Source of the DNA: Candidatus Nanopelagicales bacterium
Lineage (GTDB): Bacteria; Actinomycetota; Actinomycetes; S36-B12; JBBQYX01
DNA length: 64,000 bases
Assembly: GCA_038208295.1 (NCBI GenBank)
Contig: JBBQYX010000004.1
Coordinates: forward strand, 7,966 to 71,965
Direction: 5' to 3'
Below, piece after piece: positions 1 through 64,000 of this stretch (the first letter of the stretch is position 1; every line of letters starts with the position of its first letter). The notes below the pieces were generated by a model. That model was not told the origin of the DNA and searched no databases. It saw nothing but the letters and a program-made list of their open reading frames with translations. A program made the translations under genes and the position numbers.

Positions 1-1
1 C

Positions 2-331
2 GACATTCGCCCATGGCAGGTGTGGTGGGCCGGCTTCGACCCGCAGATCGGTCGCGAGCAGGCTGGGATGCGACCGGCGGTCGTGGTGGGCACGGCCTTC
101 GCCTGCAGCCTGCCGAACGATCTGGTGTTCCTGGTTCCCTGCACGACGACCGACCGTGGCCTGCCTATCCATCCCCGGATTTCGTCGATCCCGCGGCCGA
201 CGTTCGCGATGTGCGACCAGTTGAAGGCTGTCAGTCGTGACCGGCTGGTACGGGAGCATCCGGCGCGGCTCACCGATTCAGACATCCGCAGCATCCGCTT
301 CGTCCTCGGGAAGCTGTTCGACACCGAGTGA
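2..331 (+). CDS. mazF: MazF/PemK-family type II toxin (endoribonuclease), 5' end cut by window edge
   Basis: The frame of ORF 20..331 stays open back to nt 2. WWAGFDPQIGREQAGMRPAVVV ... LVPCTTT matches the MazF core (D.P..G.EQ.G.RPavV / vP.Tt). The cognate antitoxin would lie upstream of the window. Confidence 0.8.
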   Translation, partial: DIRPWQVWWAGFDPQIGREQAGMRPAVVVGTAFACSLPNDLVFLVPCTTTDRGLPIHPRISSIPRPTFAMCDQLKAVSRDRLVREHPARLTDSDIRSIRFVLGKLFDTE

Positions 332-391
332 GCTCAGAGGCGTCTCGGGGTCATCCCCGTGGGTCGTGGAAGGTGGGCCGCGGCAGCACGG

Positions 392-658
392 TCACCGATA
401 CACATCGGTGCGCCGGTCGATGTGCTCGATCTCGATGAGGTGCGCGGCATCTCGGATGGCATACACAATCCGGTAGTCACCACGTCGCGCCGAGTGTGAT
501 CCGGCCAACTCGGCCCGCAGCGGCTTGCCGACGCGATGCGGGTTGGCAGTCAGCGGCCCGAAGATGAACTCCACGCAGGCAGTGGCGATCTTGTCCGGAA
601 GTCGCTGCAGGTCGCGAGCGGCCCGGGCGGTGATGCCCACCCGGTACGGCTCACTCAC
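392..658 (-). CDS. RelE/ParE-family type II toxin
   Basis: 88 aa. The C-terminal RGDYRIVYAIRDAAHLIEIEHIDRRTDVYR is typical of RelE/ParE toxins. The start overlaps the stop of the upstream Phd/YefM ORF by 4 nt. Confidence 0.85.
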   Translation of the reverse strand: MSEPYRVGITARAARDLQRLPDKIATACVEFIFGPLTANPHRVGKPLRAELAGSHSARRGDYRIVYAIRDAAHLIEIEHIDRRTDVYR

Positions 659-927
659 CCGCGACGCCCGTACCGGGACGTGATTTCGTCGTTGTCCGCG
701 AATCGACCGGCCGCGGCGTCCGCACGGCCTTCCCGGATGGCGTCCAGCGCACCAGGGGTGCCGAGGATGTCAAGGGTCTCCTCGATCGAGGCGAGGTCAT
801 CGGCCGAGATGAGGACGGCGGCGGGGTGACCGTGGCGAGTGATCGTCACCCGCTGATGGGTGTGCTCGACCCCGGCGACGTACTCGGAGAGATGGTTGCG
901 CGCTTCGCCCAGCGGCACGGTCGTCAT
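655..927 (-). CDS. Phd/YefM-family antitoxin
   Basis: 90 aa. The N-terminus TVPLGEARNHLSEYV...RVTITRHGHPAAVLISADDLASIEETLDIL is the Phd/YefM fold signature. It is translationally coupled to the RelE/ParE gene. Confidence 0.85.
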   Translation of the reverse strand: MTTVPLGEARNHLSEYVAGVEHTHQRVTITRHGHPAAVLISADDLASIEETLDILGTPGALDAIREGRADAAAGRFADNDEITSRYGRRG

Positions 928-1118
928 GCCAGAAGTATAGCCATATTCCTAGCCAAATGCGATGGCGCCGATGGGCCGAGGTCTAGGTTCGATCCCACGG
1001 TGGATCCGGGTCAAGTCGGGCAAGCTCGCTGCCACCGCTCACGGGCGCGCCGGGCCATTCGGCGTCGCGCGCGGGCCGTTGGCCGGGAAGCAATCCGCGC
1101 GCGAGGCGCCTAGGGTGA

Positions 1119-2240
1119 ATGCTCGTGGACGTGCAGCTCAGGCGGAATCAGGTATGGCAGCGGCTCACCGAGCAGTGGGCGCAGACCTCGGGGCAGGGCG
1201 ATGCCGCCGGTGACCCACCGGACGGCTTCGTGGTCAGCAATCTCATCAATGTGCGCTACCTCACCGGCTTCTGCGGCAGCAACGGCGTACTCCTGCTGAC
1301 CGCGGACACTGCGACCCTCGGCACCGACTCGCGGTATGTCACGCAGGCGGGTCAGGAGTGCCCGGATCTGCAGATGCTGATTCAGCGGGCGACCCTGCCG
1401 GCCGTCGTCGAGGAGGCCGCGAAACAGGGCGTCAGGCGACTGGCGTTCGAGTCGGCGACTGTGACATTCGCTGAACATGCTGCGCTGCAAGCGATCGACG
1501 GCGCCCCGGGACTCGTACCCGTGGCGGGTGTGGTCGAGGCGCTGCGGGTGACCAAGGACGATGACGAGATCGCCCAGATCCGTGCGGCCTGCCGGATCTC
1601 TGACGCCGCACTGTCCGCACTCCTGCCGCAGATCCACCCAGGCCTGTCCGAACGGCAGATTGCCCGGCGGCTGGAATGGCAGTTGTACGAGCACGGCGCC
1701 GACGGCCTGTCGTTTGAAACCATCGTCGCCGCGGGGGAGAACGCGGCAATCCCACACCACGTACCCTCCGAGCGGCGGCTGCGCGCCGGTGACCTGCTGA
1801 AGATCGACTTCGGCGCGGAATACCGCGGCTATCACGCCGACGAGACCCGTACGTTCGTCGTCGGTGCGCCCCCGGCGAGTTGGCAGCGGGAGCTGCACTC
1901 GCTGGTCCTGACCGCGCAGGCGGCCGGCCGGGATGCCGCGCGCCCGGGTGCGGCGTTGAAAGACGTCGACGAGGCGTCCCGCTCCGTGATCACCACCGCC
2001 GGCCACGGCGACCACTTCGGGCACGGCCTCGGCCACGGCGTCGGGTTGGAGATCCACGAGGCGCCGATGATCAGCCACGGCTCGACCGGCCTGCTCAGCG
2101 AGGGCGCCACGATCACGATCGAGCCCGGCGTCTACCTGCCTGGCCGCGGCGGCATCCGCATCGAGGACACCCTGCTCGTCTCCGACGGCGCCGCCGAGCC
2201 GCTGACCCTGACGACCCGCAACCTGCTCGTCCTCGACTGA
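1119..2240 (+). CDS. Xaa-Pro aminopeptidase / dipeptidase, M24B family
   Basis: 373 aa. M24 metal-ligand motifs are present: YHADETRTF, HGLGHGVGLEIHEAP, IEPGVY and IRIEDT. Confidence 0.9.
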   Translation: MLVDVQLRRNQVWQRLTEQWAQTSGQGDAAGDPPDGFVVSNLINVRYLTGFCGSNGVLLLTADTATLGTDSRYVTQAGQECPDLQMLIQRATLPAVVEEAAKQGVRRLAFESATVTFAEHAALQAIDGAPGLVPVAGVVEALRVTKDDDEIAQIRAACRISDAALSALLPQIHPGLSERQIARRLEWQLYEHGADGLSFETIVAAGENAAIPHHVPSERRLRAGDLLKIDFGAEYRGYHADETRTFVVGAPPASWQRELHSLVLTAQAAGRDAARPGAALKDVDEASRSVITTAGHGDHFGHGLGHGVGLEIHEAPMISHGSTGLLSEGATITIEPGVYLPGRGGIRIEDTLLVSDGAAEPLTLTTRNLLVLD

Positions 2241-2277
2241 GCCGAGATGGTTGACGTCCGCGCTACCGGAGTGCACC

Positions 2278-2305
2278 ATGTAAGTACGTCAAAGGATGTA
2301 AGTAC
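2278..2305 (+). promoter_or_regulatory. Putative operator: two direct copies of ATGTAAGTAC, 18 nt start-to-start, in an AT-rich patch upstream of the MazE-like gene
   Basis: The copies are at 2278-2287 and 2296-2305. They lie between a TTGACG hexamer (2251-2256) and the GGAGGAG RBS (2317-2323) preceding the ATG at 2326. Confidence 0.4.
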
Positions 2306-2325
2306 ATCTGACTTCCGGAGGAGTC

Positions 2326-2592
2326 ATGCAGACCGTGCAGGTCAAGGTGACCAAAGCTGGCAACAGCAGGATGCTGCCGGTGCCCGCCGAGCTCGCTCGG
2401 GCGGCCCACGCGGAGCAGGGCGACACGTACACGGTTGAACTGCTCGGGGACGACATCGTCTACCACCGGGCCGCCAGCGTTTCGATGGTCGTGGGCTTCG
2501 GCTCACACCGGATGGGCTTGGTGCCCCCCGGGCGAGCGCTGCGCATGACTGGCACGTCGAGCGTGCCGCCGCTGGACGACTGGGAGTTCTAA
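2326..2592 (+). CDS. AbrB/MazE/SpoVT-fold antitoxin-like DNA-binding protein
   Basis: 88 aa. VKVTKAGNSRMLPVPAELARAAHAEQGDTYTVELLGDDIVY aligns with the MazE swapped-hairpin motif (v.k.GNS..v.iP..i...l.l..GD.v.i). The tail is acidic/aromatic (PPLDDWEF). A strong RBS is present. Confidence 0.75.
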   Translation: MQTVQVKVTKAGNSRMLPVPAELARAAHAEQGDTYTVELLGDDIVYHRAASVSMVVGFGSHRMGLVPPGRALRMTGTSSVPPLDDWEF

Positions 2593-2640
2593 CGCGGAGC
2601 GTGCCAAAGCCCGTCACTACCCACTGGGAAGACCCGCACG

Positions 2641-3342
2641 ATGGCGAACAGCGCAACATCCGACGGTGATCTACGTTGGCCGCCCAGCGCCGGGGATTAC
2701 TACCTGCCCGCTGGTCCGGCCAGACCGATCATGCAGGGGGATGTCTTTTCCGACGTCCCCTTCGTGAAGGCCAAGCGCGCATCGAAGGTCACTGACGACC
2801 CCCACGCGGTCGCCGAGCGGAGAATGGTCGCGGTCGTCGGTTACCCGTGCGACATCTACCTCAACGGCGCCCTGGCCAAGGTCCAGACAGTCGTCCCAGT
2901 GGTGACAGCAGACAAGGCCGGCATCTCCCAGGACTGGGATGGCGCCTTCACTCTCGCCCCCTTACCGGACCTGCGTGGTGACGGCGTGATGTACGCAGCG
3001 GACTTCCGTGTGTTCGCTAACATTGACGCGTTCTATCTGAACCCCCACGCCCGCATCCGATGCATGTCCGAGTTGGGCTGGGCCGCCTTTAGGCAGCGGC
3101 TTGGGCTGGCCGGCACCCGCTTGCTCAACCACCTCACCGACCTCACCGCAGTTGGCGCCGAGGTTTGGCAGGAGATGGCCCTGTGGCAGCGGTGGAACGA
3201 AACCGGCCGTAAGCCCACTGAGTTCGGGCAATGGTTGGACGGGCGTGAGACCAACCTCGGCGGGTTCAGTCGGCGCAGCGCCCTCTCGCGTGGAATGCAC
3301 GATGTCGTTCGTGCCAGCCTTGAAACGGAGTTGAGCGACTGA
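2641..3342 (+). CDS. Hypothetical protein, 233 aa; candidate toxin partner of the MazE-like gene (N-terminal half weakly MazF/PemK-like, C-terminal ~95 aa unknown)
   Basis: The ORF starts 48 nt downstream of the antitoxin-like gene, behind a GGGAAG RBS. QGDVFSDVPF...RRMVAVVGYPCDI...VVPVVTA...GVMYAADFRVFANID resembles the order of MazF core strands. GC is visibly lower than in the flanks. The functional call is inference only. Confidence 0.6.
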   Translation: MANSATSDGDLRWPPSAGDYYLPAGPARPIMQGDVFSDVPFVKAKRASKVTDDPHAVAERRMVAVVGYPCDIYLNGALAKVQTVVPVVTADKAGISQDWDGAFTLAPLPDLRGDGVMYAADFRVFANIDAFYLNPHARIRCMSELGWAAFRQRLGLAGTRLLNHLTDLTAVGAEVWQEMALWQRWNETGRKPTEFGQWLDGRETNLGGFSRRSALSRGMHDVVRASLETELSD

Positions 3343-3400
3343 CTAGCTCTCAGGACCGTTTCGGTGGATGTTTTCACCACATCACAGCCCCCTGCCGATC

Positions 3401-4768
3401 TCAGTTCTCCGGCCGAGGCGCTGAGGCATCAGCTTGGGTGACCAGGTCCTCCAGTCGTGCCTGGGTCAGGTCGTACTTGCGCACCAGCGGCACACTGGCC
3501 ACGGCCAACACGCCGGGGACCAAAGCAAAACCCAGCACGATCGCGATCAGGGCGCCATTGGGTTGCGTGACCTGGACATCGCCGCTGCTGGAAACGAATC
3601 CGCCGATGGCCAGCGTGGCCGCCACCAGCGCCGGCCCGAGGGCGAACCCCGCGGTCTCACCCGCGGTCCACACCCCGGTGAACGTTCCCGAGCGGCGTCG
3701 GCCGGAGCGGGCGCTGTCGGCCTGGATCGTGTCGGGCAGCATGGCCAGGGGGAGCAGTTGCAGACCGGCGTACGCAACCCCGCAGACCCCGACGGCGGCG
3801 TACACACCCCACCGGGGCAACTCACGAACCCCAAGCAGCGCGACGGTTCCGACGATGAACACCACCGTGGCGATGAGGAAACTGCGCTGCTTACCCATGG
3901 TGTTGGACAGCCATCGCCAGGCGGGTACGAGCAGGATCGCCGGCGCGACCAGCGCGACGAACAGCACCGTCGTCAGCCCGTCGTCGCCCAACAGATAGCG
4001 GGCCACATAGGGCGCCGAGGCCAGCATCGCGCTGGTAGCCAAGGCCTGCAGGATGAAGGCGACGAACAGCACCCGGAACTCGCGGTTGGACCGCACCGCA
4101 TCGAGTTGTGCACGCAGTCCTGGCTCGGCTGGTTCTGCCTGCAGCACAATCGGTTGCCGGAACGTCCCGAGAACGGCACCAGCGAAACCGACAAGCAACA
4201 CAAGACCTGCGATGACTCCCATGAAGCGATGCCCGGACACCCCACCGGTCGCGTTCACCAGCGCCGGAGCGCCGGCGCCGAACGCCAGGATGGCCAGGGT
4301 GAGGGCCGCGACGCGCCAGGTCATCAAAGTCGTTCGCTCGGCGTAATCGTCGGTGAGTTCAGCGGGTTGGGCGATATACGGAACCTGGAAGAACGCAAAA
4401 CCCGTCGACGCCACCAGGAACCAGCCCATCACCCATGCGGCGGCCGGGGCGCCGGTCCAGCCGAACGGGCCGGCGAACATGGCCGCGAACGCCAACGGCA
4501 ACAGGACCGTTCCGGCGATCATCCACGGAATCCGAGGTCCCCAGCGTGAGGTCGTACGGTCCGACCGGTTGCCCACCCACGGGTTCAGCAGGACATCCCA
4601 AGCCTTGGGTACGAACACCACGAAACCGGCCCACCAGGCCGCGACGCCGAGCGTGTCCGTCAGATAGATGAGCAGCAACAAGCCGGGCACCGTGGCGAAG
4701 CCACCGGTCCCAACCGAACCCAGGGCGTACCCGACATAGGTGCGGCGTTGCAGGCGTCGTCCAGGCAC
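3401..4768 (-). CDS. MFS transporter, glycoside-pentoside-hexuronide (GPH)/MelB-like family
   Basis: 455 aa with about 12 predicted hydrophobic helices. The N-terminus YALGSVGTGGFATVPGLLLLIYLTDTLG and the NPWVGNRSDRT loop are typical of GPH-type symporters. Confidence 0.75.
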   Translation of the reverse strand: MPGRRLQRRTYVGYALGSVGTGGFATVPGLLLLIYLTDTLGVAAWWAGFVVFVPKAWDVLLNPWVGNRSDRTTSRWGPRIPWMIAGTVLLPLAFAAMFAGPFGWTGAPAAAWVMGWFLVASTGFAFFQVPYIAQPAELTDDYAERTTLMTWRVAALTLAILAFGAGAPALVNATGGVSGHRFMGVIAGLVLLVGFAGAVLGTFRQPIVLQAEPAEPGLRAQLDAVRSNREFRVLFVAFILQALATSAMLASAPYVARYLLGDDGLTTVLFVALVAPAILLVPAWRWLSNTMGKQRSFLIATVVFIVGTVALLGVRELPRWGVYAAVGVCGVAYAGLQLLPLAMLPDTIQADSARSGRRRSGTFTGVWTAGETAGFALGPALVAATLAIGGFVSSSGDVQVTQPNGALIAIVLGFALVPGVLAVASVPLVRKYDLTQARLEDLVTQADASAPRPEN

Positions 4769-4819
4769 GCGGGCGACCGTAGCGCCCAGGGACCCAAGTC
4801 AGGTGAGCAACTGACCGAA

Positions 4820-5230
4820 TCAGGTCAGCAACCGCGGCTTCAGTTCCAACAACCGCCCGAGCAGGCCGTTGACGAAGCCGGGCGACTCGTCGGTGGACAG
4901 GTCACCGGCCAGCAGCACGGCCTCGCTGACCGCGACCGCATCGGGGACGTCGTCGCACCACAGCAGCTCATAGCTGGCCAGCCGCAACAGCGACCGGTCG
5001 ACCGCCGGCATCCGGTCCAGCGGCCAGCCGGTCGAGTACGTACTCAGCAACTCATCGATCCGCTCGCGATGGGCCACCACACCCTCGACCAAGGAACGCG
5101 TGTACGGATTGATCGGTGGCCGACCGAGTGTCTCCCGCTCACCGAGCACGCTCAGGGGTGCGACCGCCCGCGCGTCGGCCTCGAAGAGGATCTCCAGCGC
5201 GCGCCTGCGGGCCTTGCTGCGAGCTGACAT
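4820..5230 (-). CDS. nusB: Transcription antitermination factor NusB
   Basis: 136 aa. It contains ARRRALEILFEADAR ... LAGDLSTDESPGFVNGLLGR and lies directly downstream of efp. Confidence 0.92.
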   Translation of the reverse strand: MSARSKARRRALEILFEADARAVAPLSVLGERETLGRPPINPYTRSLVEGVVAHRERIDELLSTYSTGWPLDRMPAVDRSLLRLASYELLWCDDVPDAVAVSEAVLLAGDLSTDESPGFVNGLLGRLLELKPRLLT

Positions 5231-5233
5231 CGA

Positions 5234-5794
5234 CTAGTTGACCCGACCGAGATAGGACCCGTCGCGGGTGTCGACCTTGACCTTCGTGCCGTTCTCGACA
5301 AACAGCGGGACGGCAATCTCGGCGCCGGTCTCCAGGGTCGCGGGCTTCGTCCCGCCGGTCGAGCGGTCACCCTGCAGCCCGGGCTCGGTGTAGGTGATCG
5401 TCAGCTCGACGGAGGCCGGCAACTCGATGAACAGCGGCGTGCCGTCGTGCAGGGCCACGTTGGCGATCTGGTTCTCCAGCAGCCACCGCGACATATCGCC
5501 CACGACGCTGCTCTGGACGTGGATCTGGTCGTAGTCGCTGGTGTCCATGAACACCCAGTCGTCGCCGTCGCGGTAGAGATACTGCATGTCCCGCTTGTCC
5601 ACACTGGCGGTCTCGACCTTGACCCCGGCGTTGAACGTCTTGTCGACGACCTTGCCGGACATCACGTTCTTGAGCTTCGTTCGTACGAATGCCGGGCCTT
5701 TGCCAGGCTTGACGTGCTGGAACTCCACGACGGTCCACAGCTGACCGTCGATGGACAGGACCAGCCCGTTCTTCAGGTCGTTCGTCGTTGCCAC
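5234..5794 (-). CDS. efp: Elongation factor P
   Basis: 186 aa, beginning [42 protein letters not shown]. The match to EF-P runs the full length. Confidence 0.97.
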
Positions 5795-5897
5795 GGTGCG
5801 CTCGCTCCTGGTTCGGCGGTGATGTTCGGCGGTGAGGCAGGACTCCCGATCCTAGAGCCGGTACGCAGTCCGCCAAGGCGCTGCCAGGGTGCGGCGG

Positions 5898-5984
5898 TGG
5901 TACCCCCGGTGGGATTCGAACCCACAATCCCGTTAGGGCCATCGGGTTTGAGCCGATGCTGTATGCCAGTTCCAGCACAGGGGC
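5898..5984 (-). tRNA. tRNA-Leu (anticodon CAA), type II tRNA with a long variable arm, encoded CCA
   Basis: I folded the reverse complement by hand. It gives acceptor GCCCCTG/CGGGGGT, anticodon stem ATCGG/CCGAT with loop CTCAAAC, a long variable arm, and T-arm GTGGG-TTCGAAT-CCCAC, followed by A-CCA. Confidence 0.9.
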
Positions 5985-6059
5985 GCAGGCGGTGACGAGC
6001 CACGTGTCACACCTGGCACAACGGGCGCGCCGCGGACCGCGGCGCCTAGGGTAGCGCCC

Positions 6060-6668
6060 ATGTCGGCGACCGCTTCCGCCCCCGCCGTCCGCGTTGTGAT
6101 CGCCGAGGACGAAGCTCTGATCCGGCTCGATCTGGCCGAGATGCTGGCCGAGGAGGGATACGAGGTCGTCGGGCAGGCCGGGGACGGCGAGACGGCCGTA
6201 CGCCTGGCCCAGCAACTGCGACCGGACGTCGTCATCCTGGACGTCAAGATGCCGGTGCTGGACGGGATCAGCGCGGCCGAGCGGATCACCGCCGAGCGCC
6301 TGGCCGCGGTGGTCATGCTGACCGCGTTCAGCCAGCGGGAGCTGGTGGATAGGGCCACTGACGCCGGGGCCATGGCGTACGTGGTGAAGCCCTTCGGCCG
6401 CGCCGAGTTGATGCCGGCACTGCGGATCGCGATGTCCCGCTATGAGCAGGTACGCGCCCTGGAGGCCGAAGTTGCCGACCTGACCGGACGGCTGGAGGCC
6501 CGCAAGCTGCTGGAACGCGCCAAGGGAGCGCTGAGCAGCCGCTACGGCCTGTCCGAGCCGGACGCCTTCCGCTGGCTGCAGAAGTCCGCGATGGACCGCC
6601 GCCTGTCGATGGTCGAGGTTGCTCGCGTCGTGCTGCAGGAGGTCGACGCCGGGTCGGCTACCGGCTGA
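6060..6668 (+). CDS. pdtaR: ANTAR-domain response regulator (PdtaR-like RNA-binding antiterminator)
   Basis: 202 aa. It has a receiver domain (VVIAEDEALIRLDL...PDVVILDVKMPVLDG) and a C-terminal ANTAR helix bundle (LEARKLLERAKGALSSRYGLSEPDAFRWLQKSAMDRRLSMVEVARVVL). Confidence 0.9.
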   Translation: MSATASAPAVRVVIAEDEALIRLDLAEMLAEEGYEVVGQAGDGETAVRLAQQLRPDVVILDVKMPVLDGISAAERITAERLAAVVMLTAFSQRELVDRATDAGAMAYVVKPFGRAELMPALRIAMSRYEQVRALEAEVADLTGRLEARKLLERAKGALSSRYGLSEPDAFRWLQKSAMDRRLSMVEVARVVLQEVDAGSATG

Positions 6669-6686
6669 TCAGCCGCCGGACGCGGG

Positions 6687-6826
6687 CAGGTCACACCATG
6701 TCCGGCCAAGTCACGCCATGTCAGGGGCATGTCACGGGCAAGTCCCGCCATATCCCGGCCATGTCACGGGCATATCCCGGGCATATCCCGGCCATGTCAC
6801 GGGCATGTCACGGGCGTATCCCGGGC
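6687..6826. repeat. Tandem array of about 12-13 units with an 11-nt period (ATGTCACGGGC / ATATCCCGGSC)
   Basis: Read directly from the sequence. The last seven units (6750-6826) are exactly in 11-nt phase and alternate between two unit types. The array is intergenic, between the ANTAR regulator and the liv operon. Confidence 0.85.
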
Positions 6827-7039
6827 CGTGGGAGCCGTCCGCCCCTTGACGTGGCTGGGGTCGGCTGCATAACGAATGCGGAACAACGTCCGTAGAGAAG
6901 CGCGAACGCCACGCGGATGACCCACCAGGCCAGTAGCCTCCCGCGATACCCCGGCGACGGATGACCGTCGCTGGGAATCACGACCTCAAGACACAACTGA
7001 CCTCCGGCGCATCTCGCGACCGGATCAAGGAGGAGTTAC

Positions 7040-8245
7040 GTGAAGAAGCCCATGACGCGAGGCCTGTCGGCCGTCGCGATGATCACAGTGGTGGCCCTCG
7101 GTACCGCTGCGTGCGGCAGCAGCAGCGATGGCGGGGCGTCCGGGAGCGCGACGGCCTCTGGCGGGGGTGGCGGCGGAACCGAGGTCAAGCTCGGGTTCAT
7201 GGGTGACCTCACCGGCCCCAACAAGGCCCTCGGCATCAACATCCGTAACGGTGCGAAGCTGGCCATCGACGAGTACAACGCGACCAACCCCGACAGCAAG
7301 ATCACGTTGCTGGAGTACGACTCCCAGGGTGACCCCAAGCAGGCCTCCTCGCTGGCCCCCAAGGCCCTCGACGATGGCATCGTCGGCATGGTGGGCCCGG
7401 CGTTCTCCGGGGAGACCGCCGACACCGGCGCGATCTGGCAGGAGGCGGGTGTTCCGTTCGTCTCCGCGTCCGCGACCCGGGTGGCGCTGGCCGAGAACGG
7501 CTGGACGATGTTCCACCGGGCGCTGGCCGATGATGGCTTCCAGGGCCCCGGCGTGGCGAACGTGATCGTCAAGGGTTCCGGCGCCAAGAAGGTCGCAGTC
7601 ATCGACGATGCGTCGGAATACGGCAAGGGGCTGGCCGACGAGGTCGCCAAGGGAGTCACCGAAGGCGGTGGCACGGTGGCCGTACGCGAGGCGGTGGCGG
7701 CCGAGGGCACCCAGGTGCCGAACTACTCCTCCACGATCGCCAAGATCAAGGGCGCTGGCGTGGACGCCATCTTCTATGGCGGCTACTACGCGCAGTCCGG
7801 TCCGTTCGCCAAGCAGCTCAAGGACGGCGGCGTCAAAGCGGCGTTCGTCTCCGGCGACGGTTCCCTGGACCAGGCATTCGTCACCGGCGCGGGAGCAGCG
7901 GCCGACACATCGATTCTCTCCTGCGCCTGCGCGCTGATCACCGACGCAGCCACCGGTGGGCAGAAGACCTTCTACGACAACTACAAGAAGGCGTTCAGTA
8001 CCGAGCCTGGTACGTACTCGCCTGAGGGCTACGACGCCGCGACTGCCTTCGTCAAGGCTGTCCAGGGCGGCAAGACCGACAAGGCCGGCCTGGCCGAGGC
8101 CGTCAGCGCCTCGGACTTCGAGGGCGTGTCGAAGACCATCAAGTTCGAAGAAAACGGCAATATCGCGGGTGGCACCATCTTGATCTACCAGGTCAAGGAC
8201 GGCAAGATCGTCCAGATCGGCACCTCGGAGGATGCCAAGTTCTGA
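7040..8245 (+). CDS. livK: Branched-chain amino-acid ABC transporter substrate-binding lipoprotein (LivK/LivJ-like)
   Basis: 401 aa with a GTG start after an AAGGAGGA RBS. It has a lipoprotein signal with lipobox LGTAAC, and the type I periplasmic binding fold runs through the whole length (FMGDLTGPNKALG..., GMVGPAFSGE). Confidence 0.9.
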   Translation: MKKPMTRGLSAVAMITVVALGTAACGSSSDGGASGSATASGGGGGGTEVKLGFMGDLTGPNKALGINIRNGAKLAIDEYNATNPDSKITLLEYDSQGDPKQASSLAPKALDDGIVGMVGPAFSGETADTGAIWQEAGVPFVSASATRVALAENGWTMFHRALADDGFQGPGVANVIVKGSGAKKVAVIDDASEYGKGLADEVAKGVTEGGGTVAVREAVAAEGTQVPNYSSTIAKIKGAGVDAIFYGGYYAQSGPFAKQLKDGGVKAAFVSGDGSLDQAFVTGAGAAADTSILSCACALITDAATGGQKTFYDNYKKAFSTEPGTYSPEGYDAATAFVKAVQGGKTDKAGLAEAVSASDFEGVSKTIKFEENGNIAGGTILIYQVKDGKIVQIGTSEDAKF

Positions 8246-8270
8246 GTTGACCGTACTCAGACAGGCCTGC

Positions 8271-8307
8271 GGTGAGGGGCGGCGGCGCTAAGCTGCCGCC
8301 CCTCACC
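8271..8307 (+). terminator. Perfect 13-bp GC-rich stem-loop between livK and livH (intercistronic attenuator / mRNA stabiliser)
   Basis: GGTGAGGGGCGGC (8271-8283) pairs with GCCGCCCCTCACC (8295-8307). There is no U-tract. Confidence 0.6.
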
Positions 8308-8320
8308 AGGACGGACACCC

Positions 8321-9253
8321 GTGAGCAACTTTTTCTCGCAGTTCTGGGCCTCGACTATCGACGGCCTCACCCAGGGGGGCATCTACGCCCTCATCGCGCT
8401 CGGTTACACACTCGTGTACGGGGTCCTGCGGCTGATTAACTTCGCGCACTCCGAGATCTTCATGATTGGTACTTTCACGACGGTGGGGGTCATCGCCCTG
8501 TTCGGGGTCACCTCCCCGTTGACGGGGCTAGGGCTGTTCTTGTTCCTGCTGGTGGCCGCCTTGGCCGCTGCCTTCGTGTCCGGCACCTCGGCCGTGATCC
8601 TGGAGCGAGTCGCCTACCGGCCGTTGCGTCGGCGCGGTGCGACGCAGCTCGCTGCGCTGATCTCTGCGATCGGCGCATCCTTGTTCCTGCAGCAGGCTTT
8701 CTCGCTGCGCTGGCCGGACACGGTCGGCACCGAGCGGGTGATGGACAAGACAGTCATCGCGACGATCGGCAGCGGGCTGCTGCGAGCCGACAAGTTGTTG
8801 GTCATCGTCGGCGCAATCGCGATGATGCTGATCCTCGACCGGCTGGTGAACCGCACCCGGTTCGGTCGGGCCATCCGGGCCACGGCGCAAAGCGCCGACA
8901 CGGCAACCCTGATGGGCGTCAACATCGACCGCGTGATCATGTTGACGTTCCTCATCGGTGGCGCAATGGCCGGGGTCGCCGGGATGCTCTACATCGTCTT
9001 CTTCGAGGTGACGACCTTCGCTGTCGGATTCGTCCTGGGCATCAAGGCGTTCACTGCGGCTGTTCTGGGCGGGATCGGAAACCTGCGCGGTGCCCTGCTG
9101 GGTGGTCTGTCGCTGGGACTGATCGAGGAGTACGGCGCCAGCATCGTCGGCTCCCAGTGGAAGGACGTCATCGCCTTCTCTGTTCTGGTGCTAGTGCTGA
9201 TGTTCCGGCCGACGGGGCTGTTGGGTGAGTCTCTGGGGAAGGCTAGAGCGTGA
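8321..9253 (+). CDS. livH: Branched-chain amino-acid ABC transporter permease (LivH-like)
   Basis: 310 aa and polytopic. GGIYALIALGYTLVYGVLRLINFAHSE is the LivH N-terminal signature. Confidence 0.9.
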   Translation: MSNFFSQFWASTIDGLTQGGIYALIALGYTLVYGVLRLINFAHSEIFMIGTFTTVGVIALFGVTSPLTGLGLFLFLLVAALAAAFVSGTSAVILERVAYRPLRRRGATQLAALISAIGASLFLQQAFSLRWPDTVGTERVMDKTVIATIGSGLLRADKLLVIVGAIAMMLILDRLVNRTRFGRAIRATAQSADTATLMGVNIDRVIMLTFLIGGAMAGVAGMLYIVFFEVTTFAVGFVLGIKAFTAAVLGGIGNLRGALLGGLSLGLIEEYGASIVGSQWKDVIAFSVLVLVLMFRPTGLLGESLGKARA

Positions 9254-10473
9254 GCGATCGAGATGCGAAGGACGTCGTGAGCCATACGGATCCGAACGCC
9301 ACGAACACGGTTCCTGGTCAAGAGCCGTCGCTGGGCGATGGGGAGGCCACCCGGCGTGGGCTGAAGAAGGCTCGGATGCCGTGGGTACGTGCCTTCGACG
9401 CGGTGAGCGCATGGTGGCGGTCGCTGCCGACCGCGGCCCGATGGACGGGCTACTTACTGATGCTGGTGCTGGCGTTCGCGCTGCCCAATATTCCCGGTCT
9501 CGGCGACATCATGGCGCCGGGCAGCAGTTGGCAGCGCATTCTGTTCTTCCCGATCGGCATCTACATCCTGCTGGCACTGGGTCTGAATGTCGTCGTCGGG
9601 TACGCAGGTCTGCTGGACCTCGGATTCGTGGCGTTCTATGCCATCGGCGCGTACAGCATGGCCGTCCTCGGCACGAAGTTCGGCTGGGGTTTCTGGGAGG
9701 TTCTTCCAGTCGGCATCGGGATCGCGATGTTCGCCGGCCTGCTGCTGGGGTCCCCAACTCTGCGACTACGCGGGGACTATCTGGCGATCGTGACGCTGGG
9801 GTTCGGGGAGATCATTCGGGTCACGGCCACCAACACCGACTACCTCGGCGGCCCGCGCGGCATCAACAACATTCCGCGGCCGCCCTCGATCGGCGACATC
9901 TCGTGGCTCAAGTACGGCGTGCTGGACTCCCGGCCGTACTACTACCTCGTCGTGGTGGTCATCGTCATCGTGATCATCATCATGAAGCGGCTGGAGAAGA
10001 GTCGCGTCGGTCGTTCCTGGACGGCGATCCGGGAGGACGAGGACGCGGCGCAGTTGATGGGTGTGCCCACCCTGAAGTTCAAACTGTGGGCGTTCACCGT
10101 CGGTGCTGCGGTGGGCGGCGCTGCGGGGGTCATCTTCGCCTCCGCCAACGCCGCGATCCGGCCGACGGACTTCCCGTTCATCCTGTCCGCCACAATCCTG
10201 GCCGCCGTGGTGCTGGGTGGTGCCGGCAACCTTCCCGGGGTCATTCTCGGCGCGTTCCTGGTGGCCTGGCTGCCGGAAGTGGCCCGCGGGTTCAGCCAAT
10301 ACCGCGTGCTGGTGTTCGGTGCCGTCCTGGTCATTCTGATGATCTTCCGGCCGCAGGGGATCTGGCCCTCCCGAATACGCGCGGCTGAGTTCAAGGAGGG
10401 CGAAGGCGGCATCGGTCGTCTCGGCGGCGAGGTGGGCGTGGTGCGCTCCCAGGCAGGGACGGCGGACTCATGA
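9250..10473 (+). CDS. livM: Branched-chain amino-acid ABC transporter permease (LivM-like)
   Basis: 407 aa. It overlaps the livH stop by 4 nt and contains LNVVVGYAGLLDLGFVAFYAIGAY and LRGDYLAIVTLGFGEI motifs. Confidence 0.9.
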   Translation: MSDRDAKDVVSHTDPNATNTVPGQEPSLGDGEATRRGLKKARMPWVRAFDAVSAWWRSLPTAARWTGYLLMLVLAFALPNIPGLGDIMAPGSSWQRILFFPIGIYILLALGLNVVVGYAGLLDLGFVAFYAIGAYSMAVLGTKFGWGFWEVLPVGIGIAMFAGLLLGSPTLRLRGDYLAIVTLGFGEIIRVTATNTDYLGGPRGINNIPRPPSIGDISWLKYGVLDSRPYYYLVVVVIVIVIIIMKRLEKSRVGRSWTAIREDEDAAQLMGVPTLKFKLWAFTVGAAVGGAAGVIFASANAAIRPTDFPFILSATILAAVVLGGAGNLPGVILGAFLVAWLPEVARGFSQYRVLVFGAVLVILMIFRPQGIWPSRIRAAEFKEGEGGIGRLGGEVGVVRSQAGTADS

Positions 10474-11291
10474 GCACCTCATCGACCACGGCGAAAGGTC
10501 AGCGGTCCGGAGAAGCAGGGCAGGGTCTGCTGGAACTGCGCGCCGTGACCATGCAGTTCGGCGGTCTGACCGCTGTCAAGTCGTGCGACCTCGTGGTCAA
10601 TTCGGGCGAGATCCTGGCTCTCATCGGTCCCAATGGCGCCGGCAAGACCACGGTGTTCAACATGATCACTGGTGTCTATACGCCCACTACTGGGGACATC
10701 CTGTTTGCCGGCGACCGGGTCAACGGCATGCGGCCGGACTGGGTCACCAAACTCGGGTTGGCGCGTACGTTCCAGAACATCCGGCTGTTCGACAACATGA
10801 CCGCGATGGATAACGTCATCGTCGGAACGCATGCGCGGCACCGCTCCAGCGTGGTCGGGGCGATTCTCGGGCTGCCCCGATACCACGCGGAGGAACGCCA
10901 GGGAAAGCGCCGGGCTCAGGAACTGCTGGAGTTCGTGGGAATCGCGGACCGCTCCTACACCGCGGCACGCAACCTGCCCTACGGCGATCAACGCCGACTG
11001 GAGATCGCCCGGGCCTTGGGGACCGGCCCGAAACTGCTGCTGCTCGACGAGCCCGCGGCCGGCATGAACCCGTCCGAGAAGGCGTCCCTGATGGCGCTGA
11101 TTCGGGCCATCCGTGACTCCGGGGTGACCGTGTTGCTCATCGAGCATGACATGACCCTGGTGATGGGTATCAGTGACCGGATCGCGGTGCTCGACTTCGG
11201 TCAGAAGATCGCCGACGGCCTTCCGGCCGAGGTGCGTGCCAATCCCGACGTCATCCGCGCTTATCTGGGAGAGGCCAGCGATGCTTCTTGA
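10470..11291 (+). CDS. livG: Branched-chain amino-acid ABC transporter ATP-binding protein (LivG-like)
   Basis: 273 aa with Walker A GPNGAGKTT, signature YGDQRRLEIARAL and Walker B LLLLDEPAAGM. Confidence 0.92.
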   Translation: MSTSSTTAKGQRSGEAGQGLLELRAVTMQFGGLTAVKSCDLVVNSGEILALIGPNGAGKTTVFNMITGVYTPTTGDILFAGDRVNGMRPDWVTKLGLARTFQNIRLFDNMTAMDNVIVGTHARHRSSVVGAILGLPRYHAEERQGKRRAQELLEFVGIADRSYTAARNLPYGDQRRLEIARALGTGPKLLLLDEPAAGMNPSEKASLMALIRAIRDSGVTVLLIEHDMTLVMGISDRIAVLDFGQKIADGLPAEVRANPDVIRAYLGEASDAS

Positions 11292-11982
11292 GGTGCAAGA
11301 CCTCCATGTCAGTTACGGCAAGATCGCTGCCCTGAAGGGCATCAGTCTGACGGTTGACGAAGGCGAGATCGTCACGCTGGTCGGTGCCAACGGTGCCGGT
11401 AAGACGACTGCGCTGCAGACGCTTTCGGGCCTGCGCAAGGTCGCGTCCGGGAGCGTCGTATTCGACGGCAAGGACATCACCGGTATGGCCGGGCACCAGC
11501 GGGTGAGCGCCGGGCTCTGCCAAGCCCCCGAGGGACGCGGGATCTTTCCCGGCATGACCGTGCTGGAGAACCTCGCGATGGGTGCGTACATCCATCGGCA
11601 CATGGACGCCACCGACCTCGAACGCGTCTACACGCTGTTCCCGCGGCTGAAGGAACGCGCGAAGCAGCCTGGCGGCACGCTGTCCGGCGGGGAGCAGCAG
11701 ATGCTCGCCATCGGCCGAGCGCTGATGTCCAAACCGCGACTGCTGTTGCTGGATGAGCCGTCGATGGGTCTGGCACCCCAGCTCATCCAGTTGATTTTCC
11801 AGATCATCTCCGAGATCAACGAGCAGGGCACCACGGTGCTGCTGGTCGAGCAGAACGCCAGCCAGGCGCTGTCCATCGCGCACCGTGCGTACGTGCTGGA
11901 AACCGGGCACGTGGTCAAGACTGGGACGGGTCGGGAACTGCTCGGCGACGCTTCGGTGGTTTCGGCGTATCTGGGCGGCTGA
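11281..11982 (+). CDS. livF: Branched-chain amino-acid ABC transporter ATP-binding protein (LivF-like)
   Basis: I set the start at the internal ATG (MLLEVQDLHVSYG), which overlaps the livG end by 11 nt. It has Walker A GANGAGKTT, signature LSGGEQQMLAIGRAL and Walker B LLLLDEPSMGL. Confidence 0.9.
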   Translation: MLLEVQDLHVSYGKIAALKGISLTVDEGEIVTLVGANGAGKTTALQTLSGLRKVASGSVVFDGKDITGMAGHQRVSAGLCQAPEGRGIFPGMTVLENLAMGAYIHRHMDATDLERVYTLFPRLKERAKQPGGTLSGGEQQMLAIGRALMSKPRLLLLDEPSMGLAPQLIQLIFQIISEINEQGTTVLLVEQNASQALSIAHRAYVLETGHVVKTGTGRELLGDASVVSAYLGG

Positions 11983-11988
11983 GGGGGT

Positions 11989-12813
11989 CTACCCCCCACG
12001 GAAAGCCGAGACGACGGCGACGATCAGCGGCGCCGCGACCAGGGCGGGGAGTAGGTCACCGACCGGGACCGCGCGGACCCGCAGCAGGCGCAACCCGATC
12101 CCGACCAGCAGCAGGCCGCCGGTGGCGGTGGTAGCGGCGATCCCCGCAGCCGGGATGACCCCGCCGGCCAGTACGCCGACCACCGTCAGAGCCCCCTGGT
12201 AGACGCCCACGGCCAGGGCCGAGGCCGCCACCCCCCAGCCCAGCGAGGCGGCGAACGCAATCGCGGCGAAGAAGTCCAGCGACGACTTCAACGCCAACTG
12301 GTCGATGCCCAGGCCCAACCCGTCGGACAGCGAACCCAGGATCGCCAGCGGACCGACGCAGAACACCAACGACGCGGTGACGAAGCCGTCGACGAAGCGG
12401 CGGCCGTCCTCGTCGAGCTCCGGGGACGCCGAGCCGCTGGCATTTCCGGATGAGGGGCGCACCGTGCTACCGACCCGCCGGCCGCGCAGCCCTGGCACCC
12501 GCATGAGCATCCGGCGCACCGCATCGCCGAGACCGTCCAACCGTTCCTCGATGCGCAGCAGCGACCCGGTCACCCCACCGATGACCAGGGCGCCGAGGAC
12601 GACGAGCAAGGCCCCGGAGCCCACCGCCGTGACCAGCGCCTCGTCAGTGATGCTGACCACCGCCAGGGCGGCCGCGAGCAGCGTGACCAGGCCCAGGGCA
12701 TCGGTGACGACGTCGCGTACCCGCTCGGGCAGCCGGTTGCCGGCTAACACACCCAGACTGGCGCCGACGAGAATGGCCACCACATTGATGACCGTGCCGG
12801 CACCGCGGAACAC
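11989..12813 (-). CDS. DUF554-family membrane protein
   Basis: FRGAGTVINVVAILVGASLGVLAG is the typical DUF554 N-terminus. I chose the GTG at 12813 because a GGGAGG RBS lies 4 nt upstream. The ORF track extends to 12993. Confidence 0.7.
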   Translation of the reverse strand: MFRGAGTVINVVAILVGASLGVLAGNRLPERVRDVVTDALGLVTLLAAALAVVSITDEALVTAVGSGALLVVLGALVIGGVTGSLLRIEERLDGLGDAVRRMLMRVPGLRGRRVGSTVRPSSGNASGSASPELDEDGRRFVDGFVTASLVFCVGPLAILGSLSDGLGLGIDQLALKSSLDFFAAIAFAASLGWGVAASALAVGVYQGALTVVGVLAGGVIPAAGIAATTATGGLLLVGIGLRLLRVRAVPVGDLLPALVAAPLIVAVVSAFRGG

Positions 12814-12829
12814 CGAACCTCCCACGAAT

Positions 12830-12859
12830 ATGGCTATGACTATGGCTATGGCTATGGCT
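12830..12859. repeat. Hexanucleotide tandem repeat (ATGGCT)x5 with one variant unit, immediately upstream of the DUF554 gene
   Basis: The sequence reads atggct atgact atggct atggct atggct. On the gene strand this is (AGCCAT)n, at about -17 to -47 relative to the proposed GTG start. Confidence 0.8.
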
Positions 12860-13151
12860 ACGCATCTGCCGGCGGCCGTCGGACAACCCTCATCCGTGCG
12901 GGGACGCGGCAGCGGCGTACGCCGGAGTGAAACCTCCGTCAAGGGGCTGGTCCGGTCCGAATCCGCGTCAGTCCCACGTTGTCGGCAGGACATCCTCCCG
13001 CAAGCCCACCCGAACGGGTGTCGGGGGACCCATTACGGCGGGCCGCCCTTCGGTCGTAGGCTGGCTGGCGTTTTGGGGGGGGTGGGGCCGCCGCAGCATC
13101 GTGGGGGCTCTACGGTCGCCGGCCTGAGTCCGCAACCGGACGCCGAAGTTT

Positions 13152-13802
13152 GTGGAGGTACCCGTGAGTCGCACGCTGGTCTCGATCCGACCTGTGCGAC
13201 CCGAGGAACTGCCCGCGCTGGACCCGCTGTGGGCCGAGTTGGAGCAGATGTACGAGCCGGGCGTGGCCCGCGGCGCCGCCACCGCGCTGGACCGCCTGCA
13301 CTCCTTGGTCGCCGCCGCCGATCCGCTGCTGGAGCCGGCCACTGGGGTCGGGACCCGGGTGCTGGGCGCCTGGGATGGCATCGAGCCGGTCGGCATCCTG
13401 GTGGTGACCGCCTCCGACTTCGCGCCCTGGTATGACGGGCTCGCGATCATCGTCAATCTGCTGATGGTGCGCTCGACGGCGCAGCAGCACGGTATCGGCC
13501 GACAGTTGCTGCAGGAGGTCCTGACCATCGCCGATGAGCTGGGTGCCCGCGACATTGCCGTCGATGTGCCGCCCAACAATCGCGATGCTCATCGCTTTTA
13601 CGCCAAGCTCGGCTTCGCGCCGGTGACCACGCGGCGGGCCGCCGGGGTCTCGGCATTGCGCCGCAAACTGGCTGGCGAACAACCCGGGCGACTTTCCGAG
13701 CTGCGGACGCGTACGTCGGTGCGCCGGCGGTTGCTGAAGGCCAAGGCTCGGACCGCTGCCCCGCAGGCGCCCGTCCCGGTCATGACCCGCGACGCCACCT
13801 GA
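13152..13802 (+). CDS. GNAT-family N-acetyltransferase
   Basis: 216 aa with the acetyl-CoA binding motif VRSTAQQHGIGRQLL and a downstream NNRDAHRFYAKLGF. The C-terminal tail is basic. Confidence 0.8.
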   Translation: MEVPVSRTLVSIRPVRPEELPALDPLWAELEQMYEPGVARGAATALDRLHSLVAAADPLLEPATGVGTRVLGAWDGIEPVGILVVTASDFAPWYDGLAIIVNLLMVRSTAQQHGIGRQLLQEVLTIADELGARDIAVDVPPNNRDAHRFYAKLGFAPVTTRRAAGVSALRRKLAGEQPGRLSELRTRTSVRRRLLKAKARTAAPQAPVPVMTRDAT

Positions 13803-13822
13803 GACTGCCGAGGCGCCCCGGC

Positions 13823-14353
13823 TCAGTGGTCGCGGAGCAGGCAGGTGAGGCGCGCGGTGCAGATGCGACGGTCCGCGTCGTCGGTCACGATGATTTCGTA
13901 CGTCGCCAGGGTCCGGCCCACCGATAGGGCGGACGCCGTGGCGGTGACAGTGCCCGAGGTCGCCGAGCGGTGGTGCGAGGCGGACAGCTCGATCCCGACC
14001 GCGAGGCGACCGGGGCCGGCGGCGATAGTTGCGGCGATCGACCCGGCCGACTCCGCCAGGACCGCGGAGGCACCCCCGTGCAGCAGGCCGAACGGTTGGA
14101 TGTTGCCGGCCACCGGCATCGTGGCTAGGACGCGCTCGGCGCTGGCTTCGAGGACGACGATCCCCATGCGCTCGTCCAGGGTGCCGGGGATTGACCGCAC
14201 GTGTGCCAGGACGGCAGCGGCGTAGTCAGCATCCGCGTCGGTGCCTGCGTCGGTGCCTGTGTCGGTGCCTGCGTCGGTGCCTGTATCGGTGCCTGTGTCG
14301 GTGCTGGGGTCCTGCTCAGGGTGGGGCTTGGGGTCATCGGGATCGTGGCTCAC
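13823..14353 (-). CDS. PaaI/YbgC-like hotdog-fold thioesterase with an N-terminal (T-D-T/A-G)n repeat
   Basis: It contains LDERMGIVVLEASAERVLATMPVAGNIQPFGLLHGGASAVLAESAGS, the PaaI-type motif. The N-terminal 45 aa are low-complexity and the start is uncertain; an alternative GTG at VRSIPGTLDERMG is possible. Confidence 0.8.
   Translation of the reverse strand: MSHDPDDPKPHPEQDPSTDTGTDTGTDAGTDTGTDAGTDADADYAAAVLAHVRSIPGTLDERMGIVVLEASAERVLATMPVAGNIQPFGLLHGGASAVLAESAGSIAATIAAGPGRLAVGIELSASHHRSATSGTVTATASALSVGRTLATYEIIVTDDADRRICTARLTCLLRDH
14237..14305. repeat. 12-nt in-frame tandem repeat (GTCGGTGCCTGY) x about 5.7, encoding the TDTG/TDAG tract of the thioesterase
   Basis: Read directly from the sequence: consecutive 12-nt units from 14237. 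Confidence 0.85.
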
Positions 14354-14376
14354 CCGGCCACCCTAGGATCACCCGG

Positions 14377-17091
14377 GTGACGGATCCGCCGCGGTTGCTG
14401 CTGCTCGACGGGCACTCCCTGGCCTATCGGGCGTTCTTCGCGCTCCCGGTGGAGAACTTCTCCACCACCACGGGGCAGCCGACGAACGCTGTCTACGGGT
14501 TCACCTCCATGCTCATCAATGCGTTGCGCGACGAGCAGCCCACCCACCTGGCGGTGGCCTTCGATGTCTCCCGGGTGTCGTTCCGCTCGGAACGGTTCCC
14601 GGCGTATAAGGCGACCCGCAGCGAGACACCGAAGGATTTCCACGGCCAGGTCGAGTTGGTCAAGCAGATCCTCGACGCACTCGGCATCGTGCACGTCTCA
14701 GCGCCCGGCGTGGAGGCCGACGATGTACTCGCCACGCTGGCCACTCGGGCAGCGGCCGCCGGCTATGAGGTGGCGATCCTCAGCGGGGACCGGGATGCGC
14801 TGCAATTGGTCGATGATGCGGTGACGGTGCTCTATCCCCGTAAGGGTGTCAGTGACCTGGCGCGGATGACTCCGGCTGCCGTGACGGAGAAGTACGGAGT
14901 TTCTCCTCGGCTGTATCCCGATCTGGCCGCCTTGGTCGGCGAGACCAGTGACAACCTGCCCGGGGTTCCCGGTGTCGGCCCGGGCTTCGCCGCAAAGTGG
15001 TTGCAGCAGTATGAGTCTTTGGCCGGGATCGTCGATCATGTCGGGGAGATCAAAGGCAAGAAGGGCGAGGCACTACGTGCGCATCTGGCGCAGGTGCTGC
15101 TCAACCGAGAACTCAACGCGCTGATCCGCGACCTGCCGTTGGACGTCACGCTGGACGAACTGCACCGCAAACCGTTCGACCGCGACCGCATTCACGAGGT
15201 GTTCGATGCGCTGCAGTTTCGGGTGCTGCGCGAGCGATTGTTCGAGTCGCTGGGTGCTGAGGCGGCGCTAGTCGACGGCGAGGCGTTTGAGGTGGTGGTG
15301 GACCGACCGGCAACCGGGTTCCTGCGGGAATGGCTGGCCGCACATGCTGGACCGGGGTCTGCGGGCTCGGTCGACGGCGGGGAACTCGGGCTCACGGGTG
15401 CCACCGGCGTGGCTGTTGCGGGATCGTGGGGTCGCGGCACCGGAGACGTCACAGCGCTGGCGCTGGCGGGCGCAGACGGTCAAACCTGCTGGCTGCAGCC
15501 AGGCGAACTCACCTCAGATGATGACCAGGCGTTGGCCTCGTGGTTCGCGGATCCACTGTGCGGCAAGGTGTTCCATGATGCCAAGGGTCCGCTGCTCGCC
15601 CTGCACGCCCGGGGCTGGGCCGTAGCCGGGCTACGTGCCGACACCGCGCTGGCGGCCTACCTGGTCCTGCCCGGGCAACGCGGCTTCGACCTGGCCGACC
15701 TGACCGCCCGCTTCCTGGGGCGCGAACTGCGCGCGGCACCCGCGGACAACGGGCAACTGACCCTGGATGACACCGGAGAAGACGAGACGGCGGCGCTGGC
15801 ATTGCAGGCGCGCGCCGTCGTCGATCTGGCGGTGGCATTGGCCGGGGAGTTGGACACGCGCGGCGGTACGCCACTGCTGCGCGACGTGGAATTACCCCTG
15901 GTGCAGATCCTGGCTGACATGGAGATCGCCGGCATCGCGGTAGACCTGCCGCACCTGATCGCCCTGGAAGCCGACTTCGCCGCCCGGGTGGCTGCCGTCG
16001 AAGAGCAGGCGCACGAGATCGTCGGTCGACCGTTCAACCTGGGTTCCCCGAAACAACTGCAGGAGATCCTGTTCGGCGAGCGGAACCTGCCCAAAACCAA
16101 GCGCATCAAGACCGGATACACGACCGACGCCGATGCACTGCAGGCGTTGTGGGTGCAGACGGCCGACCCGCTGCTGGAACAGTTGCTGGCCTGGCGCGAT
16201 GCTGCTCGACTGCGGCAGACAGTGGCGGGGCTGATCCCGTTGGTTGATGACCAGGACCGCATCCACACGACCTTCAACCAGATGATCGCGGCCACCGGAC
16301 GGTTGTCTTCCACCGACCCCAATCTGCAGAACATTCCGATCCGTACCGAAGAGGGCCGGCGCATCCGGGCCGGATTCGTCGTCGGCGCGGGATTCGAAGC
16401 GTTGCTGACCGCGGACTACAGCCAGATCGAGATGCGCATCATGGCGCACCTGTCCGAGGACACCGGACTCATCGAAGCGTTCCGATCCGGGGAGGACCTG
16501 CACACGACCGTGGCGTCGCGGGTGTTCTCGGTCGAACGTGCTGCCGTCGACCCGGAGATGCGTCGCAAGATCAAGGCGATGTCGTACGGACTTGCGTACG
16601 GCCTCTCGCCGTTCGGCCTGTCCCAACAACTCGGCATCTCCCCGGAAGAGGCCCGGGGTCTGATGGACGAGTATTTCCTGCGTTTCGGGGGGGTACGCGA
16701 CTATCTGGCAGAGGTGGTCGCGCAGGCGCGGGCGTCCGGCTACACCGAGACGATCCTCGGTCGCCGGCGCTACCTGCCCGATCTCACCAGCGACAACCGG
16801 CAGCGTCGCGAGATGGCCGAACGGATGGCGCTGAACGCGCCGATCCAGGGCTCTGCTGCCGACCTGGTCAAGGTGGCGATGCTCGGTGTGGCCGCCGCGC
16901 TGCGCGCGCAGAACCTGGCCTCCCGGCTGCTCCTGCAGGTCCACGACGAGTTGGTGCTGGAAGTGGCTGCGGGGGAGCGGCCGGCCGTAGAGAGGCTGGT
17001 CCGGGAGCAGATGGGCGCGGCTGGTGCGCTGACCGTGCCGCTGGACGTCTCCGTCGGGACCGGCCGGACCTGGCAGGACGCTGGGCACTGA
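14377..17091 (+). CDS. polA: DNA polymerase I
   Basis: I chose the GTG start at 14377 (VTDPPRLLLLDGHSLAYRAFFAL, the 5'-3' exonuclease N-terminus). Polymerase motifs are A LLTADYSQIEMRIMAH, B RRKIKAMSYGLAYG and C LLQVHDELVLE. The ORF-track extension 14029-14376 is Arg/Cys-rich and overlaps the thioesterase gene. Confidence 0.95.
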   Translation: MTDPPRLLLLDGHSLAYRAFFALPVENFSTTTGQPTNAVYGFTSMLINALRDEQPTHLAVAFDVSRVSFRSERFPAYKATRSETPKDFHGQVELVKQILDALGIVHVSAPGVEADDVLATLATRAAAAGYEVAILSGDRDALQLVDDAVTVLYPRKGVSDLARMTPAAVTEKYGVSPRLYPDLAALVGETSDNLPGVPGVGPGFAAKWLQQYESLAGIVDHVGEIKGKKGEALRAHLAQVLLNRELNALIRDLPLDVTLDELHRKPFDRDRIHEVFDALQFRVLRERLFESLGAEAALVDGEAFEVVVDRPATGFLREWLAAHAGPGSAGSVDGGELGLTGATGVAVAGSWGRGTGDVTALALAGADGQTCWLQPGELTSDDDQALASWFADPLCGKVFHDAKGPLLALHARGWAVAGLRADTALAAYLVLPGQRGFDLADLTARFLGRELRAAPADNGQLTLDDTGEDETAALALQARAVVDLAVALAGELDTRGGTPLLRDVELPLVQILADMEIAGIAVDLPHLIALEADFAARVAAVEEQAHEIVGRPFNLGSPKQLQEILFGERNLPKTKRIKTGYTTDADALQALWVQTADPLLEQLLAWRDAARLRQTVAGLIPLVDDQDRIHTTFNQMIAATGRLSSTDPNLQNIPIRTEEGRRIRAGFVVGAGFEALLTADYSQIEMRIMAHLSEDTGLIEAFRSGEDLHTTVASRVFSVERAAVDPEMRRKIKAMSYGLAYGLSPFGLSQQLGISPEEARGLMDEYFLRFGGVRDYLAEVVAQARASGYTETILGRRRYLPDLTSDNRQRREMAERMALNAPIQGSAADLVKVAMLGVAAALRAQNLASRLLLQVHDELVLEVAAGERPAVERLVREQMGAAGALTVPLDVSVGTGRTWQDAGH

Positions 17092-17197
17092 CGGCGGGTA
17101 CTAACGCCGGGCACTGACGCCGGGCACGCCGGGCACTGACGCCGGGCACGCCGGGCACTGACGCCGGGCACGCCGGGCGCTGAGGCCGGGCACTGAG
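17080..17197. repeat. Tandem array built on the polA stop-codon context: 13-nt unit GCCGGGCACTGAC interleaved with 9-nt GCCGGGCAC (22-nt super-unit x3 plus variants)
   Basis: Read directly from the sequence. The first unit, GCTGGGCACTGAC, contains the last polA codons A-G-H-stop. Confidence 0.85.
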
Positions 17198-17297
17198 GGG
17201 GCGTTCGGGCCGACATCCCCGCCGCGATGATCACCAAGTGGTCTCAACATCGGCAACCCGGCACGTTCTGTCAGCCTCCTCGGGCATACTCCGCCGC

Positions 17298-18854
17298 ATG
17301 TCAGATCGACCCACAGGGGATGCGTCCACTCGTCCACCCGCACGTCGCCGCAGCTGGCTCGCGGCCGGGGCAGCGTTCGTGCTGCTCGGCGTCGCCGCGT
17401 GTGGGTCAGCGACCCAGACCACCGTGCGCGACACCAACAACGAGGTGCCCTTCAACGGGTGCAGCGAGGAGGTGACGTGCACCGGGACTCTGGAGGGGGC
17501 CAACTACGAGATCCTGCTGCCCACCCAGTGGAACGGCACCCTGCTGATCTACAGCCACGGCTACCGCAACGCGCAGCCGGCGCCGCCGGACTTCCAGCCG
17601 GTGAACACCTCGGCCGAGCCGGCGCCGGGCTGGTCCTCGGGGGAAAAGCAGGTTGGTCAGGCGCTGTTGGACAAGGGGTTCGCGCTGGTCGGCTCTTCGT
17701 ATGCGAGCAACGGCTGGGCGGTCGAGGACGGGGTGGCCGCCGGCGAGCAGCTCTACCAGTTCTTCAAGGACAAGGTCGCCACGCCGCAGCGGGTCTACCT
17801 GTGGGGGGACTCCCTCGGTGGGCTGATCACCCAGGTGCTGGCCGAGAAGCACCCGGACTGGGTGGACGGCGTCGCACCGTTCTGCGGGGCCGTTGCCGGG
17901 ATCGTGCCGAACATGGACCTGTCCCTGGACGCCGCCTACGCGGTACGCCAGCTGCTGGTCCCCGGTCTGAAGATCACGAACTTTGCAAGTTATGACGAGG
18001 CGGTCGCCTCGTTCAGCAGCGCCGCGCAGGCGGTCATCGCCGCTGCCAGCGACACGGCCGGCGGTGGGACGGCCAAGGTGCTGATGATCGCGGCGCTGGT
18101 GGACGCACCGTCGCGGACGGCCCGCTACGACGGGTCGACAGTGGAGTCCCGGGTCAAGGGCACCGTCGAGGCGTTGGCGACCGCACTGGGTTTCGGGACG
18201 TTCGGGCGCTACGACGTCGAGGAGCGCTTCGGCGGGAACGTCTCCGGCAACGTCGCGTCCGACTACGCCACCCGCATCTCGGACGAGGACCGCACCCTGA
18301 TCGACACGGTGGGTGGCACGGGAGAGACCGACACCCTGTTGGGCCAGTTGGCCGGGGATCGGATCACTCCGGATGACGCCGCCCGGACCGCGGCGATCGA
18401 GCGGGGCGGAAACCCGATGGGGACGGTCGATGACCCCACCATCACCCTGCACACCGCGGCCGACCCGCTGGTGATCGTGCCGAACGAGTCGTTCCTGAAG
18501 ACCAGGTTCGACAAGGCGTTGGCGGACGGCAAGGCGACCAGCGAGTTGGTGCAGTTGTTCACCGTGCCGCCGGCGACATACTCGGAGGCGGTCGGGGCTC
18601 CGTATGGCGCCGGGCACTGCAACTTCACCCCGGAGAGCCGCCTGGGCGTCATCACTTTGCTGGACGACTGGGTCCGCCGTGGAGTATTCCCCGGGACGGC
18701 TGCCATCGGTCCTGCGCTGGGTGCCGACAGCGGCTATCAGCCCCTGTTCGTGCCGAGTCCATGGCCGGACCCCGCAGCGCTGGAGGTGGGCGTTCTGCCC
18801 GCCGACGGGACCGACGCGCCGATGGAGAGTCCCGCCGAGAGCCCGTCCGCCTGA
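17298..18854 (+). CDS. Secreted alpha/beta-hydrolase-fold lipoprotein (esterase/lipase-like)
   Basis: I set the start at the internal ATG (MSDRPTG...). It has a Tat-like RRRSWL, lipobox LGVAAC and nucleophile elbow WGDSLGG. The substrate is unknown. Confidence 0.65.
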   Translation: MSDRPTGDASTRPPARRRSWLAAGAAFVLLGVAACGSATQTTVRDTNNEVPFNGCSEEVTCTGTLEGANYEILLPTQWNGTLLIYSHGYRNAQPAPPDFQPVNTSAEPAPGWSSGEKQVGQALLDKGFALVGSSYASNGWAVEDGVAAGEQLYQFFKDKVATPQRVYLWGDSLGGLITQVLAEKHPDWVDGVAPFCGAVAGIVPNMDLSLDAAYAVRQLLVPGLKITNFASYDEAVASFSSAAQAVIAAASDTAGGGTAKVLMIAALVDAPSRTARYDGSTVESRVKGTVEALATALGFGTFGRYDVEERFGGNVSGNVASDYATRISDEDRTLIDTVGGTGETDTLLGQLAGDRITPDDAARTAAIERGGNPMGTVDDPTITLHTAADPLVIVPNESFLKTRFDKALADGKATSELVQLFTVPPATYSEAVGAPYGAGHCNFTPESRLGVITLLDDWVRRGVFPGTAAIGPALGADSGYQPLFVPSPWPDPAALEVGVLPADGTDAPMESPAESPSA

Positions 18855-18869
18855 CGGTCGAAGCGGTGC

Positions 18870-18903
18870 GCGAGTCCCGCGGGCTACCGTCCGCGGGACT
18901 CGC
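18870..18903. terminator. Bidirectional 13-bp perfect hairpin between convergent genes
   Basis: GCGAGTCCCGCGG (18870-18882) pairs with CCGCGGGACTCGC (18891-18903). The hairpin spans the stop codon of the minus-strand flippase gene. Confidence 0.6.
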
Positions 18904-20254
18904 GGGCCTGAACCAGCAGGCCGATGCTGACCAGGAGCAGCCCCGCACCCAGCGTCCAGGCGACCACCCCGACCACGGCGGTGGGCTGAGTCACAAGCAC
19001 TGCGCTCACCAGGACGCCGACGCAGGTCCACACGACCAGGACTGCGCGGCGGTCGTCAACGGCGAGCCGTGCGTACAGCAGCAACTGACCCAGCGCGAGC
19101 ACCGAACCCGCAGCCGCGAAGATCCAGACCGTCGGCGCCAGCGCGGCGTACGCCGAACCGGCGACGGCGGCAACAACCAAACCGGGCAACAGCGCCGTGC
19201 CCAGAGTGACCAGCAGCCCGAGGGCCGCCACGATGACGACGGCGCGCACGGCGGCGGACCTGCGGCGGTCGTCCACCAGTCGCGGGAAGGCGATCACGCT
19301 GACCACCTGGGGCAGCCAGAAGGCGATTTTGGCCACGACTGCGCCGGCGGCGTACTGACCGGCCAGATCCGGTGCCAGGACATGCCGCGCCAGGAGCACA
19401 TCGATGTTGGTCAACACGAATAGGGCCAGCAGGGCATGCCCGGCGTGCAGCACGTCGGTCATCAATCCCGCAGGCACGCCCACGCGCTCGGCAGCAGGAC
19501 GCGAAAAGCGCACCAGCGCAGGGCTTTTCGGACCAGTCGGTCGTGCCGACCCGGCCATGTCGTCAGTGGGACGGGGGTCCACCGCCTGATCACGGCCGTC
19601 TTCATGCACTCGGACGGATCCCGTCATCAGCGGCGCGACGACGAACTGGCCGGCCAGCGCCCCGACCCCCGCTCCGATGGCGAAGCCGCCCAGCGCACCC
19701 AGCGGCGAATGCGTCGCCAGCGCACCAGCCAGACCGACGCCGCTCTTGCCGACGCCGGTACACACGTACACCCACCCCACCCGGCCGAAACTCTCCGCGC
19801 CCTGGGCGATCCCCAATTGGGCCCCGGTCACCGTCAACGGAACCAGCGCCGCGGCGACCAGCAGCGGCGGCAGGACACCGTCCAGGTGCAGACCCCAGGC
19901 GAGCAACGGACTGGCCAGCGTCGTCACCGCGGCGACCACGATCCCCGCGACCACTGCAGCGCGCACAACCTGACGGGCGGCGGCCGGCCGGTCAGCGGGG
20001 GACAGCAGGACGAGCCGTCGGGCACCGACGGCCTGCACCGCCAACGCGGCGACATTGCCGATCAGGATCAGCCCGAGCATCGCGCCGAACACCCCGAAGT
20101 CGGCGGGTCCCAGCGCGCGCGCGGCCACCACGGACAGTCCGTACCCGAGGACCTGCGCCACGGCCAGCCCGGCGGCGACCGCGGCCGAATCACCCAACAA
20201 TCGTCGACCGCGATGTGCGGTGGTGCTGCTCAGCGTTCCCCCTCGTCCGGGCAT
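18884..20254 (-). CDS. Polysaccharide/lipid-linked oligosaccharide flippase (Wzx/MurJ-type MOP superfamily)
   Basis: I set the start at the internal ATG 20254 (MPGRGGTLSS...). About 12-14 hydrophobic helices follow. LLGDSAAVAAGLAVAQVLGYGLSVVAARALGPADFGVFGAM is typical of polysaccharide biosynthesis (flippase) proteins. The upstream 116 codons of the track ORF are Arg/Pro-rich. Confidence 0.6.
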   Translation of the reverse strand: MPGRGGTLSSTTAHRGRRLLGDSAAVAAGLAVAQVLGYGLSVVAARALGPADFGVFGAMLGLILIGNVAALAVQAVGARRLVLLSPADRPAAARQVVRAAVVAGIVVAAVTTLASPLLAWGLHLDGVLPPLLVAAALVPLTVTGAQLGIAQGAESFGRVGWVYVCTGVGKSGVGLAGALATHSPLGALGGFAIGAGVGALAGQFVVAPLMTGSVRVHEDGRDQAVDPRPTDDMAGSARPTGPKSPALVRFSRPAAERVGVPAGLMTDVLHAGHALLALFVLTNIDVLLARHVLAPDLAGQYAAGAVVAKIAFWLPQVVSVIAFPRLVDDRRRSAAVRAVVIVAALGLLVTLGTALLPGLVVAAVAGSAYAALAPTVWIFAAAGSVLALGQLLLYARLAVDDRRAVLVVWTCVGVLVSAVLVTQPTAVVGVVAWTLGAGLLLVSIGLLVQARESRGR

Positions 20255-20364
20255 GATGGCCGGCCACGACCCTAGACGGACCGGCCCGGCTGCCACGCCG
20301 CACTCGGGGACAGGCGGCTGGCTCCGGACCGGATCCGGGCACCCGACATTGGGCTGGCCAGCCG

Positions 20365-22275
20365 ATGCGGCGTCCCCCGCCGGCTCAGGTGATCGGTCAG
20401 GTGGATGGCTCGAGCGGACAGGGAGGGCCGGTGCGACAGGCGACCAGGCGGAACCTCCTTGTCGCCGGCTGGATCGCCGGGCTCGCTGTCCTGGCGCTCG
20501 CCCCGACGCTGCGGGCCGGCTACACGTTGAGTTACGACCTCGTGTTCGTCCCCCGTCAGGACCTGCTGCCCGCGACGCTGGGCCTGTCCGAAGCCCTGCC
20601 ACGGGCCGTCCCGCAAGACGCCGTCCTGACGCTGCTCACGGCGGTGGCTCCCGGCTGGGTCTGGGAGAAGCTGGCCCTCTTCGGTGTGCTCGGGCTGGCC
20701 GGAGCAGGCGCGGTACGGATCACCCGGGGCCTGCCGACCTGGGCCCGCGCAACGGCCGGCGGACTGGCCCTGTGGAACCCCTACGTCGCCGAGCGGCTGG
20801 TCATCGGCCATTGGGGGCTGCTGCTGGCGTACGCCTGCCTGCCCTGGGCGCTGGTTGCCGCTCGGGACGTGCGGTCGGGACCACCCACCGGAGCCTGGGC
20901 ACGGCTGCTGCTGCTGATCGGCCTGGCGTCGCTGACCCCGACCGGCGGGTTGTTGATCATCGTGCTGGCGGTGCCGGTCGCCGTCGGACCCGGCTCGCTG
21001 GTGGCCACGGCGCGCCGGTGGCTCCTGGTGTCCGGCGCGGTGTTGCTGCAACTGCCGTGGTTGTTGCCGGCGCTGCTGCATCCCCAGGCATCCGTCGATC
21101 CGGCTGGGGTCGCGGCCTTTGGCCTGCGTACCGAGACGCCGTTCGACGGCCCCGTCGGTGCCGTGCTCACCGCGTTGGGTGGCGGCGGGGTGTGGAACGC
21201 GGGCGCTGTCCCGGCCAGCCGGGGAACCCCCTGGGCGCTGGTTGGCACGGTGCTGCTGGTTGCGCTGGCGGTCGTCGGCGCCCGCGCCACCGCGACGCTG
21301 CTGGGGTGGCCCATCATGATCTGGCTGTCGACCTGTGCCGCCGCGGGGCTGCTCGTGGCGCTGCTGTCCGCCACCGGTTGGGGTTTGTGGGTGCAACTCG
21401 TGACGGGGGTCTCCGGCGGCGGCCTGTTGCGCGATAGCCAGAAGGTGTTGGCGCCGTTGGTGTTTCTGATCGCTATCGCGGCGGTCGTCGGGGCCGTCCA
21501 GGTGGTGCAGCGGGTACGCGATCCCGGCGCCGCTCTGGCGCTGACCGGTGCTGCCGTCCTGCTGCCGCTGCTGCTGTTGCCGGACATGGTCGCTGGCGTC
21601 GCCGGGCGGTTGTCGGCGGTGTCCTATCCCGCGGACTGGTACGCGATGCGCCAGGCGCTGCAGGCCGACGAACGCCCCGGCGACGTGGTGGTCCTGCCCT
21701 GGTCGACATTCCGCCGGTTCACCTGGAATCCCGGCCGGACGGTTCTGGACCCCGCCGCCCGCTGGCTGCCCCGCTCATCGGTGGTGGACGACCGTCTGGT
21801 CGTGGCCCGCCCGGATGGGACGTACGTGACGCTGGCCGCCGAGGACCCGCGCGGCGCGGTCGTCGGCGCGGCTCTGGACGCGAATCGACCCTTGCTGGAG
21901 GTGCTGCCGGATCTGGGGGTGGGCTGGGTCCTGGTCGAGTCCGGCCAGCCGGTGCCGATCCCGACGCGGGCCTTGGCCGGGCTGGAACGGGTGCCCCTAC
22001 CTACGGTGGCCGAGGGTGCGTTGCCACCGACCGGGCCCGCGCCGGCGGCCGAGGCCTGGCTCGAGTTGTGGCGGGTGCCCGGCGACATCGCCGCCCGGCC
22101 ATGGCCGGCCGCCACGGTCCCGGTGGTGGCCGTCGACATAACCGCACTGCTGCTACTCGGCGCCAGCGCAGGCGTGCTGATCAACGCTCGACGCGGAAGT
22201 GGCCGAGCAGCCCGTGTTCGCGGGCGGGCGCTGTTACAGTCCGGATCAGCAGAGCAACCCACAGGGGAGACGTGA
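20365..22275 (+). CDS. Large polytopic membrane protein, possible GT-C-type envelope glycosyltransferase (function unproven)
   Basis: 636 aa with many hydrophobic helices in the first ~430 aa and a soluble C-terminal domain. It is divergent from the flippase gene and lies in an AftD-type cluster. Confidence 0.55.
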   Translation: MRRPPPAQVIGQVDGSSGQGGPVRQATRRNLLVAGWIAGLAVLALAPTLRAGYTLSYDLVFVPRQDLLPATLGLSEALPRAVPQDAVLTLLTAVAPGWVWEKLALFGVLGLAGAGAVRITRGLPTWARATAGGLALWNPYVAERLVIGHWGLLLAYACLPWALVAARDVRSGPPTGAWARLLLLIGLASLTPTGGLLIIVLAVPVAVGPGSLVATARRWLLVSGAVLLQLPWLLPALLHPQASVDPAGVAAFGLRTETPFDGPVGAVLTALGGGGVWNAGAVPASRGTPWALVGTVLLVALAVVGARATATLLGWPIMIWLSTCAAAGLLVALLSATGWGLWVQLVTGVSGGGLLRDSQKVLAPLVFLIAIAAVVGAVQVVQRVRDPGAALALTGAAVLLPLLLLPDMVAGVAGRLSAVSYPADWYAMRQALQADERPGDVVVLPWSTFRRFTWNPGRTVLDPAARWLPRSSVVDDRLVVARPDGTYVTLAAEDPRGAVVGAALDANRPLLEVLPDLGVGWVLVESGQPVPIPTRALAGLERVPLPTVAEGALPPTGPAPAAEAWLELWRVPGDIAARPWPAATVPVVAVDITALLLLGASAGVLINARRGSGRAARVRGRALLQSGSAEQPTGET

Positions 22276-22279
22276 ACAG

Positions 22280-22420
22280 ATGAACGCCGTTCTCGGGCCG
22301 ATCGTCGCCGTCGTCGTCGGCGGCATCATTGCGGGCCTCGGCTCGTGGGGCCTGGTGGCCTCCCAGACCGCTACCCCCGAACCGCCCAACGCCCCCTTCG
22401 TGGTCTACGGCACCCGCTGA
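22280..22420 (+). CDS. Small membrane/secreted protein, DUF2613-like (resembles the small secreted protein next to mycobacterial aftD)
   Basis: I chose the ATG at 22280 after a GGGGAGA RBS. The 46-aa product has a single TM helix (GPIVAVVVGGIIAGLGSWGLV) and ends in VVYGTR. Confidence 0.55.
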   Translation: MNAVLGPIVAVVVGGIIAGLGSWGLVASQTATPEPPNAPFVVYGTR

Positions 22421-22466
22421 CCGTGCGTACGCCCGCCTGATCTGGTTCGGGCCGCCGTCGACCCGT

Positions 22467-23816
22467 TCAGCCCTCGTCGTGGTGAATCTGGGCGGGAGCA
22501 GCTGGCGGCGCCACGCGAACATGCATCCCGGGAGCAACGACGCCCCGTCTCCCGCCGTCCAGCGCCAGACCGTTACGGACCTGCGCGTGCTCCCGATCGG
22601 ACACCGCCGACTCGATCACCGCGGCGAAGGCCGCGGCCGTGTCCGCCCAGCCGAACGTCCCCGATCGCTCCCGAGCCTGCTCGCCATACTCCTTGCGCAG
22701 CAACGGATCCCCAAGTAGAGCAGCCAACGCGGCAGTAAACTCCGGCTCGGCGCCGTCGACCAGGATCCCCGTACGGCCGTCCACGATCGACTCCGCGACA
22801 CCGCCGGCGGCGCGGTAACCCACCGCCGGGACGCCGTGCCCGGCGGCCTCCAGGACCACCAGCCCCCAGCCCTCCTTCAGCGACGGCAGGGCGAGCACCC
22901 AGGCCCGGGCGAGCTCGGTGTGCTTGCGGGCCTCGTCGACAAAGCCGACGAACTCGACCAGGTCGTCGACGCCCAGCCTGTGCGCATGTTCGCCCAGCCG
23001 CGGCGCCCACCAGCCGTCGCCGACCACCGCGACCCGCAGCCCGGGGTGGTCGCTGCGCAACGCAGCCGCGGCGGTCAGTACGTGCTCGACCCGCTTGTGC
23101 GGCACCAGCCTGCCCAGCACCAGGATCCGGGGTTCGGGATCGGGGCCGTACGCCGTCTCCGGCGGCGCTGCGGTCCCGTTGTGCACCACCGAGATTCGGT
23201 CGGCGTCGACGCCGAGGCCGACGAGTTCGTCGCGGGTGGCCGCGGACACCGCGACGTAGCGGGATCGCCGGTAGACCCGCGGCGCGAACCGGGATTCCAG
23301 GAACCAGCCGATCCGGGAGCGCACCGGGCCGTAGACGACCGGCCACTGCTCACGATGGACGTGGTGGACCAGCACCACGACCGGCGCGTGGGTCGCCAAT
23401 GGGGAGCAGAAGGGGATGCCGTTTTGGACGTCGACGACGACATCAGGGGTCCCTAGCCGCCCGGACCGCAGCAGCCGCAGCGCCGTCGGGTAGACGCCAA
23501 GTTTCGAGCCGGCGCGCACGATGCGCACCCCGTCGACGATCTCCTCGGCCGCCCCCCGCGGGTGAGCGGCACAGAACAGGGTCACGGCATGGCCGGCCGC
23601 GGCCAGCGACCGAGCGACGCTCTCGACGTAGACCTCGGAGCCGCCGCCCTCCGGGTGCGCGGTGTCCCGCCAGTTGCAAAACAGCAGCCGCAACCTGCGC
23701 TCGGGGGGCTGCTCGGCCCCCGACTGCTCGGTCCTCGAAAGCTCGACCCTCGACTTCGCAGCCGGTGACTGTCCGGCGTACGTCTGCCCGGGCTGTTCGG
23801 CCACCGGCACCCCCAT
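22467..23816 (-). CDS. GT4-family (GT-B fold) glycosyltransferase
   Basis: I set the start at the internal ATG 23816. It contains GGGSEVYVESVARSLAAAGHAVTLF and the E-x7-E region LKEGWGLVVLEAAGHGVPAVGY. Confidence 0.85.
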   Translation of the reverse strand: MGVPVAEQPGQTYAGQSPAAKSRVELSRTEQSGAEQPPERRLRLLFCNWRDTAHPEGGGSEVYVESVARSLAAAGHAVTLFCAAHPRGAAEEIVDGVRIVRAGSKLGVYPTALRLLRSGRLGTPDVVVDVQNGIPFCSPLATHAPVVVLVHHVHREQWPVVYGPVRSRIGWFLESRFAPRVYRRSRYVAVSAATRDELVGLGVDADRISVVHNGTAAPPETAYGPDPEPRILVLGRLVPHKRVEHVLTAAAALRSDHPGLRVAVVGDGWWAPRLGEHAHRLGVDDLVEFVGFVDEARKHTELARAWVLALPSLKEGWGLVVLEAAGHGVPAVGYRAAGGVAESIVDGRTGILVDGAEPEFTAALAALLGDPLLRKEYGEQARERSGTFGWADTAAAFAAVIESAVSDREHAQVRNGLALDGGRRGVVAPGMHVRVAPPAAPAQIHHDEG

Positions 23817-23867
23817 CTCGACGAGTCTTGAGCAAACCGTGACCGTACCCGGCGTCACGCCCTCCCC

Positions 23868-24674
23868 GTGGGCAGATACCGTCCCCAGGTGCCACCGGAC
23901 CAGCTCGCTCCTTCCCGGAGCAAGGTGTCCGTGGTGCGGGCCGGGCAGCGGCCACCAGCATCCACGGCCCGCTCGATCCGGCTGCTGCGGGCGTTCACGG
24001 TCGAGCAGAGTGACCCCGACCACTTCTACGGCACTCTTGCCCAGGACTCTGCCGAGCAATTGGCTGCGTTCCACCGGCTGCGGGGGGCGTTGCTGCTGGA
24101 CGTCGGCGGGGGGCCGGGCTACTTCGACGATGCGTTCACCGCAGCCGGTGCGACCTACGTCGCCGTGGATGCCGACGCCGGGGAGCTGCGCTTGCACGGC
24201 CGCTCACCGGGACCGCGTACGGTCCAGGGCTCCGGCACCGCCCTGCCGATCCGCACCGGCAGCGTCGACATCGCCTACTCCTCCAACGTGGCCGAGCATG
24301 TCGAGGACCTGCCCGGATTCGCCGACGAAATGGTTCGCGTCACGAGATCAGGCGGCACCATCTATCTGTCGTACATGCTCTGGTACGGCCCGCACGGCGG
24401 CCACGAAACCTCCCCCTGGCACTATTTCGGGGGTCGCTACGCCGCGGACCGGTATGCCCGCCGAAACGGCCACCGGCCCAAGAATGACTACGGCCGCAGC
24501 CTGTTCCGTACGACCGCAACGCAGGGACTCCGCTGGGCGGAACACCACGCAACTGCCGATCTGGTCTACCGGGGCAGCCGCTACCTGCCGCGCTGGGCGC
24601 AGCCGGTCATCCACGTACCGGGGCTGCGGGAACTCGGCCTGTGGAACCTCGTTCTGGTGCTGAGGAAACGATGA
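23868..24674 (+). CDS. Class I SAM-dependent methyltransferase
   Basis: It has motif I LLLDVGGGPGYF, post-I VAVDAD and SVDIAYSSNVAEHV. Its stop overlaps the AftD-like start (ATGA). The exact start is uncertain. Confidence 0.8.
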   Translation: MGRYRPQVPPDQLAPSRSKVSVVRAGQRPPASTARSIRLLRAFTVEQSDPDHFYGTLAQDSAEQLAAFHRLRGALLLDVGGGPGYFDDAFTAAGATYVAVDADAGELRLHGRSPGPRTVQGSGTALPIRTGSVDIAYSSNVAEHVEDLPGFADEMVRVTRSGGTIYLSYMLWYGPHGGHETSPWHYFGGRYAADRYARRNGHRPKNDYGRSLFRTTATQGLRWAEHHATADLVYRGSRYLPRWAQPVIHVPGLRELGLWNLVLVLRKR

Positions 24675-27600
24675 CTCCGGTCAGCCGCCTGCGGCTGGCC
24701 GCCACCTGCCTGCTGTTGACGCTCGTCGCCTTCGTTCAGGAACCCGGCCGGATCGTCCCGGACACCAAACTCGACCTCACCGTCAACCCCGGCGCCATGA
24801 TGGGACGGGCGCTGCACCTGTGGGACCCACTGGGGTTCGCCGGACAGGTGCAGAACCAGGGCTACGGCTATCTGTGGCCGATGGCGCCGTTCTTCTGGCT
24901 CGGTGAGCACGCCGGTGTCCCGGTGTGGGTGGTGCAGCGGGTCTGGTGGGCGCTGCTGCTGGTTCTCGCGTGTACGGGCGTCGTGGCACTGCTCAACCGG
25001 CTCGGGATCGGCGTGCCGTGGAGCCGGTTGCTGGCGGGGGTGGCGTACGCGCTGGCACCGCGGATGCTGACGACACTGGGCCCGATCTCCGCCGAGGCGT
25101 TGCCGATGGCCCTGGCGCCGTGGGTGCTGGTGCCGCTGGTGACCGGATCGCTGCGCGGGAGTACGCGCCGGGCCGCGGGGCTGTCCGGCCTGGCGGTGCT
25201 CTGTGTGGGCGGCGTCAACGCGGTCGCCAGCGCCACCGTCCTGGTCCTGCCGGCGCTATGGCTGGCGACCCGCCCGCGCGGCGCCCGCCGCCGAGGGCTG
25301 TCGCTGTGGTGGGTGCTCGCCGTCTGCCTGGCGACCCTGTGGTGGGCCGCGCCGCTGCTGGTGCTGGGCCGGGTCAGCCCGCCGTTCCTGGACTTCATCG
25401 AGTCGGCCACGACGACCACCCTGCCCGGCAGCCTGGTGGAGGTGCTGCGCGGGACTGACCACTGGGTCGCCTTCGTTCTCGGCCCGGACGGTCCCACCTG
25501 GCGCGCCGGCTGGGCGCTGATCACGATCGGCGTCGTCGTGGTCTACACCGGGCTGGTCGCCGCAACCGGCCTGGTCGGGCTGACGCTGCGGAGCCTGCCG
25601 CACCGCACCTGGCTGCGGTCCGGCTTCGCCGTCGGACTGCTGATGATCACGTTCGGGCACACCGGGCCGGCGGCCGGGCTGTTCGCCGGGCCGCAGCAGA
25701 GCCTGCTGGACGGGGTGCTCGCGCCGCTGCGCAACATTCACAAGTACGACCCGGTGCTGCGGCTGGTCCTGGTCATCGGGATCGCGCACGCGTTGGCGAT
25801 GCTGCCGATGCTGGCTGTTCGGCGTGCCGACTTCCGCCCCGTCGTGCCCGCCGTCGCCGCCCTGGTGGTGCTCGCCGTCGCCGGCGCCGCCTGGCCGGCG
25901 TGGCAGGCGAACATCGCACCGCGTGGGTCCTACCTGACCTTGCCGGATTACTGGGACCAGGCCTCCCGTTACGTCGCCGAGCGCGATCCGCAGGGGCGGT
26001 CCCTCGTGCTGCCGGGGGCGTCGTTCGCTCGCTTTACCTGGGGCGTCACCCGGGACGAGCCCTTCCAGGCGTACGGGCGGTCCCCGTGGGTCGTACGCGA
26101 TGCCATCCCGCTGACCCCGCCGGCGACGATCCGGATGCTGGATGCGGTGCAACGCCGGGTCGCCGCCGGGCTGCCCTCGCCCGGTCTGGGTGCCGCGCTG
26201 GCCGGCGCGGGAGTGCATTACGTCGTGGTCCGCAACGACGTGGACACCGCCGGGCGGCTGGCCACGCTGCCGTCGCTGGTGCACGAAACCCTCGCCGGAG
26301 CCGCCGGGATCGATCTGGTGGCCTCGTTCGGCCCCTACGTCGGCGGTCAGATCGACGACACCACGGTGGTCGACAGGGGCCTGTCGGTGCCCTACCGCGC
26401 GGTCGAGGTGTACGAGGTCCAGGCCGCCCGAGAACCGGTCGAACTCGTTGCGCTGCAACAGGTCCCGCGAGTTGTCGGCGGACCCGAGGACCTGGCGGCC
26501 GGCCGCGACGCCGGACTGCTCGGCGCGGGCCCGGCTGTCCTGGCCGGTGATGCCGTACCCGCCCAGGGACCGCTGATCCAGGCCGACGGGATCGCCCGGC
26601 GGGAGCTCAACCCGGGCCAGGTCGACGACAACGTCAGCGCCCGGCTCACCCAGACCGACCCGCTCACCCTGGACCGCAAGGTCCGCGACTACCCGGCCTT
26701 CCCCGACGACCGCGCCGACGCCCCGGCGACCTGGACCGGGACCGTGCAGGCGGACGCGTCCAGCCAGGGCTCGGATGCGGACACCCCCGGCGGTCCGGTG
26801 CCGGTCCACCAAGCGGCCGCCGCGATCGACGGCGACGGCACGACGTCGTGGCGGTCGGACCCGACCTTCGGGGCGGTCGGGGCGTGGCTGCAGGTGCGTA
26901 CGGACACCCCCCGGGACTTCTCGGTCGCCACGCTGCGGGTCGACACCGATACGCCCGGACCTCGGGTCACCCGGGTACGCGTCAGCACGGACACCGAGTC
27001 GGTACTGCGCGACGTCCCGGCCAACGGTCGCGTCACACTGCGGGCGCCGCCGGAACCCAGCCGTACGTTGCGGATCACCGCCGACGCCGTCCTGGGAAGC
27101 GGCCGTGGCGTCGTCTTCGGGGTGAGCGAGGTGAGCGTGCTGGGCCTGGACCCGTCCACCACGGGCCGCGGGTCGATCGCCCCACGAGCGGACGCGAAAC
27201 CGCGCGCCACCGTCGTCACGGCGGCGGTCAACAGCCGCCCGACCTGCGTCCACCCCGGCGACACCGCGTTCTGCACCGATCTGCTGGCGCGGGCCGGGGA
27301 GGAGGCGGCCGGCTTGGACCGTACGGTCGACCTCGGTGGCCCGGGTACGCGGCAGGTGCGGGTCACGGCTGCGGCCCGCCCCGGCACCTGGCTGACCGAC
27401 GTGGTGTCCCAGGCGGACGACGGCTTCACGGTGAGCGCGACCTCGGCCCTGCTCGGTGGTCCGGCGACCGGCCCGCGGGCGGCTCTGGACCTCGACCTCA
27501 GCACCGCCTGGCTGGCGCGCGCCGACGACCGGACCCCCACCCTGACGATCGACCTCGGGCAGCCACGCACGGTCACCGGGCTGCGGCTGACCCAGCAGCT

Positions 27601-28876
27601 CGGCCTAGCGGCGTCGCGGCCGGTGTCGGTCTCCGTACGGGACCGGGCCGGGACGCTGCGGGCGGGCCGGTTCGACCAGCGCGGCTATCTGCGGTTCGAC
27701 CCGCTGCGTACCGACCGGCTCACTGTCCGATTCACCACGGTGCAGCCGGTGATCTCGGTGGATCCCAGCGTCGGCGGTGGTGAACTGAGCCCGGTCGGGG
27801 TGTCGGACCTGCGCATCATCGGGGCCGGGGACAGTCAGCCGGACAACGCCGGCTCGGTGGAGCTGCCCTGCGGCAGCGGCCCCGTCATTCGGGCTGGTGG
27901 GCAAACCGTCCAGACCCGGGTCACTGCCCGGCGCGCCGAGCTCATCCGCGGGGAGCCGGTCACTGCGCAACCCTGCGGTCTCCTGACCGCGGCCGCCGGA
28001 CCCCAACGCCTGACCGTCGATGGCGCCGGTCGCTGGGACGTGCGCTGGGCGACCGTGACCGATCCCGGCACCCTCGCCCGGCCCACCTGGTCGGCCCCCG
28101 CCCTGCCCGGTGTCGAACGCCCGACCTGGGACGCCACCCACCGCGAGGTCACGGTCCCGCCGCGCGCGGTCGATGCGCTGCTCGTCGTCCGGGAGAACAT
28201 CAACCCCGGTTGGCAGGCTCGGTTGGGCGCCACGCTGCTGAGTCCGGTGCGGGTCGAGGGCTGGGCCCAGGGCTGGTTGGTCCCCGCCGGGGCCGCTGGC
28301 ACGGTGCGTCTGGACTACACCCCGGACGGTGCCTATCGCTGGGGGCTGCTCGTCGGGCTGCTCGCCGCCCTCGCGCTGGTCGGGCTGGCGTGGGCGCGGC
28401 CGGTGAGCCGCCGGCGGCTCGGTCCGATCCTGGCGCCTGCGCGGGCCGCCAGCGCTGGCCCCGACGCGCGTGCCACCGCAGTCAATGCCCACGGCTCCCG
28501 GCCCGGCAATCCGTGGCTCGCCCAGGTGCTGATCGTGGCAACCCTGCTGCTGCTCGGTGGCTGGGTGGGGGGCCTGCTCGGACTGGTGGCCCTGGCGGCT
28601 GTGCGCTACGTGCCCTGGCGGGGCTGGCCGGTGGTCGTGGCCCCAACCGCCTACCTGGGTGCGGTGGTGTTGCTGGCCGCCGCGCCGTGGGGATCGGGGG
28701 ATGGGTATGCGGGCGGGCGCGCGCTCCCGCAGATCCTGAGCCTCATCGCGGTCGCAGCGGTCCTCGTGGTCGGGTTGCGGCCGGGCCGCTCACGCCCCTC
28801 GGGCAGCGCGAGCGGCACCACCAGCGCAACAACTACCGGCGCTGAAACCCTTAGCGCTCCAACGGCTTCTCGGTGA
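24671..28876 (+). CDS. AftD-like GT-C glycosyltransferase (alpha-(1->3)-arabinofuranosyltransferase family / DUF3367), 1401 aa
   Basis: The N-terminus [58 protein letters not shown] is the family signature. There are about 10 TM helices at the N-terminus, a large soluble middle with discoidin-like segments ([14 protein letters not shown]), and C-terminal TM helices. Confidence 0.85.
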   Translation: [1401 protein letters not shown]

Positions 28877-29921
28877 GCCCGGGCGGGTTGTCCGGCTTCT
28901 CCTCGTGACCACCGAACTCCTTGCGCATCGCCGAGAGGACCTTGTCGCCGAACAGGGACTCGCCGCGGGAGGAGAATCTGGCGTATAGCGCGGCCGTGAG
29001 CACCGGGGTCGGAACGCCTTCGTCGATCGCGGCAATGGAGGTCCAGCGGCCCTCGCCGGAGTCGGAGACCCGGCCGCCGAAGCTGCCCAGATCGGGCGAG
29101 GCGTGCAGGGCCGCGGCGGTCAGGTCCAGCAGCCAGGAGCCCACCACCGAGCCGCGCCGCCATACCTCGGCCACGGCCGGAATGTCGAGCTCGTAGGAGT
29201 AGAACTCCGGGTGGTCCAGCGGCGCCGTCTCGGCGTCCTTGGCGCGCGGCCGCAGCCCCTCGTCGGCGTTCTTCAGCACGTTCAGGCCCTCGGCGTACGC
29301 CGCCATCAGGCCGTACTCAATGCCGTTGTGCACCATCTTGACGAAGTGCCCGGCGCCGTTCGGGCCGCAGTGCAGCCAGCCGCGTTCCTCCGGCGCGTAG
29401 TCCCCGCTGCGTCCGGGGGTCCGGGCGACATCCCCGGGACCGGGCGCGATCGTGTCCCAGATCGGGGTGAGGCGGTCGACGGCGTCGTGTTGACCACCGA
29501 TCATCAGGCAGTAGCCCCGCTCCAGGCCAAAGACGCCGCCGGAGGTGCCGCAGTCGACGTAGTGCATGCCGCGGTCCTGCAGCACCGCCGAACGGCGCAG
29601 GTCGTCGCGGTAATAGGAGTTGCCGCCGTCGATCAGCACATCGTCGGCCTCGAGCAGCCCGCTCAGGGCGTCCACGACGTGTTCGGTGATGACACCGGCC
29701 GGAACCATGATCCATACGTTGCGCGGGGTGTCGAGTTTGGCCACGAAGTCCGCGTACGAACTGGCGCCGATCGCACCCTCCGCCGCCAGCGTGGCGACCG
29801 CCTGCTGATCGATGTCGAAGACGACGCACTCGTGCCCGTCACGCATCAGCCGGCGGACCAGGTTGGCGCCCATCCGGCCGAGTCCGACCATGCCCAGCTG
29901 CATTGGTGTTGCGGTGGCCAC
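28851..29921 (-). CDS. gnd: 6-phosphogluconate dehydrogenase, decarboxylating (short Gnd/YqeC-type)
   Basis: It has a Rossmann motif [16 protein letters not shown] plus [14 protein letters not shown] and SDSGEGRW. The start may be the Met at 29903. The 3' end overlaps the AftD-like 3' end by 26 nt. Confidence 0.9.
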
Positions 29922-30015
29922 TCGGGTCTCCTCTCACCCGGCTGGGCTCTCGGCCGCCGGCGTCGGTACGGTCGCCGCGCACGCTAGTGCACGTCTATTG
30001 ACCCCTGGAGTCCTC

Positions 30016-31650
30016 ATGTCGCAACCGATCGCTCTGTCCGACTCCCCGGCCTGGCAGGCGCTGCTCGCGCACCGGGACGCCAGCGCGGCCCAGAGTTTGC
30101 GTGAGCTGTTCGCCGCCGACCCCGGGCGGGCCCAGCGGCTGGTGGCCGAGGGTGCCGGTATCCGGCTGGACTACGCCAAGCAGCAGGTGACCGACCAGAC
30201 ACTGCGACTTCTGCAGGCCCTGGCCACCGAGCGCGGGGTGCGGGAGCGGGTCGAGGCGATGTTCGCGGGGGAGCACATCAACACCACCGAGGACCGCGCG
30301 GTCCTGCACACGGCGTTGCGGCTGCCGCGCGAGGCCAGCCTGACGGTGGACGGTGTCGACGTCGTGGCGCAGGTGCATGAGGTGCTGGACCGGATGGGCT
30401 CGTTCGCCGACCGGGTGCGCTCGGGGGAGTGGACCGGATCGACCGGGCAGCGCATCAGCGCGGTGGTCAACATCGGCATCGGTGGCTCCGATCTCGGCCC
30501 GGTCATGGCCTACCAGGCGCTGCGGCACTACAGCCGCCGTGACATCACCTTCCGGTTCGTGTCCAACATCGACGGCACCGATTTCGCCGAGGCCACCCAC
30601 GATCTCGACCCGGCCGGCACGCTGTTCATCGTGGCGTCCAAGACGTTCACCACGCTGGAGACGATGACCAACGCTCGCACCGCGCGGGACTGGCTGACCG
30701 GCCGCCTCGGCGCAGACACCAACGTGGCCCGGCACTTCGTGGCGCTGTCCACGAACGCCTCCGCGGTGGCCGAGTTCGGGATCGATCCGGCGAACATGTT
30801 CGGCTTCTGGGACTGGGTGGGCGGGCGCTATTCGATGGAGTCCGCGATCGGGCTCTCGACCATGATCGCAATCGGTCCGGACTCGTACGCCGAACTGCTC
30901 GCTGGTTTCCACGACATGGACGTCCACCTGCGGGAGGCTCCGTACGAAGAAAACCTGCCGGTGCTGATGGCGCTGCTCGCGGTGTGGAACCGAAACTTCC
31001 TCGGCTGCCCGACCACCGCGGTACTGCCGTACGACCAATACCTGACCCGGTTCCCGGCGTACCTGCAGCAACTGACCATGGAGAGCAACGGAAAGTCGGT
31101 GACGCTGGCCGGCGAGCCGGTCGGGGTCGAGACTGGCGGAATCTATTGGGGGGAGCCGGGCACCAACGGCCAGCACTCCTTCTATCAACTACTGCATCAG
31201 GGGACCTCGGTGGTCCCGGCCGACCTGCTGGTGTTCGCCCGGACCCTCAATCCGCTGGGTCAGCATCACGACCTGTTGGTGGCCAACGCTTTCGCGCAGG
31301 CCGCGGTGTTGGCGTTCGGGAGGACGGCGCAGGAGGTACGTGCCGACGGCGCCCCCGAGCATCTCGTCGCGCACAAAGTGATGCCCGGCAACCGGCCATC
31401 GAGTTTCCTGCTGTTGGACAGCTTGACGCCGCGCGCATTGGGCAGCCTGGTCGCGCTGTACGAGCACAGCGTCCTGGTGCAGGGGGCGATCTGGGGCATC
31501 GACTCCTTCGACCAGTGGGGCGTCGAGCTGGGCAAGGCCATGGCCATGCAGGTCGCCCCACAGTTGCAGGAGGGGGCCGCTGCCCCGGCAACCCAGGACT
31601 CCTCGACCACCGCCCTGGTGGCCGCCTACCTGGCCGCCCGGGACGCCTGA
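30016..31650 (+). CDS. pgi: Glucose-6-phosphate isomerase
   Basis: I set the start at the internal ATG ([16 protein letters not shown]). It contains [34 protein letters not shown] and [15 protein letters not shown]. Confidence 0.95.
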
Positions 31651-31687
31651 CTCCCCGCCAGGCGTCCGGCGCATCCGTGGTGGCTGG

Positions 31688-32077
31688 TCAGGTCGGCGGC
31701 GGGTGAATCACGTCGACAGCTGGGGGTTGCTGCGCCGTGCCGCTGGCCAACAGCTGGTATCCGTGGGACAGGAAGCGCTTGTACTCCGGGCTCAGCGCAG
31801 AGTCGGCGGCGATCGCGGCCAGCACGTCCCCCGTCCCTTCGACCCCATCGACCTCATCCGTTCGCAGATGCCCGGCGGCGACCACCAGGGTCAGGACGGG
31901 GGTATGCAGAATGGGAGCCAGCCGGCGCAGGTGCGGGATGCTCGGAACGGCCCCGGCGGTGAGCCACCGGGAGATCACCGACCCGTGGACCCCGCTGTCC
32001 CGAGCCAGATCGCTGACAGTGGCGTATCCCGCTGCGGCCATCCGCGCCGTCAGGAACACGCCCCAGGTTTGGTCCAT
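31688..32077 (-). CDS. XRE-like helix-turn-helix domain protein
   Basis: I set the start at the internal ATG 32077. VSDLARDSGVHGSVISRWLTAGAVPSIPHLRRLAPIL is an HTH_3/31-like motif. The upstream part of the track ORF looks non-coding. Confidence 0.55.
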   Translation of the reverse strand: MDQTWGVFLTARMAAAGYATVSDLARDSGVHGSVISRWLTAGAVPSIPHLRRLAPILHTPVLTLVVAAGHLRTDEVDGVEGTGDVLAAIAADSALSPEYKRFLSHGYQLLASGTAQQPPAVDVIHPPPT

Positions 32078-32353
32078 GTCGCCGCCGTGCTGCTGCCTGA
32101 CCCCGTCCGCCGACACTCGCGCTCTCCGTCCGCCCCCGCAGTCACGTATGCGGCCCCCGACGGGACCGAGCCTGGCGCGGTCCAGGTCGGCGTATCCGGC
32201 CCGATCCGGACCGGCCTGAACAACCCGCGCACTATATCGACGTACTTGTGGGCGCGCACATGACGGCTCCGGGTTGCGGGCGCCGGTGCTTGCATCCGAT
32301 ATGCCCGCACCCTCGCTATGCCGCCCCTGCCGCGCGGCAGCCATCTCGATCGC

Positions 32354-33217
32354 TCAGAGGTCTCCGGGGCGGTTGTCGCCGGACCGGCGGCGCAGATAGC
32401 GCTCGAACTCGCGAGCGATCGCCTCGCCGCTGGCTTGCGGCAGCCCGTCGGAGTCGCTCTGCTCCTCCAGCTGGCGTACGTAGTCCGCGATCTCGTCGTC
32501 GTCCTCGGCCACCTCGTTGACCCCGGCCTCCCAGGCGGCGGCCTCATCTGTCAGCTCCCCGACCGACACCGGGACGTCCAGGACGTCCTCCACCTTGCGC
32601 AGCAACGCCAAGGTGGCCTTCGGGCACGGGGGCTGGGAGACGTAGTGCGGCACCGCGGCCCACAGCGACACGGCCGGCATCCCGGCCCGTGCGCAGGCGT
32701 CCAGCAACACCCCGACGATGCCGGTGGGACCTTCGTACCGGGACTGCTCCAGACCGAGGTCGAGGGCGCCGCCCTCGTCGGAGGCGGTCACGCTGATGGG
32801 CACCGGCCGCGTGTGCGGGGAGTCCGAGAGCAGGGCCCCCAGGGTCACCACCCGGGCAACGCCGAGCTCATGGGCCAGCCCGACGATCTCCCGAACGAAC
32901 GCGCGCCACCGCATGTTCGGTTCGATGCCCTGGATGATCACGACGTCGCGGACCGGCAGGGGCAGCCGGGCCACGAACACCCGGGTCGTGGGCCAGGTCA
33001 GGTGCCGCACACCGTCGTGCTCCAGGGTGATGTAGGGCCGGTTGACCTGGTAGTCGTAGTAGTCCTCGGGGTCGATCTCGGCGATCTGCCGGACGTCCCA
33101 TAGGTCGCGCAGATGTTCGACCGCGTCACTGGCCGCATCTCCCGCGTCGTTCCAGCCCTCGAAGGCGCAGATCAGAACCGGATCGACGAGCTCGGGCAAC
33201 GGCTCCCACTCGATCAC
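32354..33217 (-). CDS. PAC2-family (proteasome assembly chaperone 2-like) protein
   Basis: It contains LICAFEGWNDAGDAAS...IQGIEPNMRWRAF...VTLGALLSDSPHTRP. I chose the GTG at 33217, which has a GAGGAGG RBS 6 nt upstream. The gene is divergent from metH. Confidence 0.85.
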   Translation of the reverse strand: MIEWEPLPELVDPVLICAFEGWNDAGDAASDAVEHLRDLWDVRQIAEIDPEDYYDYQVNRPYITLEHDGVRHLTWPTTRVFVARLPLPVRDVVIIQGIEPNMRWRAFVREIVGLAHELGVARVVTLGALLSDSPHTRPVPISVTASDEGGALDLGLEQSRYEGPTGIVGVLLDACARAGMPAVSLWAAVPHYVSQPPCPKATLALLRKVEDVLDVPVSVGELTDEAAAWEAGVNEVAEDDDEIADYVRQLEEQSDSDGLPQASGEAIAREFERYLRRRSGDNRPGDL

Positions 33218-33315
33218 CCATGACCTCCTCGAGCGGTCCTCCTCGGGATGCCGACGCCAGCTCAGGTCGGTCGCGGCAGAGCCTACGTTGGTTGCCTCGT
33301 TAGGCTGCGGACACC

Positions 33316-36300
33316 ATGGCTGATTCGACTGCACTGCCCACGAGCACGCCTCCCAGCGGGTCGTCCAGACGGCCCTCGATGCTGGCCGCCATGTCCGAGC
33401 GGGTGCTGGTCGCCGACGGAGCGATGGGCACCATGCTGCAGGCCTCGGACCTGACCCTGGACGACTTCCAGGGCCACGAGGGCTGCAACGAGATCCTCAA
33501 CGTCACCCGACCTGAGGTCGTCGCGGCCGTCCACGACGCCTACTTCGCGGTCGGGGTCGACGCCGTCGAGACGAACACCTTCGGGGCGAATCTGGCCAAC
33601 CTCGCTGAGTACGGCATCGCTGCGCGCATCAGGGAGCTAGCCGAGGCGGGCGCGCGGATCGCCCGCGGCGTGGCCGATGACTGGTCGACGCCGGACCGGC
33701 CGCGCTGGGTCCTCGGCTCGGTCGGCCCGGGAACGAAACTGCCCACGCTGGGGCACCTGCCGTACGCCACCCTGCGCGACGCCTATCAGGAACAGGCCGC
33801 CGGGATGCTGGCCGGGGGCGTCGACGCCGTCCTGGTCGAGACCGTGCAGGACCTGCTGCAGGCCAAGGCCGCCCTGATCGGCGCGCGGCGGGCGATGGCC
33901 GTGGCGGGGATCCGCGTACCCCTGCTGGTGCAGGTCACCGTGGAGACGACGGGCACCATGCTGCTCGGCTCGGAGATCGGCGCTGCCCTGACCGCGCTGG
34001 AACCCCTGCGCATCGACGTCATCGGGCTGAACTGCGCCACTGGGCCCGCCGAGATGAGCGAGCACCTGCGCCACCTGGCCAAGCACGCCCGGGTCAACCT
34101 GTCCGCGATGCCCAACGCCGGGCTGCCGATCCTGACCAGCGAGGGTGCGCACTACCCCCTGACGCCGGCCGAACTCGCCGACGCGCACGCCACCTTCACC
34201 CGGGACTACGGCCTGGGCCTGGTCGGCGGCTGCTGCGGGACCACCCCCGAGCACCTGGCCGCCGTCGTGGAGCGGGTCGGCGGGCAGGCCGTGACTCCCC
34301 GCAGTCCGCGCCCGGAGTCGGCTGCCGCGTCGCTGTACGCCGCCGTCCCGTTTCGGCAGGACACCGCGTACCTGTCCATCGGGGAGCGGACGAATGCCAA
34401 CGGCTCCAAGGCGTTTCGCGAGGCGATGCTGGAGCAGCGCTGGGATGAGTGTGTGGAGATCGCCCGCGCGCAGATTCGCGACGGCGCCCACCTCCTGGAC
34501 GTCTGCGTGGACTACGTCGGCCGCGACGGGGCCGCGGACATGCGCGAGATCGCCGGCCGGTTCGCGACCGCGTCCACCCTTCCGCTGGTGCTGGACTCCA
34601 CCGAGCCCGACGTGCTGCGGGCCGGGCTGGAGATGCTGGGTGGGCGAGCGGTGGTCAACTCGGTCAACTACGAGGACGGCGACGGGCCCGACTCCCGGCT
34701 GGTTCGGACGATGGAACTGGTCCGCGAGCACGGCGCGGCGGTCATCGCGCTGACCATCGACGAGCAGGGCCAGGCGCGTACCGCCGAAACCAAGGTCACC
34801 ATCGCCGACCGGCTCATCCGCGACCTCACCGGCAACTGGGGGATGGACGTCGGCTCGATCATCGTCGACTGCCTGACCTTCCCGATCGCGACCGGCCAGG
34901 AGGAGACCCGGCGCGACGGGGTGGAGACCATCGAGGCGATCCGGCGGGTGAAGACACTGCACCCGGACGTCCAAACCACGCTGGGGCTGTCGAACGTGTC
35001 CTTCGGGCTCAACCCGGCGGCCCGGCAGGTGTTGAATTCGGTGTTCTTGCACGAGTGCCTGCAGGCCGGGCTGGACTCCGCGATCGTGCACGCAGCCAAG
35101 ATCCTGCCGATGGCGCGGATCCCGGACGAGCAGCGGCAGGTTGCCTACGACCTGGTCCACGACCGGCGGCAGTTCGGTGCGGACGGCACGTGTACGTATG
35201 ACCCGCTGGCGGCATTCCTGGACCTGTTCGCCGGGGTGCGTGCGGTCGATTCGGCCGATGCCCGGGCCGCCGAACTGGCCGCGCTGCCGCTGGGGGAACG
35301 GCTGGCCCGGCGGATCGTGGACGGGGAACGGCAGGGGCTGCACGAGGACCTGGCCGAGGCATTGGCGACCCGACCGGCGCTGGAGATCGTCAATGAATAC
35401 CTGCTCGAGGGGATGCGAACCGTCGGGCAGCTGTTCGGGGCCGGGGAGATGCAACTGCCGTTCGTGCTCACCAGCGCCGAGGTGATGAAGGCCGCCGTCG
35501 CCTACCTCGAACCGCACATGGAACGCAGCGACGAGGCCGGCAAGGGCACCATCGTGCTGGCCACGGTCAAGGGCGACGTGCACGACATCGGCAAGAACCT
35601 GGTGGACATCATCTTGACCAACAACGGCTACACGGTGGTCAACCTGGGCATCAAGCAGCCGGTCAGCGCCATCCTCGATGCGGCCATCGAGCACGATGCC
35701 GACCTGATCGGCATGTCCGGGCTGCTGGTCAAGTCAACCGTGGTGATGAGGGAGAACCTCGAGGAGTTCAACACCCGTGGGGTCGCCCAGCGCTGGCCGG
35801 TGCTGCTGGGCGGTGCGGCGCTGACCCGGTCCTACGTGGAGCAGGATCTCGCCGAGATCTACGCCGGGGAGGTCCGCTACGCCCGGGACGCCTTCGAGGG
35901 GCTGCGCCTGATGGACGCGGTGATGGCGGTCAAGCGCGGGGTGCCCGGGGCCGCGCTGCCCGAGCGGCGCGAACGCCGGGTGCGGGCGGTGGCTCGCCCG
36001 GTCGACACCACGGCTGCTTTGGGCCGGTCCGATGTGGCAGCCGATGTGCCGGTGCCCACCCCGCCGTTTTGGGGTTCCCGGGTGGTGAAGGGAGTGTCAC
36101 TGGCCGACTACGTGCCCTACCTGGACGAGCGGGCGACGTTCCTGGGCCAGTGGGGGCTGAAGGCTGCGCGCGGCGGGGGGCCGTCGTACGAAGAACTCGT
36201 CGAGACGGAGGGCCGGCCACGGCTGCGCGCCTGGCTCGACCGCATCAAGACCGACTCGCTGCTGGAACCGGCTGTGGCGTACGGCTATTTCCCGTGCGTG

Positions 36301-36846
36301 GCCGAGGGCAATGACCTGGTGATCCTTTCCGCTGACGGTACGGAGCGTGGCCGATTCTCGTTCCCGCGGCAGCGCCGCGATCGGCGACTGTGCCTGGCCG
36401 ACTTCTTCCGGCCGCGCGAGTCCGGCGAGACCGATGTGCTCGCCCTGCAGGTCGTCACGATGGGCTCGGCCGTGTCCCGCGCGACCGCGGAGTTGTTCGC
36501 CGCGGATGCGTACCGGGACTATCTGGAGCTGCACGGGTTATCCGTACAACTCACTGAAGCACTGGCCGAGTATTGGCACGCTCGGGTGCGCAGCGAATTG
36601 GGCATCGCGGCGGCTGACACCGACGATATGGACACCCTGATCGGCAAACAGGGCTATCAGGGATCGCGGTACTCCTTCGGCTACCCCGCCTGTCCCGACG
36701 TCGAGCAGCAGGCCCTGCTCGCCGAGCTGCTGGACATCTCCGGTATCGGCGTCGAGTTGTCCGAGGAGTTCCAGCTGCACCCGGAGCAGTCCACCAGTGC
36801 GCTGGTCGTCCACCATCGCGAAGCCAAGTACTTCAACGCCACGTGA
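33316..36846 (+). CDS. metH: Cobalamin-dependent methionine synthase
   Basis: 1176 aa with a homocysteine S-methyltransferase domain (DGAMGTML, ETNTFGAN), a pterin-binding domain, a B12-binding DVHDIGKN ... MSGLL motif and a C-terminal AdoMet activation domain. Confidence 0.97.
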   Translation: MADSTALPTSTPPSGSSRRPSMLAAMSERVLVADGAMGTMLQASDLTLDDFQGHEGCNEILNVTRPEVVAAVHDAYFAVGVDAVETNTFGANLANLAEYGIAARIRELAEAGARIARGVADDWSTPDRPRWVLGSVGPGTKLPTLGHLPYATLRDAYQEQAAGMLAGGVDAVLVETVQDLLQAKAALIGARRAMAVAGIRVPLLVQVTVETTGTMLLGSEIGAALTALEPLRIDVIGLNCATGPAEMSEHLRHLAKHARVNLSAMPNAGLPILTSEGAHYPLTPAELADAHATFTRDYGLGLVGGCCGTTPEHLAAVVERVGGQAVTPRSPRPESAAASLYAAVPFRQDTAYLSIGERTNANGSKAFREAMLEQRWDECVEIARAQIRDGAHLLDVCVDYVGRDGAADMREIAGRFATASTLPLVLDSTEPDVLRAGLEMLGGRAVVNSVNYEDGDGPDSRLVRTMELVREHGAAVIALTIDEQGQARTAETKVTIADRLIRDLTGNWGMDVGSIIVDCLTFPIATGQEETRRDGVETIEAIRRVKTLHPDVQTTLGLSNVSFGLNPAARQVLNSVFLHECLQAGLDSAIVHAAKILPMARIPDEQRQVAYDLVHDRRQFGADGTCTYDPLAAFLDLFAGVRAVDSADARAAELAALPLGERLARRIVDGERQGLHEDLAEALATRPALEIVNEYLLEGMRTVGQLFGAGEMQLPFVLTSAEVMKAAVAYLEPHMERSDEAGKGTIVLATVKGDVHDIGKNLVDIILTNNGYTVVNLGIKQPVSAILDAAIEHDADLIGMSGLLVKSTVVMRENLEEFNTRGVAQRWPVLLGGAALTRSYVEQDLAEIYAGEVRYARDAFEGLRLMDAVMAVKRGVPGAALPERRERRVRAVARPVDTTAALGRSDVAADVPVPTPPFWGSRVVKGVSLADYVPYLDERATFLGQWGLKAARGGGPSYEELVETEGRPRLRAWLDRIKTDSLLEPAVAYGYFPCVAEGNDLVILSADGTERGRFSFPRQRRDRRLCLADFFRPRESGETDVLALQVVTMGSAVSRATAELFAADAYRDYLELHGLSVQLTEALAEYWHARVRSELGIAAADTDDMDTLIGKQGYQGSRYSFGYPACPDVEQQALLAELLDISGIGVELSEEFQLHPEQSTSALVVHHREAKYFNAT

Positions 36847-36923
36847 TTCCGCTGTCGTGACCTGGGTCACCGTCGGGCGGAAGCGGTCACCGAGGTCGGC
36901 GACGGCAGCCGGGAGCGGGCAGG

Positions 36924-37637
36924 ATGGCGGCCGTGCACCCTCATGGTTTGGACGCGGTCCTGTTCGACATGGACGGACTGCTGTTGGACACCGAGCCGAT
37001 GTGGCTGATCGCCGAGCGGATGACGATGGCGCAGTTGGGCGCCGACTGGACCGACGTCGACCAGGCCCAGTGCCTGGGCGGGCCGCTGGACCGGGTCGTG
37101 CACTACATGATCGAGAAGTCGGGTACGCAGCGGTCGCTGGACGACGTGCGGACCCACCTGCTGACCGAGGTGGAACGCCAGTTCCGCGATGACCCGGTGC
37201 ACTGGCAGCCGGGGGCGAAGGATCTGCTCGCCGAGTTGTACCGGGCGGGGGTCCCCTGCGCGCTGGTGTCGGCGTCGTACCGACGGCTGGTCGATACGGC
37301 GCTGGACCGGGTGGTGCACGAGGTGGCCAGCGACGTCTTCGCGGTCACCGTGGCCGGGGACGAGGTCGCTCGGACCAAGCCGCACCCGGACCCGTACCTG
37401 AGTGCGGCCGAGCGTCTGGGCGCTCGGATCGAGCGATGCGTGGTCCTGGAGGACTCACCGACCGGGGTGGCCGCCGGCCAGGCGGCGGGCGCTTTGGTGG
37501 TTGCGGTGCCGCACATGGTGCATATCGAGGCAACGCCGCGGACCCGGGTTGTTCAGTCGCTGGCCGCTGTCGATCTGGAGGTTCTGCGCGGCTGGCTGAG
37601 TGCCGCGACGAGCGACGCTGACGTTGTCGCCCGGTAG
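36924..37637 (+). CDS. HAD-superfamily hydrolase (beta-phosphoglucomutase/phosphatase-like, subfamily IA)
   Basis: It has motif I VLFDMDGLLLDTE, motif II LVSAS and motif IV VLEDSPTGVAAG. Confidence 0.85.
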   Translation: MAAVHPHGLDAVLFDMDGLLLDTEPMWLIAERMTMAQLGADWTDVDQAQCLGGPLDRVVHYMIEKSGTQRSLDDVRTHLLTEVERQFRDDPVHWQPGAKDLLAELYRAGVPCALVSASYRRLVDTALDRVVHEVASDVFAVTVAGDEVARTKPHPDPYLSAAERLGARIERCVVLEDSPTGVAAGQAAGALVVAVPHMVHIEATPRTRVVQSLAAVDLEVLRGWLSAATSDADVVAR

Positions 37638-37649
37638 TAACTCCCATGC

Positions 37650-40184
37650 TCACTCGGTCGCGATCGCGCGCAGCACGTCGAGTCGGGCCGCACGGATCGC
37701 CGGCCAGCCGGCGGCCAGCACCGCCCCGACGGCGCCCAGCGCCACGAAGGCCGCCAGTTGCCCGCCTGGGATGGCCAACTGACTGATGCCCTGCGGGGCG
37801 AGAACCTGTTGCAGGAGAACGCCGTACGCGACTCCGAGGCCCACTCCCAGCAGCGCCCCGAAGATCCCGAGCAGCAGCGCCTCGATCACGATCATCCAGC
37901 GCACCTGGGACCGGGACGCACCGACAGCGCGGAGCAGACCGATCTCCCGGGTGCGTTCCACCACGCTCAGCAGCAGCGTATTGACGATCCCGAGGAACGC
38001 GATGAGCACGCCGAGGGCGAGCAGTGCGAATAGGAAGCCGAGCACCCGGGTGACCTGAGAGCGGATGTCGTCCTTGAACTGCCGCTGGTCCTGCACCTGC
38101 ACGGTCGGGAAGGCCGTCAGTCGCTGGTCCAGGTCGGCCCGCACGGCAGCGGGATCGGCGTTGGGCATCAGTCGTACGTAGATCGCCGAATCCTGCTCCA
38201 GGCTGCCGAGGGAGGCGATCGTCGGCTTGTCGACGATGAAACCTTGATAGAGACCGGCGGGTTCGTACAGGCCGACCAGGCGCAGGCTGCCGGGCCCGTT
38301 GGGGAACGCCAGCTTCAAGGTCTGGCCCACCCGGTACCCGTTCGCGGTGGCCGTGTCCGTGTCCGTGACGGCGTTGCCGAGGCCGAGGTCGCTCAGCGAC
38401 CCTTGCGTGAACGTGAGGTTGATGACCTGGGCGAGCGCGTCAGGGTCGGCGCCGGTGACGATCGTGCGGTCCCCGTCCTGGGTACGGGTGAAGGTCTGCC
38501 GGACGGCGGTGACCACCGAGGTCCCCGGGGTGTCCGCGACGGCCGCGGCGACGGCCGGCGGGAAGGGCCGGAAGCCGACCCCGAGGACGACGAAGTCGGC
38601 GCCGATCGTGTCGTCGATGACCTTGTCGACCGACGCGGTGGCCGAGGCCGCGATGACCCCCAGCGCGCTCATCAGGGCCACCCCGATGGTCAGCGCGCTA
38701 GCGGTGGCCGCGGTGCGCCGCGGGTTGCGCCGGCCGTTTTCGCGGGCCAGTCGGCCCACGGTGGTGGGAAACGCCGAGCCGAGCAACCCCAGCAGAGGAC
38801 GGGCCAGCAGCGGGGCCAGGGTGATCGCTGCCAGCAGTCCGACGAAGGCCGAGGCTCCTACCCAGCGCGCTCCGGCCTCGGCGTCCTCGCCCTGCTGCAG
38901 CGCCACCGCGCCCAGCCCGATCGCCCCGGCGAGCAGCGCGACGCCGAGTAACCCGCGGCGAACCAGCGACCGGGACGCCGCCATGCCTGGGTCGTCGCGC
39001 AGTGCGGCGACCGGCGGCACCCGCGCAGCCCGGCGAGCGGGCAGCGAGGCGGCCAGCATCGTCACGACCAGGCCGATGGCGTACGTGATCAGGATGGTGC
39101 GGGGGGCCACCACCAGTGACCCCCCGGGGAGTTCGGCACCGAAGGCGGCGAACAGCAGCCGCAGCAGTTGCGACAGGCCGAGACCGGCCGCCAAACCGAG
39201 CGTGGAAGCGACCGCACCGACGACACCGGCCTCGACCAGCACCGACCCCTGGACCTGCCACCGGGAGGCCCCGATGGCCCTGGTGAGCGCCAGCTCGCGG
39301 GTCCGCTGCGCGATCAGCATGGAGAACGTATTGGTGATCAGGAAACCAGCGACGAACAAGGCGATGAAGGCGAAGGCGAGCAGGAACGTCGTCAGGAAGC
39401 CCAGCGCCTCCTGCAGCCGGCGGGAGGTGTCGTCGGAGATCTGCTGCCCGGTCCGGACCGTGATGGGGGCGGTGATGGCCGCATCGACGCGCCCGGCCAG
39501 CTCAGCCTGGGAGACACCGGGTTCGGCGAGAACGCGTACCTCGCTGACCTGTGGCTTCCCGAGCATCACGGCCTGAGCCGTCGGCAGGTCGAACAGGACC
39601 GTGCTCGCGGCGCCCAGGGACCCGCTGATCCCGCGTTGCGCGATCCCCACGACGGTCCACGAACGGGTGGCATCCGAGCCGACGGGCGTGACGATGCGCA
39701 GTGATGCCCCAACGTCGATCGAGGCCTTGTCCGCGGTGGCGACGTCGACGACCACCTCGGCAGGTCCCTTGGGGGCGCGGCCCGCCACGATGGCGTACGG
39801 ATTCAAGGTGGCGTCCTGCAACCAGGACCGGCCCGGCGACTGGCCGCTCGCCCCGCCCAGCGGCTTACCGTCGCGACCCAGCACGACGGCGCCGTTGACG
39901 CTGATGTAGCCCTCGGCGACCGAGACCCCCGGGACTGCGGCGACCTCGCCGACCAGCGCCTGCGGGATGGCGGCCGGGTCCGTACCGAGCCCCTGATCGT
40001 CGCTGCGGGCGGCCACGACGACATCGGCTTGAGGCTGTGCGAACAACTGGTCGAACGAGCGTTGCAGTGAGTCGGTGAACACGAAGGTCCCGGCGACGAA
40101 ACTGACGCCCAACACGATGGAGGCCACCGTGAGGGCCAGCCGCAGCTTGTGCGCGAACAGGGACCGCAGCGCGGATCGCAGCAC
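37650..40184 (-). CDS. ABC transporter permease with two FtsX/MacB-type domains
   Basis: 844 aa, with two MacB_PCD-like extracytoplasmic regions, each followed by a 3-4 TM FtsX module (e.g. RTREIGLLRAVGASRSQV, RTRELALTRAIGASRWQV). Confidence 0.88.
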   Translation of the reverse strand: MLRSALRSLFAHKLRLALTVASIVLGVSFVAGTFVFTDSLQRSFDQLFAQPQADVVVAARSDDQGLGTDPAAIPQALVGEVAAVPGVSVAEGYISVNGAVVLGRDGKPLGGASGQSPGRSWLQDATLNPYAIVAGRAPKGPAEVVVDVATADKASIDVGASLRIVTPVGSDATRSWTVVGIAQRGISGSLGAASTVLFDLPTAQAVMLGKPQVSEVRVLAEPGVSQAELAGRVDAAITAPITVRTGQQISDDTSRRLQEALGFLTTFLLAFAFIALFVAGFLITNTFSMLIAQRTRELALTRAIGASRWQVQGSVLVEAGVVGAVASTLGLAAGLGLSQLLRLLFAAFGAELPGGSLVVAPRTILITYAIGLVVTMLAASLPARRAARVPPVAALRDDPGMAASRSLVRRGLLGVALLAGAIGLGAVALQQGEDAEAGARWVGASAFVGLLAAITLAPLLARPLLGLLGSAFPTTVGRLARENGRRNPRRTAATASALTIGVALMSALGVIAASATASVDKVIDDTIGADFVVLGVGFRPFPPAVAAAVADTPGTSVVTAVRQTFTRTQDGDRTIVTGADPDALAQVINLTFTQGSLSDLGLGNAVTDTDTATANGYRVGQTLKLAFPNGPGSLRLVGLYEPAGLYQGFIVDKPTIASLGSLEQDSAIYVRLMPNADPAAVRADLDQRLTAFPTVQVQDQRQFKDDIRSQVTRVLGFLFALLALGVLIAFLGIVNTLLLSVVERTREIGLLRAVGASRSQVRWMIVIEALLLGIFGALLGVGLGVAYGVLLQQVLAPQGISQLAIPGGQLAAFVALGAVGAVLAAGWPAIRAARLDVLRAIATE

Positions 40185-40189
40185 CGCTG

Positions 40190-40960
40190 TCAGCCCCGTA
40201 CGGGGGCGCGGTCGAAGGCCTTCATCCGCTCCAGGACCCGCTCGGCGGTCGGCTCCCGCATCTCGTCCACGATCCGGCCGTCCCCGAGGAAGATCACGCG
40301 GTCGGCGTAGGAGGCCGCCCCGGGATCATGGGTCACGATGACGATCGTCTGGCCGAACTCGTCGACGCTACGGCGCAGGAACCCCAACACCTCCGCACCC
40401 GAGCGCGAGTCCAGGTTTCCGGTCGGCTCGTCGGCGAAAACGATCCGCGGTCGGGTAGCCAGGGCCCGGGCACAGGCGACCCGCTGCTGCTGCCCGCCAG
40501 ACAGCTCCGCGGGCCGGTGGTCCAGGCGGTCCCGCAAACCGATCGTGTCGATGATCGTGTCCAGCCACGCCGGGTCCGGTTTCCGCCCGGCGATATCCAG
40601 CGGGAGGGTGATGTTCTCCAGCGCGGACAGGGTCGGCACCAGGTTGAACGCCTGGAAGACGAACCCAACTGCATCCCGGCGCAGCCGGGTCAGCTTCTTG
40701 TCGGACAGGCCCATCAGCGCGGTGTCGCCGATCCACACGTCACCCGAGGTGGCCGAGTCGAGGCCGGCCAGCAGGTGCATCAGGGTCGACTTACCCGACC
40801 CGGACGGTCCCATGATCGCGGTGAACTCCCCGCTGCGGATCTCGACGTCCACGGCATCCAGGGCCACCACGGCCGTGTCGGACTGGCCGTAGATCTTCGT
40901 CAGCGCGTGTGCCCGAGATGCCGCGGTCGGCTGTGCAGACTCGGGGACCGGGGCCGTCAC
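40190..40960 (-). CDS. ABC transporter ATP-binding protein (MacB/LolD-type)
   Basis: It has Walker A GPSGSGKST, signature LSGGQQQRVACARAL and Walker B IVFADEPTGNLD. The gene lies 5 nt upstream of the permease gene. Confidence 0.92.
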   Translation of the reverse strand: MTAPVPESAQPTAASRAHALTKIYGQSDTAVVALDAVDVEIRSGEFTAIMGPSGSGKSTLMHLLAGLDSATSGDVWIGDTALMGLSDKKLTRLRRDAVGFVFQAFNLVPTLSALENITLPLDIAGRKPDPAWLDTIIDTIGLRDRLDHRPAELSGGQQQRVACARALATRPRIVFADEPTGNLDSRSGAEVLGFLRRSVDEFGQTIVIVTHDPGAASYADRVIFLGDGRIVDEMREPTAERVLERMKAFDRAPVRG

Positions 40961-41213
40961 GGGGCGATCACCGCTGAGATCGCCAGGGGCACGATCGGCA
41001 GGGACGCCTGGGCGTCAAGATCCACGACATGCATCCGTGCAGTCTGCGCCGTTGCCGCGGGCATCGCCAACGCGGGCCGGTGCGCTGTGTACGGCGCTCG
41101 TGGGGGACGCAGGGCTGGAGCGTCGCGCACGCAGGGGTCGGGCTGGGTTGGGGCGCTCCCAGGTCCGCACCGCAGCGGCGACGTCGGGCCCGGGTCGCCC
41201 GTACCCTGGGTGA

Positions 41214-42431
41214 ATGTCGCAGGCTGCAGCAGATCCAGATCCAGGTCCCGCGCCCGAGACCGGGCGACGAGGCTGGGTCGTCGGGGGAGTCGCCGTCTCG
41301 GTGCCTCCCAGCGGGGTCCTGGGCGTCCTGATCATCGCCTGGCTGTGGTCGCCCGCGTTTGCCCAGCAGGGGGCACCTGCCTCCCAGCAGTATGTGTTGG
41401 CGGGTGTTTTCGCGCTGCTGCTGTACGCCTCGATCCTGCTGCACGAGGTCGCGCATGCCGTCGCGGCGCGTTCGTTCGGCTTCCCGGTGTCGCAGATCGT
41501 GCTGTGGGTGCTGGGCGGGTTCACGGTGTACGAGCGGACCCGGCCGTCCCCGGGCCGTGAGGCCGTGGTTGCGCTGGCTGGACCGCTCACCACGGCCGCG
41601 GTCGCCGGCCTGTTCGCGGTGGCGGCCAACCTTGCCGACGGTGCCGATCCGCGGATCGTGGCGGTCCTGGCCGCATCCGCGTGGGCCAACGGGATCATGG
41701 CCGCGTACAACCTGCTGCCCGGCCTGCCCCTGGATGGCGGCACGGTGCTCAAAGCCGCCGTGTGGGCCGGTACCCGCTCGGAACACCGAGGCACGGTCGC
41801 TGCGGCGTGGGCCGGTCGCGCTCTGGCGGTGCTGATGATCGCGATCCCGCTGTGGTGGGTGCTGCGCACCCCAGACAATTCCTACGTGGGCCTGCTCGTC
41901 ACCGGTGTGATCTTCGCTGCGCTGCTGTGGAGCGGTGCGACGCAGTCGCTGCGGCGGGCGGAGCTGGAGGCGCGGCTGCCCGGCGTCGCGGCCGGCGTGC
42001 TGGCAGTTCCCGCCATCCCCGTACCGGCCGAGCTGTCCCTCGACCAGGCGCTGCTGCGGGTGCAGGCGCAGTCGACGACCCCGAGCGGTCCTGCGACCGC
42101 GCTGGGGAGTGCCGGGGTCGCCACCGCTGCTGCGGCGCAGACCGTGGGTGATGTCGCCCTGGTGGTGGTCGACCCGCAGGGACGCCCGGTGGGCATCGTC
42201 GAGCAGGCCGCGGCCGTGGCCGTACCCGAGCAGCGGCGCGCCTGGGTCACCGTCGGTGCGCTGGCCCGGTCGCTGGACACCGCCTCGTCGGTGGCTGCTG
42301 AGCTGGCCGGGTACGAGTTGGTCCAGGCCATCACCGACGGCGGTGAGCCGATTGACCGGCTGGTCGTGCGCGACGGGCTGATCGTGGGGGTGCTGCGCGC
42401 GCATGCCGTCGCCGCCGCGTTGTCCCGCTGA
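41214..42431 (+). CDS. M50-family site-2 metalloprotease with C-terminal CBS pair
   Basis: It has an HEVAHAV zinc motif, an NLLPGLPLDGG second motif, multiple TM helices and a CBS-like C-terminus. The exact start is uncertain. Confidence 0.8.
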   Translation: MSQAAADPDPGPAPETGRRGWVVGGVAVSVPPSGVLGVLIIAWLWSPAFAQQGAPASQQYVLAGVFALLLYASILLHEVAHAVAARSFGFPVSQIVLWVLGGFTVYERTRPSPGREAVVALAGPLTTAAVAGLFAVAANLADGADPRIVAVLAASAWANGIMAAYNLLPGLPLDGGTVLKAAVWAGTRSEHRGTVAAAWAGRALAVLMIAIPLWWVLRTPDNSYVGLLVTGVIFAALLWSGATQSLRRAELEARLPGVAAGVLAVPAIPVPAELSLDQALLRVQAQSTTPSGPATALGSAGVATAAAAQTVGDVALVVVDPQGRPVGIVEQAAAVAVPEQRRAWVTVGALARSLDTASSVAAELAGYELVQAITDGGEPIDRLVVRDGLIVGVLRAHAVAAALSR

Positions 42432-42496
42432 GCGCATGCGGTCGACGATGTTGCCGGTGCGTGATCCTGTCCTGCGGGCGCCACTAACCTCACCGG

Positions 42497-43534
42497 GTGC
42501 CCGTACACTCCGCCGACCCCGGCGATCCAAGCGTCGCGACCCCTGACTTGGCCGACCCATCGCTGGGCTCCGATCCGGACCGTGCGCCCGAGCCCTTCGT
42601 ACGACAACACCGCGGGCAGTTCGCGGTCGGAGATCTCGTCCAACTGACCGACCCGAAGGGCCGCCACCACACGATCACGTTGGTCGCTGGGCAGCAGTTC
42701 CACTCCCACAAGGGCGCGATCGAGCATGATGCGATCCTGGGTAGCCCGGAGGGCATCGTCGTCACCTCGACCGGCGGCATCGGCTACCTGTGCCTGCGTC
42801 CGCTGTTGCGCGACTTCGTGCTGTCCATGCCGCGGGGCGCCACGGTCGTCTACCCCAAGGACGCCGCGTCCATCGTCGGGCTGCTGGACCTGCACCCCGG
42901 CCACCGGGTGCTGGAGGCAGGGGCCGGCTCGGGCGCCTTGACCTGCTCACTGCTGCGGGCGGTGGGGGACGCCGGCCGGGTCGTGTCATACGAGCGCCGG
43001 GCCGACTTCGCCGCGGTGGCCGCGACGAACGTACGGCGGTGGTTCGGCCGCGAGCACCCGGCGTGGGAACTCATCGTCGGCGACCTGGCCACGGGCACAT
43101 CGGACAGCGGCGCTGCGCTGCCACCTGGGCAGCCGGCGCAGTTCGACGCCGTCGTGCTGGACATGCTGGCCCCGTGGGATTGCGTGGAGACCGTGGCGCA
43201 CAGCCTCGCGCCCGGCGGGGTGCTCGTGGGCTACGTGGCCACCACGACGCAGCTGTCCCGGTTGGTCGAGACCCTGCGGGCCGACGGGCGTTGGACCGAG
43301 CCGAGGTCGGAGGAGACCCTGCTGCGGACCTGGCACCTGGAGGGCCTGGCCGTACGCCCGGACCACCGGATGAGCGGCCACACCGGCTTCCTGATGTCCA
43401 CCCGGCGGCTGGCCGACGGCACTGTGCTACCGGCCCGGCGGACCCGGCCGGCCAAGGGCGCGTATGGGGACGACTACACCGGCCCGGGAGCCGCGGGCCC
43501 AGCGACCGTCGAGCCTGGCGGGCCCACCGACTGA
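42497..43534 (+). CDS. trmI: tRNA (adenine58-N1)-methyltransferase TrmI
   Basis: It contains [35 protein letters not shown] and the SAM motif [12 protein letters not shown]. It occupies the same position relative to arc/mpa as Rv2118c. An N-terminal ~40-aa extension makes the start uncertain. Confidence 0.88.
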
Positions 43535-43629
43535 ACCGGCCGCTGCCTCAGACAGGCAACGTGGATCGGGGTGCGCCGGCGGTATCCGTGGGTAGGGTCT
43601 CGTGGGGGATACGGACGGAGGTGGGAGAC

Positions 43630-45303
43630 ATGCCGCACGACGAGCGTGACCCGTACCGGGACCGCGGTAGCAATCGGGCGGACGAGGCCACCGCCACGGC
43701 GTTGCAGACGGAGTTGGCCTCGCTGACCGTGCAGAACCAGCGGCTGGCAGCCACGCTGCGGGAGGCCCGCGACCAAATCCTGACCCTGAAGGCCGAGGTG
43801 GACCGGCTGGCCGAGCCGCCCAGCGGCTATGGAGTTTTCGTCGAGTTGTTTGAGGACGGCTCGATGGACGTCGTGGCCGCCGGGCGACGGATGCGGGTGA
43901 CCGCCAGCCCGACCGTGGTGGCCGAGTCGCTGGTGCCAGGTCAGGAGGTCATGCTCAACGAGGCGATGAACGTCGTCGGGGTTCGGGCCTTTGAACGTTT
44001 CGGCGAGATCGTGACGCTGAAGGAGATCCTCGAGGGCGGCGACCGGGCCCTCGTCGTGGGGCACACCGATGACGAAAAGGTCGTACGAATGGCCGCGCCG
44101 TTGCAGGGGACCCGGCTGCGCGCCGGAGACGCGCTGCTGCTCGAACCACGGTCCGGCTACGTACACGAGAAGGTCGCCAAGGCCGAAGTCGAGGAACTGG
44201 TCCTCGAGGAAGTGCCGGACATCGCGTACGAGGACATCGGCGGCCTCGGACCTCAGATCGAGATGATCCGCGACGCCGTCGAACTGCCGTTCCTGCACCC
44301 GGATCTGTTTGCTGAGCACAAACTGGCGCCGCCCAAGGGAATCCTGCTGTACGGCCCGCCCGGGTGCGGCAAGACGCTGATCGCCAAGGCGGTCGCGAAC
44401 TCACTGGCGAAGAAAGTCGCAGCACAGACCGGCCTGGGGGAGGGGCGATCGTTCTTCCTGAACATCAAGGGCCCGGAACTTCTGAACAAATATGTCGGCG
44501 AAACGGAACGGCACATCCGACTGGTCTTTCAGCGGGCCCGCGAGAAGGCCTCCGAAGGCATGCCCGTCATCGTCTTCTTCGACGAGATGGACTCACTGTT
44601 CCGCACCCGCGGGTCCGGGGTATCCAGCGACGTCGAGAACACGATCGTCCCGCAGTTGCTCTCCGAGATCGACGGCGTGGAGAGCCTGGAGAACGTGATC
44701 GTGATCGGTGCCTCCAACCGGGAGGACATGATCGACCCGGCCATCTTGCGCCCCGGCCGACTCGACGTGAAGATCAAGATCGAGCGCCCGGATGCGCAGG
44801 GCGCCAGCGATATCTTCACCAAATACCTCACGCCCGACCTACCACTGCACCCCGATGACCTGGCCGAGAACGGACATGACGCAGCGGCCACCTGTGCGGC
44901 CATGATCCAGCGAGCCGTAGAGCGGATGTACTCCGAGGAGGACGACAACCGCTTCCTGGAGGTCACCTATGCCAATGGCGACAAAGAGACGTTGTACTTC
45001 AAGGACTTCAATTCCGGTGCGATGATTGAGAACATCGTTGCGCGGGCCAAGAAGATGGCGATCAAGGACCTGTTGGAACACGGGCACCGGGGCATCCGGG
45101 TGCAGCACATGCTGGCAGCGTGCATCGATGAGTTCCGCGAGAACGAAGACCTGCCGAACACCACCAACCCGGACGACTGGGCGCGCATCTCGGGCAAGAA
45201 GGGCGAGCGCATCGTCTACATCCGGACTCTGGTGCAGGGCAAGCAGGGCACCGAGGCCGGCCGTTCGATCGACACCGTCGCGAACACCGGGCAATACCTG
45301 TAA
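43630..45303 (+). CDS. arc: Proteasome-associated AAA ATPase ARC/Mpa
   Basis: I set the start at ATG 43630 (MPHDERDPY...). It has an N-terminal coiled coil ([36 protein letters not shown]), Walker A GPPGCGKT, Walker [10 protein letters not shown] and the C-terminal GQYL proteasome-docking tail. Confidence 0.96.
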
Positions 45304-45397
45304 CTGCCTGCGCGGCTGGTCCTCGTCGCTGACGGCACAGCAGATCACCGATGGCTGCTGCGCAGCCGTTGTCAGGGGTCCTGCGTACCCTGGCTGC

Positions 45398-46918
45398 ATG
45401 AGCGTGCATCGCGTGATGGGCATCGAGACCGAGTACGGGGTGTCCGTGCCGGGTCATCCGCATGTCAACGCCATGCTGACGTCCTCGCGGGTGGTCAACG
45501 CCTACGCCATGGCGACCCTGGGGGAGCGGCGCAGCAAACCGCGGTGGAGTTATGACGAGGAGACCCCGCTGCGCGACGCCCGGGGCTACGACATGACGCG
45601 GGCAGAGGCCGACCCCACCCAGCTGACCGACGAGGACCTCGGCCTGGCCAACCTCATCCTGACCAACGGCGCCCGGCTATACGTCGACCACGCCCACCCG
45701 GAGTTCTCCTCCCCGGAGGTCACCAACCCGCGCGATGCGCTGCTTTGGGACCGCGCCGGTATGGCAATCATGGCGCGGGCGGCCGAGCTGGCGTCGGCGG
45801 TGCCAGGCAGTCAGCCGATCCAGCTGTACAAGAACAACACCGACAACAAGGGTGCCTCGTACGGCTGCCACGAGAACTACCTGATGCGCCGGGAGACCCC
45901 ATTCGGCGACATCGTGCGGCACCTGACGCCGTTCTTCGTCTCCCGCCAGGTGATCGCCGGGGCCGGCCGGGTCGGCCGCGGGCAGGACGGGCGTGGGCAG
46001 GGCTTCCAGCTGTCGCAGCGCGCAGACTTCTTCGAGGTTGAGGTGGGCCTGGAGACCACCCTGAAACGCCCCATCATCAACACCCGGGACGAGCCACACG
46101 CCGACCCGGAGCGTTACCGACGACTCCATGTGATCGTCGGTGACGCCAACCTGGCGGAGCTGTCCACCTATCTCAAACTTGGCACCACCTCCCTGGTCCT
46201 TGCGATGATCGAAGAGGGAGCCCTCGACGTCGACTGGATGCCGGAACGCCCCGTCCACGAGATGCATGCGGTCTCCCACGACCCCGACCTGGTGCACCAG
46301 ATCCGGCTGCGGTCGGGTAGATCCCTGACTGCGGTGGAACTGCAGTGGGAATACTGCGAGCAGGCCCGCAAGTTCGTCGACGACCGGACCGGAGCCGACA
46401 CCGACGCCCAGACCGTCGATGTCCTGGCCCGGTGGGAGTCGGTGCTGTCCCGGTTGGAGTCCGATCCCGACTCCCTCGTCGGGGAGCTGGACTGGGTGGC
46501 CAAGCGGTCGATGCTGGAGGGCTACCGCCGGCGGGACAACCTGAGTTGGGATGCGCCACGGCTGCAGCTGGTCGATTTGCAGTATTCCGATGTCCGGCCC
46601 GACAAGGGCCTGTCACAGCGGCTGGAACAGCGGGGCAGCCTGACGCGGCTGACGACCGAGGACGAGGTTCGGCACGCGATCGAACGACCACCGACGGACA
46701 CCCGCGCCTACTTCCGGGGCGAGTGCCTGCGCCGCTATGGCGAGTCGGTGGCTGCCGCCTCCTGGGACTCAGTGATCTTCGACGTGGCCGGACACGATGC
46801 CCTGCAACGGGTTCCCACCCTCGAACCGACCCGGGGCACGCGCGCCCACGTGGGAGCCCTGCTGGACTCCTGCGACACCGCCGACGACCTCGTCCGGGCG
46901 TTGACCGCCGCCCGCTGA
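45398..46918 (+). CDS. dop: Pup deamidase/depupylase Dop
   Basis: I set the start at ATG 45398 ([15 protein letters not shown]). It contains [25 protein letters not shown], and [25 protein letters not shown], which is shared with PafA. Confidence 0.95.
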
Positions 46919-46924
46919 GGCGCT

Positions 46925-47146
46925 TCAGCGGGGAGGATTCGACTCCAGGCGCAGCGCCAGCGCTGGGCAGGCGGCCACGGCGCGCTCGGCCAGGCCGGAC
47001 AGATCCGATGGAACAGACCCGGCGATGACCGGGTAGCCCCAGTCATCCAGGGTGATCAACTCGGGTAGAAGTTCCTCGCACAGGCCGTGGGCCTTGCAGC
47101 GCAACCAGTCCACCACCAGCCGGCGGTCCGTGCTGGGTTCGGTCAT
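46925..47146 (-). CDS. Small single-cluster ferredoxin (CxxHxxC...CP type, likely [3Fe-4S])
   Basis: I set the start at the internal ATG 47146, giving 73 aa. It contains VDWLRCKAHGLCEELLPE ... AVAACPALAL. It is the last gene of the minus-strand redox operon. Confidence 0.75.
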   Translation of the reverse strand: MTEPSTDRRLVVDWLRCKAHGLCEELLPELITLDDWGYPVIAGSVPSDLSGLAERAVAACPALALRLESNPPR

Positions 47147-47150
47147 CGAG

Positions 47151-48485
47151 CTACCTCCAGTCCATGGCGGCACCCAGCGCGACAGACGGCACCCGCAGCG
47201 CCCCGGAATGCCGAGCCGCCGAGCAGGGGTGGCCGGCGGCATGCGCCACAACGTCGGTGGCAGTCAGATCCAGTGCGCTGCGGACGGTCCGCACCACACC
47301 GCCCGGATGGTGACAGGCGCCGCGACCCACGACCAGGCCGCACCAGCGAGCCACGTCGGCCAGTGTGTCGTCGTTGCCTCGCCCGGCAGCCAATGCGGCC
47401 AGCCCCACGGCGATCGCCGGCAGGCCGTTCAGGCACGGTCCGCACTGCCGGGCGCTCTCCCCGGCCATCCAATGCGCGATCCGTGCGGTCTCGCTCAGGA
47501 CACAGGTGCCCGGCGGTACGCAGGCCAGCAGGCCGACGCCGAGGGCGGCCCCACCCGATCCGCGGCGCGGTGACGCCAGCGAGATGGTCCCGACCGTCTC
47601 CGTTGACAGCCAGGTCCCGGCGTACCCGCCGACGAGCACCGCACCCACCTGCTCCGGCGTCGCCCCGGCCGCCGCGAGCGCATCCCCGGCACGCGCGTCG
47701 GTGGGTGCCTCCACCACGGTGGTCGACCCATCGGGTGCGATCACCGTGAGCAGTCGGGTCCCCGGATCGTGCTCGGCGCCGACCCCGGCGAACCACTCCG
47801 GCCCGTACCGGGCGATCAGCCCGGCATGGGCGTACGTCTCCGCGTTGGACAGCAATGTGGGGCGGCCGTCGACACCGCGCTCGTCTGGTCGCGGCCGCGG
47901 GCCGGTCGGCAGCGCTTGACCACCGGACAGGAACCGTACGACCGCGCCGGCCTCGCCGGAGACGTAACGGTCGGGCACCTCCTCGACCCGGACTGCCACG
48001 CCAGGGTGGTCGACCTGCTCCCGCTCCTGCAGGGCCGCCGTGAGGCTGCTGCGGGCGGCGTCGTCACCGCGGTGCACGACCACGACGATCTCGCGGGCCC
48101 GCACCGCCACGGCGCACGCTTGCGCACCGTCCAAAACCACGTGGGGTACGTGAGCCAGCAGCGCGGCGTCCTTGCGGGACAGCGGCTCACCCTCGCTGGC
48201 GTTGACCACGACGATCGGGCGTCGGCGGCGCTGCGCCACCGCGGCCACCTTCAGACCGAACGGGAACGCCGCCCCACCGCGACCGAGCAGACCGCTGGCC
48301 GACAGCGCGGCGATCAGCGCGGGGGTGCCGCGGCCGCGACGATGAGGCGGCAACGAGCCGTGCCGAGCCTCGTGCGCCGCCAGATCCACCCTGCCGCGGC
48401 CCTGAACCCCGTCCAACAGCCGCGGCTGCCCGACCCACGCCAACCGCCAGGTGTCTGTTCCAGGGTGGGTCACGGACGCTGTCAT
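47151..48485 (-). CDS. NuoF-like flavoprotein (NADH-quinone oxidoreductase subunit F-type; SLBB and Fe-S binding regions)
   Basis: I set the start at ATG 48485, which overlaps the upstream stop (ATGA). GLLGRGGAAFPFGLK matches GRGGAGFPTG.K. VVVNASEGEPLSRKDAALL, YVSGEAGAVV, ESARQCGPCLNG and GACHHPGG follow the order of NuoF motifs. Confidence 0.8.
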   Translation of the reverse strand: MTASVTHPGTDTWRLAWVGQPRLLDGVQGRGRVDLAAHEARHGSLPPHRRGRGTPALIAALSASGLLGRGGAAFPFGLKVAAVAQRRRRPIVVVNASEGEPLSRKDAALLAHVPHVVLDGAQACAVAVRAREIVVVVHRGDDAARSSLTAALQEREQVDHPGVAVRVEEVPDRYVSGEAGAVVRFLSGGQALPTGPRPRPDERGVDGRPTLLSNAETYAHAGLIARYGPEWFAGVGAEHDPGTRLLTVIAPDGSTTVVEAPTDARAGDALAAAGATPEQVGAVLVGGYAGTWLSTETVGTISLASPRRGSGGAALGVGLLACVPPGTCVLSETARIAHWMAGESARQCGPCLNGLPAIAVGLAALAAGRGNDDTLADVARWCGLVVGRGACHHPGGVVRTVRSALDLTATDVVAHAAGHPCSAARHSGALRVPSVALGAAMDWR

Positions 48486-49204
48486 TGCTGCGCCGCCACA
48501 GTCGCAGCAGGCGCGGGCGGCGTACCCGCCTTCTTCGACCAGCCGGGTGCGAACGGGCCCTGCACCGCCCACAAGGTCGCCAACGTCGGCAGCAGGGCCA
48601 GACCGACCAGGGCGAGGACGAGGGTCGGGCGGGGCAGGCCGGGCAGCACCACCAGCCGGGCTGCGGTGGCGGCCACCACCAGGACGACACAGACCAGCGT
48701 GACGATCTGGAACGCGGCATTGCGGACGTCGGTGCCGGTACCGAGCCCGTGCAGCACCGCGATGGCCCAGGCCGGGTAGGTCAGCGCGTGCGTGGCGCGC
48801 CAGGCCCGCTCGCTCAGCCGGGGACGCAGCGCCGTGGTGATCATCGCGGCAATGATGAGGTCCACCGCCAGGGTGCCCAGGCCCAGCCACACCGTCCGGT
48901 ACGGGGACAGGAACGGCACCACCGAATCGAGCCACGAGATGTCGACAAAGGAGTCCAGCACTGCGGTGACGATGTGCACCACCAGCAGACTCAAGGTCAT
49001 CAGGGCCAGCTTGCGGTGCAGCTCGTTCGTCACGAAAACCGGCATCCGGAACGGCAGTGCGCGCACCGATGACCCGATCCCGAGCATCACCACCACAGTG
49101 AGCTGGACGAGCAAAACGATGCCGGTGGCCCGGTTGAGCCACCACAGCGTCTGCGACGGCAACTCCAGCCCGGCCGCTGCGACTGCCAGTGTTGCGGGGG
49201 TCAT
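48482..49204 (-). CDS. Ferric-reductase-like (FRD/MsrQ-like) di-haem transmembrane protein
   Basis: 240 aa with about 6 TM helices. Two His pairs lie inside helices (H-x14-H in HRKLALMTLSLLVVH, H-x13-H in HALTYPAWAIAVLH). A GAGGAGAG RBS lies upstream. Confidence 0.75.
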   Translation of the reverse strand: MTPATLAVAAAGLELPSQTLWWLNRATGIVLLVQLTVVVMLGIGSSVRALPFRMPVFVTNELHRKLALMTLSLLVVHIVTAVLDSFVDISWLDSVVPFLSPYRTVWLGLGTLAVDLIIAAMITTALRPRLSERAWRATHALTYPAWAIAVLHGLGTGTDVRNAAFQIVTLVCVVLVVAATAARLVVLPGLPRPTLVLALVGLALLPTLATLWAVQGPFAPGWSKKAGTPPAPAATVAAQQ

Positions 49205-49505
49205 TCACTCTCCTCGTGCGGACCGGTCAGGTGCGGCGACATCCTTACGGTTCAGGTTATGGACTCGTGATGAACCGTGTCGTGAGTGGTGGCGCGTGGT
49301 GAGGTTCGATCGTGAAATAGCGGCCTTGAGCCACCAACCGGAGTGAGCACAGTTGTGGGTCGGGCGTCCGGCCATACCTGCCTCGGGCGGCGTACCTCGT
49401 GCACGCGTTCGCTAGGAACTGGCTCGTGCTCAGCGACATGCGTGGTCAGGAACTGGTCGACGTCGGCCAGGCGCATGCCGTCCGGGACTGACCTCAAGAC
49501 CCCGC

Positions 49506-50492
49506 TCAGCACGGGGCGGGCCAGGGGTCAACGGTGACGACGGTGCCGTCGGCGGCGACCAGTCGCGCGGGTAGTCCGGCCCGGACGAGCCAGCCGCGGG
49601 CTTCGTTGCCGAGCAGGATCGCGGCGCTGGTGGCGGCGTTGGCGTCCACGCACGTGGCTCCGGCCACGGTGACCGTGCGCCACACCTCACGGGCCGGTCG
49701 GGCGGTCCGGGGATCGAGCAGGTGATGCACCTCGCGGCGCCCGGCCCCCCAGCGGCGTACGACAGTGGTGGAGGTCGCCAGCCCGCCCACCGCCAACGCG
49801 ATGCGGGCGATGGGGGCGTCCTGCGGCAACGGCTCGTGGCGTTCAGCTACCTCAACCAGGAAGCCGGGGCTGCCCTCGGGGACCCCGGCCACTGCCAGGT
49901 CACCACCCAAGCCGGCCAGGACGGGAGACCCGGTTGCCTCATACGCCGCACGCGCCGCGGCATCGCTGGCCCAGGCCTTGGCGCTGGCGCCCAGGTCGAG
50001 GATGGTGCCCGAGGGAATCTGCAGGGTGCCGGCGGCTTCGTCCAGCCGGACGGCCCGGTAATCCGGTCGGGTCGCAGCCTTGATCCGGGCGTAGCGGGGT
50101 GCACCTGCGGTTTCGGTGGCAAGTCGTACGTCGGAGATGTCCCGGTCGTAGCCGTACGCCACCAACAACCCGCCGATCGTCGGATCGATGAGGCCGCCGG
50201 TGTCACGTGCCACGTCCAGCCCGCAACGGACCAAATCCAGCATCAGCGGGCTGATCTCAACCGGTCGGCCTTCGGCCGTATTGACCGCGGCCAGTTCGGA
50301 ATCCGGCCGGAACCTGCTGGCGGCCTTATCGACTGCGGCCGTCACCTGGGCCATGGCCGCGCGGGCGACCGGTAGGTCCGCCGCCCGTGTGCACACGATG
50401 GTGGCGGTGGTGGACCACAAGGGCCAGGACTGACTGACCCAGGGCAGGCAGTCGTCCAGGTTGACCGCACCGGTGGGAGCCGGCGCGGTCAT
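49506..50492 (-). CDS. apbE: FAD:protein FMN transferase (ApbE family), with no signal peptide of its own
   Basis: 328 aa from ATG 50492. It contains WSTTATIV, SRFRPDSELAAVN, GLIDPTIG, ILDLGASAKAWASD and HHLLDPRT. The first 40 aa have no hydrophobic h-region. Confidence 0.85.
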   Translation of the reverse strand: MTAPAPTGAVNLDDCLPWVSQSWPLWSTTATIVCTRAADLPVARAAMAQVTAAVDKAASRFRPDSELAAVNTAEGRPVEISPLMLDLVRCGLDVARDTGGLIDPTIGGLLVAYGYDRDISDVRLATETAGAPRYARIKAATRPDYRAVRLDEAAGTLQIPSGTILDLGASAKAWASDAAARAAYEATGSPVLAGLGGDLAVAGVPEGSPGFLVEVAERHEPLPQDAPIARIALAVGGLATSTTVVRRWGAGRREVHHLLDPRTARPAREVWRTVTVAGATCVDANAATSAAILLGNEARGWLVRAGLPARLVAADGTVVTVDPWPAPC

Positions 50493-51190
50493 CACGAGCC
50501 GGACGTCTTGGGGGGTGCAGGGGCTGGAGCCGGGGCCGCCTTCGGTGGCGGCGGCGGAGCCGGCGCGGCCTTCGGCGGGGGCGGGGGTGCCGGTGCGGCC
50601 TTGGGCGGTGCGGGCGCTGGCTTCGGGGCCGGTTTGGCGGCTGGCTTCGGGGCCGGTTTGGCGGCTGGCTTGGCGGCCGGTTTGGCGGCCGGCTTGGGCG
50701 CTGCCTTCGTGGCCGGCTTGGGCGCTGCCTTCGTGGCTGGTTTGGCGGCTGGTTTGGCGGCTGGTTGGGCGGCCGGCTTGGGGGTGCTCTTCGTGGCGGA
50801 CCGCGCGGGCGATGACTTCACCACGGCTTGCTGAGTCGCCTTGCCCGGCGCCGGCTGGGATGCCTTGGTGCCCGCAACGACCGGTGGTTTGGTCGGGGCC
50901 ACCGCGGCGGCTGCCGCTGGCGCCTGCGGGGCGGCTGGCTGCTTGACCGCGGCAGGAGCCTTGGCCGGGGCCGCCGGCACCGCGACCTCGGCGGTGGTCG
51001 GCACCGCAACGGCGGGGTCGGGGACGATCACCGACGCGGCGGCGTCCGCGACGGTCGCTTCCGTGCTCGGCGCAGCCAGCGCTGCGGTGACGATCCCGGT
51101 AGCTGCGACGGTCCCCACCGTGGCAGCGGCCGTCAGGATGTCGACCGTACGGGTGCCGACGTTGCGGCGTCGGGTGGCTCCGGAACGCAT
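50492..51190 (-). CDS. Tat-signal/anchor protein with a long Pro/Ala/Lys-rich repeat region and no other domain (possibly the detached N-terminus of ApbE)
   Basis: 232 aa. It has RRRNVG plus the hydrophobic stretch ILTAAATVGTVAATGIVTAALAAP, then (AAKPA/APKPA)n and PPPPK repeats. Its stop overlaps the apbE ATG (TGATG). Confidence 0.6.
   Translation of the reverse strand: MRSGATRRRNVGTRTVDILTAAATVGTVAATGIVTAALAAPSTEATVADAAASVIVPDPAVAVPTTAEVAVPAAPAKAPAAVKQPAAPQAPAAAAAVAPTKPPVVAGTKASQPAPGKATQQAVVKSSPARSATKSTPKPAAQPAAKPAAKPATKAAPKPATKAAPKPAAKPAAKPAAKPAPKPAAKPAPKPAPAPPKAAPAPPPPPKAAPAPPPPPKAAPAPAPAPPKTSGS
50520..50790. repeat. Low-complexity 15/30-nt coding repeats (GGCGGCYGGYTTGGC-like) encoding the PAK-rich tract
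   Basis: Read directly from the sequence: repeated gcggctggtttggcg / gccggcttgggcgctgccttcgtg units. Confidence 0.75.
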
Positions 51191-51579
51191 ACTGTCCCCT
51201 CCAGTTCGCAGCGCCGGTCTCTGCCCGGTGCCTTTGCCCTACGACCAGGGCTCTCGCCCGCCCAGGTTTGCGCACGAGCGCACTCCGTGACGGTGCCTTT
51301 CGACCCGCGTGATCCACACCGGGGAAACCCCGACCCGCGGTGCGTGCGTGCCTAACCCTGCCCGATCAGCCGCTAAGCCCATCGTGGGCCGGCGGCTAAG
51401 CCGTCGATAATGTGCCCGTCAGCGCCCCGTACGGAATGCCGTGGGCCGACCATCCCCCGCCCGCCGGCCCCGGCCCCTCGGCAGCACAGTGCACGACTAG
51501 GTCAGGCGGATAGGGTCGAGTGTCACATCCGGCGAGCCCGGTCCACCATCCGCGCGATTCGTAGCCGAAGGAGATCCGC

Positions 51580-51789
51580 ATGGCAGTCCGAGACGCCGGC
51601 GACCAGCAGCGCGCCAGCCGGGCGACCGAGGAAGCGGCCGAGACCACGACCGAGACGGCCGGGGATCTCGCCGCGCGCAAAGAGCAATTGGATTCCGACG
51701 TCGACGCGATTCTCGACGAGATCGACGATGTCCTCGAGGAGAACGCCGAGGACTTCGTGAAGTCCTTTGTGCAGAAGGGTGGGGAGTGA
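51580..51789 (+). CDS. pup: Prokaryotic ubiquitin-like protein Pup (C-terminal GGE)
   Basis: 69 aa. It contains [30 protein letters not shown], and a GAAGGAG RBS lies upstream. Confidence 0.97.
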
Positions 51790-51865
51790 CCCGGTGGTCG
51801 ACGGTGGGGGTACGTACGCGGTCCGCGGATCACTCGGTATCGGAGCGGGCGGGCGACCGGCCCGA

Positions 51866-52729
51866 ATGGGGGACGGCCTGCCCGCGGCCTTCCGGCGTCC
51901 CGGATCCAGTTCGTTCTGCGAGTTGCTCGCCGAGCATGATCCGGGACTTCTGCCGGGCACGCGATGGGGCGACATGCTGACCGCGGGGTCGCGCGACGAG
52001 CACATCCTGGCGCCGCACGGGACGACCATCGTCGCGGCGACCTATCCCGGTGGCGTGGTCATGGCGGGCGACCGGCGGGCCACCATGGGCAACATCATCG
52101 CCCAGCGGGACATTGAGAAGGTGTTCGCGGCCGACGAGCACTCCTGCGTCGGGATCGCCGGCACCGCCGGGATCGCCGTCGAACTCGTCCGGCTGTTCCA
52201 GGTGGAGCTGGAGCACTACGAGAAGATCGAGGGCTTGCCGCTGTCCATGGACGGCAAGGCCAACCGGCTGTCCACGCTGCTGCGCGGCAACCTCGGCCTG
52301 GCGATGCAGGGGCTGGCCGCGGTCCCGCTGTTCGCCGGCTACGACCTGGCCCGGGAGACCGGGCGAATCTTCTCCTATGACGTCACTGGCGGCCGCTACG
52401 AGGAGCATTCCTGGCATTCGGTGGGTTCAGGATCGATGTTCGCCCGGGGTGCGCTGAAGAAGCTGTACCGCCCCGACCTGAGCGCGACGGACACCGTGGT
52501 GGTCACCCTGGAGGCGCTGTACGACGCCGCCGATGACGACTCGGCGACCGGCGGTCCGGATTTGGCCCGGCGGATTTACCCGGTCGTGCTGGTCGTCGAT
52601 GCCGATGGGGTACGCCGGTTGCCCGATGCCGAACTCGAGCCCCTGGTCCGCGAGGTGGTGGCCGGTCGGCTGGCCCGCCCCGACGGCCCGGTGGCCCTGC
52701 CGCGTACCGTCCCGGAGGCCTCGGCATGA
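51866..52729 (+). CDS. prcB: 20S proteasome beta subunit PrcB (with propeptide)
   Basis: It contains [27 protein letters not shown] ... [38 protein letters not shown] chose the ATG at 51866 because GC3 drops upstream of it. An alternative GTG at 51794 has a GGGGAG RBS. Confidence 0.9.
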
Positions 52730-53586
52730 GCGTCCCGTTCTACGTCTCGCCCGAGCAGATCATGAAGGACAAGGCGGACTACGCCCGCAAGGGCATCGCC
52801 CGCGGCCGCTCCGTCGTGGTCCTGCAGTACGACGGCGGCATCGCCTTCGTCGCGGAGAACCCGTCCCGGGCGCTGCACAAGATCTCCGAAATTTACGACC
52901 GGCTCGCCTTCGCCGCGGTCGGCAAGTACAACGAGTTCGAGAACCTGCGGGTCGCCGGGGTCCGGCTGGCCGATCTGCGCGGCTATTCCTACGACCGGGC
53001 CGATGTGACCGGTCGCAGCCTGGCCAATGCGTACGCCCAGACGCTGGGCACGATCTTCACCGAGACGCCCAAGCCGTACGAGGTCGAGATTGTCGTGGCC
53101 GAGGTGGGGGAGCGGGCCGCCGCCGACCAGATGTACCGGTTGACGTTCGACGGCTCGGTCGCCGACGAGCATGGTTTCGTCGCGATGGGTGGCTCGGCCG
53201 AGTCAATCTCGACCGCGCTGACCGAACGTTGGCACGAGGGGCTCAGCCTGGCGGAGGCAGTCGGACTGGCCGTGGAGCTCCTGGGCCGGGACTCCGGCCA
53301 GCCGCGCACCCTCACCCCGGCGCAGTTGGAGGTTGCCGTCCTGGACCGCGCGCGGCCCCGGCGCAAGTTCCGCCGGTTGACCGGTGCGCGGCTGGCCGAT
53401 CTGCTCGGGGTCTCCGACGACACCCCGCCCGGTGCCGACATCCCCGACGCCGAACCCGGCCCGCGCGGCGCCGGTGGGGCCGGGGCGCAGACGCCGACCA
53501 GTGGTGAGCAATCGGAGGCACCAGTGACGCAGCCGCGCACCGAGGCCGGCTCCGTACCGGACGCGGCTGAGCGCCCGGACGCCTAA
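52726..53586 (+). CDS. prcA: 20S proteasome alpha subunit PrcA
   Basis: It begins [29 protein letters not shown]...[24 protein letters not shown] and overlaps the prcB stop by 4 nt. Confidence 0.96.
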
Positions 53587-53597
53587 GGTCACGACAT
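53530..53597 (+). repeat. Direct repeat copy 1 (functional prcA 3' end, stop codon and 11 nt downstream)
   Basis: My manual alignment gives 60/68 identities with 54300-54367. Confidence 0.85.
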
Positions 53598-53625
53598 TGC
53601 GCCCCACTCGAAGTATGATGATCGT

Positions 53626-53883
53626 ATGAAACGCATCACGGTGAGCTTGCCGGACGAGTTGGTGGACAGGATCAAGCGGGCGGCTGGCGGTGACGGACAG
53701 GTCAGTTCTTACGTCGCCACGGCACTAGCGGAATACCAGGAGCAGGAGAGCTTGGACGAGCTGTTGGCGGCTTGGCGGGCTGAGTCACCGGTCCCGGACG
53801 AGGTGCGCCAGCAGGTCGAGGCCGAGTTGAACGACGTCGGACTGACTGGTCCCGTCAGGCGACGGTCACGGGCCGCTGGGTGA
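53626..53883 (+). CDS. vapB: Ribbon-helix-helix (CopG/VapB-like) antitoxin
   Basis: 85 aa. MKRITVSLPDELVDRIKRAA is a classic RHH N-terminus. The gene overlaps the PIN gene by 4 nt. Confidence 0.85.
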   Translation: MKRITVSLPDELVDRIKRAAGGDGQVSSYVATALAEYQEQESLDELLAAWRAESPVPDEVRQQVEAELNDVGLTGPVRRRSRAAG

Positions 53884-54275
53884 CGATGCCGGCAACGGTC
53901 GGACTCACCCTGGACACCGGAGCTCTCCTGGCTCTCGATCACCCGAGCAAGGCCGTCGTCATGCAGGCCCGGTTGGACCAGGCGCGGCGTCGCGGCGCGG
54001 CGATCTGCGTTCCCGCCGGAGTCGTCGCGCAGGCATGGCGTGGGCCGCGGCAGGTCCGCATGGCTCGGTTGCTCAAGTCGTCCGACGTCGACATCGTGCT
54101 CATGACCCTGAGCGTGGCCCGAGCAGTGGGCGTCATCTGCGCCACCACAGGTCACACCGACGTGGTCGACGTCCATGTCGCACTGTGCGCCCGAGACCGT
54201 CACCACGCGGTGGTCACCAGCGATCCCGACGACATCGCTCGCATCGACCCCACGTTGCGGCTGATTCGCGCCTGA
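53880..54275 (+). CDS. vapC: PIN-domain toxin (VapC-like ribonuclease)
   Basis: 131 aa. It has LTLDTGALLAL (first acidic residue), DVVDVHVALCA and VVTSDPDDIARI (distal acidic residues) in PIN order. Confidence 0.8.
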   Translation: MTMPATVGLTLDTGALLALDHPSKAVVMQARLDQARRRGAAICVPAGVVAQAWRGPRQVRMARLLKSSDVDIVLMTLSVARAVGVICATTGHTDVVDVHVALCARDRHHAVVTSDPDDIARIDPTLRLIRA

Positions 54276-54299
54276 CCCCAGGATTTGCTCGGGCAAGGC

Positions 54300-54367
54300 C
54301 AGCCGCGCACCGATGCCGGCTCCGTACCGGACGCGGCAGAGCGCCCCGACGCTTAGATTGACGACAT
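54300..54367 (+). repeat. Direct repeat copy 2 (relic prcA tail [18 protein letters not shown]-stop, ending in the AT of the pafA ATG)
   Basis: It keeps the prcA reading frame and a stop codon (TAG at 54354-54356). Differences from copy 1 inside the coding part are mostly synonymous. Confidence 0.85.
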
Positions 54368-55736
54368 GGACCGCCGCATCTTCGGGATCGAAACCGAGTA
54401 CGGCGTCACCTGCACGTTCAAGGGGCAGCGGCGGCTGAGCCCCGACGAGGTGGCCCGCTACCTGTTCCGCCGGGTGGTGTCCTGGGGGCGCAGCAGCAAC
54501 GTGTTCCTGCGCAACGGCGCCCGGTTGTATCTGGATGTGGGCAGCCATCCGGAGTACGCCACCCCCGAGTGCGACGACATCGCCGAGCTGGTGGCTCACG
54601 ACAAGGCCGGCGAACGGATCCTGGAGGGCCTGCTGGTCGACGCCGAACGGCGGCTGCGGGAAGAGGGCATCGCCGGCGACGTCTATCTGTTCAAGAACAA
54701 CACCGACTCGGCCGGCAATTCGTACGGCTGCCACGAGAACTACCTGGTCGGCCGGCACGGCGAGTTCGGCCGGCTGGCCGATGCGCTGATCCCATTCCTG
54801 GTCTCCCGGCAGATCGTCAGCGGCGCCGGCAAGGTGCTGCAAACTCCGCGCGGGGCCGTGTTCTGCGTCAGCCAGCGGGCCGAACACATCTGGGAGGGCG
54901 TTTCCAGCGCCACCACGCGCAGCCGTCCGATCATCAACACCCGCGACGAGCCGCACGCCGACGCCGAACGGTTCCGCCGCCTGCATGTAATCGTCGGTGA
55001 CTCGACGATGAGCGAGACGACGATGATGCTCAAGGTGGGCTCGACCGACCTGGTGCTGCGCATGCTCGAGTCCGGGGCTGTGCTGCGGGACCTCACCCTG
55101 GAGAACCCGATCCGAGCCATCCGGGAGATCAGCCACGACCCCACCGGCCGCAAAGTGGTGCGCCTAGCGAACGGCCGGGAACTGTCCGCGCTGCAGATCC
55201 AGCGCGAGTACTTCGAGCGGGCGGCCGACTTCGCCGCCCGCCGCGGGCTGCTGGCGGATCCGCTGTCGATCCCAGCCCGCGTGGTCGACCTGTGGGGCCG
55301 CACGCTGGAGGCCGTGGAGTCGCAGGACCTGTCCCTGGTGGCCCGCGAAATCGATTGGGTGATCAAGCAGCAGTTGCTCGAGCGATACATGAGCAAGCAC
55401 GGGATGACCCTGTCCGACCCGCGCATCGCCCAGCTCGACCTTGCCTACCACGACATCACCCGGACCCGCGGCCTGTACTACCTGTTGGAGCGCCGCGGCG
55501 CGGTGGCCCGGGTCACCCACGACATGGCGATTTTCGCGGCGAAGTCCATACCGCCGCAGCAGACCCGCGCGAAACTGCGCGGCGACTTCATCCGCCGCGC
55601 CCAGGAACGCCGCCGCGACTTCACCGTCGACTGGGTGCACTTGAAACTCAACGACCAGGCGCAGCGGACAGTGCTGTGCAAGGACCCCTTCCGGTCCGCC
55701 GACGAGCGGGTGGAGAAGCTGATCGCCAGCATGTGA
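54366..55736 (+). CDS. pafA: Pup--protein ligase PafA
   Basis: It contains [45 protein letters not shown] and [24 protein letters not shown]. Confidence 0.97.
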
Positions 55737-55813
55737 CTCCCGGCGGGGGCGCTGCGACAGGACCGGGCGCCCAGCCGCAGGAGAGGCCACCACGGTCGGG
55801 ATAGGGTTTCGCA

Positions 55814-56425
55814 GTGCCGCTTTCCCCTTTGCTGACCCGCGTCCCACCTCATTCGATCGGCGACGACCACGCTCGGCTGCGGCCGGGCGTGCGTACCCGC
55901 TTCGCGCTGTTCGCCGCGGTGGTAGCGGTGCTGCTCGCTGGTTGCGGCTCCACCGGCAGCAGCGACGCTATGACGACGTCGGCCGACTCGGGCTCGCCGA
56001 CGGTCGTGCAGCAGGACGTCACGGTGGGTCCGGTCTCGGTGCTGGACACCCAGATCGGGGTCACCCCGAAGGTGGTCGTCAAGCCCGGGGCGCCCGTACC
56101 GGAGACGTTGACGACCGAGGACCTCATCCTCGGCACCGGCCCGGAGGTCGTCCCCACCGATAGCGTGACGGCCAACTATGTGGGGGTGGGCCTGAACACC
56201 GGCAAGGTGTTCGACTCCAGCTTCGATCGCGGCTCGCCAGCACCGTTCCCGCTGGCCAACGTCATCGCGGGCTGGCAGCAGGGGATTCCCGGTATGCAGG
56301 TCGGGGGCCGTCGGCTGCTGGTGATTCCGGCGGATCTCGCGTACGGCGCCAACCCCCCGCCCGGCTCCGGGATCGAACCCAACGAGCCACTGGCCTTCGT
56401 CGTCGACCTGGTCAGCGTGCCCTGA
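55814..56425 (+). CDS. FKBP-type peptidyl-prolyl isomerase, lipoprotein
   Basis: It has lipobox LLAGCGS and an FKBP core VTANYVGVGLNTGKVFDSSFDRGSPAPFPLANVIAGWQQGIPGMQVGGRRLLVIPADLAYG. An alternative GTG start exists at 55889. Confidence 0.88.
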   Translation: MPLSPLLTRVPPHSIGDDHARLRPGVRTRFALFAAVVAVLLAGCGSTGSSDAMTTSADSGSPTVVQQDVTVGPVSVLDTQIGVTPKVVVKPGAPVPETLTTEDLILGTGPEVVPTDSVTANYVGVGLNTGKVFDSSFDRGSPAPFPLANVIAGWQQGIPGMQVGGRRLLVIPADLAYGANPPPGSGIEPNEPLAFVVDLVSVP

Positions 56426-56546
56426 CGGCCGCAGCGCCATCCTCAGACCCTGTCCCGCCGCGCGACCCTCAGCCTTCGGGCGGGGCAGCAGTCCAGCTCA
56501 CCCCGCCCATCACACCCAACCAACACACCTCAGCAGGAGGCTCCGT

Positions 56547-56912
56547 ATGGCCGCACTGGAACGCCCCGAGATCGACTTCCCCGAGGGTGACCCGCCCGCC
56601 ACGCTGCAGATCGTCGACCTGGTGGTCGGTGACGGCGCGCAGGCCACGCCGGGTGCCCAGGTCAAGGTGCACTACGTCGGCGTCGACTTCGCGACGGGTG
56701 AGGAGTTCGACGCCTCCTGGGACCGGGGGCAGGCCATCGACTTCCCGCTGCGCGGCCTGATCGTCGGATGGCAGGAGGGTATCCCCGGGATGCGGGTCGG
56801 CGGCCGTCGCCGGCTGACGATCCCGCCGGAGCAGGCGTACGGGACGACCGGCGGGCACCGCCTGTCCGGGCGCACGCTGGTGTTCGTGATCGACCTGCTC
56901 GGCATGGCCTGA
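56547..56912 (+). CDS. FKBP-type peptidyl-prolyl isomerase, cytoplasmic
   Basis: 121 aa, containing VKVHYVGVDFATGEEFDASWDRGQAIDFPLRGLIVGWQEGIPGMRVGGRRRLTIPPEQAYG. Confidence 0.9.
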   Translation: MAALERPEIDFPEGDPPATLQIVDLVVGDGAQATPGAQVKVHYVGVDFATGEEFDASWDRGQAIDFPLRGLIVGWQEGIPGMRVGGRRRLTIPPEQAYGTTGGHRLSGRTLVFVIDLLGMA

Positions 56913-56929
56913 GGCTGCGACTCCCGGCC

Positions 56930-57916
56930 ATGTCCGCACGGCGTACGGAGCGGTTGCTGAACCTGCTGTTCGCCCTGATGGCGGCCAGCCAGCCGGTCAC
57001 GCGGGTGCAGCTGCGAAACCTGGTGACGGACTATCACGACGAATCCGACGAGGCGTTCGAGCGGATGTTCGAGCGCGACAAGGACGAACTGCGGGGGATG
57101 GGCGTCCCGATCGACACGGTTCACGGAGCCGGCGGGGAATCCTTGGGCTACCGGGTCCGCCGGGACGATTACGCCCTGCCGGAGATCCAGCTGACGCCGG
57201 CCGAGCTGTCGGTGCTCGGCCTGGCCGCCCGGGTCTGGGAACAGGCTTCGCTGGGGCCAGCGGCGCGTAGTGCGCTCGCCAAGCTCGAGGCCGCCGGCGG
57301 CGGGTGGGCTGACAACCGGCCCGTCGGGGTCCAAACCCGAGTGACCGCACACGACCCGGCGTTGTTGCCGCTGCTGGACGCGGTCCGAGTACGCCGACCC
57401 GTGCGCTTCGATTACCGCCGGCCCGATCAGCAAGAGCCGTCGATCCGGCGGGTGGAGCCCTGGGGCGTGCTCTCCCGGCGTGGCCGCTGGTACGTCGTGG
57501 GGCGGGACCTGGATCGGGACCAGCCCCGCGCTTTCCGGTTGTCCCGGATCGAGGGCATCGTCCGCCGCGACGGATCGCCCGACTCGTACACGGTCCCGGC
57601 CGACGTGGATGTCCGGGCCCTGGTGGCGCCGCCGGTGTCCGCTGACCGCACCGCTCGGGTCCGGTTGGCACCCGGTCGCGGGCAGGAACTGCGCCGGCGC
57701 GCGCTGCGCGTGGAGCCCGGACCACACGCGGCCGCCGGCGGCCCCACATCTGCCGATCTCGGCGATGACATCGTGACGGTCGTCTTCGGCGAGGCTCGTA
57801 CGCTGGCGGCCGAGGCGGCAGCATTGGGCGCAGATGCCGTTGTGCTCGAACCTCGCGACGTTCGCGACGCCGTCCGGGCGCTGCTGGCCGGCGCGTTGAT
57901 GGAGCATGCGCGGTGA
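56930..57916 (+). CDS. pafB: PafB, HTH + WYL-domain transcriptional regulator
   Basis: I set the start at ATG 56930 (MSARRTERLLNLLFALMAAS). A WYL-like region is present (RFDYRRP...RRVEPWGVLSRRGRWYVVG). It lies in the pafBC position. Confidence 0.88.
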   Translation: MSARRTERLLNLLFALMAASQPVTRVQLRNLVTDYHDESDEAFERMFERDKDELRGMGVPIDTVHGAGGESLGYRVRRDDYALPEIQLTPAELSVLGLAARVWEQASLGPAARSALAKLEAAGGGWADNRPVGVQTRVTAHDPALLPLLDAVRVRRPVRFDYRRPDQQEPSIRRVEPWGVLSRRGRWYVVGRDLDRDQPRAFRLSRIEGIVRRDGSPDSYTVPADVDVRALVAPPVSADRTARVRLAPGRGQELRRRALRVEPGPHAAAGGPTSADLGDDIVTVVFGEARTLAAEAAALGADAVVLEPRDVRDAVRALLAGALMEHAR

Positions 57917-58929
57917 CCTCCGGAAACCGGCTGTCGCGGCTGCTGGCCCTGGTCCCGTGGCTCAGCGCTCACCCCGGCATCACCATGCCGCAGGCGGCGC
58001 AGCATTTCGGGATCACCGTAGGCCAGTTGGAGTCGGACCTGAATTTGTTGGTGTGCAACGGATTGCCGGGGCATCGCACCGAAGATCTGGTGGACATCCA
58101 GTTCTGGGACGAGGGCGGCCATATCGACGTCCTGGACCCGCAGACCCTCGGTCGACCTTTGCGATTATCGCCCGAGGAGGCCATGGCGCTGCTCGTTGCG
58201 CTGCGGTTGCTGGCACAGGTGCCGGGCGACCACGACCGCGACGCACTGGCCTCGGTCACCGCGACGTTGGAGGAGGCCGCGGGGAGCGCGGCGAGGGGCG
58301 CGGACCGTCTTCAGGTTGACCTGGAGGTGCCCGGCGACATCGCCGAGACCGTCGAGTCGGCGCTGCGCGCACGTCGGGTACTGCGCCTGTCCTATCTGTC
58401 CGGGGTCGGCGAAGCGAGCGAGCGGGACGTCGACCCGATCCGCACCCTGGCCCTGGACGGGCATGCCTACCTCGAGGCGTGGTGCCACCGGGCCGGGGCG
58501 ATCCGGACGTTCCGGCTGGACCGCATCGTGTCGGCCACCGTGCTGAACGAGCCCGCGACACCGCCGCCGGACGGCACCGGCATCGATCTGCCGGCGGGCA
58601 GCGGGATCGCCGCCAGGCAAGCGTCGGTGAGTAACCCGCTGCACCCGCAAGGGCCGCCGGCGACCCTGCTGCTGCGCCCGGAGGCATCCTGGCTGCTGGA
58701 CGAGGTGGCCACCGACTCGGTCGAGCAGCAGCCCGACGGCTCCTGGCTCGTGGTCGTACCCGTGCCCAACCCGACCTGGGCGGTGCGCTGGGCGCTACGT
58801 CTGGGCGGCGCTGCCCGCGTCCTCGGCCCGCCGGAGCTGGTCGAGGCGGTCCGGACGGCGGCAAGCAGGGCACTCGCGGCGTATGAGGCGCCGACTCTCA
58901 ACGCGGCAGCAGGATCATCAGGAGGATAA
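57913..58929 (+). CDS. pafC: PafC, HTH + WYL-domain transcriptional regulator
   Basis: It overlaps the pafB stop by 4 nt and contains NRLSRLLALVPWLSAHPGITMPQAAQHFGIT and RLSYLSGVGEASERDVDPIRTLALDGHAYLEAWC. Confidence 0.88.
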   Translation: MTSGNRLSRLLALVPWLSAHPGITMPQAAQHFGITVGQLESDLNLLVCNGLPGHRTEDLVDIQFWDEGGHIDVLDPQTLGRPLRLSPEEAMALLVALRLLAQVPGDHDRDALASVTATLEEAAGSAARGADRLQVDLEVPGDIAETVESALRARRVLRLSYLSGVGEASERDVDPIRTLALDGHAYLEAWCHRAGAIRTFRLDRIVSATVLNEPATPPPDGTGIDLPAGSGIAARQASVSNPLHPQGPPATLLLRPEASWLLDEVATDSVEQQPDGSWLVVVPVPNPTWAVRWALRLGGAARVLGPPELVEAVRTAASRALAAYEAPTLNAAAGSSGG

Positions 58930-59078
58930 GGAACGACTCGCCCGACCAGGCCCTGGACGCGTGCGCCGCCCGTACCGCTGAATTGAAGGTTAAGGCCCGC
59001 TCAAGGTCCGGGGGGTGAGCGCCGATGCCTGGCATATCGTCGGCGCCGCCGACGCGAGCCAGCCAAGGGAATCTCGCC

Positions 59079-59423
59079 ATGACCACCATCAAGGCCACTT
59101 GCCCCAGTTGTGGAGACGTGGACCTCACCCCGCGCCAGGTCACCGTCACCACCGCCCCCCGGGCCGGCTGGGCCACCTACGGCTTCACCTGCCCCCGCTG
59201 CCACGAAGGCGTCACGAAGTCCGCCGACAACGAGGTCGTCACGTTATTGCGCGGCGCCGGCGTACGCATGTCGCGCCTGGACGTGCCGGCCGAGGCGTTG
59301 GAGGACCACGTCGGTCCGCCTCTGACGTACGACGATGTCCTCGACTTCGGCCTGTGCCTGGGCATGGCTGACGCGCTGGTCGCCCTGATGCAGCGCGAGG
59401 CCCGACCGGCTGGACGCTCCTGA
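59079..59423 (+). CDS. Hypothetical small protein with a CxxC...CxxC zinc-ribbon-like motif
   Basis: I chose the ATG at 59079 after an AAGGGA RBS, giving 114 aa. It contains CPSCGDVDL...FTCPRCHEG. Codon third-position GC is high throughout. Confidence 0.55.
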   Translation: MTTIKATCPSCGDVDLTPRQVTVTTAPRAGWATYGFTCPRCHEGVTKSADNEVVTLLRGAGVRMSRLDVPAEALEDHVGPPLTYDDVLDFGLCLGMADALVALMQREARPAGRS

Positions 59424-59635
59424 CCTGATTCCCGCATGAACTTCGGGCGACTCGGGGCGAACAGCACCGCCCGTGAGCGGTGCAGCAGGGGAAGGGCGGC
59501 GTATCGTGGGTGTGGACCTGCGGAGGCTGCGTGCGACCGCAGGTTCATGGTCACAAGACTGGACTCCGGCGAGCAGCGCCGGGCTTCGTAGCACCTGACC
59601 GGCACCCAGCCGCCGAACGCAAGGACAGCCACACC

Positions 59636-59986
59636 ATGGGCGCAATCTTCGAGAAGCCGTCGACGCTGATCATCATCCTGGTGTTGGTCATCCTGTTGTT
59701 CGGTGCCAAACGACTCCCCGATGCCGCCCGTGGCATCGGCCGGTCGTTGCGAATCCTGAAATCGGAGACCGAGGGCCTGCGCGGCGATGACGCCAAGGAC
59801 GATGCAGCGCCCGACAAGCCCACGCAGCAGGCCTACGTACCGCCCGCGGTGACCGCCGCTCCCGCGCCGTACGCACCCCAGCAATACGCCCCACCGTCCG
59901 GTGCCCCCGTGTACGCGCCCCCGGCCGGCCAGCAGCCGGTGACCGGGCAGCCGAACGCGCAGCAGCCCGGCCAGCCGCAGGGCTGA
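59636..59986 (+). CDS. tatA: Twin-arginine translocase subunit TatA/E
   Basis: I set the start at ATG 59636. [33 protein letters not shown] is the TatA TM plus amphipathic helix. The tail is Pro/Gln-rich. Confidence 0.93.
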
Positions 59987-60023
59987 GTCCCATCCGCCCA
60001 CCCGTCGCCGGACCGGGGCCGTC

Positions 60024-60956
60024 GTGAGCACCACCAAGCCGTCGCGCAACGCTCGTTTTCGGCGAGGCGCCACCCGATCGGACGCTGACACCCCGCCGGG
60101 CTCGAGCCCCGGGGAGATGACGCTGATCGAGCATCTGCGGGAACTGCGCACCCGGCTGTTCCGGGCCGCGCTGGCCATCACCGCCGGGGCAATACTTGGC
60201 TGGGCTTTCTACGGTCCGCTGTTCGACCTGATCCGGCATCCCTTCGACCGAGTGCTGGCCGAGGCGGAGGCCAACGGTCAGCAGGTGACCCTGGCGCTGA
60301 CCGGCGTCACCGACGCATTCACGCTGCGGCTGAAAGTCTCGTTGATCGCCGGGGTCGTCCTGTCGTCCCCAGTCTGGCTGTTCCAGTTGTGGCGGTTCAT
60401 CGCACCCGGTCTTCGGGGCACCGAACGGCGGTGGGCGTACGGGTTCACGGCGGCCGCGACGCCGCTGTTCCTGGCCGGCTGCACCATGGGTTACCTGGTG
60501 CTGCCGAAGATGCTGGAGGTGCTGCTCGGGTTCACCCCGGCCAACGTCGCCAACATCATCTCCATCGACTACTACCTGTCTTTCGCGTTGCAACTGCTGC
60601 TCTTCTTCGGGATCGGCTTCCTGCTGCCGATGACCTTTGTGATGCTCAACTTCGCCGGCATCCTGTCGGGGCGAAAACTGCTCTCCTGGTGGCGATTCCT
60701 GATCTTCGGCGCCTTCGTCTTCGCCGCGGTGGCGACCCCGTCGGGTGACCCCATCTCCATGGCGCTGCTGGCGGTGCCGCTGCTGTCCCTGGTCGCGATT
60801 GCGGTCATCATCACCCTGCTCAATGACCGGCGGCGTCGGCGCAAGAACCCCGAATCGGACTTCGGGCAGTGGGACGACGAGCAGGTGTCCCCGATCGAGG
60901 AGGCCGTCGTCGATCCCGGCGACCTGCGTCCGTCCAGCCTGGACGACGTGCCGTAG
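60024..60956 (+). CDS. tatC: Twin-arginine translocase subunit TatC
   Basis: 310 aa with a GTG start. It contains MTLIEHLRELRTRLF, 6 TM helices, and LAVPLL near the C-terminus. Confidence 0.95.
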   Translation: MSTTKPSRNARFRRGATRSDADTPPGSSPGEMTLIEHLRELRTRLFRAALAITAGAILGWAFYGPLFDLIRHPFDRVLAEAEANGQQVTLALTGVTDAFTLRLKVSLIAGVVLSSPVWLFQLWRFIAPGLRGTERRWAYGFTAAATPLFLAGCTMGYLVLPKMLEVLLGFTPANVANIISIDYYLSFALQLLLFFGIGFLLPMTFVMLNFAGILSGRKLLSWWRFLIFGAFVFAAVATPSGDPISMALLAVPLLSLVAIAVIITLLNDRRRRRKNPESDFGQWDDEQVSPIEEAVVDPGDLRPSSLDDVP

Positions 60957-61014
60957 CCCCGCCGGAGCCCGAGTGGCAGCAGCGCCGCGAGAACGTGCCC
61001 GCTACGGTGCTGCG

Positions 61015-61926
61015 ATGCCCGAGATCACCCGGTCCGTCGCCGTCGTCGTCAACCCCTCCGCCGGGCGAGGCAAGGGCGGGCGGATCGCCCCATTGCTGGC
61101 CCGGCGGCTGCACGAACGAGGAGTAGCCGCGACCCTGCTGATCGGTACGACGCCGGGGGAGGCGGCCACGATGGCGGCCAAAGCCGTAGCCGCCGGCACC
61201 TCCGCCCTGATCGCCTGCGGTGGCGACGGCACCGTCAACCTGGTTCTGCAGGCCGTGGTCGGCACCGACACGCCGCTGGGGCTGGTGCCCACCGGTACGG
61301 GCGATGACATCGCCCGTTCGCTGGGCATTCCGCGCGGCGACGTCGACGCGGCATGCGACATCATCGCCGCCGGGCACACCGAGCCCGTGGATGCGGCCAT
61401 CGCGCGGACCTCCGAGGGCGTCCAGCGCTGGTTCATCGGGGTGCTGTCCAGTGGCTTCGACTCCGCCGTGAACGAGCGTGCCAACCGGCTCGCCTGGCCG
61501 CGGGGCAAGGCTCGCTATCTGGTCGCGATTGCCGCGGAACTGCGCACCTTCCGGCCCATCGGTTACCGGGTGCTGTTGGACGGTGTGGAACACGAGGGCA
61601 GCGGGATGCTGGTGGCTGTGGGCAACGGGGTGTCCTATGGCGGCGGCATGCAGGTCTGCCCCGGCGCGCTGGTCGACGACGGCCTGCTCAGCGTGACCTG
61701 GTTGCACGAGCTGCCCACCCGTACGTTCCTGCGGGTGTTTCCACAGGTGTTCAGCGGCAAGCACATTGCGCATCCCTCGGTTGCCCAGCACACCGCGCAG
61801 ACGGTGCGGATCGAGGCGTCCGGCCAGGTCGCGTATGCGGATGGCGAGCCCTTCGGCCTGTTGCCGGTTGACGTCGAGATTCATCCCGGCGTGGTCCGGG
61901 TGCTGCGACCGGCCAGGGCCACCTAA
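61015..61926 (+). CDS. Diacylglycerol kinase-family lipid kinase (LCB5/YegS-like)
   Basis: I set the start at ATG 61015 (MPEITRSVAVVVNPSAGRG). It contains ACGGDGTVN and LGLVPTGTGDDIARSLGIP. Confidence 0.88.
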   Translation: MPEITRSVAVVVNPSAGRGKGGRIAPLLARRLHERGVAATLLIGTTPGEAATMAAKAVAAGTSALIACGGDGTVNLVLQAVVGTDTPLGLVPTGTGDDIARSLGIPRGDVDAACDIIAAGHTEPVDAAIARTSEGVQRWFIGVLSSGFDSAVNERANRLAWPRGKARYLVAIAAELRTFRPIGYRVLLDGVEHEGSGMLVAVGNGVSYGGGMQVCPGALVDDGLLSVTWLHELPTRTFLRVFPQVFSGKHIAHPSVAQHTAQTVRIEASGQVAYADGEPFGLLPVDVEIHPGVVRVLRPARAT

Positions 61927-61936
61927 TCTGGACCGT

Positions 61937-64000
61937 ATGTCTGCTGGTGATCGTCGTATGAGCGAACCCGAGGCGGACACCGGCAGCCAGGGTCGAAGCC
62001 CCGCCGAGCGATACGCCGCCGCGGCGGTGCGAGCGGTCGAGCAGCGGTCGCAATTGCACGCGTTCGCGCAGCGCTACCCCTTTGGTCTGGACGACTTCCA
62101 GCAGCGGGCCTGCCGGGCGCTGGAGGCCGGTCGTGGCGTCCTGGTGGCGGCCCCGACCGGGTCCGGCAAGACGGTCATCGGTGAGTTCGCGATCGAACTG
62201 GCGTTGGCCGCCGGCCGCAAGTGCTTCTACACCACGCCGATCAAGGCGTTGTCCAACCAGAAGTACCACGACCTGCTGCTGCGCTACGGCCCCGGCCGGG
62301 TCGGGCTGCTGACGGGGGACAACAGCATCCACGGCGAGGCCGACGTGGTCGTGATGACCACCGAGGTGCTGCGCAACATGATGTACGCCGGGTCGGCGAC
62401 CCTGGACCACCTCGCGCACGTGGTGATGGACGAGGTGCACTACCTGGCCGACCGCTCCCGGGGCGCCGTCTGGGAGGAGGTCATCATCTCGTTGCCGCCG
62501 CACGTCACCGTGACGGCGTTGTCGGCGACGGTCAGCAACGCCGAGGAGTTCGGTGACTGGCTGGCGACCGTACGCGGGGACACCGAGGTCGTCGTCGAGG
62601 AGCACCGTCCGGTCCCGCTGTGGCAGCACGTGATGGCCGGAAATCGGTTGTTCGACCTGTTCGTGGACGACGAGCAGAGTCTGGTCAACCCCGAACTCGT
62701 GCGGTTCGCCCGGGAGGAGCAGCGGGCCGAGAAACTCCGCGACACCCGTCCGCAGCGCGGTCACCGGCGACCGCGCGGACCTCATGTCCCCAGCCGGGTG
62801 GAGGTGATCGAACGTCTGGACCGGGAGGGGCTGCTCCCAGCGATCACATTCATCTTCAGCCGTACGGGCTGCGATGCAGCGGTGCGCCAGTGCCTGAACG
62901 CGGGTTTGCGCCTGACAAGCCCCGGGGAACGGGACCGGATCAGGATCCTGGTGGACGAACGCTGCTCCCACCTGCCCGACTCCGACCTGGCCGTGCTCGG
63001 CTATACCGAATGGCGTACCGGACTGGAACGGGGGATCGCCGCCCACCACGCCGGGATGTTGCCGACGTTCAAGGAGGTCGTCGAGGAGTTGTTCCAGGCC
63101 GGGCTGGTACGCGCGGTGTTCGCCACCGAAACCTTGGCACTGGGCATCAACATGCCTGCGCGCAGCGTCGTCCTGGAGAAACTGCGCAAGTTCAACGGCG
63201 AAACCCACGCCGACGTTACTCCCGGGGAATACACCCAGTTGACCGGACGGGCCGGCCGGCGTGGGATCGACGTCGAGGGGCACGCGGTCGTGGTCTGGCA
63301 CGACGGGCTCGATCCGTCGGCGTTGGCCGGGCTGGCGTCCACCCGCACCTATCCGCTGCGTTCGTCGTTCCGACCTTCGTACAACATGGCCGTCAACTTG
63401 GTCGGCCAGTTGGGCCGGCATGCCGCCCGCGAAGTTCTGGAAACCTCGTTCGCGCAGTTCCAGGCTGACCGGGCGGTGGTCGGGCTGGCCGCGCAGGTGC
63501 GGCGCAACGAGGAGGCGCTGGCCGGGTACGCAGACGCCATGTCCTGCCACCTGGGCGATTTTGCCGAGTATGCGGCCCTGCGGCAGCAGATCTCCGAGGC
63601 GGAACGCGACCACGCCCGCAGCGGGGCGGTAGCCCGGCGGTCGCAGGCCCGGGAATCGTTGGCCGTTCTGCGCAGCGGTGACGTCATCTTTATCCCGGCC
63701 GGGCGTCGGGCGGGTGCGGCCGTCGTCCTCGACCCGGGCATCCGCGACCCCGGTGACGAGCCCCGCCCATACGTGCTCACCGTCGATCGGCAGGTCCGGC
63801 GGCTGTCCGTCGCCGACTTCCCGACCCCGGTGGAGGCCGTGGAGAAGCTCAAGATCCCACGCACATTCAGTGCCCGGTCGGCAAACTCCCGGCGGGATCT
63901 GGCGAATGCGCTGCGGGAGAAGGTGGCCCGACTGCACGCGCCGAAACACCACCGGGCTCGCGGCCATGGCGACGACGAGCGGATATCGGCCCTGCGTACC
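61937..64000 (+). CDS. helY: Ski2-like DEVH-box RNA helicase HelY, 3' end beyond the window
   Basis: My manual translation from ATG 61937 stays open to nt 64000. It has Walker A AAPTGSGKT, TTPIKALSNQKY and a DEVH box VVMDEVHYLADRSRG. This ORF is absent from the track because it has no stop in the window. Confidence 0.9.
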   Translation, partial: MSAGDRRMSEPEADTGSQGRSPAERYAAAAVRAVEQRSQLHAFAQRYPFGLDDFQQRACRALEAGRGVLVAAPTGSGKTVIGEFAIELALAAGRKCFYTTPIKALSNQKYHDLLLRYGPGRVGLLTGDNSIHGEADVVVMTTEVLRNMMYAGSATLDHLAHVVMDEVHYLADRSRGAVWEEVIISLPPHVTVTALSATVSNAEEFGDWLATVRGDTEVVVEEHRPVPLWQHVMAGNRLFDLFVDDEQSLVNPELVRFAREEQRAEKLRDTRPQRGHRRPRGPHVPSRVEVIERLDREGLLPAITFIFSRTGCDAAVRQCLNAGLRLTSPGERDRIRILVDERCSHLPDSDLAVLGYTEWRTGLERGIAAHHAGMLPTFKEVVEELFQAGLVRAVFATETLALGINMPARSVVLEKLRKFNGETHADVTPGEYTQLTGRAGRRGIDVEGHAVVVWHDGLDPSALAGLASTRTYPLRSSFRPSYNMAVNLVGQLGRHAAREVLETSFAQFQADRAVVGLAAQVRRNEEALAGYADAMSCHLGDFAEYAALRQQISEAERDHARSGAVARRSQARESLAVLRSGDVIFIPAGRRAGAAVVLDPGIRDPGDEPRPYVLTVDRQVRRLSVADFPTPVEAVEKLKIPRTFSARSANSRRDLANALREKVARLHAPKHHRARGHGDDERISALRT

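Follow-up and report, generated by a model that had tools for sequence, protein, structure and literature searches.

The window analysed here, a 64,000-nucleotide stretch from a Candidatus Nanopelagicales contig, contains five minus-strand genes between dop and pup, which raises the question of what these genes do and whether their position is connected to pupylation. An earlier note read them as a cytoplasm-to-envelope electron conduit wedged into the pupylation locus. The five genes were confirmed by the open reading frame listing, the sequence and Pfam profile searches, which assigned four of the five proteins and bore out the domain calls (Table 1). The explanation that we favour, argued from sequence, is that the operon probably moves electrons through the membrane, from NAD(P)H to a flavin on the tail of the remaining protein, called X here, and that its place between dop and pup looks inherited.

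Table 1. Features of the dop–pup interval (positions in the window)
Feature	Position	Strand	Evidence or remark
dop (Pup deamidase/depupylase)	45398..46918	+	Pup_ligase, E 3e-187; tblastn map; convergent with the cassette
Ferredoxin (Fdx; 73 aa, single-cluster)	46925..47146	-	Fer4_15, E 5e-12; motif C-K-A-H-G-L-C...C-P
NuoF-like NAD(P)H flavoprotein (444 aa)	47151..48485	-	Complex1_51K, E 2e-30; NADH_4Fe-4S, E 2e-12
FRD-like (MsrQ/NOX/STEAP-like) six-helix membrane protein (240 aa)	48482..49204	-	PF01794, 33.1 bits (cut-off 28)
Non-coding spacer between ApbE and FRD genes (300 nt)	49205..49505	-	ORF listing and sequence
ApbE-family FAD:protein FMN transferase (328 aa)	49506..50492	-	Pfam ApbE, E 2e-45
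Protein X (232 aa)	50492..51190	-	No Pfam/NCBIfam match; likely ApbE substrate ('flavin tail')
Last four codons of X, T-S-G-S (ACG TCC GGC TCG)	50495..50506	-	Stop TGA at 50494-50492
Candidate operator, three (C/G)TTAG(C/G)(C/G) copies	51350..51400	-	X–pup divergent region
pup (ends GGE)	51580..51789	+	Pfam Pup, E 1e-25; divergent from X

The ATGA overlap of the FRD and NuoF genes (48485-48482) and the 4-nt spacer ahead of the ferredoxin gene (47150-47147) were found as previously described, and the stop codon of X also overlaps the start codon of ApbE (GTGATGA, 50495-50489). The FRD gene is preceded by its own ribosome-binding site (AGGAGAG), which, together with the 300-nt gap that separates it from ApbE, suggests that the five genes may constitute two transcription units. 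This spacer is absent from relatives, in which the ApbE and FRD genes abut or overlap. It gave no match in an Rfam search, folded no better than shuffled sequences (z = +1.28) and displayed no promoter or terminator consensus.

The two intramembrane His pairs that had been noted in the FRD-like protein were identified as H63/H77 and H139/H152. All four residues are conserved, and the protein is presumed to be a bis-haem b protein. Its AlphaFold model exhibits six helices (pLDDT 87.2, pTM 0.81), with STEAP2, STEAP1, SpNOX and NOX5 as the best fold matches. The NuoF-like protein aligns to Thermus thermophilus Nqo1 (E 2.5e-34), and its FMN and NADH motifs are invariant across 32 homologues. However, it scores 151.6 bits against TIGR01959, far under the cut-off of 558.65, which indicates a paralogue rather than NuoF itself; the first Cys of its N3 motif is replaced by Ala, and C328, C348, C351, C391, C421, H393 and H415 are conserved. 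The ferredoxin has the expected CxxHxxC...CP motif, the His of which is kept in 71 of 84 homologues; ferredoxins with a motif of this type have been isolated in the [3Fe-4S] form (PMC6237146).

On the strength of these domains and conserved residues, the cassette is best read as the route put forward earlier, which runs from NAD(P)H via flavin and Fe-S to ferredoxin and trans-membrane haems. The FMN of the NuoF-like protein would accept electrons from NAD(P)H, and the Fe-S cluster of that protein would pass them to the small ferredoxin and from there to the inner and then the outer haem of the FRD-like protein. The outer haem would in turn reduce an FMN that the adjacent ApbE has bound covalently to the last Ser/Thr of X. 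Being a predicted signal-anchored, intrinsically disordered polypeptide, X would hold this flavin on a flexible tether, from which electrons would probably leave for acceptors that lie outside the cell or are associated with the wall. As had been remarked of the window, no dedicated terminal reductase is conserved beside the cassette.

The earlier note also saw no flavinylation target. It was right that no FMN_bind domain is present, but X, a Pro/Ala/Lys-rich protein encoded just upstream of ApbE and drawn from a family defined by its C-terminal tail, is the likely target. Although X has no match in Pfam or NCBIfam, its N-terminus can be aligned with those of 29 other X proteins, and its sequence places it in a large family that lacks annotation and whose members have an Arg-rich N-terminus, a single hydrophobic helix, a disordered linker and a terminal [ST]-G-[GA]-[ST]. 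In the window protein, the helix spans residues about 18-40, the linker is rich in Pro, Ala and Lys, and the chain ends ...P-K-T-S-G-S-stop. The description of X as Tat-anchored did not hold up: RRR precedes the helix, but an F-L-K-like continuation is missing, and the family consensus R-D-x-G-L-R-R-V-S-x-x-T-R-W is a poor Tat motif. We treat the N-terminus as an Arg-rich N-in signal anchor, with a topology predicted from charge distribution only.

The terminal tetrapeptide of the family matches the core of the ApbE motif, a minimal sequence of 7 residues that works best at a protein terminus and in which replacement of Asp by Ala has a minor effect (PMC12052999). It terminates the ORF ending at the ApbE start in 30 of 33 distinct loci, compared with an internal frequency of 0.5% for the same 4-mer in those X proteins. 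An unbiased test used a profile built from the X N-terminus only (50 positions), which retrieved 1074 representatives; of the best 150 of these, which were checked for the tail, 102 end in [ST]G[GA][ST] (90 SGGS and 9 SGAS among them). Two tail-bearing matches that were looked up both lie within the same cassette type. The Gly and Ser codons of the tail vary synonymously between loci and GGAGG occurs in only 3 of them, which argues that the tail is not merely a Shine–Dalgarno sequence. The tail is found at the extreme C-terminus whether ApbE starts 1 nt inside X or 10 nt downstream, and X adjoins ApbE even where the pair is split from FRD–NuoF–Fdx (loci L014, L020 and L088). These observations point to X as the likely flavinylation target of the adjacent ApbE, on its last Ser/Thr. 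Given that the anchor and the C-terminal tetrapeptide are the only conserved features of X, the protein resembles a 'flavin tag' of natural origin at the end of a flexible tether. Flavinylation has been demonstrated on the unstructured C-terminal extension of FMN_red proteins (Huang et al. 2024, bioRxiv 10.1101/2024.03.13.584918). Our literature search found no published description of a tail-tag ApbE substrate.

ApbE enzymes usually bear a signal peptide or a lipobox. The window ApbE, for which matches to solved ApbE structures range from E 4e-17 to 1e-9, has neither, and the cassette ApbEs start 10-25 residues ahead of the first core strand in 38 of 38 loci, with no signal peptide in any. 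This subfamily trait suggests that X probably receives its flavin in the cytoplasm, the compartment that supplies FAD, and that its tail is translocated afterwards. That a signal-less ApbE acting on a predicted N-in/C-out X would require this putative order, with flavinylation first and export second, counts against our explanation. The C-x-D-A-N motif is conserved in the cassette ApbEs, and Asn285 aligns with the Asp of E. coli ApbE A-D-A-W-D-T; Asn at a position where E. coli ApbE has a conserved Asp is a point against our explanation, as is the loss of the first N3 Cys from the NuoF-like protein.

The missing export signal could also mean that X and ApbE are a single gene (signal anchor, linker, ApbE) broken by a frameshift or an assembly error in the C-rich repeat. 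The junction does lie in a low-complexity stretch uncovered by short-read contigs, and the ApbE frame is open upstream; at 70% G+C, however, open upstream frames are expected. Moreover, over 30 independent loci share the two-gene layout, in which a stop immediately follows the tail and ApbE starts from 1 nt ahead of it to 10 nt beyond it. The layout is also seen in gene calls from several assemblies, and the 102 tail-bearing proteins among the best 150 of 1074 were called independently. A single split gene is contradicted by these comparative data, and we regard it as highly improbable. The repeat does bear on the end of X in the window: short-read contigs break at 50436-50540, leaving T-S-G-S without independent confirmation.

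A weightier alternative, which we nevertheless consider unlikely, is that X is not flavinylated and serves as a membrane anchor or spacer, for example docking the leaderless ApbE or the FRD complex, with the real ApbE target encoded elsewhere. The tetrapeptide may then be a binding epitope, a processing signal or the site of another modification, and the window tail may already be decaying. The usual tail of the family is S-G-G-S rather than the canonical S-G-A-[ST], and Asp at position -6 is usually absent; yet two X proteins (L060 and L092) carry the full canonical D-x-x-[ST]-G-A-S, and the tail matches the core of the only known ApbE motif, placed where short tags are flavinylated best. Within the clade of the window, T-S-G-S is a shortened variant with one residue less, the closest relative (L004) ends in G-S-G-S, and L021 has lost the tail with its ApbE intact; X of L007, L008, L013 and L026 ends in SGGS or TGGS. 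The alternative also draws on the opposed locations of a signal-less ApbE and a predicted N-in/C-out X, and on the lack of a flavin-binding fold to shield the cofactor. Against it, no other gene is coupled to ApbE as tightly as X, and an FMN_bind protein was sought in the gene-called cassettes and found in none.

To place the cassette in a wider context, gene neighbourhoods were surveyed. Of about 90 loci, nearly all contain FRD, NuoF and Fdx together, and ApbE is mostly the gene immediately upstream; as judged by gene order, the window cassette is a single copy of a module that is widespread among actinobacteria and not special to the dop/pup locus. Among 55 informative distinct loci, 9 are at dop/pup and 46 elsewhere, often beside an OmpR-type two-component system, with carriers that include Streptacidiphilus and an Acidimicrobiaceae MAG. 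This count largely overturns the linkage that had been suspected. The 9 linked distinct sequences form one clade (SH-aLRT 99), corresponding to a single change on the tree, and the distribution is that expected of a single ancestral insertion retained by descent, not of a functional link. The position thus looks like an inherited gene order that arose when the cassette was inserted once in an ancestor within a Nanopelagicales-like lineage of uncultured Actinomycetes, and it looks to offer no evidence of mechanistic coupling to pupylation. Selection could alternatively have kept the cassette in place over a deep divergence (NuoF 46-64% identity).

A functional tie to the Pup-proteasome system, as suggested by the earlier note, might take the form of co-regulation with pup-prcBA from the common divergent region in response to redox or iron stress, or of pupylation of the Lys-rich X tail as a control. 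The order dop<-[Fdx-NuoF-FRD-ApbE-X]->pup is kept in 9 deeply diverged sequences, and the divergent region contains three same-strand copies of (C/G)TTAG(C/G)(C/G) at spacings of 23 and 21 nt. Paired TTAGSC elements with 11-nt spacing recur upstream of X in L004, L007, L008, L026 and L022, and CTTAGC is enriched 19-fold upstream of X. These repeats are a candidate operator, for which the evidence from the window by itself is weak. In addition, the X linkers of the clade are longer and Lys-richer than elsewhere (8.1% versus 1.7% K, p = 0.0009). However, because all linked loci belong to one clade, the linker differences represent one phylogenetic event and not independent observations, and the 46 unlinked loci typically have a two-component system as the neighbour. 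The Pup locus also tolerates insertions, as indicated by an unrelated vapBC insertion in the window and an extra gene between prcA and pafA in L013, and our literature search found no paper joining ApbE and pupylation. We consider such a tie improbable and retain inherited gene order as the explanation.

The gene combination is not undescribed: in a purely bioinformatic study, Meheust et al. (2021, eLife; PMC8238504) report 31 MsrQ-like flavinylation clusters, mostly from Actinobacteria, that include a NuoF-like protein, and they propose that extracytosolic electron transfer draws on NAD(P)H as its donor in the cytosol; the function still has no experimental definition, as the note had stated. 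The window cassette shares with these clusters a two-haem PF01794 membrane protein, apbE and a PF10589 NuoF-like protein. The published clusters typically include an FMN-binding-domain gene, the place of which is taken in the window by a protein that lacks any recognised domain and bears a tail motif at its C-terminus. Neither the ferredoxin nor protein X, the signal-less ApbE or any dop/pup link is mentioned in that paper, the text of which contains 'Proteasome' 0 times.

The individual components also have known counterparts. NADPH oxidase, STEAP and MsrQ have the same six-helix core, with two His pairs and two stacked b haems for trans-membrane electrons; the window haems are presumed. In NOX and STEAP a dehydrogenase domain of the FAD/NADPH or F420 type is fused to the protein itself, whereas the window encodes a separate NuoF-like protein and ferredoxin; MsrQ is supplied with electrons by quinol or Fre and works for MsrP, and the cassette has no MsrP-like partner. 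Like NuoF/Nqo1, the NADH-oxidising subunit of complex I, the window paralogue combines an FMN- and NADH-binding domain with a C-terminal Fe-S domain; it differs in its low equivalog score, in its N3 substitution and in being encoded with ferredoxin and FRD rather than with NuoE or NuoG. The tail of X resembles the engineered Flavin-tag (Tong et al. 2021, reviewed in PMC12052999) and the FMN_red extensions (bioRxiv 10.1101/2024.03.13.584918), in which a short unstructured terminal peptide suffices for ApbE to place FMN on the last Ser/Thr. The Flavin-tag, however, is synthetic and reads D-x-x-S-G-A-T, compared with the usual S-G-G-S of X, and FMN_red proteins receive the tethered flavin in a flavin-binding fold, whereas X has no fold. 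In Listeria monocytogenes (FmnB, PplA, Ndh2 and EetA/B; work of the Light laboratory, PMC9973259), the lipoprotein PplA contains folded FMN_bind domains, FmnB is exported, and electrons travel through the quinone pool rather than a ferric-reductase-type haem protein, with no NuoF-like protein or ferredoxin. Nevertheless, in that system, as in the path proposed from the genes of the window, an ApbE-family enzyme places FMN on a membrane-tethered surface protein, and this flavinylated protein relays electrons from the cytoplasmic NADH pool to acceptors outside the cell.

As the earlier note had claimed, dop and pup are separated by five genes on the opposite strand, and the boundaries proposed for them were borne out almost to the base by the ORFs, the sequence and Pfam. 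The overlap of the FRD and NuoF-like genes at ATGA and the 4-nt spacer between the NuoF-like and ferredoxin (Fdx) genes are both present in the sequence. The stop codon of X, the first gene of this cassette, overlaps the start of apbE (GTGATGA), and the FRD gene has its own ribosome-binding site, AGGAGAG. The gap between apbE and the FRD gene is absent in relatives, where the two genes abut or overlap; it folds equally to or worse than shuffled versions. Rfam returned no match within 46500-52000, a sigma-70 scan of the region gave no promoter-like site, and a terminator scan gave 1 hit versus 1.0 expected. The source of the window is a sediment metagenome; its sequence was found in only four sequencing runs, all of sediment-metagenome DNA, and in 0 RNA runs. 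Two further features of the Pup–proteasome locus were observed. Pup ends in G-G-E and not in G-G-Q, a terminus that would need no deamidation before ligation, yet the locus keeps a full-length dop. A vapBC-type pair (53626-54275), made up of a PIN-like ORF and a small one of RHH type, lies between prcA and pafA as a second insertion into the locus, and at L013, one of the homologous cassette loci collected from other genomes and metagenomes (L-numbers), an unrelated gene is likewise found between prcA and pafA.

Genes between dop and pup in the window, and recurrent neighbours of the cassette at homologous loci (coordinates of the respective locus)
Feature	Coordinates	Strand	Basis or detail
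dop	45398-46918	+	ORF listing, sequence, Pfam
Fer4_15 ferredoxin, 73 aa	46925-47146	-	Pfam
NuoF-like protein, 444 aa	47151-48485	-	Complex1_51K, E 2e-30; NADH_4Fe-4S (PF10589), E 2e-12
FRD (PF01794 ferric-reductase-domain) membrane protein, 240 aa	48482-49204	-	33.1 bits, cut-off 28
Non-coding gap, 300 nt, apbE to FRD	49205-49505		minus-strand genes on either side
ApbE, 328 aa	49506-50492	-	Pfam, 155.6 bits, E 2e-45
X, Pro/Ala/Lys-rich, 232 aa	50492-51190	-	no family
pup	51580-51789	+	ends G-G-E
Two-component system	L011 2682-4936; L012 3665-5737; L004 12452-14573; L095 1595-3988		about 20 more loci
Unannotated multi-pass membrane protein	L011 5294-5767; L012 9659-10279; L095 4249-5004; L078 961-1671; L085 4107-4799		

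The closest homologues of the NuoF-like protein (64, 51, 50 and 47% identity) are also encoded between dop and pup, in an identical five-gene order and orientation. In more distant homologues, such as those of Streptacidiphilus sp., of an Acidimicrobiaceae MAG and of a genome of 3.1 Mb, the cassette lies away from dop and pup and has genes for a HAMP histidine kinase and an OmpR-type response regulator as neighbours. A cultivable carrier of the cassette is Streptacidiphilus sp. MAP12-16. An alignment-based scan of metagenomes for the NuoF-like protein added 80 loci. When all loci were mapped by tblastn, FRD, NuoF-like and Fdx genes were found side by side at almost every locus, and most loci have apbE immediately upstream of them. 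Apart from the window, dop or pup was adjacent only in L004-L010, L013, L015, L021, L026 and L034; of these, L004 bears the label Candidatus Nanopelagicales bacterium and L007 the label Actinomycetes bacterium. We conclude from these maps that the cassette is an autonomous, widespread module. Because the 9 distinct linked rows form one clade (SH-aLRT 99) in a maximum-likelihood tree of 88 NuoF-like proteins, linkage requires a single state change on that tree, and 46 rows with enough flank are unlinked, we further conclude that the dop/pup position probably arose once and was then inherited, as clade-specific synteny. The co-occurrence of the triad with ApbE raised in the earlier note thus holds in most loci, whereas that with dop and pup is confined to one clade; co-location is inconsistent across lineages, which speaks against membership of the Pup–proteasome locus. 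The position would be a lineage-specific legacy that, without more evidence, gives no basis for a link between redox chemistry and pupylation.

The NuoF-like protein aligns with Nqo1 of T. thermophilus (E 2.5e-34), and its FMN and NADH motifs are invariant across 32 homologues; against the NuoF equivalog TIGR01959 it scores 151.6 bits, below the cut-off of 558.65. In contrast to NuoF of complex I, in which the N3 ligands are C-x-x-C-x-x-C...C, the protein lacks the full set: its motif reads E-S-A-R-Q-C-G-P-C where that of Nqo1 reads E-S-C-G-K-C-T-P-C, so that the first Cys is replaced by Ala. The other three N3 Cys are kept, and C328, C421 and two His are additionally invariant. At the C-terminus (47151-47165 in the window), a variable linker leads in most homologues to a conserved terminal acidic-Trp-basic tripeptide, D-W-R or D-W-T. 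The two intramembrane His pairs ascribed earlier to the FRD protein (H63/H77 and H139/H152, 13-14 residues apart on two transmembrane helices) are indeed conserved, in 31-33 of 33 homologues. Its AlphaFold model has six helices (pLDDT 87), and the best Foldseek matches in the PDB, STEAP2, STEAP1, SpNOX and NOX5, have probabilities of 0.97-1.0 but TM-scores of 0.43-0.49, with a best E of 0.045. The ferredoxin motif is C-K-A-H-G-L-C...C-P; CxxHxxC...CP is retained in 69 of 84 homologues, and 71 of the 84 have the His. Since its second motif position is not a Cys, the protein falls in the CXX?XXC(X)nCP single-cluster class, members of which have been purified as [3Fe-4S] proteins, those containing His being comparatively positive in potential (PMC6237146).

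X has no recognizable domain. Pfam assigned none of ten X-family members to a family, NCBIfam gave only a weak, far-sub-threshold match to EntC for P0171, and the N-terminus of X, used as the query of a word-based search, gave no match; the X proteins of L004 and L012 are absent, as called, from the protein collection. Translation of the ORF upstream of apbE at each locus nonetheless revealed a common architecture, consisting of an Arg-rich N-terminus, a single hydrophobic helix, a low-complexity linker of Ser, Ala, Pro, Thr and Gly that is practically free of Cys and aromatic residues, and a tail immediately before the stop codon. The tail [ST]-G-[GA]-[ST] ends 30 of 33 distinct X proteins, versus an internal frequency of 0.5% for the same tetrapeptide. 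Since this 33-locus set had been selected with the help of the tail motif, an independent search was run with a profile of 50 positions, all from the N-terminus of X, against 1.84 billion representatives. The profile gave 1074 matches at E <= 0.001; among the best 150 of these, 102 end exactly in [ST]G[GA][ST] (90 SGGS, 9 SGAS and 2 TGGS), S-G-G-S being dominant and S-G-A-S present in about 9%, and many of the remainder look truncated or frame-shifted. Both of the two matches that were looked up lie in the same cassette. Moreover, X adjoins ApbE even where the pair is detached from FRD–NuoF–Fdx (L014, L020 and L088).

Two other accounts of this gene pair were considered. The tail could be a by-product of the Shine-Dalgarno sequence of apbE; this was rejected, as synonymous codons are used for Gly and Ser from locus to locus, no more than three loci have GGAGG, and the tail is terminal at every distance of the apbE start, from 1 nt within X to 10 nt beyond it. 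A single gene split into X and ApbE by a frameshift is excluded, because dozens of independent loci and gene calls share the stop codon.

A tail that serves as an acceptor for FMN has precedents. ApbE places FMN on the last Ser/Thr of D-x-x-[S/T]-G-A-[S/T], for which seven residues are enough, and such tags are most effective at a protein terminus, with only a minor effect of Asp-to-Ala exchange (PMC12052999). The Asp six residues before the acceptor (position -7) occurs in only 2 of the 33 X proteins, L060 and L092, which carry the full D-x-x-S-G-A-S. In FMN_red proteins, an unstructured C-terminal extension has been demonstrated to be flavinylated (bioRxiv 10.1101/2024.03.13.584918). The earlier note had seen no protein with an FMN-binding domain as a flavinylation target. 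FMN_bind is in fact absent from all five proteins (Pfam), but its tail and its coupling to ApbE make X, the overlooked first gene, the likely target. For the X family as a whole, we regard flavinylation as distinctly probable.

ApbE matches 13 solved ApbE structures and scores 50.5 against the NCBIfam equivalog, under the cut-off of 498. A C-x-D-A-N motif is conserved in the cassette subfamily, and Asn285 aligns with an Asp in the A-D-A-W-D-T of E. coli ApbE. An export signal or lipobox is usual for extracytosolic ApbE; as judged by a hydrophobic N-terminal segment, neither a signal peptide nor a lipobox was found in the window copy or in 37 cassette homologues. X itself had been described as Tat-anchored. 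A Tat motif reads S/T-R-R-x-F-L-K ahead of a mildly hydrophobic region. The window X has R-R-R followed by N-V-G-T-R, and in the family the consensus is L-R-R-V-S-x-x-T-R-W, with no hydrophobic residues at the F-L positions; on motif inspection, the consensus gives that description no support. The charge distribution of X is that of an N-in/C-out signal anchor.

The conduit previously read into the cassette, from NAD(P)H through flavin and Fe-S to ferredoxin and transmembrane haems, has support from the domains and the conserved residues of the proteins. In the path that we propose, NAD(P)H would be oxidized at the FMN of the NuoF-like protein (on the basis of its conserved motifs) and electrons would pass to the Fe-S cluster of that protein, then to the [3Fe-4S]-type ferredoxin (motif and literature), to the inner and next the outer haem b of the FRD protein (His pairs and fold), to FMN on the C-terminal Ser of X (motif and gene coupling) and, finally, to an acceptor beyond the membrane. 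Because ApbE is without an export signal and X has the charge pattern of an N-in/C-out anchor, we speculate that flavinylation takes place in the cytoplasm and precedes translocation of the tail. X and its more than 1000 relatives would then be natural, domain-less flavin tags: in the cytoplasm, a leaderless ApbE would attach FMN to the last residue of a membrane-anchored, intrinsically disordered chain, and the translocated tail would hold a swinging or wall-spanning flavin. This flavin would be fed by the outer haem at the end of a NOX-like chain split into NuoF-like protein, ferredoxin and FRD protein. We give this full picture an even chance. If true, X would be the first of a new class of substrates for ApbE, and Actinobacteria would have a new design for moving electrons outside the cytosol. 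To our knowledge, flavinylation by ApbE is known only for engineered tags and for domains with a flavin-binding fold; a large natural family in which a terminal tag on a disordered tether is the apparent sole functional element would constitute a new class of covalent flavoprotein, and would offer a simple model for the passage of electrons through the thick wall of Gram-positive actinobacteria.

The window's own X deviates from its family. Its end, T-S-G-S, is short of the family tail by one residue and does not contain the core motif [S/T]-G-A-[S/T], and X of the closest relative, L004, ends in G-S-G-S. Within the same dop/pup-linked clade, SGGS or TGGS is kept in L007, L008, L013 and L026; at L021 (2380-2640), X ends in ...T-S-P-S-K-V, with no tail motif, and is followed by an intact ApbE. 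The loss at L021, together with the T-S-G-S and G-S-G-S ends, suggests that some members of the clade have a drifting tag. The 3′ end of the window X is provisional, as short-read (Logan) contigs of the source samples break within the repeat at 50436-50540 and none spans the junction of X and apbE. Given the shortened tail, the L004 and L021 variants and the position of the 3′ end inside a contig-breaking repeat, flavinylation of the window copy is rated lower, as uncertain and at best an even bet. The X linkers of this clade (window, L004, L007, L008, L013 and L026) average 146 residues versus 75 elsewhere, with 8.1% Lys versus 1.7% in other clades, which amounts to a single phylogenetic contrast.

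A two-component system (OmpR-type regulator and HAMP/HisKA kinase) flanks the cassette, before X or after the ferredoxin gene, in about 22-27 loci; the 64 kb of the window contain no such system. The only other recurrent neighbours are Pirin (9 loci), an MFS transporter (7 loci) and a multi-pass membrane protein without annotation (at least 10 loci). This last protein, of 160-250 aa with conserved His and no Pfam match, is encoded immediately before X or after the ferredoxin gene and is absent from the window. In agreement with the view that no terminal reductase is visible, none is conserved next to the cassette among the mapped loci. In the region shared with pup, (C/G)TTAG(C/G)(C/G) occurs in three same-strand copies (51350-51400, minus strand) with spacings of 23 and 21 nt. 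Repeat pairs of the same type with 11-nt spacing, which is typical of sites for winged-helix (OmpR-type) regulators, lie upstream of X in L004 (~5421), L007 (~2218), L008 (~5738), L026 (~234) and L022 (~4251). Across the whole window, CTTAGCS has 4 matches versus 3.9 expected, that is, no over-representation; it is the clustering of the TTAGSC repeats and their recurrence in relatives that raise the idea of a candidate operator.

In the library searched, no paper joins pupylation with ApbE and none combines flavinylation, ApbE, C-terminal and intrinsically disordered; no published description of a tail-tag substrate was found. Among the nearest known systems are the MsrQ-like flavinylation-associated clusters defined by Meheust et al. 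in 2021, of which 31 have a NuoF-like protein and in whose description the proteasome is not mentioned (PMC8238504). Those clusters 'typically' include an FMN_bind gene, whereas the cassette is without one, and Pfam found none in the gene-called cassettes of relatives. The cassette nonetheless falls under the operational definition of that work: it has a PF01794 gene in an apbE-containing cluster (two genes apart), as in the MsrQ-like definition, and a PF10589 protein, as in the NuoF-like subtype.

Follow-up and report, generated by a model that had tools for sequence, protein, structure and literature searches.

A vapBC toxin-antitoxin cassette flanked by two copies of the prcA–pafA junction in an actinobacterial Pup-proteasome operon

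A minimal type II toxin-antitoxin cassette, horizontally acquired, sits in the prcA–pafA junction of an uncultured actinobacterium, and it was probably inserted there by recombination with DNA of a related genome, leaving junction alleles on both sides. The locus lies in a 64-kb contig stretch (hereafter the window, whose positions serve as coordinates throughout), and literature searches returned no published report of vapBC at a prcA–pafA junction.

All features discussed here are on the forward strand. The operon includes pup (51580..51789; prokaryotic ubiquitin-like protein; Pfam Pup, E = 1.4e-25), prcB (51767..52729; proteasome beta subunit; Pfam Proteasome, E = 8.7e-38, domain from residue 84), for which the limits given are mechanical ORF limits and the real start is probably further downstream, prcA (52726..53586; proteasome alpha subunit; Pfam Proteasome) and an intact pafA (54366..55736; Pup ligase; Pfam Pup_ligase, E = 7e-167). 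Between prcA and pafA, 702 nt are bracketed by a 68-nt direct repeat. Copy 1 (53530..53597) comprises the working last 18 codons of prcA, the TAA stop, a 9-nt spacer and AT, whereas copy 2 (54300..54367) is a non-coding relic of the prcA 3′ end (18 codons and TAG) followed by a 9-nt spacer and the AT of the pafA ATG. The only genes inside are vapB (53626..53883) and vapC (53880..54275), and a linker of 24 nt (54276..54299), common to no relative, leads from the vapC stop to copy 2. An AT-richer patch had been described at the start of the insert, and the left junction (53587–53625) does have 54% GC vs. 70% for the window.

The two genes are co-directional with the antitoxin first, and the vapB stop and the GTG start of vapC overlap by 4 nt (GTGA). 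VapB (85 aa) carries an RHH_5 domain at residues 1–34 (26.1 bits, with the cutoff at 26) and a weaker RHH_1 match, while VapC (131 aa) scores 18.6 bits for Pfam PIN, below the cutoff of 23.6. Sequence searches hit no PDB chain and no NCBIfam model. The AF2 model of VapC (pLDDT 94.7, pTM 0.88) was searched with Foldseek and gave 26 PDB matches at E ≤ 0.001, all of them VapC/PIN-domain proteins (TM 0.57–0.73), and the PIN fold is confirmed at the level of the predicted structure. VapC belongs to a family of 1999 members, with a length of 131 aa in most of the best 120. In an alignment of 37 members the acidic residues D12, D94 and D97 do not vary at all and D115 hardly varies; at the expected second catalytic position the same alignment, which is of sequences only, has no invariant Glu and a nearly invariant Q51. 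The PIN gene is directly preceded by a vapB homologue in 81 of 84 related loci; the remaining three have at most 110 nt of contig left in front of it. VapB is predicted to act as RHH repressor and antitoxin and VapC as a toxic PIN-domain endoribonuclease. Domain scores, the VapB–VapC pairing in relatives and the PIN-fold model all agree with the identification of the insert as an RHH antitoxin and a PIN toxin in the preliminary description.

The cassette is, judging from its composition and relatives, foreign and horizontally acquired. Its conserved mobile core (53607..54278), which starts at the −10 element and reaches 3 nt beyond the vapC stop, is 96.1% identical at the DNA level to L084 and 92.2% to L083, both metagenome contigs, while prcBA of L083 is only ~73–75% identical to that of the window; identities of 92–96% across contigs whose housekeeping genes have diverged far more require transfer. 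GC3 is likewise lower in the cassette genes (0.78/0.82) than in prcA and pafA (0.90/0.92). An origin from elsewhere, as had been proposed, is thereby upheld. Among the relatives conservation is limited to the unit between the −10 element and the stop codon; the flanks are not conserved, and the sequence to the right of vapC differs in every one. A general linkage of the VapC family to the proteasome was considered and rejected, as only one of 84 loci (L083) is near proteasome genes. Flanking direct repeats were rejected as a family-wide trait as well: among 76 loci with enough flank they were found only in the window and in L129, a family member with imperfect direct repeats on both sides (~100 nt, 83% identical).

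Relatives of the cassette are also linked to pafA sequence in three further contigs (L171, L083, and L084), so its history must be longer than one insertion. In L171, vapBC of the same clade stands immediately upstream of an intact pafA, an order shared among the related loci only with the window; the two are 86.8% identical in vapBC and 87.1% in the 5′ part of pafA, and an arrangement of this type could have been the donor. In L083 and L084, the cassette lies downstream of a 41-nt pafA stub (nt 1–41): in both, pafA breaks off exactly after nt 41 and gives way to the same ~110-nt sequence (X) and then to vapBC, and the left flanks of the two differ. The L083 stub apparently occupies the native pafA position, the chaB–pafA adjacency being found also in L032. 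Sequence X had no match elsewhere among the sequences compared or in PLSDB plasmids, and both X and the stub are absent from the left junction of the window. The cassette is found within 250 nt of pafA nt 1–41 in four independent contigs, with an identical breakpoint in two, and this recurrence offers a testable lead on target choice. The vapBC lineage might target, or be retained at, the pafA 5′ end, either by site-specific or homology-guided insertion at the ultra-conserved pafA start or through a tie to pupylation, an idea that we regard as distinctly doubtful. If true, an insertion mechanism using the pafA start would be previously undescribed, while a tie to pupylation (e.g., turnover of VapB by the Pup-proteasome) would let the module serve as a sensor of that locus or as its addiction device.

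The junction without the cassette can be seen in relatives. The nearest PrcA relative in the databases searched (83% identity; L165–L167) has the synteny of the window (pup-prcB-prcA-pafA-FKBP-FKBP-pafB-pafC), lacks vapBC, and has 7 nt between the prcA stop and the pafA start. It is an empty site in an 83%-identical relative, not in the same species, and with its 7-nt gap and identical synteny it supports the compact ancestral prcA–pafA junction that had been postulated, which was probably translationally coupled. Among the GTDB matches listed for PafA (80–83% identity), the prcA–pafA interval ranges from 157 nt to 3.2 kb, and none is a same-genus empty site; exact-sequence look-ups with the VapC and PrcA of the window gave no match. 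We also considered whether vapBC could be an ancient, vertically inherited part of the Pup-proteasome cluster of this clade, as a universal presence there would imply. The roughly equal divergence of vapBC (86.8%) and the pafA 5′ part (87.1%) between L171 and the window would fit such an inheritance, as would VapBC37 of M. tuberculosis, which likewise lies between pafA and prcA. Nevertheless, vapBC is missing from the nearest PrcA relative and from all 80 PafA loci of GTDB species among the matches listed, only one of the 84 family loci is near proteasome genes, and an intact downstream pafA occurs in L171 and the window alone. Together with the 92–96% identity of the cassette to contigs that are much more distant in their housekeeping genes, and with an incongruence between cassette and pafA/prcA already indicated for L083, this makes vertical inheritance very improbable.

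An ungapped comparison of 53530–53597 with 54300–54367 gave 60 identities in 68 positions (88%), as had been counted in the preliminary description, and found no similarity directly beyond the repeat limits, while the best 68-mer match between the flanks in shuffled controls reached 38/68 (30 shuffles). The repeat does not occur again within the 64-kb window and is absent from all ~90 related loci. The content assigned earlier to copy 1 (18 codons, TAA, 9-nt spacer, and AT) was found as described, and so was the open frame of copy 2, which still reads 18 residues and a stop, matches PrcA residues 269–286 with 94% identity (tblastn), and ends in the first two bases of the pafA ATG, forming the immediate upstream context of pafA. 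The C-terminal tail of PrcA (~45 aa) is lineage-specific: relatives of up to 83% identity cannot be aligned with it past about residue 240, and a search with the tail peptide alone found no protein with the same tail. Copy 2 can therefore stem only from the lineage of the window or from a close relative. A 15-nt GGCCAGCCGCGCACC match between 54297 and prcA at 53296 is most likely a chance product of a QPRT codon repeat and was dismissed.

The two copies differ at eight positions, five in the coding part (repeat positions 15, 39, 48, 54, and 57) and three in the spacer (58, 59, and 61). All five coding differences are at third codon positions (one E to D change, three synonymous changes, and one TAA to TAG), a pattern expected with P = 0.0028 if differences were random and with P ~0.02 even if half of the changes had arisen in the constrained copy 1. 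Differences confined to third positions and spacer indicate that the copies diverged while both were coding, that is, in two related genomes, and the third-position pattern, noted in the preliminary description, fits prcA alleles of such genomes. The copies look like two functional prcA junction alleles, and this likeness favors recombination with DNA of a close relative over transposition or duplication in situ. From the same pattern we infer that one copy came with the cassette.

A duplication of 68 nt in situ at cassette capture, e.g., through a filled-in staggered break or a template switch, with subsequent divergence of the copies or allelic replacement of copy 1 by recombination of prcA with a related strain, would explain why the insert has direct repeats exactly at its two ends and why these stop at the start codon of pafA, and the repeats of L129 (~100 nt, 83%) hint at recurring long target duplications in the family. 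A non-coding copy 2 that drifted after such an event should, however, vary at all codon positions and not at third positions in five of five cases (P about 0.003, or about 0.02 with the constraint on copy 1), and the ~30% divergence of the copies at third positions and spacer is high next to the ~7% third-position divergence between the cassette and L084. Later allelic replacement escapes both objections but still needs an unusual 68-nt duplication, and we consider duplication in situ rather unlikely. The resemblance of the copies to strain alleles would equally be expected of an assembly artefact in which an unrelated vapBC is enclosed by junction variants of two strains, and the window comes from a metagenome-type contig, its PrcA cluster having a single member, on a contig of 88.6 kb. 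Both sides nevertheless follow the order of the single Pup-proteasome cluster in L165, no shared k-mer path leads from the spacer into the cassette except the real junction, and L171 independently shows the cassette in front of pafA; an artefact is extremely improbable.

Under recombination between related genomes, copy 1 would complete the working prcA, and copy 2 would be the relic of a prcA 3′ end still attached to pafA. The donor would most likely have been DNA of a close relative that already had vapBC beside a "prcA tail–spacer–pafA" unit, anchored by homology in the tail/pafA region and joined a second time where pafA starts. It could have entered by homology-facilitated illegitimate recombination (HFIR), in which foreign DNA enters via one homologous anchor and one microhomology join with no mobile-element enzymes (PMC3240628), or as a looped-out circle in a Campbell-type integration; both would duplicate the junction without a transposase or integrase. 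The left border offers a weak microhomology (7/9; GTCACGACA / GTGATGACA).

Several observations sit less easily with recombination between related genomes. The longest runs of perfect identity inside the repeat, 23 and 14 nt, are a poor RecA substrate if the crossover fell within it. A Shine-Dalgarno-like AAGG/GAGG motif is kept in copy 1 and in L165 and is gone from the spacer of copy 2, a loss that is odd for the leader of a working donor pafA. The origin of the prcA-tail relic is pushed back into an unseen donor, and pafA nt 1–41 upstream of the cassette in L083 and L084 are not explained in one step.

The repeats enclose no transposase or integrase gene, the cassette ends lack terminal inverted repeats, and no recombinase is present across the window, in line with the insertion without a transposase that had been suggested. 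IS elements and transposons are marked by a transposase, terminal inverted repeats and identical target duplications of 2–14 bp; the present segment has only vapB and vapC between the repeats, no inverted ends and a 68-nt duplication of 88% identity, and this class was rejected. So was an integron gene cassette, with an unstructured stretch of 24 nt after vapC (z = +0.57), no attC and no integrase. An integrase-mediated integrative element was not recognized either, with no recombinase between the repeats or in the window and a repeat that is absent from the ~90 related loci. The same-breakpoint pafA stubs of L083 and L084 keep a related integrative possibility alive.

The segment might be what is left of a site-specific integrative element, or a miniature of one, that carried its own prcA 3′ end and pafA start, with the repeats as attL and attR and the integrase lost or acting in trans. 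A comparable case is the E. coli prophage e14, which carries the 3′ end of icd, with mostly synonymous or conservative differences between the two copies, and left icdC as a C-terminal pseudogene (PMC13626634), a pattern that the duplicated 3′ end in the window resembles. The same pafA breakpoint followed by X and vapBC under different left flanks in L083 and L084 has the look of repeated site-specific insertion, the L083 stub seems to be at the native pafA position (chaB–pafA also in L032), and L081/L082 have three tyrosine recombinase genes in tandem next to the cassette. On the other hand, the segment bounded by the repeats is only 702 nt long and contains vapBC alone, no tyrosine recombinase related to those of L081 is present in the 64-kb window, X and the pafA stub are missing from its left junction, and what follows vapC on the right is different in each relative. 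As the prcA tail repeat is lineage-specific, an element of broad mobility could not have it as its att site, and we judge this origin to be unlikely.

The insertion may also have altered the co-transcription of prcBA and pafA, as had been suggested. The only sigma-70-like promoter match within 51300–56000 lies before vapB (53591..53619), its −35 (ACGACA) in repeat copy 1 and its −10 (TATGAT) in the cassette. The −10 ends 6 nt before the vapB ATG, which suggests a leaderless vapB mRNA, and TATGATGATCGTATG is conserved in 12 of the 12 closest loci. RNA folding found no terminator at either junction and nothing beyond shuffles (the 24 nt after vapC, with z = +0.57, have no significant structure), so that a terminator or an attC-like site was rejected; neither Rfam nor tRNA scans gave a hit at the junctions in the window, L083, L084, or L129. 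vapBC would be transcribed from its own −10 as a leaderless mRNA, auto-repressed by VapB–VapC, and would also be read through from pup-prcBA. With no terminator, pafA would now be downstream of both promoters, i.e., the insertion puts a candidate toxin-antitoxin-regulated promoter ahead of the Pup ligase gene.

The locus is a clear yet fairly ordinary example of a cassette spread by recombination. It is a natural snapshot of a minimal toxin-antitoxin cassette without mobility genes entering the middle of a conserved operon and destroying neither neighbor, since the duplicated junction leaves prcA complete and retains the 66 nt that originally preceded pafA. The copies have diverged in the manner of alleles, and this is direct evidence at the sequence level that the cassette spread by recombination between related genomes; it bears on the poorly understood multiplication of vapBC modules in Actinobacteria, of which M. 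tuberculosis has ~50.

Compared with known routes of insertion, HFIR or Campbell-type integration fits a cassette placed beside the highly conserved 5′ end of pafA with a weak microhomology at its left border. HFIR usually deletes or replaces recipient DNA, and a duplication would arise only if the donor fragment already had the junction sequence, as may have been the case here. The e14 element, like the segment in the window, is inserted between two copies of the 3′ end of a protein gene and leaves the displaced copy as a pseudogene; it is, however, 15 kb long with its own integrase and excision system, whereas the window has 702 nt, no recombinase, and a lineage-specific repeat. With known VapBC systems with RHH/AbrB antitoxins (Shigella 3TND, C. 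crescentus VapBC1 5K8J, and M. tuberculosis VapBC11/15/20) the pair shares the overlapping genes, the antitoxin-first order, and an N-terminal RHH domain, and the VapC model superposes on known VapC structures (TM 0.6–0.74), while in its own family D12, D97, and D115 are conserved; the pair differs by strong sequence divergence and by a PIN score under the Pfam cutoff. VapBC37 of M. tuberculosis (Rv2103c/Rv2104c) is likewise an RHH antitoxin with a PIN toxin, and lies between pafA (Rv2097c) and prcA (Rv2109c), a likeness of type and location. That interval spans ~12 kb with many other genes, whereas the vapBC of the window is the sole insert and is bracketed by the duplicated junction.

The window holds a complete Pup-proteasome cluster, since mpa, dop, pup, prcB, prcA, pafA, pafB and pafC were all found: mpa and dop stand upstream of pup (51580-51789), prcB (51767-52729) and prcA (52726-53586), while pafA (54366-55736) is followed by two FKBP genes and then by the WYL genes pafB and pafC (pup, prcB, prcA and pafA were assigned by Pfam). 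In the window, dop and pup are parted by two genes on the minus strand (within 46919-51579). Of these, 47151-49208 encodes a Nuo51-like flavoprotein and 49506-51317 an ApbE-family protein that carries an Ala/Pro-rich extension. In L165 and L166, contigs of the nearest PrcA relative, pup directly follows the preceding gene, which is dop in L166.

Between prcA and pafA lie an RHH_5 protein gene (vapB, 53626-53883, Pfam) and a PIN gene (vapC, 53880-54275), overlapping in GTGA. As the Pfam match of the PIN protein was weak (18.6 bits vs. a cutoff of 23.6) and its sequence matched neither PDB sequences nor NCBIfam, an alignment of 37 VapC family members was built and the structure was then predicted (pLDDT 94.7, pTM 0.88). 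A Foldseek search against the PDB gave 26 matches at E ≤ 0.001, all of them VapC/PIN-domain proteins (TM 0.57-0.73). Within the alignment D12, D94 and D97 were invariant and D115 nearly so, and no invariant Glu was found at the second catalytic position. The RHH gene lay immediately 5' of the PIN gene in 81 of 84 related loci, the other three meeting a contig end. The RHH_5 match, the modelled PIN fold and this pairing bear out the RHH antitoxin and PIN toxin of the preliminary description; judged from sequence and model, these genes form a type II toxin-antitoxin pair of the VapBC type, a divergent VapBC family member whose toxin activity is predicted.

The window PrcA is the lone member of its 90% cluster (88.6-kb contig), and the relatives nearest to it share no more than 83% identity and have no counterpart of its C-terminal tail. 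This tail (53406-53586) is about 35-45 residues longer than the ends of the nearest relatives, with which it could not be aligned. The nearest relative, P0122 (L165-L167), has the synteny of the window minus the cassette, i.e., pup-prcB-prcA, 7 nt, then pafA-FKBP-FKBP-pafB-pafC, and its spacer GGCCGAC resembles that of the prcA end in the window, GGTCACGAC; this supports the compact ancestral junction that had been proposed. The junction is a recurrent insertion point, since an HNH/DUF222 gene occupies it in L168/L169 and Streptomyces carries about 2.5 kb there. The L168/L169 insert (4772-7708; second-closest PrcA relative) consists of an opposite-strand gene for a 588-aa DUF222/HNH endonuclease plus about 1.2 kb.

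In the window, the cassette is flanked by an ungapped direct repeat with 60 identities over 68 nt, for which a scripted alignment and a repeat finder reproduced exactly the figure obtained earlier by eye; shuffled controls reached at most 38/68. The similarity ends sharply at both outer limits and the sequence does not occur again within the 64 kb. Copy 1 (53530-53597) is the prcA end (18 codons, TAA, 9 nt and AT), and copy 2 (54300-54367) likewise reads 18 prcA-like codons and a stop in frame before running into the pafA ATG, as described. The eight differences lie at repeat positions 15, 39, 48, 54 and 57, all third codon positions (E to D, three synonymous, TAA to TAG), and at 58, 59 and 61 in the spacer, where 3 of 9 positions differ. 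A motif, GGCCAGCCGCGCACC (codons G-QPRT), recurs within prcA, once inverted, and at the left edge of copy 2 (53296-53310, 53382-53397, 53530-53541, 54297-54312); the 54297 occurrence matches an internal prcA one over 15 nt, 3 nt beyond its match with copy 1. The vapC frame remains open past its TGA through a 24-nt linker and the prcA-tail relic to the relic TAG (54273-54356), and stop-codon read-through would extend VapC by 26 residues.

No transposase, integrase or terminal inverted repeats were found, in line with the earlier reading, and a transposon target duplication was rejected for a repeat 68 nt long and 88% identical. The tail search recovered no database protein sharing the PrcA tail, and because the tail is lineage-specific, copy 2 must, on this sequence evidence, stem from the window lineage or a very close relative. 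An in-situ duplication, after which copy 2 drifted as non-coding DNA, predicts changes over all codon positions, while 5 of 5 fell on third positions (P = 0.0028), and it is not favoured. Together with the spacer differences, this pattern appears to be the signature of two orthologous alleles, each PrcA-coding while diverging, with about 30% silent-site divergence. The textbook parallel is icd/icdC flanking prophage e14 (PMC13626634), where a gene end is likewise duplicated; the window, in contrast, has no recombinase. Given the allele-like copies, the lineage-specific tail and the missing recombinase, we favour recombination with DNA of a close relative in which vapBC was already attached to 'tail-spacer-pafA'. 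The tail/pafA region would serve as homologous anchor and the second join would fall at the pafA start, either by homology-facilitated illegitimate recombination (PMC3240628) or by Campbell-type integration of a circle formed by loop-out from repeat to repeat. At the left border a weak 7/9 microhomology connects GTCACGACA (spacer) with GTGATGACA (upstream of the L084 core). Against this recombination route, the longest identity runs in the repeat (23 and 14 nt) are short for RecA, and the copy 2 spacer has lost the AAGG/GAGG motif retained in copy 1 and L165. The third-position pattern is compatible with prcA alleles of two related genomes; that one copy arrived with the cassette, as suggested earlier, and the route itself we infer.

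The cassette is foreign to the window genome, since the DNA of its core (53607-54278) shares 96.1% identity with L084 and 92.2% with L083, while L083 prcBA shares only 73-75% with that of the window, and since GC3 is lower in vapB (0.78) and vapC (0.82) than in prcA (0.90) and pafA (0.92). The VapC family comprises 1999 matches dispersed over unrelated genomic contexts, the best 120 sharing 69-93% identity and most of them having 131 aa. In the twelve closest loci, conservation starts at TATGAT, 12 nt 5' of the vapB ATG, and stops at the vapC stop; the mobile unit is a bare promoter-to-stop cassette. Another vapBC from this family, 88% identical, sits in L081 (1091-5259) and L082 beside three tandem tyrosine recombinase genes on the opposite strand, a recombinase-in-trio arrangement. 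A distant member, L129 (71% VapC identity), has imperfect direct repeats of about 100 nt (83% identity) on both sides (99-198 and 1423-1523), the downstream one just 5' of a MarR-type gene.

The only sigma-70-like match in 51300-56000 has its -35 (ACGACA, 53591-53596) inside copy 1 and its -10 (TATGAT, 53614-53619) ending 6 nt 5' of the vapB ATG, which suggests a leaderless, VapB-autoregulated transcript. As neither cassette junction has a plus-strand terminator or significant hairpin, read-through from pup-prcBA into vapBC and pafA, with pafA also transcribed from the vapB promoter, would be the default expectation.

Links to pafA recur among the closest cassettes. In L171 (712-1992), an intact pafA begins 128 nt after vapBC (86.8% identical to that of the window); the spacer between them holds a Shine-Dalgarno-preceded 17-codon ORF ending in TGATG over the pafA start, and upstream of vapBC there is a DUF1232 gene and no prcA. 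L083 (4544-4692) and L084 (661-810) both have a stub made of pafA nt 1-41 and cut at one and the same nucleotide, past which the frame is lost and soon meets a stop. Next comes a sequence X of about 110 nt, common to both contigs, with vapBC about 200 nt 3' of the stub ATG. X had no other match among the sequences compared, including PLSDB plasmids, and on the left side of the stub the two contigs have different DNA. The L083 stub, 1 kb 3' of prcA, probably occupies the native pafA position, given that chaB and pafA are adjacent in L032 as well; it is preceded by TAG and a 9-nt spacer, like the window junction. No other family locus among those compared held pafA or the prcA tail. That four of the closest cassettes adjoin pafA nt 1-41 is not chance, and no one model was found to account for all four. 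Candidate explanations are an element that targets pafA and ends in X, recombination anchored repeatedly in pafA, and an ancestral pafA'-X-vapBC-pafA structure from which parts were later lost. We consider it improbable that the cassette is a pafA-targeting or pupylation-coupled toxin-antitoxin cassette.

That toxin-antitoxin cassettes land in operons and spread by recombination is known; this locus has an unusually legible junction, and the link of its cassette with the pafA start recurs without a ready explanation. VapBC37 of M. tuberculosis (Rv2103c/Rv2104c) is also an RHH-PIN pair and lies within the prcA-pafA interval; it was compared with the window vapBC in these two features, RHH-PIN type and interval, in which they are alike.
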